Source of the DNA: Gemmatimonadota bacterium
GTDB taxonomy: Bacteria > JBHIER01 > G020348925
Length of the DNA: 64,000 nt
Reading direction: 5' to 3'
NCBI GenBank assembly: GCA_020348925.1
Contig: CP070758.1
Coordinates: forward strand, 3,177,688-3,241,687
The notes beneath the pieces are model-generated. The model did no database searches and was not told where the DNA came from. It was given only the letters and a program-made list of their open reading frames with translations. Shown here piece after piece: positions 1 through 64,000 of the stretch; the stretch's first letter is position 1, and every line of letters begins with the position of its first letter. The position numbers and the translations under genes are program-made.

Positions 1-316
1 ATTTTCTCATCTTGAGACCGAAAGCCATGTTGTCGAAGACGGTCATATGAGGATAGAGCGCATAGTTCTGAAAAACCATAGCGATGTCACGGTCCTTGGG
101 TGGCACTGTGTTCACCACTCGACCGTCGATATATATTTCCCCGCTCGTCACCTCTTCGAGGCCGGCGATGAGGCGCAACAGTGTTGATTTGCCGCAACCC
201 GAAGGGCCAACCAGCACGACCAGCTCCTTGTCCCTTATTTCGAGGTTGGCGTCTTTGACCGCTGCCACGTTCTTATCGTATATTTTGTTCACGTTTTTGA
301 AAACAACCTGAGCCAT
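1..316 (-). CDS. Sugar ABC transporter ATP-binding protein (MsmK/UgpC/MalK family), runs off the window edge
   Basis: Manual translation from ATG at 316: [55 protein letters not shown]...[18 protein letters not shown]. Walker A and the [11 protein letters not shown] family motif are present, with a GAGGAGG RBS. Not in the ORF track. Confidence 0.93.
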
Positions 317-346
317 CCGTGCCTCCTCTTCAATCGAAGCAATGAA

Positions 347-375
347 AATATACCAGCCTTATGATAGAAAATCAA
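347..375 (-). promoter_or_regulatory. Putative sigma70 promoter for the ABC ATPase
   Basis: TTGATT-N17-TATATT on the minus strand, about 30 nt upstream of the ATG. Confidence 0.5.
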
Positions 376-432
376 GAAAAAGAAACAGAAAGCATCAGAG
401 AAAACACACAACGCTTGCTTCTTGAACCGGAG

Positions 433-452
433 TGAAACGATTTATCGTTTCA
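433..452. promoter_or_regulatory. Palindromic putative operator
   Basis: Perfect inverted repeat TGAAACGA-TTTA-TCGTTTCA upstream of the sugar ABC ATPase promoter. Confidence 0.4.
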
Positions 453-646
453 ACATTGTGCAATGATACATCACTGCACTTCGAGTGTTCGATAATTTGG
501 GCTGACACATCTCATCCCCAGGTGTGAAACGAACCCTACTTCTTAAAACACACCTACCAGGGATTACGATACATTTTTGCGAACAGAGTTTTCAGGTTTC
601 GTCGTTCGGGATTTGGATTTTGAATTTTGGATTTTGGATTGCACGG

Positions 647-722
647 TGGTGAGGGTGGTGGGAATCGAACCCACGACTCACGGCTTAAAAGGCCGTTACT
701 CTACCGACTGAGTTACACCCTC
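647..722 (-). tRNA. tRNA-Lys(UUU)
   Basis: Reverse complement GAGGGTGTAACTCAGTCGGTAGAGTAACGGCCTTTTAAGCCGTGAGTCGTGGGTTCGATTCCCACCACCCTCACCA: 76-nt cloverleaf, TTT anticodon, GTTCGA T-loop, encoded CCA. Confidence 0.97.
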
Positions 723-759
723 GCCAACTCTTTTGAAGTTCTGTGATTTTTCACATGCA

Positions 760-787
760 AAGATAAGCGTTCAGAAATTGTTGTCAA
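760..787 (-). promoter_or_regulatory. Putative sigma70 promoter for tRNA-Lys
   Basis: TTGACA-N16-TATCTT on the minus strand. Confidence 0.6.
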
Positions 788-1013
788 TATAAAAATATGA
801 TCTTCGTTCCTTCCCCCTAACGTCCTCTCACCCACAGGACGCACAATGACACCCAGGGGAAAATTGGACGCTCCATTTTACCTTCCTCTATCAAAGGGGA
901 GATCGAGAGGGATTTGTAAAAGAAGATGCGTCAGAGGCAAGTTTTTATTGATTATCAATGAGTTAGCTTTGTCTGACCATAATGAAAAAGACAATGAACA
1001 ATAGAGGCTAACC

Positions 1014-2342
1014 TCAGATTGCGACGTGCAGACCGACCAGAAAGATATCACTCATGGCATCGGGTTCGCTCTGCGTCGTGCCGAGGTCACCGATGGGATC
1101 GAACGGATCGGGCCCACTGATGAAGTTTAACGGGACATATCCTTCCGTCCTGATGTACTCGGTAAAAATCTTCGTATGCTCATTCCACATCACTTCCAGA
1201 CCCACGACAAACTGGCTCTGATCTTCCCACGGGCTGCCGGAAGGTCCTGTTGTGAGTTGGCTGAAGTCCACAGAAATCCCTGCGTCCTTCGACATGAAAT
1301 TCAACGGGACATGATACTTCACCCCAATATCGAAAGACGAAACCTTGTGTTCTTCGAATACGTTTAGAGGCGGATTCGGGTTGTGCGTCCCGGGCCACTC
1401 ATCGGTGGTTGTCGCAAACTCGGCGAGCACCGTCAAGCGGACCCATTTCAGCGCCGAGTAAACGTCCCAGGCTGGATTGCGGAAACCGTCGGACCCGGCA
1501 AAGTGAGTGACTGGGAATTCCTGACAGTAAGCCGTTCCATCCATGTAACTACCTCCTATCATAAGAGACCGGGATCTTTTCCCGCTGAAATTGAATGTAT
1601 AGGAGATATCCACCGCGTAGTTGGCCACATCATCCGGGGTCTCATCACCCGAGTTGGCCACTCTGAACTGGGCCCCCCCTTGAATCCCCATGAAGGACAC
1701 ATTTAGGCCGTGACTCTCATATCCAATCAGGCCGCCAAAGGCCAGGCCACCAAACGCATGCAATACGGTGGACGCGGAAAAGGGATTCACCGTATCCGTC
1801 AGACCAAAGGGCGTGGCCATCTTACCGATGGAGGTATAGAAAGGATATTTCGAAAGGTCGCCGATGAGTACATACCCCCTGCGAAGGGACAGTTGATTCC
1901 TTTCAAGATCCGTTAAGGTTCCGGAGCCAAAACTCTGCAACGGATTATAAAGCACGTGAAAATACATGGTGGCCCAGGGCGTCACCGTGCCTGTTACCTG
2001 AAGCTGGACATTATGGATAACCAGTTCGGAAACCGATGTCCCGCGTTGGTTTTTCTGTGTCGGGTGCCGCATCAGGTAGGCGAATTTCGCCTCAGTATTC
2101 GATCTCTGAATATCAGCAATAACGTTCATATTTGCACCGATATACATCTGCTCATCTTCAAGCACGCCGGCCTCACGCATCCTCAGAAGAAAAATCTGCT
2201 TCCGACGAATCTCCGTCGTGTGATCCAACATGCGATAGCTGTATTCCGAATTGAACCTCACGAATGTTTCACCGTCTTCCCCGTGCACGCTCGCGACGAT
2301 ACACAAACAATACAGAAATACGTGAAAAAGAGTGCGTTTCAT
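1014..2342 (-). CDS. Secreted/outer-membrane protein, possibly LbtU/DUF3573-like porin
   Basis: 442 aa with a signal peptide, GGAGG RBS and amphipathic beta-strands. GYVLIGDLSKYPFYTSIGKMATPFG resembles the LbtU-family motif. Confidence 0.6.
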   Translation of the reverse strand: MKRTLFHVFLYCLCIVASVHGEDGETFVRFNSEYSYRMLDHTTEIRRKQIFLLRMREAGVLEDEQMYIGANMNVIADIQRSNTEAKFAYLMRHPTQKNQRGTSVSELVIHNVQLQVTGTVTPWATMYFHVLYNPLQSFGSGTLTDLERNQLSLRRGYVLIGDLSKYPFYTSIGKMATPFGLTDTVNPFSASTVLHAFGGLAFGGLIGYESHGLNVSFMGIQGGAQFRVANSGDETPDDVANYAVDISYTFNFSGKRSRSLMIGGSYMDGTAYCQEFPVTHFAGSDGFRNPAWDVYSALKWVRLTVLAEFATTTDEWPGTHNPNPPLNVFEEHKVSSFDIGVKYHVPLNFMSKDAGISVDFSQLTTGPSGSPWEDQSQFVVGLEVMWNEHTKIFTEYIRTEGYVPLNFISGPDPFDPIGDLGTTQSEPDAMSDIFLVGLHVAI

Positions 2343-3000
2343 GTTTTCCGTCCTCCACGAAAAAGTCGATCGAAAGCGTCCACTCCTTCGATGGACGCTC
2401 CCATAAAGAAGGAACCGTTGGAAGGTTCTTCCGAACGCCTTTTACGATATCCAATTTGCATTTTGAGTAATCCTTCATTCTCAAATCAACCTTTTTGAAT
2501 CCCGTCTCTTTCTCATTGTTCGTTGCAGAATACATGCCTCGTAGACTGCTCTTCACTGCAGAATTTATCGTACTTGCAAAGAAAAAGTTGGTCTGTGAAA
2601 TAGAACGAGCGATACGAATCAGTCGGTTGGTCAAGTCTCCCCTATCAAGGCCTGTCCTGAGCGAAGCCGAAGGAACAGATTGAGAGGGGTGTTTACAACT
2701 TTACCGTGCCACTGACCTCTCCCTATCCTCAAAAGTCGAAAACACTGAGAAAATGTCCAACGTCAAGAGCTGATCCCCCACTGCTAAAACTGTTATTTCA
2801 AAATCTGAACCTAAATGATAAATTACTTACACACTGAACTACAATTTCTTCCAAAGGGTTTCCCTTAATTCCCAAAGAGGATTTCAGGGATCATAATTGT
2901 TTATCATTTAAATCAGACATTAAAAATTGACTCCCATCTCCCCCCAAACACCATTATTGACAGCTTGACCTAAAATTTCTCCATTGAGAAATTTTCCAAA

Positions 3001-3345
3001 TTATGGCAGAAGGGTCACATCTTTGAACTTTGATCTTTTCCGTCGAAAAGCTTCAGATCGCCCCCGGGATTCATAACTCTGTGCCCAATGCTCACATCTT
3101 CGGACAGGGATGAACCCCATCTCTACATTCATAGAATGATGGGCTGTGAAGCCCATGGATACCGCATCTCGAGTACGATACCCGAGGCGATCAATCAGCT
3201 CCAGAACTGTTTTGTGTTCCTTTGATGTTGCTTTCTCAATCAATTTCCAAGTCCGCAGTTGTCGCTCCAGGGTAATGCACTCAAAAATATTCACAGGATG
3301 AGGTGATGTCAAGAGAATATCGTAAAAATTTGATATTTCGTGCAC
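3001..3345 (-). pseudogene. Possible degenerate tyrosine-recombinase fragment
   Basis: WKLIEKATSKEHKTVLELIDRLGYRTRDAVSM resembles integrase box I (L..L..tG.R.sE...L). The rest of the catalytic domain is absent. Confidence 0.25.
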
Positions 3346-3891
3346 TTGTGCAAAAAATTGTCAAAAACCCTGAAGGGTGTCGAAAAGCATAACGTGAGTT
3401 TATCGAGGATTAAAAAGCCTCAATGGAGGGGAGGAGCTGGGGAGAATAGGTAAAGAAAAGAGGTACAGGATACAGGGGAGTGGTAGCAGTGACTGGAGAA
3501 TCGAATAGTATAGTATAAAGTACAGAGGAACAAAGATCGCCCTGGGATATCTACCTTAGGTGCTCTTCTGTGGGGCCTCTGTCCCATGGGAGCGATGGGC
3601 AGCCCATGGTTATGCGCCTCGGGTAAGATACCTGAGGGGATCAGGTGTCTTCATGGTATTGACGAACCCTTCGAAAAATTCACGTCACTGGAAAAATGCG
3701 TCGAAAGAACAATCTTCAATTTTTCCCTTCACAGGGATACATGTGGGACGTGGGCAATCCTCATGGAGCCCTCCGGATGCCGTTTCTATCCGGCCCCGAG
3801 GGCTCCAGAGTTTGGTACACCCGAAAAAAGGACGTTCGCAGGAACTCGGCGGCAAAGCCAAGTCACCTGAACTGTCCGATGTGCGATGGAT

Positions 3892-4170
3892 TTAACTGGC
3901 AGCCGGTTGAAACGAGGAATTCCTCGACAGAAAGCGTCTCACCCACTCTCGTGCCGCTTCCTGAGATTTGTACGGTTTGCGTAATGATTCCTCCAAGACG
4001 AACTCCCCATCAAATCCATTGAGCGTAAAATGGACCACATAATCCTGATCTTTGGGATCTTCAGGATTGTCTTTGCGCACTCTCACCATGTCGACTTTTT
4101 TACCTTTGATCCATAAGACTTCACTGTCGGTCGTGTGTGATAGCTCAATCCATTCTTCATTCACAGCCAT
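3892..4170 (-). CDS. Small hypothetical protein (92 aa)
   Basis: AAGGAGGT RBS before ATG 4170 and a globular-looking sequence (MAVNEEWIELSHTTDSEVLWIKG...). Confidence 0.7.
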   Translation of the reverse strand: MAVNEEWIELSHTTDSEVLWIKGKKVDMVRVRKDNPEDPKDQDYVVHFTLNGFDGEFVLEESLRKPYKSQEAAREWVRRFLSRNSSFQPAAS

Positions 4171-4282
4171 GAGACAACCTCCTTTCATCGAAAATACGTG
4201 AGACATCCAATCTGTTTTTCGTCTGTAGCAGTAGAAATGCCTTCGCTCATTTGAAACTGCTCTTCTGTTGTTCTACAAGAGT

Positions 4283-4298
4283 AGCAAATAGTGTGCCT
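4283..4298 (-). promoter_or_regulatory. Putative sigma54 (-24/-12) promoter
   Basis: AGGCAC-ACTAT-TTGCT on the minus strand versus consensus TGGCAC-N5-TTGCW, about 113 nt upstream of the 92-aa ORF. Confidence 0.5.
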
Positions 4299-4573
4299 TT
4301 TGTCTCTTTTTTAATGCCGGCGAGGACTAAGATATCCATCTTACAAATATTCATATGGTTAGAACTAAAAAATACTTCGTTTGGTCGGGTTGAGGGGGGG
4401 ACAGCAGGATCTTATAAATGGGTCATATCACCCAAATAGTGTGAAACTATGGTGTTTAACGTCGGAAGTATGAATACTGTGCCGTGCCGTGAGCCTCACA
4501 TTCTTTTTGGTGTTCGCACATGATGCTTAGAAACAATGAGGATGCATTTTTTACTCCGATGAGAAAAAGAACC

Positions 4574-7500
4574 TCAGGTGTGAAGAAAGCCATCGACCGA
4601 GGAGACAAGATCTCTCAGATCGAAGGGTTTTGAGAGATACGGCAATCGGTTCTCTTCGATGAAACGAAGGGACTCTGGAGCGACCACATCTCCTGTGAGA
4701 AAAAGAAAGTGTCGAGCGAAGGCGGGCTTATTCTCTTCGCAGTATTTGTAAATATCGACACCGCTTTTGTGCGGCATCTTCACATCACAGATGATGACAT
4801 CAAAACGATCCTCATCGATCTTCTGAAGAGCGGTCTTTCCATCAAAGGCGATCTCTACATCATACCCCTCTCTCTCGAGGGCTTCTCGAATGAGATCAAC
4901 AATGGACACTTCGTCGTCAACGACCAGGATCCTCTTTCGATCGATTTCAAAATTTGTCTCGGGTTGCTCGGGTGTTACCGCAAGCTCCGAAGCCACAACC
5001 GCACCGACCGGCAGTTCGATCGTAAAGGTCGCTCCCTGCCCCTCACGGCTCACAGCGGTGATACGTCCTCCATGCTCCTCCACAATCCCATAGGAGATGG
5101 AAAGTCCCAAACCGGTTCCTTGGCCGACGGGTTTCGTCGTAAAGAAAGGATTGAAAATTCGCGAAAGATTTTCATCGGCGATCCCTGGGCCGTCATCCTT
5201 AAACGAAATCTGTAAGACGTCCCGTTCTGGATCACAGGAAGTTGTGACCTCCAATCGCCCTCTGCCATGGGCTTCCAGCATGGCCTGTTCCGCGTTAATG
5301 ATGATATTCATAAAAACCTGTTGAAGCTGATGCTCGTCGATGAAGAGCGAAGAACATTTCCGGTCGAATTTTTTAACGACCTCTATGTTGCTCACCCGCA
5401 TCTCGTAGGCCCTGAGGTCCAGCACCCGGTTGATGACCTCATTGATCTGTACCCTTCTTTTCTCCGGTTTTTGCTGGCGGGCGAAGGCGAGAAGATTCTG
5501 GATGATTTTCCGAGCCCTTTCGGCCTCCTGATTAATCTTTCCGATGGACTGCTTCGCCTCTTCGGAGAGGTGAGGTGACATGAGTAAGAGTTGAGAATAA
5601 CCCAGGACACCGGTCAGTGGATTGTTCAGCTCGTGAGCGACCCCGGAAATGAGTTGACCCAATGCAGACATCTTCTCTGTCTGCAAGAGCTGGGTCCTTA
5701 ATTGTTCCCTCTCCGTGACATCCCTCACCGTGGCGATAAAGGCTTTCGGCTCGCCTGACGCATCTTTGAGCAATGATGCATTCAATTCACCGATGAAACG
5801 ACTCCCATTCTTTTTCATTAAGGTATACTCAATATTTCGGACCGCTCCTTCTTTGATGGTCTTTTGGGTGTTTCTGATCGCTTTCTGCCGATCCTCCGGA
5901 GCGACGAGTTCAAGAGCATTTTTTCCAATGAGCTCCGCGCCACCCGCGTACCCGTGCAGCTCGCACGTTTGCTTCGATGCATATGTGATATTTCCTTTCA
6001 AATCCGTCACAGTGACTGCATCGGGAGACGTCTCCACCAGTGTTCGATACATCTCCTCGGAATTCTGAAGCGCCTGTTCCGCCTGCTTCCGCTCGGTAAT
6101 GTCCGCACTGATACTGAGCACGGACGTGATTTTCCCCGACTGATCGCGAATGGGCTGCATACTCAGGCGAAACCACTGCTTCTCACCATTTACCGGAATC
6201 CACATCTCGCTCTCATACCCTTGACCGCTTTGAAAGACGTCTCGTACCTTTTTCATCCTCTCGTCAATAAATTCTTTGGGGAAAACGTCCCATATTGTTT
6301 TATTGAAAAAATCGGCCGGTTCCCCTCCCATAATGCGGGCTGCGGCTTCATTGACGATCAAAAATCGGCCGTCATAATCAACCGTTGCGATGGCATCAGT
6401 CGCGTTCGATATGAGATGTCTGTACTTTTCCTCACTCTCCCGAAGTTGATTTGTCCGTTCCCGGATCTCCCCTTCAAGACGAGACGTATAGCGCTTCCGA
6501 GAAATGTGCAATGCCACGATACCAAAGACCAATCCAATACACATGAAAGGAAGAATATAAAACCACCACTGCATCCAGAATGGCCTTTGAATGACTATGA
6601 CGCCGGAGGACCTGATTGGGCTCCACACGCCTAATGCGTTCTTCGCCTGAATGTGAAATCGATAATGACCCGGCTTCAGATTTGTATATCGAATTTGACG
6701 ATCGGCAGACTGATACTCTGGCGTCCACTCCGTTTCGAACCCATCGAGTTTGCATCGATACAGAATGAACTCCTCATTAATGAATGAGACGCACCTAAAA
6801 TGAAATATCAGATTATTCCTGTCGTAGTTCAATTCATGGGAAGTATTATGGAACAGATTCACTCCGGAAGCTTCAATATGCAGGAGTTCAATTTGAGGTG
6901 GAGGAATACTCTCATAGTCACTATCGAATTGCTCCTGATAACAGGATACGCCCATATCCGTGCCAATCCATATGTTCCCGCGACTATCGACAATCCCGGC
7001 GGCCCTGTTTGTCTCTCTTCCCACAAAACCCTGATACGTGGTATATTCCCGAACATGTTCTCCATCCCACCGGATCACTCCGTTGTCCGTTCCAAACCAG
7101 AGTCGTTCTTTATTGTCTTCAATAATGAGATACACGGGTCTGCTGATTTCGAACCCATCCGTCTCAAACTTTACCAACGACGCATTCTGAAGCCGGTACA
7201 GGCCGGCCAAAGTTCCGACCCAGATCTCTCCCCGAGAATCCATTACAACGGCATATACGCTGTTTGCCGCTTCCTCCGCAGGATTGACATATTGATACCA
7301 TTTCTCATTCCGATACTCGTACACCCCTTGATAGATCGTGGCGAAATAGAGCGACCCCTGAGGACCTTGAAAAATCCTCCGCATGTACGCCTGGGGAAGA
7401 TCTCCTGTGGTGACACGCGCAAAAGTATCATCATGAAGCGCGTAAAGACCTTCGCTCAACGCGGCCCAGACCTTCCCTGATTTTTCCACGAAAACGGACG

Positions 7501-8821
7501 TGACGGAACCGGCCAACCCTTCATTTCTTCTGTACCACTTCGTGATACCGTTTTGATCAATCCTGGCCAATCCCAAGGGTGAGGCAGCCACCCACATGTT
7601 CTTCTCTGAGTCCGAACGAATATCGAGGACCCGAGTCTCCGCATGACTTGCATATTCAGCAGAAAAGGGGAGCGTTGTAAAATTGCTCCCGTCGAAGAAG
7701 GTCAATCCGTTATTATGCCCGAATAATAACTTACCCGGCTCGTATTCTAAAATCGCAGTCACCTCATTGTCGAGGAGACCATGCACTTTCTGGTAATTCG
7801 CGAATCGACGACTGGCGATCTTACTCACGCCCCTAATGTTTGTCACCCAGACGTTCTCCTCTCTGTCAATCAAGAGAGAGAGGACCCCCTCTGTGATCAA
7901 ACCGTTCTCCTGACCGAGGTGTTCGCAAGAACCCGAGCTCCTGTCAAGGTAAAAGAGATCATACGGATTCCCGTAGTAGAGACCACCATGGGAATCGGGC
8001 CGCATGATGATATAATGATACGTATCATCAGTGACAGTTTCGACCGCCTGTGAAAGAAGTGTGTACTTTCCATCCTCGATAGTACCAATCCAATCCTCGC
8101 CAAGGAGCCAGATTGGTTCGTGTCCATATGCGTATTTTATATCTTTTTCAATGGCGATTCCAACGATCCTCGAAGAGGGAAGCGGCAACCGTTCATTGAG
8201 ACGGTTGTCAACACCGGTCCCCCGGATGAGGGATAATCCATTGTCCGTGGCGACGTAAAAATTCCCACCGAACGAAACAATACCATTGACTCTGTTGCTT
8301 AAAAGGCCATCATCCAGAGTTATATGTTTCCACGCATCATTTCTATAGAGATACACACCTTGAGAACTGGTCCCGACAATGATGCTTTTCTGATGACGAT
8401 CAGAAAGTATTTCAAAGGCCGTATAATTGAAAGCGGGGGTGAGATCGGCTGGTTCCGGGTGTGGAATCCATGTCGTACCGTCAAAAGAGGACACGCTCAG
8501 AAGGGGTGGATGGGATAATACCCATACGACGCCTTCTTCGTCAGCCTCAACAAAGGCATACGAATCCGTTGATAATCCATCAGATTCTGTGTACGAGGTC
8601 CATCGGAGGCCATCATACCCGGATATACCTCTCCGTGTCGCGAACCACATGACTCCGGACGTATCCTGAGCAATATCATAGACCGTTGAGCTGAGAAGAC
8701 CATCGTTTTCGGTATAGGTGTGGACAAGATAACTCTGCGAACGGGCCGAACTCGAAAACAGCAGCAGCCCGGTGAAGATGAAGAAACAAATAATTTTCAG
8801 AACAATATCTCTTTTATACAT
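4574..8821 (-). CDS. Hybrid sensor histidine kinase (beta-propeller/Y_Y_Y sensor, TM, 2 PAS, HisKA, HATPase, REC)
   Basis: Reg_prop-like repeats (DGLLSSTVYDIAQDTSGVMWFAT), YTNLKPGHYRFHIQAKN, H-box GVAHELNNPL, FFTTKPVGQGTGLGL, receiver ILVVDDE...DVKMP...KPF. Confidence 0.95.
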   Translation of the reverse strand: MYKRDIVLKIICFFIFTGLLLFSSSARSQSYLVHTYTENDGLLSSTVYDIAQDTSGVMWFATRRGISGYDGLRWTSYTESDGLSTDSYAFVEADEEGVVWVLSHPPLLSVSSFDGTTWIPHPEPADLTPAFNYTAFEILSDRHQKSIIVGTSSQGVYLYRNDAWKHITLDDGLLSNRVNGIVSFGGNFYVATDNGLSLIRGTGVDNRLNERLPLPSSRIVGIAIEKDIKYAYGHEPIWLLGEDWIGTIEDGKYTLLSQAVETVTDDTYHYIIMRPDSHGGLYYGNPYDLFYLDRSSGSCEHLGQENGLITEGVLSLLIDREENVWVTNIRGVSKIASRRFANYQKVHGLLDNEVTAILEYEPGKLLFGHNNGLTFFDGSNFTTLPFSAEYASHAETRVLDIRSDSEKNMWVAASPLGLARIDQNGITKWYRRNEGLAGSVTSVFVEKSGKVWAALSEGLYALHDDTFARVTTGDLPQAYMRRIFQGPQGSLYFATIYQGVYEYRNEKWYQYVNPAEEAANSVYAVVMDSRGEIWVGTLAGLYRLQNASLVKFETDGFEISRPVYLIIEDNKERLWFGTDNGVIRWDGEHVREYTTYQGFVGRETNRAAGIVDSRGNIWIGTDMGVSCYQEQFDSDYESIPPPQIELLHIEASGVNLFHNTSHELNYDRNNLIFHFRCVSFINEEFILYRCKLDGFETEWTPEYQSADRQIRYTNLKPGHYRFHIQAKNALGVWSPIRSSGVIVIQRPFWMQWWFYILPFMCIGLVFGIVALHISRKRYTSRLEGEIRERTNQLRESEEKYRHLISNATDAIATVDYDGRFLIVNEAAARIMGGEPADFFNKTIWDVFPKEFIDERMKKVRDVFQSGQGYESEMWIPVNGEKQWFRLSMQPIRDQSGKITSVLSISADITERKQAEQALQNSEEMYRTLVETSPDAVTVTDLKGNITYASKQTCELHGYAGGAELIGKNALELVAPEDRQKAIRNTQKTIKEGAVRNIEYTLMKKNGSRFIGELNASLLKDASGEPKAFIATVRDVTEREQLRTQLLQTEKMSALGQLISGVAHELNNPLTGVLGYSQLLLMSPHLSEEAKQSIGKINQEAERARKIIQNLLAFARQQKPEKRRVQINEVINRVLDLRAYEMRVSNIEVVKKFDRKCSSLFIDEHQLQQVFMNIIINAEQAMLEAHGRGRLEVTTSCDPERDVLQISFKDDGPGIADENLSRIFNPFFTTKPVGQGTGLGLSISYGIVEEHGGRITAVSREGQGATFTIELPVGAVVASELAVTPEQPETNFEIDRKRILVVDDEVSIVDLIREALEREGYDVEIAFDGKTALQKIDEDRFDVIICDVKMPHKSGVDIYKYCEENKPAFARHFLFLTGDVVAPESLRFIEENRLPYLSKPFDLRDLVSSVDGFLHT

Positions 8822-9129
8822 TCTTCTTAGATAAACACTGTGGTGTTACAAACTTATTCACTATACGAAAAAGTTGCATGCGTTCAGTGATCACTAATAT
8901 AATCACTCACACGAGCGGAGAAAATCTTTTTCATCCATAGAAAGCCAGCCATTGAATCTCTAAATAGAAGACGACTGACCCCGCTGGATTTCTATCCTGT
9001 GGGGGAGTATGAAGGGATAGACATCCCAATATAATTTTTCGCCCAGCAGTCACCTCCTGGGCGATCAAGAGACGTCTCGGGAATCTGACATGAAAAGAGG
9101 TTACGGGAAAGGAAACATTCGAATTCCAC

Positions 9130-10005
9130 CTATCCCAAAATCTCCTCTATGATCTCAACCACGTCCAAAATATCAACTCCACCATCACCATTCATATCGG
9201 CAAGCCATACTTGATCAGGAGTAGGCTCAATTGTTCCAAGCATGATGTTTATTGCCACCACAGCGTCAAGAATATCTATGATCCCGTCTCCGTTGACATC
9301 ACCAGCACCCATTTTCTCCATCTTCTTTATTTTTCCGGCATTGCGATCACACAACCATATATGGTGTCCATCGTAGGTTATTCCCATCGCGAAAAAACCG
9401 AGATCATGACGGAGTTCCCATTCTTCATCAGACCATTCATCCTCGATCGTCAGAGGCATAACATATCTTCCCGCACCATCCCCTCTGCCCATGCGAACAC
9501 ACCACAGAACATCGCGTATCGTGGTGAGAGCACCCGGGTGAGCACAGCAGAGTTTTTTCCTTGTTCCATTCATCAAATCGAATTCATACATGCAGGATCC
9601 GTAGCCACCATCGTAGGAAATGTAACATTTGGAGTTCCAAAAAGAGACACCCCATAACGGACAACATCTCTGAATATCAACCGTATCGATTATTGTTTTG
9701 TTGTCAGTATCGATCTGAAAGAGAAAGCCGGATCCAGTGCTGCTGATGACCCAGAGACTATTTTGATAAAATGTCATCCCTCTCAAATTACCAACTGAAA
9801 TTTCCATGGAGTCGATACATGTACCAGCGTTGTCGACCATGGAAATTCTTCCCAGACTGTCGTCACTCACCCATATATGTGTCCCGTCCCAGGCCAACCC
9901 CCAGGGCCTGGGACAGGGAGCCTGAAATTCTTCGATGACAGTCAACGTATCCGAATGAGCGAGTGAACAGAGTATCGGCAACACACAAACAAGTGTATAT
10001 TTCAT
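9130..10005 (-). CDS. Secreted beta-propeller protein with C-terminal dockerin
   Basis: Signal peptide, PWGLAWDGTHIWVSD-type propeller repeats, and a C-terminal duplicated Ca-binding motif GDVNGDGIIDILDAV...ADMNGDGGVDILDVV. Confidence 0.85.
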   Translation of the reverse strand: MKYTLVCVLPILCSLAHSDTLTVIEEFQAPCPRPWGLAWDGTHIWVSDDSLGRISMVDNAGTCIDSMEISVGNLRGMTFYQNSLWVISSTGSGFLFQIDTDNKTIIDTVDIQRCCPLWGVSFWNSKCYISYDGGYGSCMYEFDLMNGTRKKLCCAHPGALTTIRDVLWCVRMGRGDGAGRYVMPLTIEDEWSDEEWELRHDLGFFAMGITYDGHHIWLCDRNAGKIKKMEKMGAGDVNGDGIIDILDAVVAINIMLGTIEPTPDQVWLADMNGDGGVDILDVVEIIEEILG

Positions 10006-10047
10006 AGACCTAAATTGAGCGATTCTTGGCAAACAACACTACTCAAA

Positions 10048-10136
10048 TGTCATTCTGAGTCCGATGTCTTCGGGCGAAGAATCTCTTACCTCACGAGTGA
10101 GACTCTTCACTTCGCCTTGCTCCGTTCAGAATGACA
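10048..10136. repeat. REP-like palindromic element
   Basis: 11-bp terminal IR TGTCATTCTGA...TCAGAATGACA with an internal GAAGAATCTC/GAGACTCTTC stem. A related element lies at 28329-28389. Confidence 0.65.
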
Positions 10137-10253
10137 CATCTGGTTCATTGAGTTCATAAATCGGTCGGCTTTGGATAGAATTGTCGATGTCGTTTCAACA
10201 GATCTTTTCCGATGAAAGTTTACAGTGCAATCTATATTTCCCTGAGCAAACTC

Positions 10254-12188
10254 TTACTCACTTGTCCCCAAGATAATGCCCACTATGGCCACGACATCCA
10301 AAACGTCCACCGCACCATCACCGTTCATATCGGCAGCTTCGAATTGTTCCGGCGTAGGATCGTGGTTTTCTAAAATGATGTTCACCGTCATTACAACATC
10401 GAGGACATTGATAGCTCCATCACCGTTGACGTCTCCTTTTGTGCAAAGAATATGAGACATGGTAATACTTTTAAATGCAGTCAGACTATCACCAACATTA
10501 TCCCAAACTGTCAAGCGCAGATCGTAATCACCCTCATCGATCCCCAATGTGTTCCATGTGCCCAGAATATCATGATGAATTTCACCTGTCGACTCTGCAA
10601 TGAGCATCCATGAGGGCTCCTCCACAGGAGACCAGTAGAGTCTGTAATGATCGAACGTTGTGGGATTCTGCGGTCCCGCATCTGTCCAGGCCGAGCCCAA
10701 TATGTAAACCATTGCCTCAACCGAGCCAGTGTCAGGACCCTCTATGGCAGCAAACATGACGAGGGCTGTATCCATAGCTTCCGGTTCGTAATCAAAGGAA
10801 GAGTTGACTGCTAAAAAGTATGAATTTCCGTGGGCCAGATTCGTAGATTGATACGGCATGAGAGAAAGCACAGAGGAATTCACTAAGAGCAATGTTGACG
10901 CATTCCACGAGCCAACGAATGCCTGGCTTAATCCATCGGTGAAAGAGACAAAAGCACTGTCTATCGATCCTAATAATATCGTGTGTCCGCTATGCGTACT
11001 GCGCGCCGCATATATCTCAGAACCGCCCTTCCCGATCATCTCTCCAAAAACACAGGAATCCATGTAGAAAACCGTCTGATCCATGGGATACCAGTTCCAC
11101 CAGTAGACATAGGTGTTTACATATTGCACGTGCCTGTCATGCAGAGGAACATTGAGGTCGGAGTGCATATCGTAATTTGCTATACCCTCGATGCTGAAGG
11201 TATTTGAGCTACTGGGTATCCTGAAGCACGATCCTCTTATTATTGAATTATTGACGACAACAGAACACCCGGGAAATGTTTCCATCGACCACCAGCACTC
11301 CCGACAGTCGTCAACGATAAATGTGAAGCCGACACCGTCCACGCCGGGGGTCGCTTCCGAGAATTCGAAGTGATCAACGGCATCCGGAGCTGGAAATTGA
11401 ATATCAATAATCGATCCATCCGGAGTCTCGAACCAGGGCATGAGCGTGTCGCAGCGGGTGAAGTGGACGGAGCAGGAGTCATCCACCAGAAGATCACCCA
11501 CATAATCAACATCTTCGAGAATCAGAGTCGAACTGTCAAAAACTTTTCTGAATGTCCAGTCAGGGAATGTTGTCCGCCTGGCCATATATGTGCTGTTGTC
11601 GTGCAGTTGCACAAAATGCATGACACCATTGGCATCGACCGTAGCATCTGAGGCCTCAAACGGAGCACGATCCAACAACCAGGCATAATACTGACCCACA
11701 TAGAACTGGTTATAGTGGAGGTGAGCGTTATTCCTGAAAAGAGCCTGCCCTTGGTCTTGAATCCACAGTTGTCCGGAGAGGGTGAGTTTCGCGTTATCGA
11801 CTACAAGTATACCATCGCCAAAAATGATAATATCACCTTCCTGAACATAATCCGTGACTATGAATACCGTATCATAATCAGGACCAATGTAAAGATCACC
11901 CTGTCTGTCCGCCTCAAGACTCGGGACTCTACTCTCAATGAATCCTTTGCTAAAAAGAATGTGCTTTCCTTGCATCTCAAAAGGAAATTTAGTTCTCATG
12001 GTAGAATGTTGCAGAGAAGGGATACTACTCCCTCGTCGACTCTCAAAACAGATTTTGTCTATCTTCTCCTGAGGAAATACAGTATTTTTCTGCCCATAGT
12101 TCTTAGATATGGTTCCGGAAGCAATAAATACTAAAATCGCCAAGAGAAAAACATGAATCTTACTTTTGATTATGACATATCTGTTCAT
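10254..12188 (-). CDS. Secreted protein (beta-helix-like core, Ig-like domain) with C-terminal dockerin
   Basis: AAGGAG RBS before ATG 12188, an N-terminal hydrophobic segment, and C-terminal GDVNGDGAINVLDVV...ADMNGDGAVDVLDVV. Confidence 0.85.
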   Translation of the reverse strand: MNRYVIIKSKIHVFLLAILVFIASGTISKNYGQKNTVFPQEKIDKICFESRRGSSIPSLQHSTMRTKFPFEMQGKHILFSKGFIESRVPSLEADRQGDLYIGPDYDTVFIVTDYVQEGDIIIFGDGILVVDNAKLTLSGQLWIQDQGQALFRNNAHLHYNQFYVGQYYAWLLDRAPFEASDATVDANGVMHFVQLHDNSTYMARRTTFPDWTFRKVFDSSTLILEDVDYVGDLLVDDSCSVHFTRCDTLMPWFETPDGSIIDIQFPAPDAVDHFEFSEATPGVDGVGFTFIVDDCRECWWSMETFPGCSVVVNNSIIRGSCFRIPSSSNTFSIEGIANYDMHSDLNVPLHDRHVQYVNTYVYWWNWYPMDQTVFYMDSCVFGEMIGKGGSEIYAARSTHSGHTILLGSIDSAFVSFTDGLSQAFVGSWNASTLLLVNSSVLSLMPYQSTNLAHGNSYFLAVNSSFDYEPEAMDTALVMFAAIEGPDTGSVEAMVYILGSAWTDAGPQNPTTFDHYRLYWSPVEEPSWMLIAESTGEIHHDILGTWNTLGIDEGDYDLRLTVWDNVGDSLTAFKSITMSHILCTKGDVNGDGAINVLDVVMTVNIILENHDPTPEQFEAADMNGDGAVDVLDVVAIVGIILGTSE

Positions 12189-12201
12189 ACCATGCTTCTC
12201 C

Positions 12202-13650
12202 TTATGGACCATAATGACCCGTGCCCAGGATTACACTGACAATCCCCACGACATCGAGAATGTCTATCCGGCCATCGCTATTATAATCCGCCGCCCAGAG
12301 ATCGTAATCAGTCGGTGGTGGCGGTAGATGCAGAATCAGGTGAACAACTCGCAGGACGTCAACAATATTGATGACCCCATCTCTGTTCAGATCACCTTTT
12401 TCCTCCGGTGGGTCTTGAAGTACTTCAATAATAACCGGGTCCTGCCCCACAGGAACGAAAACGTTTCCCATGTATACGTTCAGGGTGTCTACAAAAAATG
12501 CAGTACCATAATCAGACACCTCGGATCCTGAAGAATAACGGGGGACAACATTCTTTGCAACAACTCTGGAGCTCATACCATTGGTGAAGTGGACCTGTTT
12601 TGAATCTCCGGACTCATAATCCGGATCGAGGAAATAATCCCACCAGGCAACCCAGACCGGTAAGTCATCGCGTTTGAATCTGTATGCGTAAGTGTTCTCG
12701 ACACCAGTCTCAATGATATGAATGTTCTCCCAATCACTCCCCTCGAGTTTTTCCGTCATCTTTTTGATGGTATAGTAGGCCAGCTTCTTCACCCCCATGC
12801 CCGGATCGCCGCCGTCCTCCGGATCGTTGCCCTTTCCGAAATCCTCGCCATCATAGATGAGACCCGTATGATCAAAATAGCCGTCATCGTATTTGAAACC
12901 CTCCATCAATCCGAAAGCGGGAAAGACCTTCTTCACGCCCCGGGAGAGAGGATAGATGAGGCGCTTGCAATAGTCCGACGCTTGCTGGCGCTCGGATTGA
13001 AAGGGAAGTACCTGTTTTCCGAAATCCACCGGATCACCGGAGTAGGAGCCCATCTCCGTGATCCATATGGGAACATCATCCGGGAACCCGAAGCGCAGAA
13101 GCGCGGCTTCTACATGAGTGAGGACATCCCGACCGGACATGGTATCCAGAAGTCTGTATTCACCCGTCGCCGTTCCGTACCAGTGAAAATCGAAAATATC
13201 GAAACCCTGCCCGGCGAGATCGGCCAAAATCGGAGCATAGAAGGTATCAAAATCTTCAATGTAATTATTTGGGAAACCCGTTGCCCCGCCAATGAGGACC
13301 TGGCATTGAGGACAGACGTCCTTGATGGCCTGATACGTCATACGCTGAAGTTGAGCGAAGCCGGAACGTACAGCGTCATTCGGCTCATTCCCGACCTGCC
13401 AGTAGGTGATGGGATTCACAAGCCCTGGCATATCGTCGACGCCGTCGCCGTCATAGCGCTCTACCGTTGCTTTCACAAAATCCACATACTGAACTTCATC
13501 AACGGGCAGCCAGGAACCGGGCAGGCACCGCCCCTCATCCCTGGGACCCTGAGGCGCGATATTTCCCAGAATTCTCATCTCAGCAGGAACAGCGCTCCAT
13601 TGCTCGTCATACACGGTGAAATCATAGACCGGCTGCTCAAGGTCCGGTTG
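12202..13650 (-). CDS. Clan GH-A glycoside hydrolase-like protein with C-terminal dockerin (5' end lost in the gap)
   Basis: WQVGNEPN (acid/base), DFHWYG and IWITEMG (nucleophile) motifs. C-terminal GDLNRDGVINIVDVL...ADYNSDGRIDILDVV. Confidence 0.85.
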   Translation of the reverse strand, partial: QPDLEQPVYDFTVYDEQWSAVPAEMRILGNIAPQGPRDEGRCLPGSWLPVDEVQYVDFVKATVERYDGDGVDDMPGLVNPITYWQVGNEPNDAVRSGFAQLQRMTYQAIKDVCPQCQVLIGGATGFPNNYIEDFDTFYAPILADLAGQGFDIFDFHWYGTATGEYRLLDTMSGRDVLTHVEAALLRFGFPDDVPIWITEMGSYSGDPVDFGKQVLPFQSERQQASDYCKRLIYPLSRGVKKVFPAFGLMEGFKYDDGYFDHTGLIYDGEDFGKGNDPEDGGDPGMGVKKLAYYTIKKMTEKLEGSDWENIHIIETGVENTYAYRFKRDDLPVWVAWWDYFLDPDYESGDSKQVHFTNGMSSRVVAKNVVPRYSSGSEVSDYGTAFFVDTLNVYMGNVFVPVGQDPVIIEVLQDPPEEKGDLNRDGVINIVDVLRVVHLILHLPPPPTDYDLWAADYNSDGRIDILDVVGIVSVILGTGHYGP

Positions 13651-13750
13651 NNNNNNNNNNNNNNNNNNNNNNNNNNNNNNNNNNNNNNNNNNNNNNNNNN
13701 NNNNNNNNNNNNNNNNNNNNNNNNNNNNNNNNNNNNNNNNNNNNNNNNNN
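13651..13750. other. Assembly gap (100 N)
   Basis: Run of N. Confidence 1.
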
Positions 13751-13821
13751 TCCCATCGGCCTTCGATTACGGCCGCTCGAATTTCATCAAGAAGTTGCAC
13801 TTCTATCCTCCCTGCTGTCAC
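13751..13821 (-). CDS. N-terminal fragment of a separate gene, possibly a corrinoid-protein cap domain
   Basis: ...LLDEIRAAVIEGRW resembles B12-binding_2 cap starts (L..AVI.G). Only about 20 codons are visible. Confidence 0.3.
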
Positions 13822-13960
13822 TTTGAATTTTCATCTCTCCTGAGGCACACGCACATCTTAACATATATAATTTAAACGATAATAATAATATACTTGAACT
13901 TCTTTTCCAAAGACTTTTTTAGGACTCCTCCAGGAAGAGGAGACCTGGGGGAAAAATCCC

Positions 13961-13989
13961 TTGACACCCCCTTCTTTTTTTTATATGCT
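13961..13989 (+). promoter_or_regulatory. Putative sigma70 promoter
   Basis: TTGACA-N17-TATGCT upstream of the 14022 CDS. Confidence 0.65.
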
Positions 13990-14021
13990 TTTGTCGTGAC
14001 AACAGACAGCATGAAAGGATT

Positions 14022-14918
14022 GTGCGTATGAAGAAAAAGAGTTGCGTCAGACTCATTTCAGAAACATGGTGGTTCCTGCTACTCATGATCACGTGGGGAC
14101 CCATGTGTTTTTTCAATGTCTCGGTTGAAGCCCAGATTTTCAAGAGCGAGGTTGCTCTCGATCTTACACAGCTGCCGGAGACGAAGAAAGAGAGGGTGGA
14201 GGGTCTTGATGATACAATCCGGGATTATATCGACAACTCCCAATGGTTTGAAAATCCTCTGAGTTTTGAAATACCGATCACATTGACTATGAGCCTCCTG
14301 GATGCCAGCGCGCAATATGAGGATCGCTACTCGGCGCAACTTCAAGCTTCAAACAATAGGGACATCCAGTTTAAAGACAGATTTTGTAAATTTCCGTATC
14401 AGATGAACGAACCCCTCTTCCGTGACGATAATAGCTATGATCCATTGACAGGTCTCATCGACTTCTATATATACATGATCGTTGGTGCCGAGATGGACAA
14501 GCGAGCAATCCTTGGGGGGCAACCATCTTATGAGCAGGCTAAGAAAGTGTGTCAAAATGCCATGTTCGGAGAGAGCATTTTCCACACAGGCTGGGATAAG
14601 CGAACCGAGCTCGTTGAGAAAATAGCGTCCGAAGAGTGGGAGACCATTCGCAAGTTACATGCTATATTTTTCAGGGCAAAAATATACCATCAGGAAGGCA
14701 ACGGGGCAAAAGCAAGAAGGTACTGTCGGGCTGTTGTCATTGAGTTGGGTAAAATGTTTGATGAAAATCAAGAAGACGAGAAAATGAAGGAATTTCTGAA
14801 ATATCACTTTTTTGAATTCGGACCGCTTTTCGAGGAAGAAAAAGATCCGGCCCTTTTTCAGAGATTGATTGAGATGGATCCGGACCATCGCGAAGAATAT
14901 GAAAAATACACCAAATGA
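14022..14918 (+). CDS. DUF4835 / PorD-like type IX secretion-associated protein
   Basis: Signal peptide plus YDPLTGLIDFYIYMIVGAEMD...GGQPSYEQAKKVC...GW, which matches the DUF4835 pattern. Confidence 0.7.
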   Translation: MRMKKKSCVRLISETWWFLLLMITWGPMCFFNVSVEAQIFKSEVALDLTQLPETKKERVEGLDDTIRDYIDNSQWFENPLSFEIPITLTMSLLDASAQYEDRYSAQLQASNNRDIQFKDRFCKFPYQMNEPLFRDDNSYDPLTGLIDFYIYMIVGAEMDKRAILGGQPSYEQAKKVCQNAMFGESIFHTGWDKRTELVEKIASEEWETIRKLHAIFFRAKIYHQEGNGAKARRYCRAVVIELGKMFDENQEDEKMKEFLKYHFFEFGPLFEEEKDPALFQRLIEMDPDHREEYEKYTK

Positions 14919-14943
14919 TTGTGGAGAACTTTCACGAAAAAGC

Positions 14944-14971
14944 TTGCATTTGAAAAAATAGTATTTATACT
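14944..14971 (+). promoter_or_regulatory. Sigma70 promoter for the ncRNA
   Basis: TTGCAT-N16-TATACT immediately before the long hairpin. Confidence 0.7.
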
Positions 14972-14976
14972 TAGGG

Positions 14977-15155
14977 AAGAGGGCTAAAAAGAAAAACCTC
15001 TCGAATTTGACGTTTGAAGGTTGTCCCCGGAGGTTGAGGCTACTTGCCGTGACCCCTCGTTGGATCGGGGGCGAGCAACGACAAAAAACCGAAGGTGACT
15101 ATAAAAACCCTTTACCGTATTGAGGTAGGGTGAGTTTTTCGAATTTAGCCCTCTT
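14977..15155 (+). ncRNA. ssrS: Probable 6S RNA
   Basis: About 180 nt. Closing stem AAGAGGGCTAAA/TTTAGCCCTCTT, continued interrupted pairing (GAAAAAC/GTTTTTC, GAAGG/CCTTT), an A-rich unpaired 3' segment, an apical CCCCTCG/CGGGGG stem, its own promoter and a downstream T-tract. Confidence 0.65.
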
Positions 15156-15291
15156 TTTCTTTTCTGGATATCGACCGTTCGTTGCAATTTTCACTCTTTT
15201 GATGATCGTCAAGAGCATAGCGTATGATCATCGATTATTCCGAAGCCGCCCCTGTATTCCTCATATCATCATGCGAGGTGAAGGTTTCATA

Positions 15292-16068
15292 ATGCCAAAA
15301 TTCGTCGTCGTCGGATCGGCTTCCGGCATGCCCGTGCCCGAGAGAACCCACGCTTCCCTTCTCCTTGATACTGAAAAACAATGCTATCTCTTCGATGCGG
15401 GTGAGGGATGTTCATCTTCTCTGTTACGATGTAGAATAAACCACCACAGGATCGGTGTAATCTTCATATCGCACATGCATCCCGACCATTGCACCGGGTT
15501 GCCTATGCTTCTCCAAATGATGTACCTGGGACAAAGGACCGCTCCACTGGAAATTTACATTCCCCAAGAGGGGACTGTGGCTCTCGCAGAGTGGCTGTCC
15601 AATATTTATATCTTTCCGGAGAAACTCCCTTTTCCCACTACTATAGAACCCATTCACTCTGGGACTTTTTTTCTTAATAATACCGCCCTCACTATTACGG
15701 CCTTCTCGAACTCACACCTTCAAGGATATCGCGACCTTGTGTCGTCACACTATCCCCAAAAAACTCTGGAGAGTTATTCCTTTAAAATTGAGTGGAATAA
15801 AAAGACCGTTGTCTACTCCGCGGATCTTTTCTCCTTGAACGACATCATCCCGTACAGTCAAAACATCGATCTTCTCTTCATCGAGGGAACTCATATAGAC
15901 ATTGAGGACATCCTCTCGTTTCTCGTAGAACAACATGTTCGGAAAACGGTTGTAACCCATATACCTCCGGAGCTCGAGGGTCAGGAAGATCACGTCCGTT
16001 CACTCGCATCAAAATTGGGGGTCGCTTCCATTCGTTTAGCTTTCGATGGAATGGAGGTTTCACTGTAA
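15292..16068 (+). CDS. MBL-fold metallohydrolase, RNase Z/BN-like
   Basis: GSASGMPVPER, LFDAGEG, SHMHPDHCTG (HxHxDH), YSAD and THI motifs. GAGGTG RBS before ATG 15292. Confidence 0.88.
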   Translation: MPKFVVVGSASGMPVPERTHASLLLDTEKQCYLFDAGEGCSSSLLRCRINHHRIGVIFISHMHPDHCTGLPMLLQMMYLGQRTAPLEIYIPQEGTVALAEWLSNIYIFPEKLPFPTTIEPIHSGTFFLNNTALTITAFSNSHLQGYRDLVSSHYPQKTLESYSFKIEWNKKTVVYSADLFSLNDIIPYSQNIDLLFIEGTHIDIEDILSFLVEQHVRKTVVTHIPPELEGQEDHVRSLASKLGVASIRLAFDGMEVSL

Positions 16069-16233
16069 TAGTATTGTGCACCGCCCCCCTCTACAAAGCA
16101 TTCTTTTAGAATCACCGGAATTCGACACAGCGTTGCTTTTTTGAGATTTTGTCTCTTCACACATAGATTCCTGTGCTTTTCGGATGATCCCATTTCACAC
16201 GAAAATCACTATAAACGCACTCCGAAAAAGAGG

Positions 16234-16261
16234 TTGACAAGAGAATAAAAGTTCATATATT
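16234..16261 (+). promoter_or_regulatory. Putative sigma70 promoter of the energy-metabolism cluster
   Basis: TTGACA-N16-TATATT, about 145 nt upstream of the 16408 start. Confidence 0.6.
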
Positions 16262-16407
16262 TAAGGATTCTTTTGGCCCCCACGGCTGCCGCTTGAAGGG
16301 AGATGGAGACTTTTCGTTTCTCATGTCAGCACATGAAGAGGAAGCAACAGGTATAGAAAAAGGCCGAAAGGAACGGAAAAATACTTGTTTTTCAGGGGAT
16401 TCGTAAC

Positions 16408-17724
16408 GTGAGCACGAAAAAAATTCGAATAATAATTATGGGTGCTGCGGGACGTGACTTTCACAACTTCAACGTCTGCTTCCGCGACAACGAGGCATAT
16501 GACGTTATTGCCTTCACCGCAACCCAGATACCGAATATCGAAGGTCGGAAATATCCGGCAGAATTGGCGGGTTCCCTCTACCCTGAGGGAATACCGATTC
16601 ATTCCGAGGATGAACTCGTCGATCTTATCGTAAAAAAGAGAGCGGATGAGGCCATTTTTTCTTACAGCGATGTTTCACACGAATATGTGATGCACAAAGC
16701 CTCCGCTGTCATCGCAGCAGGGGCCAACTTCGTCTTCTTAGGCTCAGCGCCAACCCTCATCGAGAGTTCACGCCCCGTTGTCTCGATCTGTGCGGTTCGC
16801 ACGGGGTGTGGCAAGAGCCAGACAACTCGAAGAGTCTGTGACATTTTGAAGGGGAAAGGAAAAAAGGTCGTCGTCATCCGCCATCCTATGCCATACGGTG
16901 ACTTGTTGAAACAGAAAGTCCAGAGATTTGCATCATATGATGATCTTGATACACACGAATGCACCATAGAGGAGCGAGAGGAGTACGAGCCTCACATCGA
17001 ACAGGGACGTATTGTCTACGCCGGTGTCGATTACGGGGCAATTTTGGAGGAAGCCGAGAAAGAAGCGGACGTCATCGTCTGGGACGGCGGCAATAATGAT
17101 CTTCCTTTTTACAAACCCGATATTCATATCGTTGTGGCGGATCCACACAGAGCCGGCCATGAACTGCGGTATCATCCCGGAGAGGCGAATTTGAGAATGG
17201 CTCATGCCGTTGTCATAAATAAAGAGACGACTGCCGAGCATGCCAATATTGAAAAAGTGAAACACAACATTCAGGAAGCCAATCCAAATGCGATGATTGT
17301 GGACGCCGAGTCACCCATTTACATGGACGATCCATCGATTGTCAAGGGAAAACGGGTTTTGGTCGTTGAGGACGGACCCACGTTAACCCACGGCGAGATG
17401 AGCTACGGTGCCGGAACGATCGGGGCAAAAAAATTCGGAGCTGCCGAGCTTGTCGATCCACGCCCGTTCGCCATAGGCTCTATCGCCGAAACCTTCAGGA
17501 AGTACTCCCATATCGATGCACTCTTACCGGCCATGGGCTACGGTGAAACACAGATCAAGGAACTGGAAAATACAATCAAGGCGGTGGATTGCGAGGCGGT
17601 CGTTATTGGCACACCCATAGATCTCCGTCGCATCATTTCCATCGATAAACCTTCGGTTCGGGTCAAATACGAACTTCAGGAGATTGGAAAACCCAACCTG
17701 GAGGACGTCATGGCCGACATTTAA
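16408..17724 (+). CDS. arcE: COG2403 P-loop protein (cyclic 2,3-diphosphoglycerate synthetase-like), probable arginine synthetase
   Basis: GAAGRDFHNFN, AFTATQIP, AVRTGCGKSQT, RHPMPYGDL, EEREEYEPH, WDGGNND and VEDGPTLTHG motifs. Directly upstream of carbamate kinase. Confidence 0.8.
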   Translation: MSTKKIRIIIMGAAGRDFHNFNVCFRDNEAYDVIAFTATQIPNIEGRKYPAELAGSLYPEGIPIHSEDELVDLIVKKRADEAIFSYSDVSHEYVMHKASAVIAAGANFVFLGSAPTLIESSRPVVSICAVRTGCGKSQTTRRVCDILKGKGKKVVVIRHPMPYGDLLKQKVQRFASYDDLDTHECTIEEREEYEPHIEQGRIVYAGVDYGAILEEAEKEADVIVWDGGNNDLPFYKPDIHIVVADPHRAGHELRYHPGEANLRMAHAVVINKETTAEHANIEKVKHNIQEANPNAMIVDAESPIYMDDPSIVKGKRVLVVEDGPTLTHGEMSYGAGTIGAKKFGAAELVDPRPFAIGSIAETFRKYSHIDALLPAMGYGETQIKELENTIKAVDCEAVVIGTPIDLRRIISIDKPSVRVKYELQEIGKPNLEDVMADI

Positions 17725-17745
17725 GTCTTCGCGAGTTAAGAAATT

Positions 17746-18711
17746 ATGAAGCCGAAACTCAACGGAAAGACAGCCGTCGTGGCTTTGGGAGGAAACGCCA
17801 TCTCGCCCAAAGGGCAGGAGGACTCCATTGCCAATCAGTTCCGTCGGACGCGGGAGAGCCTCCGGGAAATTATGAAGCTCATCAAAGTGGGATATCGCAT
17901 GGCCATCACCCACGGCAACGGTCCCCAGGTTGGTAATGCACTCCTGAGAGTTGAACTGGCCCGTGGAAAAGCTCCCATTCTACCCCTCGGAATCTGTGTC
18001 GCGGATACAGAAGGCGGCATGGGGTACATGATCGAACAATCCCTCCAAAATGGACTAAAATCGGCGGCAATCGATCGTGAGGTCGTGACCATCGTCACTC
18101 AAGTTGTTGTCGACCCGGGCGATCCTCTCTTTGATAAATACACGAAATTCGTCGGCCAGTTCTATTCGGAAGAAGAGATCAAGAATCTGGCGAAAAAAAA
18201 CGGGTGGAAGGTGAAAGAGGACTCCGGAAGAGGGTGGCGCAGGGTTGTACCATCCCCCAAACCGCTCCATATCGTGAACGCCAATGCCATTAAAAAATTG
18301 GTGGACGACGGCACAGTCGTCATCGCCGCGGGCGGCGGAGGGGTTCCGGTGTACATCGAAAACGGAAATATATTCGAAGGGGTTGATGCGGTCATCGACA
18401 AGGACCTGGCCTCGGCTGTCCTGGCCAAAGAGATCGGAGCCGAGGAGCTCATTATCCTGACCGATATCGACCAGGTGGCCCTCAATTACGGAAAACCCGA
18501 ACAAAAGTGGCTGGACTGTGTGACCGCCGATCAAGCTCACGAATACTTGCATCAGGAGCATTTCCCATACGGCAGCATGGGGCCGAAGGTCAAAGCGGCC
18601 ATCAATTTCATCGAATGGGGCGGGAAAAAAGTCATCATCACATCCATCGAAAAAGTGGAGGAAGCCATTCAGGGGAGAGCGGGGACAACGATTGTCCGTT
18701 CCTTACAATGA
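17746..18711 (+). CDS. arcC: Carbamate kinase
   Basis: VALGGNA, THGNGPQVG, GWRRVVPSP, GGGGVPV, AVIDKD and GSMGPKV motifs. Confidence 0.96.
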   Translation: MKPKLNGKTAVVALGGNAISPKGQEDSIANQFRRTRESLREIMKLIKVGYRMAITHGNGPQVGNALLRVELARGKAPILPLGICVADTEGGMGYMIEQSLQNGLKSAAIDREVVTIVTQVVVDPGDPLFDKYTKFVGQFYSEEEIKNLAKKNGWKVKEDSGRGWRRVVPSPKPLHIVNANAIKKLVDDGTVVIAAGGGGVPVYIENGNIFEGVDAVIDKDLASAVLAKEIGAEELIILTDIDQVALNYGKPEQKWLDCVTADQAHEYLHQEHFPYGSMGPKVKAAINFIEWGGKKVIITSIEKVEEAIQGRAGTTIVRSLQ

Positions 18712-18747
18712 GTAAAAAGTACATTCTTTACTAAACGGCGGAAACCC

Positions 18748-19911
18748 ATGAAGATTCACGAATATCAAGCCAAGGAAATCTTAAAGAAGTTCGGCGTGGC
18801 AGTACCCGAAGGCAGCGTCGCCTTTACTGTTGAAGAAGCACAAAAGATCGCGGACGATTTGGGCGGCAGGGTCGTCGTCAAGGCTCAGATACACGCCGGA
18901 GGACGGGGTAAGGGCGGCGGGGTAAAACTGGCCAACAGCGCTCAGGAGGCCCAGGGGATCGCCCAGAACATGCTGGGCATGAAGCTGATCACTCCCCAAA
19001 CCGGCCCCCAGGGAAAGGAAGTGAAGTGTCTTCTCATTGCGGAACAGATCGACATCCTCAACGAACTCTATGCGGGCATCGTCCTTGATCGAATACGCTC
19101 CCAGAATGTGTTCATGGTCTCAACGGAAGGCGGCGTGGAGATTGAAAAAGTGGCCGCTGAGACCCCTGAGAAAATCGTAAAGGAATACATCGATCCGGCG
19201 GTAGGTTTTCAACCCTTTCAGGCCAGAAAGTTGGCATACGCTCTCAACCTGGAGGGCGATCAGGTCAAAGCGTGCATCAAATTCCTCTTGGCGCTTTATA
19301 CAGCCTACGAAGAGAGCGACGCATCATTGGCTGAGATCAATCCCCTGGTGGTAACCAAGGATGGGAGGGTCTTAGCCCTTGACGCCAAAATGAATTTTGA
19401 CGACAACGCGCTCTATCGTCATCCTGAGGCCAAAGCGATGCGGGATCTCTCGGAGGAGGAGCCTTCCGAGGTCGAAGCCTCGAAATACAATCTCAACTAT
19501 ATCCGCCTGGATGGCGAGGTCGGCTGTGTAGTCAACGGCGCAGGTTTGGCCATGGCCACCATGGACATCATCAAGCTCGCCGGCGGAGAGCCGGCCAACT
19601 TCCTGGACGTGGGCGGTGTGGCCAGCTCCGAGACTGTCTCCAACGGATTCAACATCCTGCTTGCTCACCCCAAGTTGAAATCGGTTTTAATCAATATTTT
19701 TGGTGGCATCGTCCGGTGCGATCGTGTCGCTCAGGGTGTCGTCGATGCCCTTACAAAGGTCGAGGTTACTGTCCCAATCGTCGTGCGCTTGGAAGGCACG
19801 AACGCCGAACAGGCCAGGCAACTTCTCGAGGAATCACCCTTGGAGTTCATTGTTGCCACCGACTTCAAAGACGCCGCTGAAAAAGCGGTGGCTGCGGCTC
19901 GAGGAGCATGA
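18748..19911 (+). CDS. sucC: Succinyl-CoA synthetase beta subunit
   Basis: [35 protein letters not shown] and [10 protein letters not shown] motifs. Confidence 0.97.
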
Positions 19912-19954
19912 CGTCGTATGCCAAGAACGGTTCTATTATGATGAGGTTCAAAAC

Positions 19955-20830
19955 ATGAGCATTTTAGTTGACGAGAATACAAAGCTGGCTGTTCAGGGGA
20001 TCACCGGAGGAGAAGGATCCTTCCACACACGTCACATGATCGAATACGGCACCAAGGTTGTGGCCGGCGTCGTGCCGGGGAAAAAGGGCCAGGAATTTGA
20101 AGGCGTGCCAATATACAATACAGTCGCGGAAGCCGTTGAGCACGAGGGAGCAAATGCTTCCGTCGTATTCGTACCCGCCCCCTTTGCCGCCGACGCGGTG
20201 ATGGAAGCGGCTCAAGCCGGTGTGGAAGTTGTCGTCTGCATCACCGAAGGCATCCCTACGAAAAATATGATCAACGCCTATGAGTACCTGCGCCATCGGA
20301 AGACCCGCCTCATCGGCCCCAACTGCCCGGGCATCATCTCTCCGGGAAAAACGAAAGTCGGTATCATGCCAGCCGCCATTCATCAGAAGGGCTCGGTTGG
20401 GGTCATCTCCAGAAGCGGCACGCTGACGTATGAAGCGGTCGATCAGTTGACCCGTCTGGGACTGGGACAGACCACCTGCATCGGCATCGGTGGTGACCCG
20501 ATCGTGGGATCTCAGTTCGTCGACCTCCTGCCCCTTTTCGAAGATGACCCGGAGACGGAAGCCGTGGTCCTCATTGGCGAGATCGGGGGCTCGGCCGAAG
20601 AACAGGCCGCTGAGCTGGTCAAAGATGGAAAGGTCAAAAAACCGGTCGTTGCCTTCGTGGCCGGCAAAACGGCACCCCCGGGGCGGAGAATGGGCCACGC
20701 CGGCGCCATCATTGCCGGCGGCAAAGGAACGGCCACGGAAAAGATTGCCGCACTGAAGGATGCCGGTGTCCAGGTCTGCGATAGCCCGGCCGTCATCGGA
20801 CAGACCGTAGCCCAGGCTTTGGGCAAGTGA
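19955..20830 (+). CDS. sucD: Succinyl-CoA synthetase alpha subunit
   Basis: [33 protein letters not shown] and RMGHAGA (phospho-His) motifs. Confidence 0.97.
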
Positions 20831-20884
20831 AAGAATTGAAAACGTTTTCATGTATATGTAGCGCCTGAAAGGGAGAAAAAGACG

Positions 20885-21163
20885 ATGAAAATGTGGCGCA
20901 TACCTCTGGATGCAGACCGGATAGAGACCCCGCACGGTGAACTCCACATCATCAAGGACCGCTGCAAGGGCTGCGCTTTCTGCGTTGAGTACTGCCCCAA
21001 GGACGTCCTCGAAATGTCCGAGGAGTTCAACGTCAAGGGGTATCATCCTCCGAAAGTCATGAAGGAGGCAGACTGCGTGAACTGCAGACTGTGCGAGATG
21101 CTCTGTCCGGAATTCGCCATATTCTGCACAAAGAAAGAAGCTGAAACGGTCTCAGAAAGTTAA
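20885..21163 (+). CDS. korD: 2x[4Fe-4S] ferredoxin, delta subunit of 2-oxoacid oxidoreductase set 1
   Basis: CKGCAFCVEYCP and CVNCRLCEMLCPEFAI. Confidence 0.9.
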   Translation: MKMWRIPLDADRIETPHGELHIIKDRCKGCAFCVEYCPKDVLEMSEEFNVKGYHPPKVMKEADCVNCRLCEMLCPEFAIFCTKKEAETVSES

Positions 21164-21245
21164 TTATTCAAAGAAAAAAATGAGAGATACAAGAGGGTGA
21201 GATTCGTCTCTCATCACTTCTCAACGCATAAGGGAGGTTACGACA

Positions 21246-22403
21246 TTGAAAGCAGATCCGAAAGGTGTCCTGACCGGGGCTCACTATCTGGATGGCGATC
21301 ATGCCATCACCGAAGGTGCCTTAGCCGCCGGATGCCGATTTTTTGCGGGATACCCTATCACGCCTTCAACGGAGACCGCCGAACGGTTCGCTGAACGGAT
21401 CCCGACCATAGGCGGCGTCTTCATCCAGATGGAGGATGAACTGGGTTCCATAGCGGCCGTTCTGGGGGCTGCGTGGGCCGGTCGAAAGGCCATGACCGTC
21501 ACATCAGGCCCAGGCTTCTCTCTCATGATGGAGAATTTTGGATTGGGAGCCATGATGGAGGTCCCCTGCGTCATCGCCAACGTGCAGCGAGGCGGACCCA
21601 GCACCGGTCTGCCGACCCTCACCGGTCAGGCCGACATGATGCAGGTGCGGTGGGGTTCACACGGCGATTACGAGATCATTGCCCTGTCACCCAACTCTCC
21701 GCAGGAATGCTTCGAACTGACCATCAAAGCCTTCAATCTTTCCGAACAGTATCGTGTCCCGACCTTCGTCATGACCGACGAGTGCGTCGGCCACATGACG
21801 GAGAAGGTGGTCATCCCCCCTGCCGACGAAATTGAGCTTACCCCTCGGAGATGGTACGACGGGCCCAAGGATGAGTATCTTCCCTACCTACCTGATGATG
21901 ACATGGTACCGCCAATCATCAAAGCGGGTGATGGATATCGAATTCATACCACCGGTTTAACCCACGATGAGCGTGGATATCCGGTCATCAACGCAGAATG
22001 TCAGGAGAAATGTGTCCGCCGGCTGTTGGAGAAGATCCAGAAGCACGCTGATAAGATTATCGAGATCGAAGAGGAGGCCACGAATAATGCCGAGGTCATC
22101 GTGATGTCTTACGGCATCACCTCCCGGGTGGCCTTGAAAGCCGTCGAGGAGGCCAGAAAAGCCGGGATCAGGGTCGGTATCCTCCGACTCATCACCGTCT
22201 GGCCTTTCCCTGAGAAACGCGTCAACGCCTTGTCAAAAAAGATTAAGGCATGGGTCGTTCCCGAGATCAACTATGGACAGATGGTCCTCGAAGTGGAACG
22301 CTGTGCGGCCGGGCAAGCCAAGACAATTCATGTCCCCCATGGAGGCGGTTGGGTGCACGATCCGGCGGACATCCTCAAGGCCATAAAGGAGGCGGTACGA
22401 TGA
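21246..22403 (+). CDS. korA: 2-oxoacid:ferredoxin oxidoreductase alpha subunit (set 1)
   Basis: AGYPITPST, QMEDE, TSGPGFSLM and QRGGPSTGLPT motifs. Confidence 0.93.
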   Translation: MKADPKGVLTGAHYLDGDHAITEGALAAGCRFFAGYPITPSTETAERFAERIPTIGGVFIQMEDELGSIAAVLGAAWAGRKAMTVTSGPGFSLMMENFGLGAMMEVPCVIANVQRGGPSTGLPTLTGQADMMQVRWGSHGDYEIIALSPNSPQECFELTIKAFNLSEQYRVPTFVMTDECVGHMTEKVVIPPADEIELTPRRWYDGPKDEYLPYLPDDDMVPPIIKAGDGYRIHTTGLTHDERGYPVINAECQEKCVRRLLEKIQKHADKIIEIEEEATNNAEVIVMSYGITSRVALKAVEEARKAGIRVGILRLITVWPFPEKRVNALSKKIKAWVVPEINYGQMVLEVERCAAGQAKTIHVPHGGGWVHDPADILKAIKEAVR

Positions 22404-23284
22404 AAGCGGTAGAAACGCCAGTCAAGAAAAAAGAGATCGATCATCCCATGGAACCCCTCCTGCGTATGGATCGGATTCCCCACATCTGGTGTCCCACATG
22501 CGGGATCGGAACGGCTGTCACGGCTTTCGTGGCTGCTATGGAGCAGCTCGAGATGAATCTCGATAAGGTTTGTGTCGTCTCCGGCATCGGATGCACGGGA
22601 AGAGTCGCGGGCTACATTAAGCTCGACTCTTTCCACACAACTCACGGTCGAGCGATCCCCTTTGCCACAGGTCTGGCTCTGGGAAACCCTGAATTGAAGG
22701 TCGTCGTCTTCAGCGGTGATGGGGATCTCATCGCCATCGGGGGAAACCATTTTATCCATGCGGCCAGGCGGAATGTCGATCTGAAGGTTTTCTGTGTCAA
22801 CAATTTCAACTACGCCATGACCGGCGGGCAGGTAGGACCGACGACGCCGCTCACCGCCAAAGGAACCACCGCTCCATACGGAGCTTTCGAGCACCCCTTC
22901 AACCTGCCTTACCTGGCCGAATCCTGCGGAGCCACCTACGTCGCTCGTTGGACCGCCCTCCACATCCGTCGCCTGACCAATTCCATGGCCGAGGCCCTGC
23001 AAAAGCCCGGATTCTCATTCATCGAAATCATCGCACCGTGTTCTACCCTGTACGCCCGGAGGAACAGGCTGGGGACCGGTCTCGATCTCATGAAATTTTA
23101 TCACGACAACTCCGTCATCAAGCACGGCGCGGATACGAAAGATGTGGATATTGAATTTCAAAAGGATATTGTCGTGGGTACCTTCGTCAACGAGGAAAGA
23201 CCCACGTTCTTGGATGCCATGAACGAGAGATTAGGCCACGTTCTGGGTGATAAATACGTAAAATACGGAGGTCAAGATGCCTGA
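22400..23284 (+). CDS. korB: 2-oxoacid:ferredoxin oxidoreductase beta subunit (set 1)
   Basis: WCPTCG, SGIGC, HTTHGRA and the TPP motif GDGD...NN. ATGA overlap with alpha. Confidence 0.93.
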   Translation: MKAVETPVKKKEIDHPMEPLLRMDRIPHIWCPTCGIGTAVTAFVAAMEQLEMNLDKVCVVSGIGCTGRVAGYIKLDSFHTTHGRAIPFATGLALGNPELKVVVFSGDGDLIAIGGNHFIHAARRNVDLKVFCVNNFNYAMTGGQVGPTTPLTAKGTTAPYGAFEHPFNLPYLAESCGATYVARWTALHIRRLTNSMAEALQKPGFSFIEIIAPCSTLYARRNRLGTGLDLMKFYHDNSVIKHGADTKDVDIEFQKDIVVGTFVNEERPTFLDAMNERLGHVLGDKYVKYGGQDA

Positions 23285-23882
23285 GATTCGTTTTTCCGGT
23301 TATGGTGGCCAGGGGATCATCCGCTCGGGATTCATCGTTGGAAAGGCATGCTCCCTGTACGATGAGAAACATGCGACATTGAACCAGGCTTTCGGACCTG
23401 AAGCCCGGGGAAGCGCCTGCAGCGCCCAGGTTGTCGTCTCCGACGACCGCGTTCTCTATCCTTATATCACCATTCCGGACATACTTGTGTCCATGTCTCA
23501 GGAGGCATACGACAAATTCGAACCCGAACTGCAGAAAAAAGGCCTCCTGCTGATCGACGAGGATCTGGTGAGACCAAAACCCATACGGGACAAAATCACC
23601 ATGTACGCCATACCGGCCACCCGCATGGCCGAGGAGATGGGCAACAGAATTTTCGCCAATCTGGTTATGCTCGGTTTTTTCACAGCCATGAGTGATGTTG
23701 TCTCGGCGGATGCCATGAGAAAAGCCATCCCCGGATCTGTTCCCGACAGATTCCTCGATAAGAATTTGGAAGCTTTCAACAAAGGCTACGATTTCGGTAT
23801 GGCGTTGAAAGGGGCAAAAAAGGAGCCCTCGCCTCAAAAGAAGGCTCAGGCTGAGCCGAAGGCTAAGGCCAAGAAGGCATAA
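23277..23882 (+). CDS. korC: 2-oxoacid:ferredoxin oxidoreductase gamma subunit (set 1)
   Basis: EIRFSGYGGQG, FGPEARG and NLVMLG motifs, with a Lys/Ala-rich C-tail. Confidence 0.92.
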   Translation: MPEIRFSGYGGQGIIRSGFIVGKACSLYDEKHATLNQAFGPEARGSACSAQVVVSDDRVLYPYITIPDILVSMSQEAYDKFEPELQKKGLLLIDEDLVRPKPIRDKITMYAIPATRMAEEMGNRIFANLVMLGFFTAMSDVVSADAMRKAIPGSVPDRFLDKNLEAFNKGYDFGMALKGAKKEPSPQKKAQAEPKAKAKKA

Positions 23883-23899
23883 CATCAGAGAGCGATCCA

Positions 23900-24373
23900 A
23901 TGGTTGAGATCAGTTTCGACTTCAAAGAAAAATTGGACACCACCATCGGTGGCGAGATGCACAGCTACTGTTTTCAGTGCGGCGCGTGCGTCGGGGACTG
24001 CCCCTCGGCGCGATACTCCAAACGTGGATTCAACCCGAGACGTATTGTGCTCCAGACCATAGTGGGTATGGAAGAGGTTCTGCTTGAAGAGGGATCCATC
24101 ATCTGGGAGTGCACCAACTGTTACAACTGTTACGAGCGCTGTCCCCAGGATGTCCGTCCCGTCGAGGTGATTACGGCGATGAAAAACATGGCCGCCAAGA
24201 GAGAGACGAACCCGGAAGATGTTCGCAGCATGGTCAAGACTGTGGAGACAAAGGGTATGACGACCGTGCTTACCGCCCTTGTCGATAAAAGGCGAGTGGA
24301 TTTGGGGCTGAAGACATTGAAGGAGATTCCCGTCTCCGACATTCAAGAGCTATTGACTGAAAAAGAACGATAG
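23900..24373 (+). CDS. hdrC: Heterodisulfide reductase subunit C
   Basis: CFQCGACVGDCP and IWECTNCYNCYERCPQ, directly upstream of hdrB. Confidence 0.9.
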   Translation: MVEISFDFKEKLDTTIGGEMHSYCFQCGACVGDCPSARYSKRGFNPRRIVLQTIVGMEEVLLEEGSIIWECTNCYNCYERCPQDVRPVEVITAMKNMAAKRETNPEDVRSMVKTVETKGMTTVLTALVDKRRVDLGLKTLKEIPVSDIQELLTEKER

Positions 24374-24382
24374 GACCCCGTT

Positions 24383-25264
24383 ATGAGTGAAGAGAAGAAA
24401 TACGTCCCCTTTTTCGGGTGTATGATTTCCGTGAAATATCCTCAATTTGAAGCCGCGGTGAGGAAGACCATGTCCAAAGTGGGAATGACCCTCGTGGATC
24501 TCGACGGCTTCACCTGCTGCCCGGATCCGATCTATTTTAAGTCCTCGGATAAGTTGACCTGGTTGACCATTGCGGCCAGGAACCTCTGCATCGCTGAGGA
24601 AGCCGGATTGGATATAACCACCATGTGCAGCGGATGCACGGCCACGCTTTCCGAGACGAGATATCATCTGGCTCACGATGAGGCTTTGAAAAAGAGGGTT
24701 AACCAGCGACTCAAAAAGATCGGGAAAGAATACAAGGGGACCGTCTCGGTGAGACACATCGTGACCGTTCTCCGGGACGACATCGGCATCGATAAGGTGG
24801 TTGCATCGGTCGTCAAACCGCTCAACGGTCTTCGCGTTGCTGTCCATTACGGCTGCCATCTTCTCAAACCGAGTAAAATCATGCAGGTCGATGATCCCGA
24901 CCGACCGACCATTCTGGAGAGACTTCTGGAGGCCATCGGCGCCGAGCCCGTTCAGCATGACGCCAATCTGCTGTGCTGCGGCAAAGCGTGCATGGAACCG
25001 GATATGCCCGCACAGATGACGTTCGACATACTCACTTCCATCAAGAGAACGGACGTCGATTGCATGGGTCTCATCTGCCCGACCTGTTTCGACGCCTACG
25101 ACCTGGGACAGATTAAAATTTCCAGACAATTCAAGACCAAGTTCGATATTCCCATCATTTACTACTTCCAGCTGCTGGGCTTAGCCCAAGGTCTGAGCCC
25201 TGAGGATGTGGGATTGAATATGCACAAAATCATGCCAGAACCCTTGCTGGCGAAAGTTGCGTGA
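24383..25264 (+). CDS. hdrB: Heterodisulfide reductase subunit B
   Basis: Two CCG domains: FFGC...TCCP...CSGC and HYGCHLLKP...CCG...CPTC. Confidence 0.93.
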
Positions 25265-25274
25265 GTCTAGAACA

Positions 25275-28200
25275 ATGACTGAAACGGAAACCAAAGGCGT
25301 TCTTGTTATCGGCGGAGGAATTGCCGGGATCCAGGCCGCCCTCGATCTGGCCAACTCCCGGGTGAAGGTATACATGGTGGAGAAGGCACCCAGTCTGGGC
25401 GGCCGTATGGCCCAACTCGACAAGACCTTTCCCACCATGGACTGCTCCATATGAATTTTGGGGCCGAAGATGATGGATGTCGGTCGACATCCGAACATTG
25501 AGCTGTACACCTATTCGGAAGTCACTCACGTTGAGGGAAAAGCCGGCGATTTCAGGGTGACGGTCCGCAGGCACCCGAGATACGTGGACGAAGACCTGTG
25601 CACAGGCTGCGGTCAGTGCTCCGACGCTTGTCCAATAGTGGTCCCCAACGAGTTCGATGCCGGGCTCGGAGCCCGTCGAGCGATTTACTCGCCCTTTTCT
25701 CAAGCAGTTCCAAACACCTTCGTCATCGACAGAGAATCGTGTCTCAACGACGACTTCCTCGTCTGCGAAAATTGCAGAAAGGCATGCGAACGGGACGCCA
25801 TCAATTATGATGTGGCACCACAGGACGTGACGATCAGCGTCGGTTCACTCATTGTAGCCACAGGCATCGATGTCTTCGATCCGTACACGATGAAGACCTA
25901 CGGGTACAGCGTTTCACAAAACATCCTCACCGGTCTCGAGTTCGAGCGCATGCTCAACGCCTCCGGACCGACGCAGGGTCATGTCCTGCGACCGACGGAT
26001 CGGCGGGTGCCGAAAAAGATCGCTTTTGTCCAGTGCGTCGGCGTTCGGGGTGAAAACGACTGCCAGTACTGTTCTCTGTTCTGCTGCATGAATTCGGTCA
26101 AAGATGCTTTGCTGGCCAAAGACCATGCCCCTGAGATCGAGGAGATCACCATCTTTTACTCCGACATACGGGCCTTCGGGAAGGGATACGAATCATTCTA
26201 CAATCGCACGAAAGAGCGAGATTATATCAAATATTTCAAGGGCAAACCATCGAAGATCGTCGAAGATCCGGCATCTCATGATCTCACAATATATGTGGAG
26301 GACACACTGACTGGGAAACCTATGGAGGTCGTATCCGATATGGTCATTCTGGCTTCTGCCGGTCTGCCGTCTTCGGACACCTTGAAATTGGCAGACGTGT
26401 TAGGTATTGAACTGGGCCAGGATGGTTTCTTCAAGACGGAAAAGGAGAACGCACAGCTCCTTCGCTCAACGAAGGAAGGCATCTTTCTTTGCGGGTGCGC
26501 TTCAGGCCCGGAAGACATCCCTGATTCCGTGGCTCAGGGCTCCGGAGCTGCCGCCGGTGCGGAAAAGTATGTGGCCGATTTCCGGCTGCCAGAAACCGAA
26601 GAGGAGATCACACCGATCGATGTGGGTGGTCCACCTCGCATTGGTGTTTTCCTGTGCCACTGTGGCATCAACATCGCCGGTGTTCTGGACATCGAAACAA
26701 TGGAAGAATATGTGAGAAGCCTACCGAACGTCGTTCATGTTCAGAATGATCTCTTCCTCTGTTCGGACGGGAGTCAGAAACTGCTTCAAGAAATGATCAA
26801 AGAGCACCGATTGAACCGGGTCGTATCCGCTGCCTGTACACCGAGGACCCACGAGCCGATCTTTCAGGAGACGTGCGCCCGCATCGGGCTCAATCCATAC
26901 CTCTTCGAGATGGTCAACGTGCGCGACCAGTGTTCCTGGGTTCATTCTCAAGAACCGCTTCTCGCCACACAGCGGGCCATGGATCAGATACGGATGGCCG
27001 TCGCCCGGGCCCAATGGCTCGAGCCTCTGGAACAAAAGGAGATCTCCGTGGAGGGATCGGTCCTCGTCATCGGGGGCGGCCCGGCAGGAATTCAGAGCGC
27101 CCTCGATCTGGATGCACAGGGGTTTCCGGTCACCTTGGTGGAAAAGGAAAAAGAGTTGGGTGGGCGATTGCGATTTTTGGACAGGCTCCTACCGGAAAAT
27201 GTGCCGGCGGTGGATCTCCTCCAGCGCAAACTGGCTCAGCTAAAAGCCAGCGGTGTGAGGGTTTTTACCGAAACAGAGATCAAGGAAGTGGGCGGCTTTG
27301 TGGGAAACTTCGAAGTGAGCACGACGAAAGAAACGCTCAAAGTCGGTTCCATTATTCTGGCCAGCGGCTCTGACGTGTACGATCCGAAGGATGAGTACGA
27401 TTATGAAAAATACTCCAATGTGCTGACCAACATGGATCTGGAGGGGATTTTCGCCCAAACCGACGGTGGTGAGGCTCTCATCAACGGTACAAAACCCAAA
27501 CGGGTGGCTTTCATCCAGTGTGTCGGCTCACGAAATGAGGACAATCCCCACTGTTCCCGCATCTGCTGTCCGACAACGGTGAAACAGGCTCTCCGGTTCA
27601 GAGAACAGGGGACAGATGTTGCAGTGTTTTATCGCGACATGAGGACGGTGGGCCACGGGGCCGAGGAGCAGTACCGCGCAGCCCGGGGGGTGGGCGTCGT
27701 CTTCATTCGATACCCCGACGACCAGAAACCTGTGGTGACAAAAAGCGGAAAAGGTCTTCGCATTCAAGCCTTCGGGACAATGCTGAACGACACCGTGAAT
27801 ATGGAGGTGGATGCCGTCATTCTGGCCGCCGGAATGGTTCCCAAAGAGCCTGATACGAATACGTTCAAGGAGATGTTAAAAGTGCCCAGAAGCCCGGACG
27901 GTTTCATGATGGAGCGCCATCCGAAACTCGGGCCGGTGGAAACGACAACCGACGGGATTTTTCTGGCAGGCTGCGTGCAGAGTCCCAAAAGTGCGGCCGA
28001 ATCCATGGCCCAGGCCTCGGCCGCGGCCGGCAAGGCGGCCTCCCTCGTCTGCCGGGAGAGGATCAAACTCGACCCGACCATCTGTAGGGTGAACGAAGCT
28101 CTCTGCCGGGGATGTAGAACGTGCGTCTCCATCTGTGATTTCCACGCGCCTGAATTGGTTGAGACATCTCCCGGAATTTTTGTAGCACGCATCAACGAAG

Positions 28201-28322
28201 CCTTGTGCAAAGGCTGCGGAACCTGCGCCGCCTGGTGTCCGACGGAGGCGATCGCCGCCCAGCATTTCACCGATCAGCAGATCGAGGCCATGCTGGAGAC
28301 GATGTTGGAGGAGGGATTATAG
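25275..28322 (+). CDS. hdrA: HdrA-like flavo-iron-sulfur selenoprotein (1015 aa, Sec60), two HdrA modules in tandem
   Basis: The ORF-track pieces 25257-25454 and 25458-28322 are in frame and read [28 protein letters not shown], with UGA at the second Cys of the HdrA DCxxC motif. Two GGG.AG FAD motifs, two QCVG motifs, an internal [10 protein letters not shown] domain and ferredoxin domains. Confidence 0.92.
25475..25492 (+). promoter_or_regulatory. Bacterial SECIS-like hairpin for UGA 25452-25454
   Basis: GGATGTC-GGTC-GACATCC, with the loop starting 27 nt after the UGA. An identical copy follows the UGAs of the second hdrA. Confidence 0.8.
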
Positions 28323-28328
28323 AAGATC

Positions 28329-28389
28329 TGTCATTGCGAGCGAGAGCGAAGCAATCTCATGTTATCATTCTGCCCTCCTCACAGTGACA
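28329..28389. repeat. Degenerate REP-like element between hdrA and mvhD
   Basis: TGTCATTGCGAGCGAGAGCGAAGCAATCTC...CTCACAGTGACA, same architecture as 10048-10136. Confidence 0.55.
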
Positions 28390-28430
28390 TTTTCAAGATC
28401 TCTAAGAAGCTCACATTATGGTAGAGAAAA

Positions 28431-28907
28431 ATGACTGAGAAAAAGACGACAGCAAAGAAGAAAACAGCGAAGAAAACTGAGAAACAGAAATTCGTACCCA
28501 AAATAGTGGCTTTTGCCTGCAACTGGTGTTCCTATGCCGGGGCCGACAATGCCGGCGTGAACCGCATCCAGTACTCACCTCATTTCCGGGTCATTCGCAC
28601 CATGTGTTCGGGACGGGTCAAGCCGGCCTTTGTTCTGAAAGCCTTCGAGATGGGAGCCGACGGGGTGCTCGTCTCCGGATGTCACTTCGGCGACTGCCAC
28701 TATATCTTCGGAAATTATCGGGCTGTCGAGCTCTTTGAAAAGACAAAGAAACTCGTTCATCTTTTGGGTCTGGAGGATGAGCGCCTTCGCCTGGAATGGG
28801 TCTCGGCCGCCGAGGGCATCCGATGGGCCGAACTGATCAACGAGTTCGTCGATCAGATCACGCGGCTGGGACCGAGTCCTCTTTCAGAAAATGGGAAAAA
28901 ATCATGA
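28431..28907 (+). CDS. mvhD: MvhD/FlpD [2Fe-2S] subunit
   Basis: AFACNWCSYAGAD, MCSGRV, GCHFGDCHY and RLRLEWVSAAEG motifs, with a Lys-rich N-tail. Confidence 0.94.
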   Translation: MTEKKTTAKKKTAKKTEKQKFVPKIVAFACNWCSYAGADNAGVNRIQYSPHFRVIRTMCSGRVKPAFVLKAFEMGADGVLVSGCHFGDCHYIFGNYRAVELFEKTKKLVHLLGLEDERLRLEWVSAAEGIRWAELINEFVDQITRLGPSPLSENGKKS

Positions 28908-30043
28908 TGAACATTGAAACGATCGCCAAAGCGACACACGTCAATGACTGTCTGGAGTGCGGCAAGTGCACGGCCAATTGCCCCATTTCGAGGTTCACCG
29001 ACGCCTATTCACCCCGGCTCAATGTGGGCAGGTTCATTCAGGGCTACGCGGAGGAACTGTTGCAGGACGAACGCCTCTGGGATTGTCTCACCTGCGGCAT
29101 GTGCAACGTCCGCTGCCCGGCCGATGTCAAATACACCGAGTTCATGAAGCGGATACGCCTTGAGGCGTTCCAGAACGGAAGGGAAGCTACGTGTTCCCAC
29201 GGCGGTGCCATCCAATCCCTCATGCGAATCATGACGTCGCCGACCATGAACCAGAATCGGCTGGAATGGGTGCCGAAGGAGTTCACATACTCCGATAAAG
29301 GGGAGCTGGTCTATTTCGTGGGGTGCCTGCCCTATTTCGACGCGTTCTTCACCGATCTCGAGGTCAACACCCTGGACACGGCCAAAAGCGTTCTCAAGAT
29401 CCTGAATCATCTCGATATCACGCCCGTGCTCCTGAAAAACGAGCGCTGCTGCGGCCACGATCTGCTCTGGTCCGGTGATTTGGAGAACTTTAAAAAGCTG
29501 GCGAAACACAATATTACCGAGATCAATAAGAGCGGTGCCAAGAGAGTGCTTTTCTCCTGCGCCGAAGGATACAGGACGTTTAAGCTCGATTATCCCGGAT
29601 ATGTCGATGGGTTTGACATCGATGTTGTCCATATTTCAGAATTCATGGCTGAACACATCTCCTCGAACGGACTGAAATTGAATCGATTCGATCGCAGGGT
29701 GACGTACCAGGATCCCTGCCGTCTGGGACGACACATGAACATCTACGATCCCCCCAGGGAAGTGATGAATAGCATACCGGGATTGGAACTGGTGGAGATG
29801 CGGAAGAACAGAAATACGGCCGTCTGCTGCGGGACGAGCGCCTGGATGAATTGCAACCTGACCTCCAAGCAGATTCAGGCCTATCGTTTAAAGAGCGCCA
29901 AGACCACAGGCGCCGATCTCTTGGTCACCACTTGCCCCAAATGTTACATACACTTCAAGTGTGCCCAGAAGGACGAAAACATCTCCGATCAGATCGGAAT
30001 TGACATACAGGACTTAACTGTTTTAACAGCCTCAGTTTTGTGA
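28904..30043 (+). CDS. HdrD/GlpC-like Fe-S protein (2x[4Fe-4S] plus 2 CCG domains)
   Basis: CLECGKCTANCP, CLTCGMCNVRCP, FVGC...RCCG and YQDPCRLGR...CCG...CPKC motifs. Confidence 0.9.
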   Translation: MMNIETIAKATHVNDCLECGKCTANCPISRFTDAYSPRLNVGRFIQGYAEELLQDERLWDCLTCGMCNVRCPADVKYTEFMKRIRLEAFQNGREATCSHGGAIQSLMRIMTSPTMNQNRLEWVPKEFTYSDKGELVYFVGCLPYFDAFFTDLEVNTLDTAKSVLKILNHLDITPVLLKNERCCGHDLLWSGDLENFKKLAKHNITEINKSGAKRVLFSCAEGYRTFKLDYPGYVDGFDIDVVHISEFMAEHISSNGLKLNRFDRRVTYQDPCRLGRHMNIYDPPREVMNSIPGLELVEMRKNRNTAVCCGTSAWMNCNLTSKQIQAYRLKSAKTTGADLLVTTCPKCYIHFKCAQKDENISDQIGIDIQDLTVLTASVL

Positions 30044-30101
30044 GGTGAATAAACGTAGAATCATATTGAAAACTCATGCAGCAAATTAGGGAGATAAGCT
30101 T

Positions 30102-32570
30102 ATGGTTGAAGATGAACGCCGAATAGGTGTCTTTGTTTGTGAGTGCGGAATCAATATCTCCGCCACCGTCGATTGCGATGAGGTCACCGAGTACGCGAGA
30201 ACCTTGCCCGATGTGGTCTTCTCCATCAAGAACAGATACACCTGTGCCGAACCGGGCCAGGAGGAGATCAAAAGGTTTATCAAAGAGGAGAACCTCAATC
30301 GGGTCGTCGTCGCATCCTGCACACCTCGCATGCACGAGCCGACTTTCAGACAGTGCTGCGCCGACGCCGGCCTCAACCCCTACCTCTTTGAGATGGCCAA
30401 CATCCGGGAGCACTGCAGCTGGGTGCACCACGACAGAAAAGAGGCCACGAAAAAGGCGAAGGATACGATCAAGTTGGCCGTGGCACGGGCGAGAAAACTT
30501 GAATCACAGGAGGAGCTGACAGTCCCCGTCACCCAGGCCGCCCTCGTTGTCGGAGGCGGCATAGCCGGAATGCAGGCTTCCCTGGACCTGGCAGATGCCG
30601 GCTATCAAGTTTATCTTGTCGAGAAGGAGCCGACCATTGGGGGGTTGATGTCTTATATCAATAAGATCTTCCCCACAATGGACTGAGCGATATGAATCCT
30701 CGGTCCGAGGATGATGGATGTCGGTCGACATCCCAAGATTGAACTTCTCACTTATTCGGAAATAGAAAACGTCACCGGTTACATCGGCAATTTTCATGTC
30801 AATGTTCGCAAGAAGGCCAGGTATGTGGATGAGGACGCCTGCACCGCCTGTGAAAAATGTGCCGAGGTGTGTCCTGTTGTGGCCTTCGACGAGCATCAAT
30901 TGGGATTGGCCTCGAGGAAAGCCATATATATTCCCTTCCCCCAGTCTGTCCCGGCCTCATACCTCATCAACATGGAGGATTGTCTCGGCACCAATCCGAT
31001 TGCCTGCGGGAAATGTTTGGAGGTCTGTGATCCGAAGTGCATTGATTACGACGAGAAAGACAGTATCATCGAACTCGACGTCGGGGTCATCATTGTGGCC
31101 ACGGGAATGGATGTGATCGACCCGACCGTTCTGGATGAATACCATTACACGGAGTTCGAAAATGTCATGACTTCCTGGGAGTTCGAGATCCTGACAGGTC
31201 CCGGCTATGTGACCGGCAGCGAACTTCTCAGACCGACCGACCGCAAGGTTCCAAAATCCATCGGGTTTATCCAGTGCGTCGGTTCTCGGGACGATAAGAG
31301 AGGCCATCCTTACTGCAGCAACATCTGTTGCATGAATACGGTCAAAGACACCCTCTACCTCAAGGAACATTACCCCGATATGGAATGCTACGTCTACTAC
31401 ATGGACATCCGAACCTTCGGAAAGCAATACGAAGACCTGTATAAACGCAGCAAGGAGATGGGCGTCAGGTACATCAGAGGCATCCCCGGTGACGTCGAGG
31501 AGGACCCGGAGACCAAGAACGTGATAGTGGCTGTGGAGAACACGACCACCGGAAAGCTTGAACATCACGAGCTGGATATGCTGGTGCTATCCGTCGGCGT
31601 CGAACCGCGGGTCGAGACGGCGGATATTCAGAAAATCTTGACCCTCTCGAAAGCCCCCGACGGTTTCCTGGCGGAAAGCCACTACCAGCTCAATCCCATC
31701 GATTCGCCGACCGGAGGCATCTTCCTAGCCGGATGCTGTGAATCACCCAAGGACGTGAAGGGATCCGTCACCCAGGCATCCGGTGCGGCAGCACGGGCGG
31801 AGCGGCTCCTCAGTCAGCGGAGGGTCAAGGTGGAGGCCATCACCTCCGAGATCGATCCGGATCTGTGCACCTCGTGCGGTATCTGCGTGAAAGTCTGTCC
31901 CTATAAAGCCATCCGGATCGAAAAGAAGAAGGCTCCGGCGGAAGTTATTGAGGCGGCGTGCAAAGGGTGTGGCACCTGCGCTGCAGAGTGCAAGTTCGGA
32001 GCCATCACCATGAAACACTTCACCGACGATCAGATCCTCTCCATGATCGATGCCATGCTCGAGGAGAAACCGGAGGAGAAGATCTGCACCTTTGCCTGCA
32101 ACTGGTGCTCCTATGCCGGGGCGGATCTCGCAGGCCTCTCGAGAATCCAGTACCCGCCCAATGCGAGGATCATACGAACGATGTGCAGCGGCCGCGTGGA
32201 TGAAAAATTCATCTGGTACGCTTTTCAGAAAGGTGCTCCGGTGGTCCTGGTTTCAGGTTGCCATTTCGTTGACTGCCACTACATCGATGCCAACAGGTGG
32301 ACCCAGAAGCGGATTGAAAAAATATGGGACAAGCTGGAACAGAAGGGTATTCGCCCCGAGCGGTTGCAGCTCGAGTGGTGCTCAGCTGCCGAAGCCAAGA
32401 GATGGCAAAGCATAATGCGTGCGGCCGAAAACTTGAGAAAAACAGTATCAAAGCAAGAGATTGAGGAGACGATACGGATCCTCAGCAATGGAGACAAACC
32501 AAAAACAAAGGCGAAGGCTGAGGCGAAGGGCAAGAAGAAGCCCAAAGTGACAGCCGCTTCATCGGAATAA
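30102..32570 (+). CDS. hdrA: HdrA-MvhD fusion selenoprotein (822 aa, Sec195 and Sec198)
   Basis: The ORF-track pieces 30102-30686 and 30711-32570 join in frame through [29 protein letters not shown]-terminal RIGVFVCECG, FAD motif, QCVGSR, and C-terminal MvhD motifs (FACNWCSYAGAD, MCSGRV, GCHFVDCHY). Confidence 0.9.
30696..30733 (+). promoter_or_regulatory. Tandem SECIS-like hairpins after the UGA pair
   Basis: ATCCTCG-GTC-CGAGGAT (30696-30712) and GGATGTC-GGTC-GACATCC (30716-30733). Confidence 0.72.
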
Positions 32571-32593
32571 ACGAAGAGAGGAGAAAGTCGTCT

Positions 32594-32728
32594 ATGGCTG
32601 AAGAAGCGAAGTTCAAGTGTTTGCGATGCGGACATGAATATACGGACACATACACACCCGGAGTTCCCCAGGAACGGACCTGTCCAAAATGCACGAGCAA
32701 CAGTGTCCGCCGGATGAAAGAGAAATAA
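32594..32728 (+). CDS. 44-aa zinc-ribbon/rubredoxin-like protein
   Basis: MAEEAKFKCLRCGHEYTDTYTPGVPQERTCPKCTSNSVRRMKEK with two CxxC motifs and a GAGGAG RBS. Below the ORF-track cutoff. Confidence 0.8.
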   Translation: MAEEAKFKCLRCGHEYTDTYTPGVPQERTCPKCTSNSVRRMKEK

Positions 32729-32752
32729 ATCCCAAATACAAAGAAAAGAGGC

Positions 32753-32971
32753 ATGACTGAAAAAACTGCGAAGAAGAAGAGATCTCGCATCGTTGTGAAG
32801 AGAGAGTGGTGTAAAAACTGCGCTATCTGTGTCGAATTCTGTCCGAAAGACGTCTTGGTCATGAAGGATGGATTCCCGGAAGTGGTCCATATTGAAAATT
32901 GTACGCTGTGCCAACTGTGCGAGCTGCGGTGTCCTGATTTTGCTATTGAAGTGTACGAAGATGAGACTTGA
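32753..32971 (+). CDS. korD: 2x[4Fe-4S] ferredoxin, delta subunit (set 2)
   Basis: CKNCAICVEFCP and CTLCQLCELRCPDFAI. Confidence 0.92.
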   Translation: MTEKTAKKKRSRIVVKREWCKNCAICVEFCPKDVLVMKDGFPEVVHIENCTLCQLCELRCPDFAIEVYEDET

Positions 32972-32996
32972 TTCTACATAAACCAACTGGAGACTC

Positions 32997-34142
32997 ATGG
33001 TAACGAAAGAAAAAAACCGAATACGAGTGATGACGGGCAATGAGGCCTGTGCGGAGGGTGCTCTGGCCGCGGGTTGTCGCTTTTTCGCCGGTTACCCCAT
33101 AACCCCTTCTTCAGAGATCGCTGAGATCCTGTCGCGGGAACTTCCGAAAGTTGGCGGTAAGTTCATTCAGATGGAGGATGAGATCGCTGCCATGGGCGCC
33201 GTCATCGGTGCTTCCCTTGCCGGATCCAAATCCCTGACGGCTACGAGCGGACCGGGCTTCTCGCTGAAACAGGAGAATATCGGATACGCATCGATGGCCG
33301 AAGTCCCGTGCGTCATCGTCAACGTCATGAGAGGCGGACCGAGCACAGGGTTGCCGACCCTTCCCTCGCAAAGTGACGTCATGCAGGCCCGCTGGGGCAC
33401 CCACGGAGATCATCCGATCATTGCCTTGGCACCTTCGAGCGTGCGGGAGTCTTTTGACTGGACTGTGCGAGCTTTCAACCTATCCGAAACATACCGAGTA
33501 CCGGTTGTTCTTCTCTTGGATGAAATTGTCGGCCATACCAGTGAAAAAGTTGTGCTTCCGGATACGAGCGAGATACAAATTGTGGAGCGCCAAAAGGGTG
33601 ATCCGAAAAACAAGGATTACCTCCCCTATAAACAGACGGAATCGGATATTCCCCCCATGATCAGTTTCGGAGAGGGCATACGGTTTCACGTCACAGGTCT
33701 CTGTCACGATGAAACAGGATTCCCAACCAACGATTCCCAAAAGATCGACCTTCTGCTCCGTCGGCTCAATCGGAAAATCGAGCGTTATCGTGACCAGATC
33801 ACCGACAACCAAAGGGATCAACTCGATGACGCGGATGTGGCCGTCTTTGCTTACGGTTCAACGTCCCGCTCTGCCCGCTGGGCTGTTCGCCGAGCCCGGG
33901 AAGAGGGTCTTCGTGTCGGTCTGTTTCGACCGATCGTCCTATGGCCATTTCCTGAGGATGAAGTGTTCTCCATCGCTCAAAAAGTGCATCACATCATTGT
34001 TCCGGAGATGAACCTGGGACAGATGGCTCACGAGGTGGAATGGGCCAGCCGAGGTTCGACCGACGTTATTCGAATCAACCGTATTGATGGTGATCCTGTG
34101 CGACCACAGGTCATCCTCGAAAAAATCAAAGAGGTTGCTTAG
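32997..34142 (+). CDS. korA: 2-oxoacid:ferredoxin oxidoreductase alpha subunit (set 2)
   Basis: AGYPITPSSE, QMEDEIA, TSGPGFSLKQE and RGGPSTGLPT motifs. Confidence 0.94.
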   Translation: MVTKEKNRIRVMTGNEACAEGALAAGCRFFAGYPITPSSEIAEILSRELPKVGGKFIQMEDEIAAMGAVIGASLAGSKSLTATSGPGFSLKQENIGYASMAEVPCVIVNVMRGGPSTGLPTLPSQSDVMQARWGTHGDHPIIALAPSSVRESFDWTVRAFNLSETYRVPVVLLLDEIVGHTSEKVVLPDTSEIQIVERQKGDPKNKDYLPYKQTESDIPPMISFGEGIRFHVTGLCHDETGFPTNDSQKIDLLLRRLNRKIERYRDQITDNQRDQLDDADVAVFAYGSTSRSARWAVRRAREEGLRVGLFRPIVLWPFPEDEVFSIAQKVHHIIVPEMNLGQMAHEVEWASRGSTDVIRINRIDGDPVRPQVILEKIKEVA

Positions 34143-34143
34143 C

Positions 34144-34953
34144 ATGTTTGATTACGGAGCCTATTTGCGCAAAGACAAATTTCCACTTATTTGGTGTTCC
34201 GGCTGCGGCGATGGAATTGCCCTGAAGGCAATGCTGCGGGCCATCGATCGGATCGGCCTCTCGAAAGATGAAATCGTCATGGTTTCCGGCATCGGTTGCT
34301 CGAGCCGGCTGCCCGGTTACGTCGATTTCAACACGCTGCACACCACTCACGGTCGAGCGATTGCTTTCGCCACCGGTGTAAAGATGGCCAAACCGGAGCT
34401 TACCGTCATCGTGGTTACCGGCGACGGTGATGCTACAGCCATAGGTGGAAATCATTATATACATGCGGCACGACGAAATATCGATCTGACGGTGATTCTA
34501 TTCAACAACTGGATCTACGGCATGACAGGCGGTCAAGTTTCCCCCACAACTCCCTTTGGCAAACGAGCCAGCACTGCTCCCTACGGCAGTACGGAAAACG
34601 CTTTCAACATCAGCGGTCTGGCCGAAGCTGCCGGGGCCAGTTTCGTCGCCAGAGAAACAGTATTCAGACCACAGGTTCTGGACAAGTTTATTGAAAAGGC
34701 TATCCGGAAAAAGGGATTTTCGGTCGTGGAGGTCTTCACACCCTGTCCGACAACATACGGTCGCCGGAACAAAATGCGGTCTGTCATAGAAATGATGAAT
34801 TGGCTCAAGGATCATGCTGTTCCGAAGAGCCGTGCCGAGAAAATGGACCCGCAAGAGCTGGAGGAAAAAATCATCACCGGAGTGCTTGTCGACCTCGATC
34901 TCCCCGAATACACCGAAGAGTATCAAAAGCTAATCGATCGAGTCAAGTCATAA
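34144..34953 (+). CDS. korB: 2-oxoacid:ferredoxin oxidoreductase beta subunit (set 2)
   Basis: WCSGCG, SGIGCSSR, HTTHGRA, GDGD...NN and YGMTGGQ motifs. Confidence 0.94.
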   Translation: MFDYGAYLRKDKFPLIWCSGCGDGIALKAMLRAIDRIGLSKDEIVMVSGIGCSSRLPGYVDFNTLHTTHGRAIAFATGVKMAKPELTVIVVTGDGDATAIGGNHYIHAARRNIDLTVILFNNWIYGMTGGQVSPTTPFGKRASTAPYGSTENAFNISGLAEAAGASFVARETVFRPQVLDKFIEKAIRKKGFSVVEVFTPCPTTYGRRNKMRSVIEMMNWLKDHAVPKSRAEKMDPQELEEKIITGVLVDLDLPEYTEEYQKLIDRVKS

Positions 34954-35046
34954 AACCGAATAACTGGTTTCGAAGGGAACGCAATAAACGAGGGAGGGGA
35001 AGAATCAGTTATTTTTTTATCTTTAATTACAGATAAGGAGAACGAC

Positions 35047-35592
35047 ATGAGCTTTCGAACCGAAATCCGACTAAGCGGTGAGGGTGGCCAGGGATTGGTT
35101 TTGGCTGGGAAAGTCTTGGCCGAAGCAGCGGCCATATATGACGACAAGAACGCTACCCAAAGCCAATCCTACGGCCCTGAGGCGCGAGGAGGTGCGAGCC
35201 GTTCGGAGGTCATCATCTCCGATGATGAGATCGACTACCCCAAAGCGGTCAATTTGGATCTGCTCTTGGCCCTGACCCAGGAGTCCTGCAGTCGATATTG
35301 GAAGGATTTAAAGGACGACGGTATACTCCTCGTCGATTCAGATTCAGTCAAGGACATTCCTGAGGGTTCGTTCAAAGTATTCAAGGTACCGATCATTGCT
35401 ATCGCAGAGCAGGAAGTCGGAAAAGCTCTGGTGGCAAATATCGTTGCCCTTGGGATCATCACCGGCCTGGCCAAGGTCGTCTCCGAGGAGGCAGTGGAAG
35501 CGGCAATCCTGGCGAGAGTCCCGAAGGGCACCGAGGAACTCAATGTGAAAGCCTTCAAAGCCGGATTACAGGCAGCCAAAGATCTCAGTTAA
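35047..35592 (+). CDS. korC: 2-oxoacid:ferredoxin oxidoreductase gamma subunit (set 2)
   Basis: EIRLSGEGGQG and QSYGPEARGGAS motifs. Confidence 0.94.
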   Translation: MSFRTEIRLSGEGGQGLVLAGKVLAEAAAIYDDKNATQSQSYGPEARGGASRSEVIISDDEIDYPKAVNLDLLLALTQESCSRYWKDLKDDGILLVDSDSVKDIPEGSFKVFKVPIIAIAEQEVGKALVANIVALGIITGLAKVVSEEAVEAAILARVPKGTEELNVKAFKAGLQAAKDLS

Positions 35593-35620
35593 GAGGAAAA
35601 TCACTTCCGAGGAAAAGAAC

Positions 35621-38600
35621 ATGTTCGATCCCTACACTCGACTCGAGGCCCGAGTCGGAGAACTGGGTAACCATCACCGAAAATATCTGAAGAACATATC
35701 AGCGCATAAGGACACGTTGATCGATCGCCTGGAAGCCTGCGGTAAGATCGATCAGGTCCACTTCCGCCTGACCGCCCCCGATCTCGCCAGCGAAATGGAC
35801 ACGGTCATGGCCGTTGGCCGGAATGTGGAGGAGAAACTTACCTTTCTGGGCTGCTATTATGCCCTCCAGTTCCTCAACATGAACATCAGTGCCATCGATG
35901 TGCTTGCCCTCAATCTGGCAACTTCGGACGACAGGTATACCGTCTACAAAGGATTCATGAGACAGATTGGGAATGAGTTCAGGGCGCTAACCGCCTGTCA
36001 CATGGATAAGCTCCTGAATCTCTTTCTCGACAAGAACGGCACCCCGGAATATGTGATCTGCGGGGTCGGCACGCGGGCCGATCAGGATGATATTGATGTG
36101 GGGATTATTGATGATGGATCGCGAAAACGAAAAGATCTTAACCTCGCCGTTGGTCGACTCCAGCACAGTATGCTCAAGCAGTCGGTTCCCCTCCACCTCT
36201 ACCTCTCCGAACATGTCGGAACGCAGAGTTATTCCGCCTCGATCGCGGAGTATAACGACCTCCTCAAAAAAGAGATACAGGATTTCGTCATTATCACTGA
36301 GATGCTCGGGGCAGCCCCCATCACCGGAAGCAACCATCTCTTTCGAAAATTCAGACGGGAGGTCACCCAGCGCTATTACTATCAGCGACAAGGTGACAAC
36401 CGTTTCCATGAAGGCTATTTGCGGGGCCTGCTGGGCGAGGTCAGATCGCTCTTGATCAGGAGGATGAAGACGAACAGTATCAATCCCAAGGACGACGGTT
36501 TGCGGATGCTCAAGGGACTCCTCTTTGCAGGCAAATCCATTTTCAACATTCGAAAAGTCAATGCCTGGGATATTTTAAAACAGTTGGGGGAACGCGATCC
36601 CGACCATACGGAGATATTTCAAACTCTCGACAGATCCCTCACTTTTCTGGAAATGTTCAGATTTCTCTATCAGCTCTTCGTTGTTCAAGAGGACGAAATT
36701 TATGTGGGTGGAGAGGACACCATTTCGAACTTGCAATCCGTAGCCAAAGCCATGGGCTACCAGGATGTTGGGGTCATCAAAGCCTGGGATCACCTGCTCA
36801 TCCACTACTATGAGCATATAGACGGCATAAAAGATCCCATCGAAATTCTTCTCAAGGACGTAATACGACATCTGGAGCGAATAAGTGTCTTCTCGGTAAT
36901 GCTCAGCACACGTCAGCTTGAAACACAGTACGAGGGGAATTTGGTTATAGATTTTCTAAAGGCTTCCCGTTTTTTCAGGGGGACGAAATTCTGGGACGAT
37001 GTTCTGGGAGCCCTTGAAACAGGAGATGGACAACTTTTGGAGCGATTCGTAACCGACTTCAACTCCCTGGACACAGAACGAAGGATCAAATGGATCGCTC
37101 AGTACGCAGACTGGAGCAACTATGCTTTTATGGTCCTCATGAGGCTGCTCGTCATCCTGTATCAAAACAGGAAAAAGGTTGCTTCAGAAAAACTTTTTAA
37201 CGAACTCAACGAAGCTTCACTGGAGGCGCTGAGCCAGAGTCATGATGTTATTCACAGAATAACCCGTATCTTCAACCATTATCCGAAACTGGTCAATAAT
37301 TACTTGTTGGCACTATCCGAGGAAGATCAACTCAGGTTTAAGAAGCTCCTTGAGGGAAATGTCTGGGAGGAGGAAGTGGCTCAGTTGAGAGATCACCTGG
37401 TGAATCTCTGTCAGCTTCATTGTTGTAGTAATAGATATTTCAAACGTTTTTTTCAAAGAATTATCAATGCGTATCCTGAATACATTCAATACTTGGATAA
37501 TACGGATCGGTTAAAAGAGTTGGCCAAGGGTCTTTTCGGGAAGATCGATAATCTGAAAACCTTTCGCGAAAAAAAAGATCAGCTTGGGCATTATCATGAT
37601 ATCGAATTCTTTCGGGTGGGCCTTGAGACATTGGCCGGTGCTCCTATAGAACAAACCAACGCCGAGTTCACGGAATTTTCAGACAACTATCTTCAAACGC
37701 TTTTCGATATCTGTAAGCAGGAGGTGGAACAGGAACGCGAGGGAAAATTGAAGACGGAAGATCTCTTGGCCGTCTTTGCGGCAGGCGGACATGCCCGGGA
37801 ACAAGCTTTCGATGATGACTACGATATTATTGTTCTTCTGAATTCAAGCGATGAAGCCTTGAGAAAAAAATGTACAACCATCATCAGTAAGATGAATACC
37901 GAGCTTGTCAAACGGGGAACACTCCCCCACTTCCGTTTTGCGGAGCGGTACGGCCACTACGTCACACTTTTTTCAGAACTCGAAGAACTCTTCGAAAGTA
38001 ATAAAGAGGATTCATTTATCGACAAATCCCAAATTCTCGGAGCAAGAATGGTCGTGGGCAGCCGGAGATTCGGAAAAGCTTTTGAACAATTGATCATACA
38101 ACCCCATATATACAATAAGAAAGATACCTATATTCAGCAGATGGCACAGGAGATTTTTGCTCGCCATGTGAATGAAAACGGGGTCAAGGAAGATGGTTTC
38201 AACATCAAAGAGAATAGCGGAGGACTCCGTGATATTGAAATGGTGATGCTCATGTACAAAGCAGCTCTTCATATTCAGACCCCCGTATCTATGAAATTGT
38301 TCGATGAGCTATCGGACAAGATTCCAGACAAAGGTTCTGAGCTGAAGCGGTTGTCCGGAATCTTCTCTTTTCTGAAACGCCTGCGCGACATATACCGCCT
38401 TACGGTGGCTGCCGAAGATACCATATACCTTCAAAACCTCGATAGGGTATCACCCATTATGAATTTTAAGGATTCGTCGACACAGAGCGCTTCCCAGCAA
38501 CTCATGATGGCATACAGAGAGAATATGAAACAGGGATGGTCTCTTGTTTCGGAGTTTATCTCGGATATCGGGCATCACCCTGCACGTGAGATAAGGGATA

Positions 38601-38626
38601 CCGCAATCCAAGAGAACACCCCATGA
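35621..38626 (+). CDS. Divergent GlnE/GlnD-like protein with two nucleotidyltransferase modules
   Basis: CGVGTRADQDDIDVGII...INPKDDGLRMLK and FAAGGHAREQAFDDDYDIIVL...NIKENSGGLRDIE, in a 1001-aa protein of GlnE-like size. Confidence 0.7.
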   Translation: MFDPYTRLEARVGELGNHHRKYLKNISAHKDTLIDRLEACGKIDQVHFRLTAPDLASEMDTVMAVGRNVEEKLTFLGCYYALQFLNMNISAIDVLALNLATSDDRYTVYKGFMRQIGNEFRALTACHMDKLLNLFLDKNGTPEYVICGVGTRADQDDIDVGIIDDGSRKRKDLNLAVGRLQHSMLKQSVPLHLYLSEHVGTQSYSASIAEYNDLLKKEIQDFVIITEMLGAAPITGSNHLFRKFRREVTQRYYYQRQGDNRFHEGYLRGLLGEVRSLLIRRMKTNSINPKDDGLRMLKGLLFAGKSIFNIRKVNAWDILKQLGERDPDHTEIFQTLDRSLTFLEMFRFLYQLFVVQEDEIYVGGEDTISNLQSVAKAMGYQDVGVIKAWDHLLIHYYEHIDGIKDPIEILLKDVIRHLERISVFSVMLSTRQLETQYEGNLVIDFLKASRFFRGTKFWDDVLGALETGDGQLLERFVTDFNSLDTERRIKWIAQYADWSNYAFMVLMRLLVILYQNRKKVASEKLFNELNEASLEALSQSHDVIHRITRIFNHYPKLVNNYLLALSEEDQLRFKKLLEGNVWEEEVAQLRDHLVNLCQLHCCSNRYFKRFFQRIINAYPEYIQYLDNTDRLKELAKGLFGKIDNLKTFREKKDQLGHYHDIEFFRVGLETLAGAPIEQTNAEFTEFSDNYLQTLFDICKQEVEQEREGKLKTEDLLAVFAAGGHAREQAFDDDYDIIVLLNSSDEALRKKCTTIISKMNTELVKRGTLPHFRFAERYGHYVTLFSELEELFESNKEDSFIDKSQILGARMVVGSRRFGKAFEQLIIQPHIYNKKDTYIQQMAQEIFARHVNENGVKEDGFNIKENSGGLRDIEMVMLMYKAALHIQTPVSMKLFDELSDKIPDKGSELKRLSGIFSFLKRLRDIYRLTVAAEDTIYLQNLDRVSPIMNFKDSSTQSASQQLMMAYRENMKQGWSLVSEFISDIGHHPAREIRDTAIQENTP

Positions 38627-38695
38627 AAGAATTTTCTTGCAGAATGAGGAAGCAAACGTTATTATTTTATTTATTTTTCAGGGAGTTTGACAGTA

Positions 38696-39139
38696 ATGAT
38701 CGAACAAACACTCATGTTGATTAAACCTGATGGCGTCCGTTCAAACCGAATCGGCCAAGTCATCAGCAGAATTGAAAAGGAGGGATTTCGTATTTGTGGC
38801 ATGAAGATGCTTCGGCTTCAGCCTGAAACAGCGGCCGAATTCTATGCCGCGCATCGAGAAAAACCATTTTACGCCGATCTCCTCACTTTTATGGTTTCGG
38901 ATCGCATCGTGGCTCTCGTTCTGGAGCGAGAGGAAGCTGTGACTCGTTTGAGGGAAGTCATCGGAGCCACAGATCCGGCCGAAGCAGCTGTGGGAACGAT
39001 CCGAAAAAAATTGGCTTCAAACAAACAGGAAAACGTTGTGCATGCCTCCGACTCTTTGAGCAATGCTCAGGTAGAGACGTCTTTCTTTTTCAGCCGTGAA
39101 GAGTTACTGTCCATGCTGAAGAAATCCACCATGCCGTAA
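38696..39139 (+). CDS. ndk: Nucleoside diphosphate kinase
   Basis: EQTLMLIKPDGV, GATDP..A..GTIR and NVVHASDS motifs. Confidence 0.97.
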   Translation: MIEQTLMLIKPDGVRSNRIGQVISRIEKEGFRICGMKMLRLQPETAAEFYAAHREKPFYADLLTFMVSDRIVALVLEREEAVTRLREVIGATDPAEAAVGTIRKKLASNKQENVVHASDSLSNAQVETSFFFSREELLSMLKKSTMP

Positions 39140-39140
39140 C

Positions 39141-39653
39141 ATGTTGCACATTATGAAGATCGATATTTTCAGTTTAACAGAAGGTGAGAATTCCTTTCAG
39201 TTTGAAGTAGACCTGACACTTGTTGACCTTCCAACGGAGCTTGAGTCGGAAATGCCTCTGAAGGTGAACGCAGGAGTGACGAAAAGGGGCACCAACCTCA
39301 TCATAAAAGGCGATGTAACCTATCCGCTGAGCCTGGAATGCAATCGCTGTTTAGAGCTTTTCCAGCACAATCTGCAGGCTCCCTTGGAGGCCTACTTCGT
39401 TCTGGGGGAGAATGTCCCGGAACGAAAGGAGGACGGCGAGGTCATTCGAATATCTCACACGGATCAGAGTCTCGACCTTATCGAGATCATCCGCGAGGCC
39501 ATCCTCTTGGCTGTGCCCTACAAAGCTCTCTGTCGTGCTGATTGCAAGGGCCTCTGTTCCGTTTGCGGACGTAATCTGAACCAAGAACAATGCGATTGTA
39601 TTACCCGCAGTCCGGATCCGCGGTGGGCCGTTTTGAAGGATTTCCAGAGGTAA
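39141..39653 (+). CDS. yceD: DUF177/YceD family protein
   Basis: CNRCL and LCRADCKGLCSVCG.NLN...DPRWA.L motifs, upstream of rpmF. Confidence 0.93.
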   Translation: MLHIMKIDIFSLTEGENSFQFEVDLTLVDLPTELESEMPLKVNAGVTKRGTNLIIKGDVTYPLSLECNRCLELFQHNLQAPLEAYFVLGENVPERKEDGEVIRISHTDQSLDLIEIIREAILLAVPYKALCRADCKGLCSVCGRNLNQEQCDCITRSPDPRWAVLKDFQR

Positions 39654-39697
39654 TACGCTGCGCATTGATTTAAAAACGAAGTAAAAGGAGGAAGAAA

Positions 39698-39880
39698 TTG
39701 GCACTACCTAAGAAGAAAACATCGAAATCTCGTAGGGATAAAAGACGGGCACACTGGAAGTTAACATCTCCGGCTCTGGCGCTATGTCCGCAGTGCAACC
39801 ACCCGAAGTTGCCCCACCGGGTGTGTCCGAGTTGCGGCTCATACAGAGGTAGAAAGGTCATCGTGCCTCGCGAAGTTTAG
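39698..39880 (+). CDS. rpmF: 50S ribosomal protein L32 (Zn-ribbon type)
   Basis: [17 protein letters not shown]...CPQC...[11 protein letters not shown]. Confidence 0.97.
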
Positions 39881-39921
39881 TAGGATCTTTTCGAACGCAA
39901 TCTACATTAGAGGACGACTGT

Positions 39922-40965
39922 ATGAAAATTGCTGTTGATGCTATGGGTGGAGATCATGCCCCGGATGCCATCATCAAGGGCGCTATTGAAGCGGCAAAAC
40001 TGTTCAATGGCAATGTAGAAATTGCTCTCGTGGGGAATGGGCCGCTCTTGAGGGAGAAACTCTCCCATATTACCTATCGATACAGACCACAATCTGTGAG
40101 CATCGTCGAAGCCGCTGAGACGATTGAGATGGGTGAATCGCCGGTAGCCGCACTTCGAAAAAAGAGGAACTCCTCCCTTGTTGTGGCGATGGATTTACTG
40201 AAGACGGGCCAAGCCCAGGCTGTCGTCAGCGCTGGAAACACAGGTGCCGTCATGGCGAGTGCGCTCTTTACGACAGGACGGTTGGAAGGTGTGCATCGGC
40301 CGGCTATTGTCTCTGTGCTCCCGAATCAGAAAGGAATAACCCTGTTGATTGACGTGGGGGCGAATACAGATTGTAAACCCATCAATCTTCTTCAGTTCGG
40401 TATTATGGGAAGTCTCTATTATCGCCATATTTTTCGTTGCCCCAATCCAAGAGTCGGACTGCTCAACATTGGCGAGGAACGAACCAAGGGAAATGACCTG
40501 ACCCTCGAAGCGTATCGTCTGCTATCGGAGAGTCAACTCAATTTCGTTGGTAATGTGGAAGGCCAAGATATTCTCAGCGGCGCAGCTGATGTCATTGTCT
40601 GCGATGGATTTCTCGGAAACGTCATTCTAAAATTCGCTGAGAGCATCGTCGGACTTGTCTCTTCAACAATCAAGGATAAAGTGGCCTCAAATGTGCGTTC
40701 AAAGCTGGGTGCATTTCTTCTGGCCCCGGCATTCGTGAAGTTTAAACGAAAACTTGATTACGAGGAGTACGGAGGAGCACCTCTTCTTGGTATTGATGGC
40801 GTGTGCGTCATTTGCCATGGGAGCTCTTCTCCCAAAGCAATTAAAAATGCCATAATTTTAGCCTTACGGATTGTCAATTCAGGAGTTAATAATCAGATCA
40901 AATACCAACTCCAAGCGATGAATACCGCGGTTCCAGTCACGGAAAACCACAGAGTCCGCGTGTGA
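39922..40965 (+). CDS. plsX: Phosphate acyltransferase
   Basis: IAVDAMGGDHAP, SAGNTGA, LLNIGEE and CDGFLGN motifs. Confidence 0.97.
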   Translation: MKIAVDAMGGDHAPDAIIKGAIEAAKLFNGNVEIALVGNGPLLREKLSHITYRYRPQSVSIVEAAETIEMGESPVAALRKKRNSSLVVAMDLLKTGQAQAVVSAGNTGAVMASALFTTGRLEGVHRPAIVSVLPNQKGITLLIDVGANTDCKPINLLQFGIMGSLYYRHIFRCPNPRVGLLNIGEERTKGNDLTLEAYRLLSESQLNFVGNVEGQDILSGAADVIVCDGFLGNVILKFAESIVGLVSSTIKDKVASNVRSKLGAFLLAPAFVKFKRKLDYEEYGGAPLLGIDGVCVICHGSSSPKAIKNAIILALRIVNSGVNNQIKYQLQAMNTAVPVTENHRVRV

Positions 40966-41078
40966 AGAACAGAACAATCGTATGACACCAGGCAATCGCC
41001 CATCTTGATTCGAGGAAAAGTGTGGCTTTAAAGAACAGAAACGCACAGCGTAGGGCATTCATTTCAAAATAGAGCACC

Positions 41079-42023
41079 ATGAAACGAATCGGATTTCTCT
41101 TCCCTGGACAGGGATCACAATATGTCGGCATGGGAAAGGACCTGCATGAAGCTTTTCCAATGATCCGAGAACTCTATAATAAGGCAAATGAAATTCTTGG
41201 ATGTGATCTCGCGAAACTTTCCTTCGAGGGCCCCGAGGAGAAACTGCGTCAAACGCAATACACCCAGCCGTTAATCCTCGTCCATAGCCTGTGTGTCCTG
41301 TCGATTCTCGAAAGAGAAGGCTTCGAAGCCACGGCTGCTGCCGGCCATAGCTTGGGCGAGTATACGGCTCTGAAAGCGGCCGGTGCCCTCAGCTCCGAGG
41401 ATGTTATTGATCTCGTGAAAAAGCGCGGGGAATACATGCAGCAGGCGGGTGAAGAACAGCCCGGCACCATGGCGGCCATCATCGGGCTTTCTCGAGATAT
41501 CGTTGAAAGGATCTGTCAGGAGGCCGGTTCGGCGGGTCCGATTCAACCCGCCAATTTCAATTCTCCCGAACAGATCGCCGTCTCAGGGGCAAGAACCGCT
41601 GTCCACCGAGCCATCGACATGGCCAAAGCGATGGGGGCAACAAAAGCGGTCGAACTCTCCGTAGGGGGCGCTTTTCATTCAACTTTGATGGGAAGTGCCG
41701 CACAACGCATGGAGATCGCCCTGAAAACCGTTCACATCTCAACTGCCCGAATCCCGGTCATTTCAAACTTTTCGGCCGAACCTGTGAAAGACCCGGAGGT
41801 CATTCGGACCTCCCTGGCGAAACAGATCGTCAATCCCGTTCTCTGGGATGATTCGATAAATAGGATGCGACAATTGGACATCGATCACTATCTCGAAATT
41901 GGACCGGGTAAGGTCTTGCGTGGTCTGATGCGCAGAATCAACAGGGAAGCGGAGATACTCAGTCTCGGAGACGTGCCCGGCATTGAAAGTTTCTTAAAGG
42001 AATCGAAGACATGGGATATCTGA
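41079..42023 (+). CDS. fabD: Malonyl-CoA:ACP transacylase
   Basis: FPGQGSQ, GHSLGEY and GAFHS motifs. Confidence 0.97.
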   Translation: MKRIGFLFPGQGSQYVGMGKDLHEAFPMIRELYNKANEILGCDLAKLSFEGPEEKLRQTQYTQPLILVHSLCVLSILEREGFEATAAAGHSLGEYTALKAAGALSSEDVIDLVKKRGEYMQQAGEEQPGTMAAIIGLSRDIVERICQEAGSAGPIQPANFNSPEQIAVSGARTAVHRAIDMAKAMGATKAVELSVGGAFHSTLMGSAAQRMEIALKTVHISTARIPVISNFSAEPVKDPEVIRTSLAKQIVNPVLWDDSINRMRQLDIDHYLEIGPGKVLRGLMRRINREAEILSLGDVPGIESFLKESKTWDI

Positions 42024-42757
42024 GCGATCAAGGCGCAATCGTCACCGGAGCAGCTCAAGGAATAGGACAGGCTATTGCCTTCAAACTTTCGGAACAAGGA
42101 GCACATGTCGTCGTCGCTGATCTGAACATTGGTGCGGCACACAGGACGGCTGCGGACATAGAAGCAAAAGGCGGAAAGGCCGTTGCTCTCGAAGTGAATG
42201 TGGCGCACCCCGAAAGCGTTACCTCCATGGTGGAGACAAGTACCCGCGTACTACCCGGCATCGATATACTGGTCAATAATGCCGGTATTACGAGGGATAA
42301 TTTGCTCGTAAGACTTGGGGATGATGATTGGGATTCTGTCCTCGACGTCAACCTGAAAGGGGTTTTCTTTTGTACGAGGGCTGTGGCCAAAGTGATGATG
42401 AAACAGCGCAGGGGACGCATTGTGAACATTTCATCTGTGGTTGGTCTCATCGGGAATCCTGGCCAGGCCAATTACGCGGCATCAAAAGCCGGAATTCTCG
42501 GTCTCACCAAGACGACGGCCCGAGAACTCGCTCCGCGCGGTATTACTGTCAACGCAGTAGCTCCTGGCTTCATCGAAACAGAAATGACACAATCTCTTCC
42601 CGAAAAAGCGGTAGAGGCTTTTCTCAATTCCATCCCCCTCGGACGGCCCGGACTGCCCGAGGATGTTGCCAAGGCGGTTGCGTTCTTGGCCTCTGAAGAT
42701 GCATCGTATATTACAGGTCAGGTCATACATGTCGACGGTGGGATGGTCATGACCTGA
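42011..42757 (+). CDS. fabG: 3-oxoacyl-ACP reductase
   Basis: TGAAQGIG, NNAGITRD and NYAASKAG motifs. Confidence 0.96.
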   Translation: MGYLSDQGAIVTGAAQGIGQAIAFKLSEQGAHVVVADLNIGAAHRTAADIEAKGGKAVALEVNVAHPESVTSMVETSTRVLPGIDILVNNAGITRDNLLVRLGDDDWDSVLDVNLKGVFFCTRAVAKVMMKQRRGRIVNISSVVGLIGNPGQANYAASKAGILGLTKTTARELAPRGITVNAVAPGFIETEMTQSLPEKAVEAFLNSIPLGRPGLPEDVAKAVAFLASEDASYITGQVIHVDGGMVMT

Positions 42758-42852
42758 CCCGTATTTTTTGAACGTTCAAAATTGAAAGAGAAACAACATA
42801 ATACGTTACTCGCACGAAATAACGACGGAACGGAAAAAAGGAGGTGATTTTT

Positions 42853-43092
42853 ATGGCATTGGAGGATAGAGTGAGAGATCTTATCGTTGATCAGCTGGGC
42901 GTGAGCCCGGATGAGGTGACGAGAGAGGCTTCGTTCATCGACGATTTGGGTGCCGATTCCCTCGATACGGTGGAGCTGATCATGGCTTTCGAAGAGGAGT
43001 TTGGTATCGAAATTCCTGACGAGGATGCGGAGAAGATGAGTACTGTTGGCGATGCCATTGAGTACTTGGAGAAACACGTCCAGGAGGAATAA
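42853..43092 (+). CDS. acpP: Acyl carrier protein
   Basis: [21 protein letters not shown]. Confidence 0.98.
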
Positions 43093-43122
43093 TGCCTTTT
43101 TCCCCAGAGGAGTGTGCGTCTT

Positions 43123-44364
43123 ATGGAAAACAGAGTCGTGGTCACAGGTTTGGGAGTTGTTACACCGGTTGGGAATACCGTCGATGACTTCTGGAAGTCA
43201 TTGCAGCAGGGAAGAGGAGGGATCGGAAGAATCTCTCGCTTCGATGCCTCCGATATTGCCAACCAGATCGCTGCTGAAGTGAAGGGATTCGATCCGAGTC
43301 AGTCCATTGGTCCCAAAGAATTGCGCCGCATGGATCTGTATACTCAGTACGCGGTGGTGTCCACTCAAGAGGCCGTGGCCGACGCCAACCTTGATATGCA
43401 GCAAGAGGATCCGAACAGAATTGGCGTTGTGGTGGGTTCAGGTATCGGGGGGATAGGTACATGGGAACGTCAGCACAAGATTTTATTGGAGAAGGGACCA
43501 AGTCGCATGAGCCCCCTCCTTGTACCCATGATGATATCGGACATTGCAGCAGGACATATCTCCATGATTTTTGGGATGAAGGGACCGAACTACGCCACCG
43601 TATCAGCTTGTGCCACCAGTGCCCATGCCATAACTGATGCTTGCCGCATTTTACAGCGGGGTGATGCCGACGTCATGATCGCCGGTGGATCAGAAGCACC
43701 GGTCACGCCCCTGGCCGTGGGTGGCTTCGCTTCCATGAAAGCAACGTCCACTCGTAACGATGAGCCAGAAAAGGCGAGCAGACCGTTCGATGCTCAACGT
43801 GACGGTTTTATTCTTGGGGAAGGGGCAGGCGTAGTGGTTCTGGAAACACTCGACCACGCCAAGACTCGCGGCGCTCCTATATACTGCGAACTGGTTGGTT
43901 GTGGGATGACGGCCGATGCATACCACCTTACGGCACCCGCCCCGGGAGGAGAAGGAGCTGTCCGATCGATGAATATCGCCTTACAGGATGGTGGATTGGA
44001 ACCAAGGGATATCGATTACATCAACGCTCACGGCACATCAACACCATTGAACGACAAGTTCGAGACGATGGCCATTAAAACTGTTTTCGGGGATCACGCC
44101 CACGCGTTGAAAATCAGTTCCAATAAATCTATGGTCGGACATCTTTTGGGCGCCGCTGGTGTAGTCGAATGCATTGCTACCATCCTTACTATCAAACACT
44201 CCTTTATTCCACCGACGATCAATTACGAACATCCCGATCCCGAATGCGATCTCGATTATACTCCGAATGAGGGCGTAGAGTACACTGTTCGCGCTGCCTT
44301 GTCCAACTCCTTCGGATTTGGTGGCCATAATGTCACTTTGGCGTTACAATCTTTCGCCGAATGA
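43123..44364 (+). CDS. fabF: Beta-ketoacyl-ACP synthase II
   Basis: RVVVTGLG, SACATS, NAHGTST, GHLLGAAG and NSFGFGG motifs. Confidence 0.97.
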   Translation: MENRVVVTGLGVVTPVGNTVDDFWKSLQQGRGGIGRISRFDASDIANQIAAEVKGFDPSQSIGPKELRRMDLYTQYAVVSTQEAVADANLDMQQEDPNRIGVVVGSGIGGIGTWERQHKILLEKGPSRMSPLLVPMMISDIAAGHISMIFGMKGPNYATVSACATSAHAITDACRILQRGDADVMIAGGSEAPVTPLAVGGFASMKATSTRNDEPEKASRPFDAQRDGFILGEGAGVVVLETLDHAKTRGAPIYCELVGCGMTADAYHLTAPAPGGEGAVRSMNIALQDGGLEPRDIDYINAHGTSTPLNDKFETMAIKTVFGDHAHALKISSNKSMVGHLLGAAGVVECIATILTIKHSFIPPTINYEHPDPECDLDYTPNEGVEYTVRAALSNSFGFGGHNVTLALQSFAE

Positions 44365-44392
44365 ACAGCAGTAGCCATTCAGAACATCGAGA

Positions 44393-44442
44393 GGAACGAG
44401 AGGAAAGAGTATCAGACAGAACTCTCCCTCTCGTTTTCTTTT
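44393..44442 (+). promoter_or_regulatory. Long stem-loop with U-tract directly before rnc (terminator or RNase III site)
   Basis: GGAACGAGAGG-AA-AGAGT pairs with ACTCT-C-CCTCTCGTTTT (about 16 bp) and is followed by CTTTT. Confidence 0.6.
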
Positions 44443-44445
44443 AAA

Positions 44446-45207
44446 ATGAAGTTACTTAATTCCATTTTGCACAAACGGTTCGGTCGTTCCCTCCCAAAAT
44501 CGGACATACAGTCACATCTGAAAGATCTTCAAAAAGAAATTGGATATGTCTTTCGAGATTCCTCCCTGTTAACTATGGCCCTCGTCCACAGATCGTATAC
44601 CCACATGAACGGTCACAGTACAATTCCGTCGAATGAGAGATTGGAATTTTTGGGTGATTCTGTGCTCAATATCGTTGTCACCGAGCACCTCTATCACACT
44701 TTCCCCGAAAAACAGGAGGGTGATCTTACACAGATCAAATCCCGTATCGTGAGTAAAAATGTCATTGCCGAAAAAGCAAAACAGTTGCGGTTAGGGCATT
44801 ATCTCCTGTTAGGTCCGGGGGAGGAACAATCCGGCGGACGATCTCGCGCCTCACTTCTTGCGGATGGATTTGAAGCTTTATTAGGGGCCATGTTTCTCGA
44901 CGGTGGTAAGAAGGCGGTTCAATCCTTTCTGAAGAAACATCTCTTTCACGATTTGAATAGTATCATCTCAGCCGAGGAGCACACCAATTACAAGAGCCTC
45001 CTTTTGGAGCATTATCAAGGCGTGGGAAGCGGTCAGCCCGTGTACAAAATAATTCAAGAGGCAGGTCCTGATCATGAAAAGGAGTTCACAGTCGTTGTCG
45101 AGGCTGAGGGTACGGTTCGAGGGACAGGGGTGGGCAGAAACAAAAGGGAAGCCGAACAAAAAGCTGCGAAGGAGGCACTGGAAAAGATTGGGGAGATCAT
45201 GAAGTAA
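44446..45207 (+). CDS. rnc: Ribonuclease III
   Basis: NERLEFLGDSVL, ADGFEALLGA and a dsRBD (GPDHEKEF...KREAEQKAA). Confidence 0.97.
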   Translation: MKLLNSILHKRFGRSLPKSDIQSHLKDLQKEIGYVFRDSSLLTMALVHRSYTHMNGHSTIPSNERLEFLGDSVLNIVVTEHLYHTFPEKQEGDLTQIKSRIVSKNVIAEKAKQLRLGHYLLLGPGEEQSGGRSRASLLADGFEALLGAMFLDGGKKAVQSFLKKHLFHDLNSIISAEEHTNYKSLLLEHYQGVGSGQPVYKIIQEAGPDHEKEFTVVVEAEGTVRGTGVGRNKREAEQKAAKEALEKIGEIMK

Positions 45208-45460
45208 GCGATTACCGTCTCAAGACGGGAATTTTGTTGCCGGGCCGTAAGCCCGATCGAGCTCAACATTCGAAGTACGAAATCCAAAATCCGAACCGAA
45301 CGTTCAAAATAGAAAAACTCGAATGAACAACTTTGAAGTGCTGAGCGAAGGTATACTGTTTTGAAAAATTACTTATTTTGAGATTCGAATTTCGAGCTTC
45401 TTACACTCAAGTTGACACTCCAAACCTACTTTCTTCACCCATTCCTCGAAAGGAATCATC

Positions 45461-46264
45461 ATGGTTCGAAAGTGGCACTTCCTCAACACCGGACCTTCCC
45501 GGGGATGTTACAACATGGCAGTCGATGAAACGCTCCTGGGGATGGTTCTGTCTGGTCACAGGCCCACGACGGTTCGAGTGTATGGATGGAGACCGCGTGC
45601 TATTTCCGTCGGTTACGGGCAGCCTGTCCTGAAGGACATCGATATCGAAAAATGCGTTCGTGAAGGAGTAGATATCGTCCGACGGCTCACAGGCGGTAGA
45701 GCTGTGCTCCACGATGAGGAAGTGACATATTCAGTCGTTGCTCCTGAGAATGGCCCAGGCATAGGCGGTACCATAACTGAGACCTACCGTCGTATCGGAT
45801 TGGCCCTCATCTGCGGGTTGAAGCACGTAGGGTTGGAAGCAAACCTGCATCGTGCGACCTCGATCGGCAGGCACAATCCTTCCTGCTTTTCCAGTGCAGG
45901 ACGATACGAGATCGTATACCGGGGCAAGAAGTTGATCGGAAGCGCTCAACGCCGTCTCGACGGCGTCATTCTTCAACACGGCTCGCTCCTTACCGGATCA
46001 GGCTACAGGGACCTCGCGAGGTTCCTCCGCTCGGACGGCCCCCCGACGCCAGTCGGCACATCCATGGGTCAGGTCACGACCCTATCGGAGGTCCTCGGCG
46101 ACAAGCCGCAGTTCGATACCATCTGCGATGCACTGCGCAGGGGCTTTGAAGAAGCCTTCGGCTGTCGGTTGATTGAGCATAATCTGTCTGATGAGGAACA
46201 GGCATTGGTTGAAAAGTTGCGTCTCGAACGCTACGATAAAGATGACTGGAACCTCCGCCGCTAA
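45461..46264 (+). CDS. Lipoate-protein ligase family protein (LipM/LplA-like)
   Basis: NMAVDE, VRRLTGGRAVLH, KKLIGSAQRR and LQHGS motifs. Confidence 0.92.
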   Translation: MVRKWHFLNTGPSRGCYNMAVDETLLGMVLSGHRPTTVRVYGWRPRAISVGYGQPVLKDIDIEKCVREGVDIVRRLTGGRAVLHDEEVTYSVVAPENGPGIGGTITETYRRIGLALICGLKHVGLEANLHRATSIGRHNPSCFSSAGRYEIVYRGKKLIGSAQRRLDGVILQHGSLLTGSGYRDLARFLRSDGPPTPVGTSMGQVTTLSEVLGDKPQFDTICDALRRGFEEAFGCRLIEHNLSDEEQALVEKLRLERYDKDDWNLRR

Positions 46265-46694
46265 AAATCCCATCTTGAATAGAAATGTATACCAACAAAA
46301 CATACTGTTGTGAGAAGACTGCCGATCGCCTCACAGGGGCCCGCATCTTCTTCAAGCCGACTCTTCTGTGCGAAGTATCATCCTGCCCCACCTGCACACT
46401 GTTGTGCAGCAAATTTTCGCTTCGGATCGGCCACGGCTGCCCTCCTTCCGGACGCTTCCAATAGTCATCATTTCTGAGAACAACCATAAAGATCCTTTTC
46501 CCTCAGCTTGTCCCATTTTTTGCTGAAGCGGAATAAACCTTGATCAACATGTCAGGTCGCCCCCGATGTTCGGAAAGCATGGTGGCTGACACCAGACTGT
46601 TCCGGCCGTGATGACACTCTCTCTCCAGATCTGGGTCCGATGGGAGACACGGCAGCCTGCCGGTGATTTCGTCTATCCGCGGAGGTCAACCCTC

Positions 46695-46729
46695 AAAAAA
46701 AACGGGGTGTCCCTTTATGAGACACCCCG
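46695..46729 (-). terminator. Intrinsic terminator of the 46779 gene
   Basis: Minus strand CGGGGTGTC-tcataaagg-GACACCCCG followed by T8. Confidence 0.85.
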
Positions 46730-46778
46730 GAGAAGAGGTGACTGGCCGTGTTCCATCTTTCCTACGATAAGCCGCCCT

Positions 46779-49700
46779 CTACCTCAAAAGCGTCATCCGT
46801 CTTGATTGTACCTGTGTACCCGTCCTGAGCTGTGCAATATAAATGCCGGAGCTGAGCCGTCTGCCGAACCAATCCGTACCATTCCAAAAGATATTGTAGT
46901 TACCCACATCTTTTCGTTCATCAACAAGGCTTGCGACTTCCTGACCGAGTATATTGTATACTTTTATCGTAACCCACCCACTCCTTGCTACGGTGAAGAC
47001 TAAGTTCGTTTCTGGATTAAAGGGATTGGGATAGTCCTGAAACAAAGAGAACTCTTGAGGCTTGACTCCGAGCTTCAACTCATTGCGACCGATCTCAATA
47101 GGCAGGGAAACTCCGTCCGCACTTACGGCAAGAGCCTCAGTGATGTGAAGCTGCTCTCCTTCTCTCAGTTTCTCGTGAGCAAGAAATTCAAGGATCACCA
47201 TTGGACCCGTTCCCGAGGAAATACACTCACCGTCAAGACTATAGAGCAATACGGTGGCTTCTTCTCGGCCAAAGGCACTGGCCAATGTCATTTTTTCACC
47301 TCGTCCTGCATTCCGGATCGAGCGAATATCGACATGGCTCTCGAAGCCAATTTTCATCTGGAATCCGGAGAGGGGTATGATACTCGTATATTCAATCGGT
47401 ACGGTAAAGGTATTGCTCTCACTCTTTTCAACGGCGCCGACCTCAATGAGAGAGGGTGTGCATCCCATCTTGGCACCGGTTCCTCCCTGGTCGAGAATAT
47501 TCGCAATGAGGTAGGTAACATCCAAAATATCGACGTCGCCATCTTTATTACAATCCGCTGCACACAGCTCGTAACCCTGTGGTATATGAATATCCAGGAT
47601 GATATTGACAATGATAACTGCATCCAAGACGTCGATACTCCCGTCCAGATTCAGATCCCCGGAGGATGCTATTGCGGCCGTACCATTCTGGGTATTGATT
47701 GGAAGGGCAATCCCCAACCCATCCTGAAGTTCTGCGATATGAAAGTGAAGGGAACTCTGATCACCCCCTGAAGCCATGGTGTTCATGATCATTAAAATCT
47801 CGGCAATGGAACCTTCACCTCTGGGTAAGCTCTCACCGTTTCCGTCGTTAACACGTATCACAATCTGGCCGTCTCGAGGTTTTGACCATTGAAAACTGCT
47901 CATTCCCGAACTTCGCGACGTGGGAGCAACATCCACGACATTCACGACCGTCGGATTATAAGATAATTCCGTGTATATGTGACATATCGTTTTCCCGTTG
48001 CTGTTGAGATCCATGTGCGCTCCGACCAAACCACCGGGCTCACCGCAGCAGTTGGGAAGTGCAAGCACAGCAGGCTGCGAATCAACGCCTGTGCCTTCAA
48101 CAGTAGAGATTACTATTTCCTCATCAGGATCGTTGCTCCAGATTGAAATCGTGCACGACTCAAACCCCAGCTCCGAAGGACAATAGGTCACTTCTATGAT
48201 TCTGCACCCCATTGGAGGAATTTCAAAGGGTACGACTGGAGTTTGGATGTCAAAATCAGTGCAATTTGAAAGTATCGAGCTTACGTTCAAAGGTGCAGTT
48301 CCGCTGTTGGACACACTCAATTGAACATCCTCGCATGACCCAACATGAACATCTCCGAAGTCATAGTCCTCGAATGAGATATCGATATCAGGAAGAGAAC
48401 CGTTCGCTCCGTATCCTGACAGAGATACCGTCACAAAATTCTCATCAGGATCATCGCTGCTGATGATCAGCACACCAGAGTGGTATCCTGTGGCTGATGG
48501 TGAGAAGGATACTGTCATGACAACACATTCCGAGGGATTTATCATCCACGGCAGAGCCGGTGAAGAAGCGCTGAACATCCCTATATCCAGATCTCTGCCA
48601 GACACAGTCAAGAGTGCATCACCCACATTGCACACGGATATCTCAGCGTAACCAGTACTATTCATGGTAACATAACCGAAACTGTAACTGAGAGGACTAA
48701 CTTCAATTGCCGGTATTTGTAACGAAGCCCCCTGTCCGACTACTGTGACAGACTTGGCGGGCTCATCAGGATCATTGCTGCTCAAGGTGAAGGAACACGT
48801 ATATATCACATCCGAGACCGGACAACATTCAATGATCACATCGGCATACTCAGCCGAATCAAGATCAAGAGGAAAAGCGGGAGACGTAATCGTGTAACCC
48901 TGGCATCCCTGGCTGACAGGAGCCAAAGTCAATATTGCATTCCCAGTATTTCCAATTTGAAAAGTCCAGGAGACACAGTCGCCGACTGTGACCGATCCAA
49001 AATCATGATAGGTTTGTGAGACGTCAATATCAGGTTCCCCCTCAGAGTCGCAAGCATCGCCGATGCCATCCTGGTCTGAATCATTTTGATCCGGATTAAA
49101 CGTAAAGGAACAGTTGTCCGCATCTCCGCAGACACCATCACCGTCCATATCGTTTTGAGGATCAGCCGGACAGTTGTCACAGCCGTCAGGAATACCATCG
49201 CCATCAGCGTCCTGTAAATCGTCAAAACCGGGACAGATATCAAAACAATCTGCCACACCGTCCCAATCGCTGTCAGTGTCAGGCACACCGCAGCCACAAA
49301 TACCAGGATTATTCTTGTCGGGATCGACAGGACAGTTATCGTTGCAGTCCGGTGTCCCATCACTGTCACTATCAGTGTCGGCGACATCACAACCACAGAC
49401 TCCTAAATCTACCTTGTTCGGATCACTCGGACAATTATCATCACAATCCGGCGTCCCATCTCCATCGCTGTCAGTATCAACTACGCCACACCCACAGACT
49501 TCTGAATCTGTCTTCTCCGGATCAGCAGGGCAACCGTCGTTGCAATCGGGAACACCATCACCATCTGTGTCCGAATCAATCACACCACAACCACAAATAC
49601 CAGGGTCAACTTTTAGCGGATCGTTTGGACAATTATCGCAGGCATTACCGAACCCATCTCCGTCCGAATCGAGTTGAGCAGGATTTGGGATTGTTGGACA

Positions 49701-50195
49701 GTTATCATCAGGATCACAGATTCCATCACCATCGCTCTCGGGACAACCATCGCAAGCATCACCAATGCCATCAAAATCAGAATCTGTTTGACCCGGATTA
49801 AACGTAGAGGGACAATTGTCTCCATCACCACAAATACCATCATGGTCAACATCGTTCTGAGGATCGGCAGGACAACTGTCACAACCATCTGGAAAACCAT
49901 CGAAGTCCGCATCCTGCAAATCATCATGGTCTGGACAGATGTCAAAACAATCTGCCACACCATCCCCATCACTTTCGGTATCGGCGACACCGCAGCCGCA
50001 TACGCCAGGATCCGTTTTAGCCGCATCAGCCGGGCAGCCGTCATTGCAGTCCGGCGTTCCGTCCCCATCGCCGTCCGTGTCGACCACGCCACACCCACAC
50101 ACTCCCGGATCCGTTTTGTTAGGATCAGCCGGACACCCATCATTACAGTCCGGTGTCCCATCCCCATCACTTTCGGTATCGGCGACACCGCAGCC
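46779..50195 (-). CDS. Large T9SS-sorted protein: TSP3-like repeats, 3 Ig-like (choice-of-anchor D/ASH) domains, cohesin, dockerin, second cohesin-like domain, CTD (5' end lost in the gap)
   Basis: 33-aa DSDGDGTPDCNDGCPADP.KTDPGVCGCGV.DT repeats, three DFG.V...N.G.A.L...SNDPDE domains, cohesin-like LSYNPTVVNVVDV...GEGSIAEI, dockerin GDLNLDGSIDVLDAV...ADCNKDGDVDILDV, and CTD YPNPFNPET...YNILGQEV...SGIY. Confidence 0.88.
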   Translation of the reverse strand, partial: GCGVADTESDGDGTPDCNDGCPADPNKTDPGVCGCGVVDTDGDGDGTPDCNDGCPADAAKTDPGVCGCGVADTESDGDGVADCFDICPDHDDLQDADFDGFPDGCDSCPADPQNDVDHDGICGDGDNCPSTFNPGQTDSDFDGIGDACDGCPESDGDGICDPDDNCPTIPNPAQLDSDGDGFGNACDNCPNDPLKVDPGICGCGVIDSDTDGDGVPDCNDGCPADPEKTDSEVCGCGVVDTDSDGDGTPDCDDNCPSDPNKVDLGVCGCDVADTDSDSDGTPDCNDNCPVDPDKNNPGICGCGVPDTDSDWDGVADCFDICPGFDDLQDADGDGIPDGCDNCPADPQNDMDGDGVCGDADNCSFTFNPDQNDSDQDGIGDACDSEGEPDIDVSQTYHDFGSVTVGDCVSWTFQIGNTGNAILTLAPVSQGCQGYTITSPAFPLDLDSAEYADVIIECCPVSDVIYTCSFTLSSNDPDEPAKSVTVVGQGASLQIPAIEVSPLSYSFGYVTMNSTGYAEISVCNVGDALLTVSGRDLDIGMFSASSPALPWMINPSECVVMTVSFSPSATGYHSGVLIISSDDPDENFVTVSLSGYGANGSLPDIDISFEDYDFGDVHVGSCEDVQLSVSNSGTAPLNVSSILSNCTDFDIQTPVVPFEIPPMGCRIIEVTYCPSELGFESCTISIWSNDPDEEIVISTVEGTGVDSQPAVLALPNCCGEPGGLVGAHMDLNSNGKTICHIYTELSYNPTVVNVVDVAPTSRSSGMSSFQWSKPRDGQIVIRVNDGNGESLPRGEGSIAEILMIMNTMASGGDQSSLHFHIAELQDGLGIALPINTQNGTAAIASSGDLNLDGSIDVLDAVIIVNIILDIHIPQGYELCAADCNKDGDVDILDVTYLIANILDQGGTGAKMGCTPSLIEVGAVEKSESNTFTVPIEYTSIIPLSGFQMKIGFESHVDIRSIRNAGRGEKMTLASAFGREEATVLLYSLDGECISSGTGPMVILEFLAHEKLREGEQLHITEALAVSADGVSLPIEIGRNELKLGVKPQEFSLFQDYPNPFNPETNLVFTVARSGWVTIKVYNILGQEVASLVDERKDVGNYNIFWNGTDWFGRRLSSGIYIAQLRTGTQVQSRRMTLLR
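49040..50195 (-). repeat. Intragenic Asp/Cys-rich TSP3-like repeat array (99-bp units)
   Basis: An identical ~37-nt block ends at 49997 and at 50195 (198 bp, two units apart). The contig breaks inside the array. Confidence 0.85.
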
Positions 50196-50295
50196 NNNNN
50201 NNNNNNNNNNNNNNNNNNNNNNNNNNNNNNNNNNNNNNNNNNNNNNNNNNNNNNNNNNNNNNNNNNNNNNNNNNNNNNNNNNNNNNNNNNNNNNN
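50196..50295. other. Assembly gap (100 N)
   Basis: Run of N. The genes on either side are on opposite strands and both lack their 5' ends. Confidence 1.
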
Positions 50296-52725
50296 GGCGA
50301 TGATGAGGAGGATTTCACGGGTAGGGCAGTGGCCACCGGGGACGTGAACGGCGACGAAATCGATGACGTCATCATCGGGGCTCCCTGGGCCAATACGATA
50401 CCAGTCTTAAGTGATGAAGGTGAGACGTACATCATCCTCGGCATGCCCTTTGTTGTTGACTCTTTGGCAGTCACATCCCCGGGCGGCATACGGCATGAGC
50501 CCTTTCCGGTGACGGTCACACCATTTGATTTGAACGATGAGATTTACAACGGTCCGATCTGGATTGACCTGAGTGCCAGCGAGCCCGGGGTGCTGCTGCC
50601 CCAGGGCGACCAGCTCCTGGAGGGACCGCGAACCTTCATGGTTATTGCCACCTTTACCAGCGACAGTCTCATCATCGACGCCGAAAGGGTCAAGATCTGG
50701 GATCCTGACCTGATCGCCTACGGTCGGTCCGAACCTATCATCGTGTCGCAGGCGCCGATCTATTTACTGGATTCCCTTGTCGTTGACTCACCCGGTGGCG
50801 TTCAGAACGTCCCCTTTCCGGTGACCGTGACGCCCTGGTCGGACAACGAACCCTTTTACGAGGACTCGGTCTGGATCGACCTGAGTGCCAGTGAGCCGGG
50901 AGTGCTGCTGCCTCAGGGGGATCAACTCCTGGTGGGGCCGCGGACCTTCATGGTCATCGCCACCTATCCCAGCGACAGCCTCCTCATCGATGCCGAGCGG
51001 GTCAAGATCTGGGATCCTGATCTCATCGTCTACGGCCGATCCGACACCCTGGTGATCATACCTGAACCCATTGACTCGCTGGCCAGTCTGTTTGTTGTCT
51101 CCCGAGGTGGGATGCAGAACGTGCCCTTTAGGGTGGAGGTTGTGCCCATTCATATGAACGGAAGGCTTTACACCGACTCGATCTGGATCGACCTGAGCGC
51201 CAGCGAGCCGGGGGTGCTGCTGCCCCAGGGGGACCAGCTTCTGGAGGGGCCGCGGGACTTCACCGTCATCGCCACCTCTCCCACCAACCGCCTCGTCATC
51301 GACGCCGAGCGGGTCAAGATCTGGGATCCTGACCTCATCGTCTACGGCCGATCCGACTGGATCATTATCGAGCCGGCCTTCATCGATCAACCGGATGAGC
51401 TCATTGTGTCCGATCTGCCCAACGACCAGGGGGGCTACATCGCCGTCGAATGGGATTACTCGGACAACCACCCCGGTCTGGGCCTGTACAACACGATTGA
51501 CTACTATCAGGTGTATCGGAAGATCTACCCCATTCTGGATTACCGGGCCGATTTCTACCCCTGGGATTCACCTTGGGATTGTAATGGTTCCATCAATCTC
51601 TGTTACGAAGATCTGGATTGTTCGACTGGAGGGTACCGTGCCAGGATGACCTTTGTGCAGGAGACGTGCGGGCCGCCCTGGTGGATTCAGAACGTTCAAT
51701 ATTATGCTTGGAGGTCGTGGCGATGGATAACCATGACGCCCCTGGAGCAGCCGGGCAATCCTGATATTATGCTGACGGAGAGGCCGAAGCTCTATACCTT
51801 TGAGATCCCTGATGCGGCCGTTCACCCCACGGAGTCCAAGATGAAGCTGCGGGTGAAAAATCTCTCAGGTGTGGATGCGGTGCTCTCGGAGGTGTGGATC
51901 GAGAAGGACAATCCACTGTGGTATCAGTACGGCACTGCGGCGGCTCCTCCGATCGACCGTGTCCCGGACCCGGTCGGCAAGATTAGGATCATCATGCCTG
52001 ATTACGGTTTTCCGGGAACGGCCAGCGACTACTTCGTTCAGGCGGTGGTCACCCATATCTATCCCAAGGCGGAGGGTGACGATGGAGCCTTTGTGCTGGA
52101 TGTGAGGAAGGTGGCCGGTGGGCTCGATGAATCGGCTCTGTGCGGACCGGCCTTCGGCCGGAGCGTGGATAACATCCCTCCAGCCGACCCGATGGATATA
52201 CGGATCATTGGGGGCGAAGTGAGCTGGAGCCTTTCCCCCGACGACAGGCTCCTGGAGACAGGGCGGGATTGGCTGGGCAACCCGTGGGAGATCCACGGTG
52301 TCACCGACTACGTTCTTTTCCGCAATGGTGAGTACGTGGGCATGGTGGACCGGGGCACGACCTCGTGGACTGATGTGAGTCGGTTCGGAGGAGAATACAG
52401 GGTTTACGCCTTTGACGGGACGAATCTTTCGATGGGCCTCGCTCCGGTGACGGTGCAGCCCACGGCCTACGCCTTGCACGAAAACTATCCGAATCCCTTC
52501 AATCCGGAGACAAGTATTTCATATACGCTGCCCGAAGCGGCGCGGGTGAGGATCGAGGTTTACAACGCGCTGGGCCAGGTGGTGGAGGTCTTGGTTGATG
52601 GCGACCTGGAGGCCGGCTCTCATGTAGTAAAGTGGGAAGCTGGTGCTATGGCCAGCGGTGTCTATTTTTATCGAATCAGGGCCAATAAGTTCACATCCAC
52701 CAAAAGGATGATTCTGATGAAGTGA
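50296..52725 (+). CDS. T9SS-sorted surface protein: FG-GAP repeat, three 104-aa repeats, CTD (5' end lost in the gap)
   Basis: GRAVATGDVNGDEIDDVIIGAP (FG-GAP), DLPNDQGG...SVDNIPPA, and CTD NYPNPFNPET...YNALGQ...ASGVYFYRI...KRMILMK. Confidence 0.88.
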   Translation, partial: GDDEEDFTGRAVATGDVNGDEIDDVIIGAPWANTIPVLSDEGETYIILGMPFVVDSLAVTSPGGIRHEPFPVTVTPFDLNDEIYNGPIWIDLSASEPGVLLPQGDQLLEGPRTFMVIATFTSDSLIIDAERVKIWDPDLIAYGRSEPIIVSQAPIYLLDSLVVDSPGGVQNVPFPVTVTPWSDNEPFYEDSVWIDLSASEPGVLLPQGDQLLVGPRTFMVIATYPSDSLLIDAERVKIWDPDLIVYGRSDTLVIIPEPIDSLASLFVVSRGGMQNVPFRVEVVPIHMNGRLYTDSIWIDLSASEPGVLLPQGDQLLEGPRDFTVIATSPTNRLVIDAERVKIWDPDLIVYGRSDWIIIEPAFIDQPDELIVSDLPNDQGGYIAVEWDYSDNHPGLGLYNTIDYYQVYRKIYPILDYRADFYPWDSPWDCNGSINLCYEDLDCSTGGYRARMTFVQETCGPPWWIQNVQYYAWRSWRWITMTPLEQPGNPDIMLTERPKLYTFEIPDAAVHPTESKMKLRVKNLSGVDAVLSEVWIEKDNPLWYQYGTAAAPPIDRVPDPVGKIRIIMPDYGFPGTASDYFVQAVVTHIYPKAEGDDGAFVLDVRKVAGGLDESALCGPAFGRSVDNIPPADPMDIRIIGGEVSWSLSPDDRLLETGRDWLGNPWEIHGVTDYVLFRNGEYVGMVDRGTTSWTDVSRFGGEYRVYAFDGTNLSMGLAPVTVQPTAYALHENYPNPFNPETSISYTLPEAARVRIEVYNALGQVVEVLVDGDLEAGSHVVKWEAGAMASGVYFYRIRANKFTSTKRMILMK
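50452..51375 (+). repeat. Three tandem 312-bp intragenic repeats
   Basis: WIDLSASEPGVLLPQGDQLL.GPR.F.VIAT...IDAERVKIWDPDLI.YGRS recurs with its Trp codon at 50560, 50872 and 51184. Confidence 0.95.
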
Positions 52726-52743
52726 TAGTTCCCCTTAAGAATT

Positions 52744-52785
52744 GAGAGAGGGCCGTCTCAGTCTATTTTGAGGCGGCCTTCTCTC
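52744..52785 (+). terminator. Stem-loop after the T9SS-sorted gene
   Basis: GAGAGAGGGCCGTCTCA...TGAGGCGGCCTTCTCTC, 19 nt after the stop. Confidence 0.65.
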
Positions 52786-53181
52786 ATCAAATGTATGAGA
52801 GAAGGGTGAATTCCGCGAATCGTGGAAAAACATTCTATTTTTTATAAAAATTGGAAGTGGCGAATATGTCTGATACTGCACATTCTTCAGAATATTCGAT
52901 CGAATGATCCACGAGTCCATAGATATTCTTCTCTCTGAATCTTTGTTGGCATTTTTTATTACCAACATCTACACTCTTCTTTTCAAATCACAGGCGTGTC
53001 ACTATTCTGTACGGTAAAAAAAACGTATCTTTGAGATGTGACTGAACGTGCTCTCGTTTTTTCTTCAGCCCGTGAAAAATTCTTTTGTTCAAGCGGAAGG
53101 GGTCATTACATTTTGGGGTGGAGTATGTTCAGGCAGATAGTGTTCTGATTTGTTGAAAGGAGCCGTCAAAGAGTAAAAGCA

Positions 53182-55614
53182 GTGAACATCAAGCATGAAG
53201 TTCTCACCCATGAAGTGTTTCCCGCCCGTCATTGTTCAGCTATGAAAAGATGGTATCAAGGCGCGCTCTGCGTACTTCTTCTTGCTCCGTCCATCCTTGT
53301 GGCCCAGGATGAGTTTGTTCAGACGCACACCATCAGCGGCTACGTCCGCGACGCTGACAGCGGCGAGGAATTGATCGGGGTCAACGTCCGCATCAAGGAC
53401 AGTCGCCTCGGGATGGCGACCAACGAATACGGGTTTTACTCCCTCACCCTGCTGCGGGGCACGTGGACCATCAGTGCCTCCTATATAGGATATCAGACCG
53501 TGGAGAAGGAGATCTATCTTGATGCCGACACCACGTTGCACATTGAACTCCTACCGTCGGTCATACAGATTCAGGAAGTGGTTGCCGTCGGTGCGACGGA
53601 ATCGAAGAACATCACATCCATCGAGATGAGTGTGGCCGAATTGACCGCAGCCACCATTCGACAGGTCCCGGTGGTCCTGGGTGAGGCCGATCTGGTGAAA
53701 ACCCTGACCCTGCTGCCCGGAGTCTCGAGGACCAACGAAGCCAGCAGCGGCTTCAGTATCCGTGGCAGTGGTCCCGCTCAGAACCTGGTCCTCCTGGATG
53801 AATCAATCATTTACAACGCTTCCCACCTCTTCGGCTTCTTTTCGGTCTTCAATCCCGATGCCATCAAGGAGGTAAAACTTTACAAGGGTGGTATCAATGC
53901 CCGCTACGGGGGTCGCCTGGCATCGGTCCTGGACGTTCGTCAGAAGGAAGGAAACAAGAAATCGTTTCTTTTCAAAGGTGGTCTGGGGCTGGCTGCCAGC
54001 CGGTTTCTCCTCGAGGGGCCCATCTGGAAGGAGAAGTGGTCCTTTCTTGTCGGCGCCCGAAGGTCCTACGCCGATCTCTTTCTGAAGCTGGCCAATAATG
54101 ACAATATCGCCTATTTCTACGATCTGAATTTGAAATCCAATTACAGCCCCAACGAGCGCAACCGGTTCTTTCTCTCCGGATATTTCGGCAGGGATTCTTT
54201 TGAATTTGCCGATGTCTTCGGTAATTCCTGGGGCAATGCCGCTTTCACCCTGCGCTGGAATCATCTCTTCAATGACCGGATTTTTTCGAACATCTCCCTG
54301 ATCTACAGTACGTACAATTATGCATCCGAATTCTATACGGCCGCGCCGTACCGATGGTCGGCCGATATTGAAAACGTCGACCTGAAGATGGACGGCTACT
54401 ATTATATCAATACAAGAAATGCCATCGATTTCGGCTTCGGTCTCATTCACCACGCATTCAATCCGGGGACCATCGTACCCCTGGATGATTCTCCAATTCA
54501 GAAAGCCCGGCTCGACAAGAAATACGCCCTCGAGCCCTATGCGTATCTCAGCTACGACCAGAAGCTCTCACCCCGCCTGGAGATTCAGTACGGGATGCGC
54601 CTCTCCTCCTTTCAGCGTCTGGGACGACAGAACATCCCCTTGTATGAGAACGGCTCACCGGTGGTCTATAATTCTGACCTGGGATTGTATGAAGAGGGTC
54701 GCGTCGTCGGCTCCGAAGCTTTCGGCTCGTGGGAAACAATGGAATCTTTCTTCGGTCTTGAGCCGAGGCTATCGCTGAAGTATCAGGTTTCCCGGCCGGC
54801 CTCCATTAAATGCAGTTACAACAGAACCCGCCAATATATTCAATTCATATCCAATACGGCCAGCTCCTCTCCTCTGGATATCTGGGCTCCCAGTGGACCA
54901 TTCATTCCACCGCAGCGGGCCGACCAGATTGCCCTGGGATATTTCCGGGATATCCGCGACGGAACCTTTGAATGCTCCCTTGAGGGATACTATAAACGAC
55001 TGTACGACCTGGTCGATTATGTGCCGGGCGCGGACTTGATGATGAATAATCACATCGAGACGGAGATCCTCTCCGGCGACGGCCGGGCCTATGGGTGTGA
55101 GCTCCAGGTGAAAAAAAGCAGGGGTCGCCTGAACGGCTGGTTGAGCTACACCCTCTCCAGAAGCGAACAGCGGGTACCGGGAGTCTCGCCCTCGGATCCT
55201 GGCGTGAACAACGGACGGTATTATGCCAGCGTCTATGACAGACCCCACGATTTTTCCCTGTCGGTCGTCTATCGTTTCAACACCACCTGGGATATGGCCT
55301 TCAATTGCATTTTGAGCAGTGGTCGACCGACAACCTATCCGGAGAGCCGCTATGAATATGATGGTATCATCGTTCCGCATTTTGAAGAAAGAAACGGGGA
55401 ACGATTCCCGTATTACAACCGTATCGATATCTCCTTTACCTTGAAGGAAAAGTGGGGCGGAGACTGGATTTTCAGCCTGTACAACGTGTTCAACCGTAAA
55501 AACGCATCCTTCATCCGCTTTCAGCAGGTGGAGGACTCGGCCCTGGAAACCGAAGCCATTCGCCTGGCTCTGTTTGGAATCGTTCCCAGTATCACCTATA
55601 ACGTCACGTTTTAA
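53182..55614 (+). CDS. TonB-dependent receptor with N-terminal carboxypeptidase-regulatory-like domain (start may be 53242)
   Basis: ISGYVRDADSGEELIG, TNEYGFYSL, plug LLPGV...IRG...QNLVLLD...HLFGFFSVFN, and C-terminal PSITYNVTF. Confidence 0.95.
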   Translation: MNIKHEVLTHEVFPARHCSAMKRWYQGALCVLLLAPSILVAQDEFVQTHTISGYVRDADSGEELIGVNVRIKDSRLGMATNEYGFYSLTLLRGTWTISASYIGYQTVEKEIYLDADTTLHIELLPSVIQIQEVVAVGATESKNITSIEMSVAELTAATIRQVPVVLGEADLVKTLTLLPGVSRTNEASSGFSIRGSGPAQNLVLLDESIIYNASHLFGFFSVFNPDAIKEVKLYKGGINARYGGRLASVLDVRQKEGNKKSFLFKGGLGLAASRFLLEGPIWKEKWSFLVGARRSYADLFLKLANNDNIAYFYDLNLKSNYSPNERNRFFLSGYFGRDSFEFADVFGNSWGNAAFTLRWNHLFNDRIFSNISLIYSTYNYASEFYTAAPYRWSADIENVDLKMDGYYYINTRNAIDFGFGLIHHAFNPGTIVPLDDSPIQKARLDKKYALEPYAYLSYDQKLSPRLEIQYGMRLSSFQRLGRQNIPLYENGSPVVYNSDLGLYEEGRVVGSEAFGSWETMESFFGLEPRLSLKYQVSRPASIKCSYNRTRQYIQFISNTASSSPLDIWAPSGPFIPPQRADQIALGYFRDIRDGTFECSLEGYYKRLYDLVDYVPGADLMMNNHIETEILSGDGRAYGCELQVKKSRGRLNGWLSYTLSRSEQRVPGVSPSDPGVNNGRYYASVYDRPHDFSLSVVYRFNTTWDMAFNCILSSGRPTTYPESRYEYDGIIVPHFEERNGERFPYYNRIDISFTLKEKWGGDWIFSLYNVFNRKNASFIRFQQVEDSALETEAIRLALFGIVPSITYNVTF

Positions 55615-55621
55615 AGGAATC

Positions 55622-56470
55622 ATGAAGTTTATATCAACATTCTCCTGTCTCATCGTTCTGTTGTGTCTGTCATGTACGGATGTCATCGAGATCAACCTTG
55701 ATGAGGGGACGGTGCGCCTGGTTGTCGAAGGCCGCATCGAACTGATCAAAGAATCTCCCTCCGGCTATCAGCGCATTCGACTGACGACGACGGCCCCTTA
55801 CTTCAGTAACGAACCCGCCCCTGTCGCCGCCGGCGCCCGCGTCATTGTCACAGTATCTGGACGCAATTACCCGTTTACTGAATCTCACACCGTACCCGGT
55901 CTGTATGAAACCGGTTCATAGTATGCTGAGGTTGATCAGTGGTATACATTATCCATAGACTGGGAGGGCGATCATTACGAGGGGACCGGCAGACTGGCCT
56001 CCGTGGCGGCCATAGATTCCATTTACCAGATCTATGAGGAGGAAACCGTTTTCGACGAGGCGGGTATCAGGGTCCGGATCGATTATTCCGATCCGCCGGA
56101 TGAGGAGAATTATTATTACTGGTTGCTGTACAAAAACGGGAACTACCTCCTCAATCCCAATCCCGGTACGCGGGACGATCTCCTCAGCTCGGATGAGTTC
56201 TATGACGGAGGGAGGATCACCGGTAAGGAGCCGAACACCGAGGTCACCCTGACGGCGGGCGACACCGTTCTGGTTCGACAGATCGGATTAACGGAGGCGG
56301 CCTTTACGTATCATGATCTGCTCTACGAACAGACCGGGGGAACGGGTTTCGTGGAAACACCTTCAACACCCATACGGGGCAATGTTCGGAACATGACCCG
56401 GCCGAACCTCTACCCCTTGGGATATTTCCGGGCCAGTGAAGTTTCGGAAGCCAAACTCGTTATTCAATAA
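55622..56470 (+). pseudogene. DUF4249-family lipoprotein interrupted by an in-frame TAG (55919-55921)
   Basis: Lipobox LSC, LVVEGRI, then ETGS*YAEVDQWYTLSIDWEG continuing in frame into IDSIY...DPPDEENYY...IRGNV...LGYFRAS. Confidence 0.8.
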
Positions 56471-56824
56471 CTGGTTAGGTGCGTGCAGTCTCTTCGACAC
56501 CAGATGCACTCCAGTCCAGTTTTCATTTGTGCCCCTGTGCGTGCCAGTGCAGTTATTCCGGGAAAACCCTGGAAATACCGTCATCTCCTCAAAAATTTTT
56601 TGCCCCATGGAAAATCCTATTTGAGGATTATGCGTAAAAAATTTTTTTATGCACAGAGCTCCATAATTTTTAGGGGGAAAACCATTTTTTTAAACAAATC
56701 AATTTGAAATTGTTCTTTGATACCAAGATTTTGGGAAAATACAGTGATCGGAAATTTGGAATCCGTAAGTTCTTATTTCATACGAGACGGCGTTTTGTCG
56801 CTCTGTTTCGGGGGGACGGTTCTC

Positions 56825-58477
56825 CTACACGGGGCTCTCTCCGGTCTGCCGTTTTTTAAGCCTGCCGTACGTTCGTGCGGCTTCATAACAGATAAAAAGG
56901 GCGAGGACGAAGAGAAGAAGGCCGACAACGGCTAACAGAGCTTTCCCGCCGCGGATAAAATCGAGAGATTTGTAGACCAGGGCGGCCATGGTCGTGATCA
57001 GCATGAAGATGGCCGGGATGAGCGTGTACGCCGCATGTTTCCCGCGGCTTAACAAGTACGTGCTGATAACGATCAAAACGAGGGCGGCGATCAATTGGTT
57101 CGAAGCCCCGAAAATTGGCCAGATAGCCTGCCAGCTGCCCAAGGCGAGCACCAGAGCGATCACAAAGATCACGGACGTTGAAACGTATTTGTTACGCAGC
57201 GGTTTGATCTTCAACCCTTCGCCGAACAATTCTTCGGCAAGATATCGCGCAATTCGTGTGGCCGTATCTAGGGTCGTCATGACGAAAGTTTTGAGCATCA
57301 TGATTCCCACGAACATTCCCAAGACACCGAGGAAAGGTTTCACCAATTGCCCATATCCTGTCCCGAAGGTCACGATCCAGTTTCCTCCCTCCATCAGCCG
57401 GGGATACATGAGACCCGGCACTCCCTCATTCTCGCTCCAATAGAGCCCACCAGCCACAGCTATAAGGGCCAGGACCGAAAGGACGCCCTCCAGGAGCATT
57501 GCCCCGTAACCCACTTTTTTCGCATCCCGTTCGTTGGCCAATTGCTTGGACGTCGTTCCGCCGGCAACCAGGGAGTGAAAGCCCGAGATGGCGCCGCAGG
57601 CTATGATGACGCACATCATCGGCCAGAGGTACCCTTGATCCCCATGAAAGGTGATGAAAGCCGGAGCATGCATGGGCGGGTGCGTGATCACCACGCCCGC
57701 ATATCCGAAGATCAGTCCGAAAAAGAGAACAACGGAGACCAAGTAATCCCGGGGTTGCAGCAGGATGTTCACCGGCATGATCGATGCGACAAAGGCGTAG
57801 AGGAGCAAAATAACGGTCCAGATTATGGCCGCATTCGGTCCCAGGGAGATGGGAACGAAGTATCCCAGGAGAATGAGTCCAAAGAGAAGGGTCATACCGA
57901 TGATTGTGGCCAGCACCTGAGTGACATTCCAGCGATACATTAAGAGACCCACCAGGACAGCGACACCAACAACCCCGAATGTCGGTATCACCACTTCGGG
58001 GGTGGTACTCAACGTCCTTGCAGCAACCGCAGCGAAAACGGCGATCACGAGCACGAGCGCCAGCCATACGAACATGGCAAATATCATCTTGGCCCGAAAG
58101 CCCATGACAGATTGCGCCACATCTGCCACGGATTTCCCCCTGTGTCGCAGAGAGACCATAAAGGCAGAGAGATCATGGACTCCTCCGAGGAAAATGGAGC
58201 CGACGATGAGCCATAGAGCTGCCGGAAGCCAGCCCCACACCATGGCCGCTATAACGGGCCCGATAATTGGACCGGCTCCGGCGATGGAGGCGAAGTGATG
58301 TCCGAAGAGTACTGTCCAGTGCCTGGCCGGAACGTAATCGATACCATCATACTGTTCAACAGCGGGCGTCTTTCTCGATGGATTCACTTCCCATAGTTTT
58401 TCGATCTTACGCCCGTAAAACCTGTACCCCAGGGTGAAGAGTACGAATGCACTCAAGGCCAGAATCAAACTGTTCAT
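56825..58477 (-). CDS. cstA: Carbon starvation protein A (peptide/pyruvate transporter)
   Basis: DGIDYVP, FGHHFASIAGAGPIIGP, LLQPRDY, IACGAISGFH and TTLDTATR motifs. Confidence 0.95.
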   Translation of the reverse strand: MNSLILALSAFVLFTLGYRFYGRKIEKLWEVNPSRKTPAVEQYDGIDYVPARHWTVLFGHHFASIAGAGPIIGPVIAAMVWGWLPAALWLIVGSIFLGGVHDLSAFMVSLRHRGKSVADVAQSVMGFRAKMIFAMFVWLALVLVIAVFAAVAARTLSTTPEVVIPTFGVVGVAVLVGLLMYRWNVTQVLATIIGMTLLFGLILLGYFVPISLGPNAAIIWTVILLLYAFVASIMPVNILLQPRDYLVSVVLFFGLIFGYAGVVITHPPMHAPAFITFHGDQGYLWPMMCVIIACGAISGFHSLVAGGTTSKQLANERDAKKVGYGAMLLEGVLSVLALIAVAGGLYWSENEGVPGLMYPRLMEGGNWIVTFGTGYGQLVKPFLGVLGMFVGIMMLKTFVMTTLDTATRIARYLAEELFGEGLKIKPLRNKYVSTSVIFVIALVLALGSWQAIWPIFGASNQLIAALVLIVISTYLLSRGKHAAYTLIPAIFMLITTMAALVYKSLDFIRGGKALLAVVGLLLFVLALFICYEAARTYGRLKKRQTGESPV

Positions 58478-58748
58478 GGCGACGTCCTTTAAACTCCGCG
58501 GAAGGATGAAAAATTCAGTGAGCCTCATCACGTGACAGGCATCAGCGTATTGAGAATTAAAACTATAAAGCATTTTATCCTTTTTCAATCTCTTTTTTTA
58601 AAACCGAGCTGGTCGCCAGACTTCAAACATAATGAAAGTTCAAGGTTTTTCTTGTGCTCTCTTTTTATTATCTTTCTCGAATACCTTGTATGCTGCACCC
58701 TTGAAATATCAATCGGCGGTGGAGAAGATAATCTGAGGATAGGCAGAG

Positions 58749-61700
58749 ATGACTCAAACTCGGGCAATAGCTGCTAAAATTGTTGAGGCGATCAAGCGCG
58801 CCAAATCAGAAACCGACGTTCAGACCCAATTTGAAAATGTGCTCCGTCAATATACAGATGAAACCGGCTGGGAATTAACCATTCGTCCCGAGCTCAAGCG
58901 AACCATTGTCGGGGCTGGTGGGGCTGATACCGTCTTGGGCCACGTTGTTATTGCGTACGAGAAGCCGGGGAAACTGAGAGAGAGCAACGACACTCCCGGA
59001 AATAGTGAGACGATAGAACAGCTTGCTCGAACAATCACAGATCTATCCGCAAAGGAGAGACGGCTTCTCGCCGGCGTCGCCACGGACGGCCGCCGTATTC
59101 TCTTTCTCTTCCCCCGGCGGGGCAAGTTCGTTCCCACTGATCCACGGCCTCTGTCGGCTGAATCCGTCCAAGTATTCTTCAATACAATGCAGGCATTGCA
59201 TCGCAAGATCCTCTCTCCCGGGAAACTGAATAGAGACTTCGGTCCGGCGAGTGCGGTGACCCGTTTGGGTCTAACCACACTTTACAATAAGTTGAACAAT
59301 GCTTCCCATCCAAAGATTGAAATGATATTCCGGGAGTGGGATCGCATTTTTGGGATCGTTTACGGAGAGAAAATACCCCAGGCTGGTCAGAAAGCAAAAA
59401 CGTTGGCGAAGTTATACAAGATTGAGAAAACAGTCCGAGTGAAACCATTGCTCTTCTCCGTGCACACGTACTTCGCCCTGTTCCTGAAACTTTTGGTGGC
59501 TGAACTCCTGGGTCATGTGAAAAACCGCTCTTCGTTCACACAGGAGTTGTCCCTCCTTGAGGACGCCTCTCTCAAAGAGAAAATGTTTTCCCTTGAGGAA
59601 GGAGAGAGCTTTCATGCACTCGGGGTGAGGAATTTTCTGGAGGGAGACCTCTTCTCATGGTACCTGGTAGCCTGGGACGGCGTTGTAGCAGGCATGGTGA
59701 GGGAGGTGTGCGCGACCTTGAGTCAGTACGAACCACCGACAGTCTCATTTCTTCCGGAGGAGGTTCAGGACCTTCTGAAAAAGCTCTACCAGAATCTTAT
59801 TCCTAAAAAATTGCGCCACGATCTCGGTGAGTACCACACTCCGGATTGGCTGGCGGAGCGATTGCTCAACCAGGTTGGGTATGAGGGGAATCCAGACAAG
59901 CGGATCCTGGACCCGAGCTGCGGCTCGGGTACTTTTCTGGTGCTCATCATCAATCGAATCCGCCAATTTCTTGAGGATCATTTCGGTCGTTTTCCGGATC
60001 CATCGGTCGTATTGAATAAAATTCTTAACAATGTGGTTGGTTTCGAGTTAAATCCTCTGGCCGTCATTACTGCCAGAGCAAACTACATTATGGCCCTGAG
60101 TGATCTCCTTCATGACATGAAAGGAGACGTCCAAATCCCCGTCTATTTCACCGATTCCATTCTCGTGCCCCAGGAGCAGATTGAACTTTTCTCAAAGGGA
60201 TACCTTCTGCAGACAACGGTCGGGGAATTCTCTGTTCCCTCCGAGATTGTTCAAGCCAATAAGGTCGACAGTCTGACCTCCCTTTTGGATGAGAGTGTGC
60301 GTCTCCAATCAGGTGTCGATATCTTCGTAGAGCGGGCCAGACGTTCCTGTGGTCTTGACGATGAGAGTTTTCATGCGGCGAAATCAAGCATAGTTGAATT
60401 ATACCAAACCATGGTGAACCTCGAGCGACAAGGCCGAAACCGAATCTGGTCCAAAATTATCAAAAATGCCTTTGCCCCGATCTATGAGGATCGATTCGAT
60501 TACGTCGTCGGCAACCCGCCTTGGGTCAATTGGGAATGTCTGGCGCCAGAATATCGGATGGCAACAGGAAAACTGTGGGAAAAGTACGAGCTGCCAGCGA
60601 AATCCGGTGGCGTGCCATTCGAATTGGGTAAACAGAAACGCGATTGTGCTCTGCTCTTCACCTATGCAAATATAGATAACTACCTCAAGGACAAAGGGAG
60701 ATTGGCCTTTGTGATCACTCAAACTGTGTTGAAAACCCAGGGAGGCGAGGTTTTTCGAAGATTCCAACTTGACAAGAACCGACCTGTTAAAGTTATTCAT
60801 GTGGACGATGTCGCAGAGCTCCAACCACTTGAAGGTGTTCCAAACAGAACAAGCGTATTGGTTGTACAGAAAGCCGCGTCGACAAGATATCCCGTTCCGT
60901 ATACACTCTGGCGGAAAAAGAAGGGTGAAAAAATCTCATTTGATAAGACCCTTGCCGAAGTGATGGAAGCGACGCAGCGCGTCAAACTTTATGCAAGACC
61001 GGTTGACGAAGGAAATATGGTCTCCTCGTGGATCACTGCCAGAGCCAAGACGTTGATCGCACTGCGAAAAATTATCGGCGCTTCAGACTATGAGGCAAGA
61101 GCGGGAGTATGCACGTGGGCGAACGGTATCTATCTGGTCGGGATCACAGAAAAAAGATCCGATGATTCGGTTATGGTTGAGAACCTCCAGAACGTCGGAA
61201 AGAGAACGATTCCAAAAGTACAAAAGCCTATCGAACCGGATTTGCTCTATCCGGTTCTCCGAGGACGTGAGGTGTCACGATGGTTTTACTCATCAGACTT
61301 TTACATCATTCTTCCTCATACTGAAGAAACGGCATGGCAGCCAATAGCGGTGGTTGCCATGGAAACAGCTTTTCCAAAGACCTTTGCGTATCTGAAAGAA
61401 TTTGAGCATATCCTTGTTGCCCGTTCTGGATATGTTCAACTCCGCAAGGGACAGCCGTTCTATATTCTGGGGAATACGAATCCTGATATATATGCGAATT
61501 TCAAGGTGGTATGGACCCGAGTTGGGACGGACATAACAGCCTGTGTGATCAGTCGTAAAGAGGACAGGTTTCTCAATCGAAAGACCATAATTCCCCTCGA
61601 AACGGTGACCATGGTCCCTTTTGAAAAACAGGATGAGGCGCATTTTTTCTGCGCTGTATTAAACTCGTCTCTGGCCCGAATCGTCATAACAACCTATTCT

Positions 61701-61991
61701 TCTCAAGCTACCGGGAGTTTCGGATCACCCCATATTCTGGAACATGTGGCCATCCCCCGCTTTCGCCGTTCAGATCCAGGTCACCAAGAACTTGCGGAAC
61801 TCTCTCTGCAGGCCCATCGGCTGGCAGTTCTTCGTAGCGGTGGGACCGTAGGGCTTCCAGGACAGGGAAAGGCAGAGGGGCTGTTTCTCAAAGAGATTGA
61901 GGAGGCGATCGACACAAAAGTCGCGCAACTGTGGAACATTACTGATGAGGAGTTGACGGAGATAAAGCGCAGCCTCAGGGAATTGCGTTGA
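58749..61991 (+). CDS. Type IIG/Eco57I-like fused restriction-modification enzyme (amino-methyltransferase)
   Basis: LGEYHTPDWLA, LDPSCGSGTFL (motif I), VVGNPPW (motif IV), an N-terminal nuclease-like domain and a C-terminal TRD-like region, 1080 aa. Confidence 0.88.
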   Translation: MTQTRAIAAKIVEAIKRAKSETDVQTQFENVLRQYTDETGWELTIRPELKRTIVGAGGADTVLGHVVIAYEKPGKLRESNDTPGNSETIEQLARTITDLSAKERRLLAGVATDGRRILFLFPRRGKFVPTDPRPLSAESVQVFFNTMQALHRKILSPGKLNRDFGPASAVTRLGLTTLYNKLNNASHPKIEMIFREWDRIFGIVYGEKIPQAGQKAKTLAKLYKIEKTVRVKPLLFSVHTYFALFLKLLVAELLGHVKNRSSFTQELSLLEDASLKEKMFSLEEGESFHALGVRNFLEGDLFSWYLVAWDGVVAGMVREVCATLSQYEPPTVSFLPEEVQDLLKKLYQNLIPKKLRHDLGEYHTPDWLAERLLNQVGYEGNPDKRILDPSCGSGTFLVLIINRIRQFLEDHFGRFPDPSVVLNKILNNVVGFELNPLAVITARANYIMALSDLLHDMKGDVQIPVYFTDSILVPQEQIELFSKGYLLQTTVGEFSVPSEIVQANKVDSLTSLLDESVRLQSGVDIFVERARRSCGLDDESFHAAKSSIVELYQTMVNLERQGRNRIWSKIIKNAFAPIYEDRFDYVVGNPPWVNWECLAPEYRMATGKLWEKYELPAKSGGVPFELGKQKRDCALLFTYANIDNYLKDKGRLAFVITQTVLKTQGGEVFRRFQLDKNRPVKVIHVDDVAELQPLEGVPNRTSVLVVQKAASTRYPVPYTLWRKKKGEKISFDKTLAEVMEATQRVKLYARPVDEGNMVSSWITARAKTLIALRKIIGASDYEARAGVCTWANGIYLVGITEKRSDDSVMVENLQNVGKRTIPKVQKPIEPDLLYPVLRGREVSRWFYSSDFYIILPHTEETAWQPIAVVAMETAFPKTFAYLKEFEHILVARSGYVQLRKGQPFYILGNTNPDIYANFKVVWTRVGTDITACVISRKEDRFLNRKTIIPLETVTMVPFEKQDEAHFFCAVLNSSLARIVITTYSSQATGSFGSPHILEHVAIPRFRRSDPGHQELAELSLQAHRLAVLRSGGTVGLPGQGKAEGLFLKEIEEAIDTKVAQLWNITDEELTEIKRSLRELR

Positions 61992-62091
61992 TCGAAATAT
62001 CATGACCGGCAACTGTTGAATTCATGAGGTTCATTTCCGGGACAATTATTGAAAAAACGATCTGTGTTTCATTCTTCACAAGGAGCATCGC

Positions 62092-63327
62092 ATGCTCAGA
62101 GAAAGAGTCTTTCAACGGATTGTACTCATAGTCTGTGTGTTCTGTGTTCCCCTTGGCCATTCGATAGAAGCCCAACAGGAAGCACGTATTGGACGGTACG
62201 AGAATGGTCTCGTGGGCTCGGACCAACCGACAACACTGGCTGCATCATCAGGATTTATATCGTCCTTCATGTTCCCCTTCTCGGCGGCAAAGAGAATAGT
62301 TAAATTATCGAAGATACGATACAATCGGGTGGAAGGAATATTTCTTGGTGTGAGCCCTCCCAAGCTGGCGAAGGCTGATTTCGAGGTTTTCGGGTACCTG
62401 GGCTACGGTTTTGAAAGCTCCAAATGGCGATATGAAGTCGGCTTGAAACGATCCTGGTTTTGGATGAACAGACTGGAAATAGGGGCAGCCCACTATGATT
62501 TGACCGATACACAGGATCGATGGATCGTCTCCGGACTGGAGAACACTCTGGCCGCCCTTCTGTTTCGTGAAGATTTTATGGATTATTACCGACGCAAGGG
62601 CTGGCGGTTTTTTGCGAGTCAGAATATTAGTGAGGTGTACAAATTGGGGCTTGAATTTCGAAGCGATCGTTATGAGGGTATGCACAAACGTACGGATTGG
62701 AGTATCTTTGGGGGTGATAAAAAATTCCGACACAACCCTTCAATAGACGAAGGGAAAATGGAGAGTCTGGTGGCCACCGCTGAGGTAGACATGATGGGCT
62801 ATCGTCAGGGGTGGATTTTTCGAGGGGAGTATGAAAAGGCGGGTGATCCTTTCGGGGGTGATTTCGACTTTCAGCGGCTGTGGTTACAAAGTAAGCGTTA
62901 TCAACGTACGTTCGGTAATCAACAGGCGGTCATTCGTGTCATGGCCGGTTTTCATAAGAGGACGTGGCCAGACATCGTACCTGAACAGAAACGATTCGAT
63001 CTGGGTGGGATCGAAAGCTTGAGGGGATTTCCCTTTAAGGTGTTCACCGGAGATCGAATGGTGTTGGGTAATTTCTATTATCTCTTTGGCGGGGATATCC
63101 TCGGCCGGTCTAACATTTCGATCGTACGCACCCTGCAGCTCATTCTGTTCGTCGACACAGGGGCAACTTTCAATCGCAACAAGAACCTGCAGCTCAGGGA
63201 CCTAAACACCGATGGAGGAGTGGCCCTCGCCGATTTGGAAAATAGTTTTCGCATAAATTTTGCGAAGCGTCTGGATCGGTGGAAGAATTCAATCGAAATT
63301 ACCGTCAGACTTATGAGAAAGTTCTAA
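62092..63327 (+). CDS. Omp85/BamA-TamA-like beta-barrel protein without evident POTRA domains
   Basis: Signal peptide, RYNRVEG, FDLGGIESLRGF (Omp85 RGF/Y motif) and a C-terminal Phe. Confidence 0.7.
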   Translation: MLRERVFQRIVLIVCVFCVPLGHSIEAQQEARIGRYENGLVGSDQPTTLAASSGFISSFMFPFSAAKRIVKLSKIRYNRVEGIFLGVSPPKLAKADFEVFGYLGYGFESSKWRYEVGLKRSWFWMNRLEIGAAHYDLTDTQDRWIVSGLENTLAALLFREDFMDYYRRKGWRFFASQNISEVYKLGLEFRSDRYEGMHKRTDWSIFGGDKKFRHNPSIDEGKMESLVATAEVDMMGYRQGWIFRGEYEKAGDPFGGDFDFQRLWLQSKRYQRTFGNQQAVIRVMAGFHKRTWPDIVPEQKRFDLGGIESLRGFPFKVFTGDRMVLGNFYYLFGGDILGRSNISIVRTLQLILFVDTGATFNRNKNLQLRDLNTDGGVALADLENSFRINFAKRLDRWKNSIEITVRLMRKF

Positions 63328-63362
63328 TCCCAATTCTTGATTTCATAAAAGGGAGTGAAGCA

Positions 63363-64000
63363 ATGAATCGCGTTCAGAATCTATTCCTGATAACTGTTCT
63401 GATGCTCACACCCCTGTCGCAAGTCTTAGGTTCATTTTTTGATCGTACGACCCTCAAGACCGAAGGAAAAATTGTTGATGGGGCTGTCGAGGACCTCAAT
63501 GACGATGGTCTGCTTGACGTTCTTGCTGTCTACGCTACTGAGCGCCATCCTCATACGCGACGCTGGTTGGCGGTCTTCTGGCAACAAGGAAAACGGCTCT
63601 TCGATCCAGAGCCGAATCAAATTTGGGAGGTTGATCCTGGGGCGGCCATCCTGGACATCGGAGATATCAGTTCTGATCCCGGACGGGAGATCGTCTTAAT
63701 GTCGGGAGATGGAATTCACTTTTACGGACAGAAGAACGGAGCCTTTGTCGATGAGTACCGGAAAGTGATCGAGACGACAACCATCTTTTGTCTGGGTGAG
63801 GACGATGATCTCCCGACGTGGAACTTTGCCCGGGACATTTGTCGGAATGTTGGAGACGAGATACTTATTCCAAAATTTGGAGCGATTGAGCTGTGGTCCC
63901 GGGGAGAGGATGGAGCCTATCGGCTGACACAGACGTTTCCGGTGAAGATGCCCACAAGGGTGTCCGCTGAAACGCCGGGTGATAACTATTCGTACGCTAT
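63363..64000 (+). CDS. Secreted FG-GAP/VCBS-repeat protein, runs off the window edge
   Basis: Manual translation MNRVQNLFLITVLMLTPLSQVLG...VEDLNDDGLLDVLAV...DIGDISSDPGREIVL, open to the window end. GGGAG RBS. Confidence 0.8.
   Translation, partial: MNRVQNLFLITVLMLTPLSQVLGSFFDRTTLKTEGKIVDGAVEDLNDDGLLDVLAVYATERHPHTRRWLAVFWQQGKRLFDPEPNQIWEVDPGAAILDIGDISSDPGREIVLMSGDGIHFYGQKNGAFVDEYRKVIETTTIFCLGEDDDLPTWNFARDICRNVGDEILIPKFGAIELWSRGEDGAYRLTQTFPVKMPTRVSAETPGDNYSYA

Follow-up and report, generated by a model that had tools for sequence, protein, structure and literature searches.

The 64,000-nt stretch of Gemmatimonadota DNA analyzed here (the window) contains an hdrA2-type gene in which two in-frame UGA codons, UGA1 and UGA2, replace both cysteines of the conserved HdrA motif FPTxDCxxC. 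It is very likely that both UGAs are read through into a single protein, and likely that both specify selenocysteine (Sec). The full account, namely a 92-kDa UxxU HdrA2 in which both UGAs are Sec codons, with tandem SECIS elements and a place in a bifurcation module, seems to us fairly likely. The predicted double-Sec feature is not limited to this genome and marks a small clade, and UxxU HdrA2, probably with a tandem SECIS, is a rare natural variant of a known selenoprotein. The features of the locus are listed in Table 1.

Table 1. Features at the hdrA2 locus, with positions in the window.
Feature	Position	Strand	Basis or remarks
Fused double-HdrA selenoprotein (L041), one Sec	25272..28322	+	UGA 25452-25454, motif DCSIU
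Free-standing mvhD (158 aa), between fused hdrA and hdrCB fusion	28431..28907	+	PF02662, E 2.8e-52
hdrC/hdrB fusion, probable catalytic partner	28796..30043	+	Fer4_8 and two CCG domains
hdrA2-type gene, predicted HdrA (residues ~4-654) plus MvhD (~658-780)	30102..32570	+	822 codons and TAA, two in-frame UGA
UGA1, codon 195	30684..30686	+	On Cys194 of 5odc_A; non-canonical Sec position
UGA2, codon 198	30693..30695	+	On Cys197/Sec197 of methanogen HdrA; canonical HdrA Sec position
Hairpin 1, proposed SECIS for UGA1	30696..30712	+	17 nt; 7-bp stem AUCCUCG/CGAGGAU, all Watson-Crick; loop GUC
Hairpin 2, canonical HdrA SECIS	30716..30733	+	18 nt; 7-bp stem GGAUGUC/GACAUCC; loop GGUC
44-aa CxxC...CxxC zinc-ribbon gene, conserved downstream companion	32594..32728	+	Translation

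When the frame of the ATG at 30102 was translated with TGA as U, it gave 822 residues including U195 and U198, and the next stop was the TAA at 32568-32570. The motif context in the translation was IFPTMD-U-A-I-U-ILGPR, in agreement with the replacement of both cysteines reported in a preliminary description of this DNA. Read with translation table 11, the gene broke up into an ORF of 194 aa (30102..30686) and another of 619 aa (30711..32570), which is the split by gene callers anticipated there, and the calculated mass of the full 822-aa protein (91.9 kDa) was close to the expected product of ~91 kDa. The HdrA2 profile (NF040770), a family best known for the fused HdrA-MvhD subunit in HdrA2B2C2 of Methanosarcina acetivorans, matched residues 7-787 over profile positions 1-776 of 777 with 1127.3 bits (cut-off, 1100). 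Residues 4-654 aligned with residues 2-651 of the solved HdrA (5odc_A, E 1.4e-235), so that the HdrA-like character noted earlier on both flanks of the UGAs extends end to end, and U195 and U198 fell on Cys194 and Cys197 in this alignment. The alignment spans the HdrA core, with its N-terminal Fe-S domain, its thioredoxin-reductase-like FAD domain and its inserted and C-terminal ferredoxin domains; those recognized by Pfam were Rossmann/FAD and Fer4 families. At the C-terminus, in the fused [2Fe-2S] MvhD domain, PF02662 (FlpD) matched residues 661-775 (E 8.7e-44) and 5odc_D (MvhD) aligned with residues 658-780 (E 6.4e-37). As had been proposed, the gene encodes an HdrA-MvhD fusion, here of the HdrA2 type, whose CxxC motif is specified with two predicted Sec codons; sequence identity to the solved HdrA already fixes its predicted HdrA fold.

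Outside this genome, the motif D-U-A-[IV]-U turned up at 14 loci of 13 other species genomes, and 22 metagenome contigs carried it too. We scanned 185,579 species genomes with two UxxU patterns; the loose pattern gave 82 stretches, in which the HdrA matches were the 13 known loci and L267, the remainder being chance matches. From the metagenomes, 22 of 25 pattern matches were kept, and the other three (L196, L211 and L215) were chance matches in frames full of stops. The 14 UxxU genes, with 65-81% protein identity, each contained exactly two TGAs and no other lesion in the HdrA frame, indicating that read-through of both TGAs is under selection. Codons between the TGAs varied mainly synonymously (GCG/GCA/GCT/GCC and ATA/ATT/ATC), with three replacements among 37 sequences: L194 and L267 have Val in place of Ile, and L205 has Ser in place of Ala. 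The exchange of Cys and Sec for which a DNA-level comparison had been suggested was seen among the homologues: every sequence used for comparison (125 CxxU and 12 CxxC) had TGY in the UGA1 column, and the UxxU genes formed a single clade (13 rows, SH-like support 100) nested within single-Sec CxxU HdrA2. The UxxC form was not found in two scans, in which the strict pattern gave 0 matches and the loose pattern gave 2, both by chance in non-HdrA frames. Contigs of two public runs covered 30402-30722 and 30402-30727 with zero differences; these runs may be source samples, so their agreement is not independent confirmation, and contig depth at 30682-30741 is dominated by HdrA of other organisms and is uninformative on abundance. 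Among the best 120 of 8000 scored candidates from a 5.8-billion-cluster protein collection no full-length UxxU protein was found, and these 120 proteins were 65-68% identical and each carried DCSIC.

Bacterial SECIS elements lie within the coding sequence, which constrains the placement of Sec. In the UxxU genes, hairpin 1 begins directly after UGA2, with 16 nt between UGA1 and its loop. It had 7 of 7 Watson-Crick pairs and a dG of -7.8 kcal/mol in 14/14 UxxU genes, against 7 such pairs in 0/125 CxxU genes at the same position (median dG, +0.9; best, -7.0 in L161); the median dG of the 12 CxxC genes there was +1.4. Neither the CxxU sister L188 nor six CxxU relatives and paralogues had hairpin 1. 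The residue after GP was Arg in 14/14 UxxU genes, its codon AGG pairing with the 5' arm, versus Lys in 116/125 CxxU genes. Hairpin 1 was kept in 37/37 UxxU sequences, with the first pair held as G-U in L267 (Ile to Val), and was 100% paired in 29 distinct sequences. One compensatory change, from C-G to G-C by two synonymous substitutions, occurred in L202, and the middle base of the loop was mostly U. The support for hairpin 1 is mostly conservation, and covariation is thin, consisting of this one compensatory pair in one sequence. The UxxU clade arose once, so the association of hairpin 1 with UGA1 counts as one evolutionary event and not as 14 independent ones. Between UGA2 and the loop of hairpin 2 there are 27 nt, and between UGA1 and this loop there are 36 nt. 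Its register was preserved with at least 6 of 7 pairs in 92/125 CxxU genes and with the GGUC loop in 88/125; it was also present in two paralogues of this genome, two of its pairs changed on both sides, and it was not found in the 12 CxxC genes.

According to the summary in PMC13188914, the bSECIS consensus comprises a stem of 4-16 bp, a loop of 3-9 nt that has G in its first two positions, 16-37 nt between the UGA and the loop, and an MFE of -7.5 or lower. For UGA1, hairpin 1 lay within every one of these ranges, with a 7-bp stem, a 3-nt loop (G-U-C, or G-A-C/G-G-C in 5/37 sequences), -7.8 kcal/mol and a spacing of 16 nt, which is the lower limit. Its spacing from UGA2 is 7 nt, outside the consensus range, and it can therefore serve only UGA1. 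Hairpin 2 agreed with the consensus for UGA2 in all four respects (7 bp, GGUC, 27 nt and -9.4 kcal/mol). In an mvhD paralogue of this genome (genome position 1544746), another Sec codon is likewise followed by a 7-bp hairpin with the loop GUC. We consider hairpin 1 a reasonably strong candidate for a dedicated SECIS of UGA1.

Selection at the RNA level was visible across the hairpin region. Over 398 conserved degenerate columns the mean normalized codon entropy was 0.815, and only 7 columns had zero entropy, all of them at residues 199-208, in hairpin 1 and in the 5' arm and loop of hairpin 2. The lowest 10-column window covered residues 199-210 (0.105). In structure counts on 36 sequences (29 distinct), 98.8% of the cells were paired, compared with 30-49% when partners were slid. 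The whole 86-nt segment at 30675-30760 did not stand out in folding from its shuffled versions, with a z of -1.54 and 12 of 200 shuffles folding as well. The MFE structure of this segment favors an alternative helix between the UGA1 region (30680-30687) and 30699-30706, the 5' arm of hairpin 1. We rejected this helix: it would be broken by the L202 change at position 18, for which hairpin 1 shows the compensating change; it would also pair the variable loop base; and only hairpin 1 accounts for the conservation of the 3' arm and for the switch from Lys to Arg. These RNA signals, which were absent from the preliminary description, are the most informative part of the material.

The genome is a 96.3%-complete bin made up of ~205 pieces with 100-N spacers between them, and its sel genes lie on pieces other than that of the hdrA2 locus. 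A tRNA-Sec was detected at 65.8 bits (cut-off, 47) and was called SeC with anticodon TCA by ARAGORN. The genes selA, selB (genome positions 2518263-2520152) and selD scored 598.8, 396.5 and 372 bits and were clustered, selD containing 1 TGA; selA, selB, selC and selD were all above their cut-offs. Thus the Sec machinery named earlier as a check, including a Sec-containing selD, is present in the bin. Among five other UxxU genomes, tRNA-Sec was above the cut-off in four, and none was found above it in G045. TGA is the stop codon of ordinary genes here, for example hdrB (TGA at 25262-25264) and the 1001-aa gene at 35621-38626, and we therefore rejected a genome-wide reassignment of TGA (code 4 or 25).

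Three other readings of the locus were weighed against the account above. The most serious is that hairpin 2 alone directs Sec at both UGAs and that hairpin 1 is auxiliary and not a SelB site, acting for example in ribosome pausing, in keeping release factor 2 off or in setting the spacing of hairpin 2. At 36 nt from UGA1, hairpin 2 is within the 16-37 nt range and could serve both codons; a shared SECIS has been proposed, in the accessible text of PMC13582414, for UxxU group 4 [NiFeSe] hydrogenases; and the loop of hairpin 1 has only 3 nt, with a middle base that is not invariant (A or G in 5/37 sequences). Against this, hairpin 1 satisfies every item of the consensus for UGA1, it arose with UGA1 and was kept in all 37 sequences even though this froze synonymous sites and changed Lys to Arg, and the same type of stem and loop follows another Sec codon of this genome. 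In E. coli fdhF, moreover, the UGA-to-SECIS distance tolerates little change. We regard a single SECIS for both codons as unlikely.

Decoding of one or both UGAs as Cys by a SelB-dependent tRNA of the tRNA-ReC (selC*) type, which would give CxxU, UxxC or CxxC, is far less probable still. It draws on the enrichment of tRNA-ReC-like genes in the genomes with UxxU hydrogenases (~56% versus ~2.3%, as stated in the portion of PMC13582414 consulted) and on the 96.3% completeness of the bin, in which 40 tRNA genes were found and one tRNA could be missing. But ARAGORN on the whole bin gave one TCA-anticodon tRNA and one ordinary 73-nt tRNA-Cys(GCA), the 8/8 weaker RF01852 matches were ordinary Leu, Ser, Trp, Lys or Thr tRNAs, and the four next-best RF01852 matches examined in two other UxxU genomes were tRNA-Leu and tRNA-Trp. 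A second SelC-like tRNA with anticodon UCA or GCA was thus not found in this bin by ARAGORN and RF01852, and a TGY codon would be simpler than keeping UGA and a hairpin. That the locus does not work as one protein, being a pseudogene, an assembly or sequencing error or a pair of separate 194-aa and 619-aa proteins, is hardly credible. Standard calling does yield two ORFs, and the best 120 of 8000 candidates in the protein collection included no full-length protein of the clade. However, 36 further sequences belonging to different assemblies have both TGAs, in frame at 14 genome loci and on 22 metagenome contigs, and for this reason chance and sequencing error were dismissed. The codons between and around the TGAs change mainly synonymously, 14/14 genes have exactly two TGAs without any other lesion, a break at residue 195 would halve the FAD-binding fold, and the contigs of the public runs, which may be the source samples, agree.

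The true start of the hdrC/hdrB fusion may lie downstream of 28796, and its best NCBIfam matches were TfrB, GlpC and HdrC, each below its cut-off. A homologue of this fusion was found upstream in 11/11 UxxU loci with an upstream flank, adjacent in 10 and 3.5 kb off in L061. The zinc-ribbon gene matched the FmdB-family profile TIGR02605 with 23.3 bits, below the cut-off of 31.3; it was downstream in 8/8 UxxU loci with a downstream flank, and also in the CxxU orthologues L022-L024 and L188. The double-HdrA neighbor has a SECIS of the hairpin 2 type and no hairpin 1, and serves as an internal control on the same contig.

In the mechanism that we propose, both cysteines of the CxxC beside the FAD domain would be encoded as UGA and inserted as Sec (U195 and U198). 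Hairpin 2 would be the ancestral HdrA SECIS serving the canonical UGA2, and hairpin 1 an extra hairpin, confined to the UxxU clade, serving the new UGA1. With UGA1 in the ribosomal A site, hairpin 1 would stand just outside the mRNA channel and present SelB-Sec-tRNA; three codons on, hairpin 1 would be melted and hairpin 2 would present SelB-Sec-tRNA for UGA2. The adjacent HdrC/B-fusion and zinc-ribbon proteins would be the partners in a ferredoxin-linked, flavin-based bifurcating or confurcating module, and the Se-Se pair would sit at the entrance of the low-potential branch, between FAD and the N-terminal [4Fe-4S] cluster of the partner subunit. Here we infer SelB binding to each hairpin and the Se-Se chemistry, and the substrates and partners of the module are deduced from homology and gene order. 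CoM-S-S-CoB is an unlikely substrate in this bacterium.

Canonical Sec-HdrA, with CxxU and Sec at about position 197, occurs in Methanococcales, Methanopyrus and many anaerobic bacteria. The present gene shares with it the family, the motif, the Sec position and the register of the GGUC-loop hairpin (88-92/125 CxxU genes), and differs in having UGA for the first Cys as well and an additional hairpin ahead of the canonical one. The statement of the preliminary description that HdrA typically has one Sec is borne out by the passages available to us, which place one canonical Sec at about position 200 (PMC4989117) and, in a 2026 review table, CxxU with 1 Sec (PMC13188914). Its further statement that the motif cysteines are Fe-S ligands holds for the second one, since Cys197 of the solved enzyme is a ligand in trans of the N-terminal [4Fe-4S] cluster of the partner subunit (PMC9012536); for the first Cys, no ligand role is described in the excerpted text of that source. 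In the accessible part of a 2026 cryo-EM study of a methanogen Hdr super-assembly, a Cys-Sec197 selenenylsulfide relay was proposed, and the role of this pair beside the bifurcating FAD is stated there to be unresolved (PMC13518236). Compared with HdrA2, the gene has the same architecture of HdrA and C-terminal MvhD with adjoining HdrB/C-type genes; here, in contrast, it is bacterial and the partner is an HdrC/B fusion, and the public full-length HdrA2 relatives (best 120 of 8000) carry DCSIC.

The multi-Sec HdrA of Lokiarchaeota, as described in the text of PMC4989117 that we could consult, has two or more Sec, of which one is always the canonical Sec, and its extra Sec replace conserved cysteines, as in the present gene. 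It is archaeal, however, and has one eukaryote-like 3' UTR SECIS for up to six UGAs over ~2 kb, whereas the present gene is bacterial and has in-frame hairpins beside the codons; the comparison is drawn from that text, and one of the five Lokiarchaeota Sec positions may be the first Cys of the motif. No Asgard-labelled UxxU locus was found with the two patterns in the 185,579 species genomes. UxxU group 4 [NiFeSe] hydrogenases likewise have a bacterial UxxU derived from a CxxC metal or redox site, with CxxU relatives and UGAs 9 nt apart that pose the same decoding problem, but they belong to another protein family and, in the part of PMC13582414 consulted, their SECIS architecture is unchanged between CxxU and UxxU. 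The HdrA2 UxxU clade has an extra hairpin, unlike these hydrogenases, and UxxC forms exist among the UxxU-type hydrogenases (PMC13582414, same part) but were not found for HdrA2 in our two scans. Eukaryotic SelL, as cited in the accessible text of PMC4989117, also has a UxxU redox motif with a proposed diselenide; it differs in its thioredoxin fold and in a single 3'-UTR SECIS for both codons. Our literature search found no description of a double-Sec HdrA or of tandem bacterial SECIS, and the match for 'two selenocysteine' with 'heterodisulfide reductase' (PMC3971608) was on formate dehydrogenases instead. We tentatively suggest that this may be the first bacterial case of two dedicated mini-SECIS 3 nt apart for UGAs 9 nt apart, and that U195/U198 may form a diselenide active in redox chemistry or else provide a Se ligand next to a selenol.

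In nature, Sec is usually placed only at redox-active Cys, and for that reason the UxxU clade provides comparative evidence for a redox role of both residues. If the proposal is true, the first Cys of the HdrA CxxC would take part in catalysis as the partner of Sec197 instead of being a bystander, and a Se-Se pair would stand at the start of the low-potential branch in flavin-based electron bifurcation. UxxU, CxxU and CxxC would form a natural series for probing Cys-Sec197 redox chemistry. The tandem hairpins, if they act as proposed, would be a compact natural solution for inserting two neighboring Sec, offering a way to encode two Sec three positions apart that could be used in engineering diselenide or multi-Sec proteins. 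There is also a consequence for annotation: UxxU genes are split by gene callers, the catalogue in PMC13188914, in the part consulted, gives HdrA one Sec, and UxxU is absent in full-length form among the best 120 of 8000 candidates of the 5.8-billion-cluster collection. A crude genome-wide screen for other TGA-x(1-4)-TGA pairs in open frames gave 51 candidates, among which, judged by eye, protein-like flanks and tandem hairpins occurred only in this hdrA2 gene.

The hdrA2-type gene starts with an ATG preceded by a GGGAG box 8–9 nt upstream, and its frame was interrupted only by two TGA codons, at 30684-30686 (UGA1) and 30693-30695 (UGA2). Reading TGA as selenocysteine (Sec, U) gave 822 residues, with U195 and U198 within IFPTMD-U-A-I-U-ILGPR and a calculated full-length mass of 91.9 kDa; under translation table 11, the gene was split into two ORFs of 194 and 619 aa. 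The preliminary description had proposed an HdrA-MvhD fusion of 822 aa and about 91 kDa, in which TGAs occupy both Cys positions of the HdrA motif in an otherwise open frame that standard gene callers divide, and each of these points was borne out. The product scored 1127.3 bits with the NCBIfam HdrA2 model (NF040770; cut-off 1100), and Pfam detected an FAD/Rossmann start, several 4Fe-4S ferredoxin domains and a C-terminal FlpD/MvhD domain (residues 661-775). Residues 4-654 matched the solved HdrA 5odc_A without large gaps (E 1.4e-235), residues 658-780 matched MvhD (5odc_D), and the alignment placed U195 and U198 on Cys194 and Cys197 of 5odc_A. As described in the available text of PMC9012536, Cys197 of one HdrA protomer ligates its partner protomer's N-terminal [4Fe-4S] cluster. 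For the Methanococcus enzyme, density at Sec197 and a neighbouring Cys was read as a selenenylsulfide bridge between FAD and the N-terminal cluster, the role of which is called unresolved in the part of that report available (PMC13518236).

Features of the hdrA2 region (window positions)
Feature	Position	Strand	Remarks
hdrC	23900-24373		
hdrB	24383-25264		
Fused double hdrA, one Sec	25272-28322	+	~1016 aa; UGA 25452-25454
mvhD	28431-28907		
hdrC/B fusion	28796-30043		
hdrA2-type gene, UxxU	30102-32570	+	ATG start, TAA end
Hairpin 1	30696-30712	+	7 Watson-Crick pairs, loop GUC, -7.8 kcal/mol
Hairpin 2	30716-30733	+	7 bp, loop GGUC
Zinc-ribbon gene	32594-32728		44 aa
2-oxoacid:ferredoxin oxidoreductase, four genes (delta, alpha, beta, gamma)	32753-35592	+	directly 3' of hdrA2/zinc-ribbon

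Both TGAs were covered without differences by contigs from two runs of one study. Because these contigs may be source data of this assembly, conservation of the TGAs across genomes is the stronger argument. In a set of 40 related genomes, D-C-S-I-U was the motif of the four orthologues closest to this gene, which were 60-66% identical to it, and one had D-C-S-I-C. A scan of one genome per species (185,579 species) with the strict pattern [FY]PTxD-TGA-x-x-TGA-I yielded 13 loci, all of them open HdrA frames with DUAIUILGPRMM. A looser pattern gave 82 matches, mostly due to chance, and added one locus (L267, UAVUV), so that 14 UxxU loci in 13 genomes were found besides this genome; their taxon labels included Cloacimonadota, Stahlbacteria, Neomarinimicrobiota and, once, Thermoplasmata. 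In the metagenome collection, 22 of 25 UxxU pattern matches were genuine. The genome scan also returned at least 120 CxxU stretches; UxxC gave no match with the strict pattern and two with a looser version, both chance. The C/U exchange anticipated among homologues was thus seen as UxxU, CxxU and CxxC forms. A FastTree phylogeny was built from 137 rows (111 CxxU, 13 UxxU and 13 CxxC; L064, with fewer than 400 residues available, was excluded). In it, the UxxU rows formed one clade (SH-like support 100) nested among CxxU genes, with the CxxU gene L188 as sister. Since UxxU is a single nested clade and UxxC was not found, the most economical history would lead from CxxC through CxxU to UxxU, the final change having occurred once.

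Two adjacent hairpins followed UGA2 in all 14 UxxU genes. Of 125 distinct CxxU sequences, 92 had hairpin 2 in the same register with six or more of its 7 pairs (GGUC loop in 88), and none of 12 CxxC sequences had it; on comparative grounds, hairpin 2 is the ordinary predicted SECIS, the RNA hairpin directing Sec insertion, of HdrA. Hairpin 1 was likewise present in 14/14 UxxU genes, and its 7 Watson-Crick pairs were found at this site in none of the 125 CxxU sequences (median +0.9 kcal/mol; best -7.0), including the sister L188. The Arg codon AGG, part of its 3' arm, stands where 116 of the 125 CxxU genes have Lys. In the 14 UxxU genes, whose proteins are 65-81% identical, only 7 of 398 conserved degenerate codon columns lacked synonymous variation, all at residues 199-208, and normalised codon entropy fell from a gene-wide mean of 0.815 to 0.105 over residues 199-210. 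Across 36 aligned sequences, 29 of them distinct, the two helices were 98.8% paired, compared with 30-49% when the partners were slid, and hairpin 1 was paired in every sequence. Covariation in hairpin 1 came from one sequence, L202, in which two synonymous substitutions had turned a C-G pair into G-C; the loop was variable at its middle base, and in L267 the first pair had become G-U together with an Ile-to-Val change. The association of hairpin 1 with UGA1 counts as one evolutionary event. The Sec codon of an mvhD paralogue in this genome likewise precedes a 7-bp hairpin whose loop is also GUC. Over its full 86 nt, the region folded no more stably than shuffled sequences (z -1.54), and its MFE fold uses a competing helix, which was rejected on comparative grounds.

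Some side observations concern the same site. Among the CxxU HdrA2 genes, only L161, which supplied the value of -7.0 kcal/mol, comes close to hairpin 1, with 6 of 7 Watson-Crick pairs and an Arg following GP. It may represent a relic or a pre-adaptation, but does not lie beside the UxxU clade in the tree. L267:1464-1540, from a bin labelled Thermoplasmata archaeon, carries both bacterial-type in-frame hairpins; either the contig was misbinned or the gene moved into an archaeon, in which a SECIS of this type is not expected to work. Contig depth in four sediment metagenome runs rose to ~300-1900 over the 60 nt at 30682-30741, against ~3-40 on the flanks, because nucleotide conservation of the HdrA SECIS recruits contigs of many organisms besides this one; the deviating bases at 30698, 30701 and 30704 fall on third positions of codons, where hairpin 1 is missing in those organisms.

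The bSECIS consensus in the available text of PMC13188914 comprises a stem 4-16 bp long, a G early in a loop of 3-9 nt, a UGA-to-loop distance of 16-37 nt and an MFE no higher than -7.5. Hairpin 1 agrees with it for UGA1 (16 nt) and, by its spacing of 7 nt, cannot serve UGA2 under this consensus; hairpin 2 agrees with it for UGA2 (27 nt). Hairpin 2 is also within the consensus, at the upper limit, for UGA1 (36 nt), and one SECIS may serve both UGAs, as the available text of PMC13582414 proposes for UxxU hydrogenases. The anatomy and the comparison suggest a candidate model in which a separate SECIS instead serves each UGA. While UGA1 occupies the A site, hairpin 1 starts 9 nt downstream and so would still be folded at the entrance to the mRNA channel. 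This placement resembles that of the minimal element of E. coli fdhF, which spans 17 nt and lies 11 nt downstream of its UGA. Three codons later, hairpin 1 would be unwound, and hairpin 2 would then serve UGA2 as in every CxxU HdrA.

In an unlikely rival reading, UGA would be decoded as Cys through tRNA-ReC, a SelB-dependent tRNA, which according to the available text of PMC13582414 is enriched among genomes with UxxU hydrogenases. The source genome is a bin of 5.04 Mb (completeness 96.3%, contamination 0.52%) that consists of ~205 pieces joined by 100-N spacers. The genes that the preliminary description had asked to confirm, selA, selB, selC and selD, were all present: the tRNA-Sec scored 65.8 bits (cut-off 47; ARAGORN type SeC, anticodon TCA), and selD, with its own TGA, is clustered as selD-selB-selA. 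Other HdrA and MvhD paralogues of the genome have a single in-frame TGA, one of them 5 kb upstream on the same contig (the fused double hdrA), and ordinary genes also terminate at TGA; the code is therefore standard. Against Cys recoding, the 40 tRNAs found by ARAGORN included one tRNA(TCA) and one ordinary tRNA-Cys, and every weaker match to the tRNA-Sec model was an ordinary tRNA. A clear tRNA-Sec was found in 4 of 5 other UxxU genomes tested, and the four next-best matches examined in two of these were tRNA-Leu and tRNA-Trp. Thus, tRNA-ReC was not found with ARAGORN and the tRNA-Sec model in the source bin or with that model in two other UxxU bins, all incomplete; absence from the source bin carries little weight because it consists of ~205 joined pieces with only 40 tRNAs detected (tRNA-Ile, for example, was not among them).

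HdrA with more than one Sec had never been seen before the Lokiarchaeal genes, according to the available text of PMC4989117; those genes have a 3'-UTR SECIS, whereas the hairpins here are in frame. In its available text, a 2026 review gives HdrA a single Sec, in the form CxxU, and records UxxU only for other families (PMC13188914). No description of UxxU HdrA or of tandem bacterial SECIS was found in the main text of openly accessible papers, and no full-length protein of the UxxU clade was among the best matches in the protein collection. We rate UxxU HdrA2 as a member of the known HdrA selenoprotein family, with the predicted double Sec as a new variant.

The contig piece holding hdrA2 spans 13751-50195, with 100-N spacers at 13651-13750 and 50196-50295. 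The hdrCB fusion, hdrA2 and the zinc ribbon form a conserved trio. All 11 UxxU loci with upstream flank had the fusion on that side, 10 of them adjacent to hdrA2; all 8 with downstream flank had the zinc ribbon there, and CxxU orthologues showed the same order. By homology, the module would be an Hdr-type flavin-based bifurcating or confurcating complex exchanging electrons with ferredoxin, and the 2-oxoacid:ferredoxin oxidoreductase may be its metabolic link via ferredoxin. L059 and L064 also have homologues of this oxidoreductase close to their UxxU gene, on its opposite side. The double HdrA exceeded the NF040770 cut-off (1116 bits, as the sum of three matched stretches); its first half has a DCSIU motif and lacks the N-terminal Fe-S domain, fitting the complementary 'self-heterodimer' pattern of Moorella/ANME-type HdrA in the available text of PMC9012536. 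Two MvhD paralogues elsewhere in the genome (G000:C1 positions 1544746 and 4137280) differ in where Sec stands: in one it lies within GG-U-HPGDC, and in the other it replaces the second Cys of CNWC. This difference fits the remark that bacterial FrhD/MvhD use one or the other of two archaeal Sec sites (PMC1976440).
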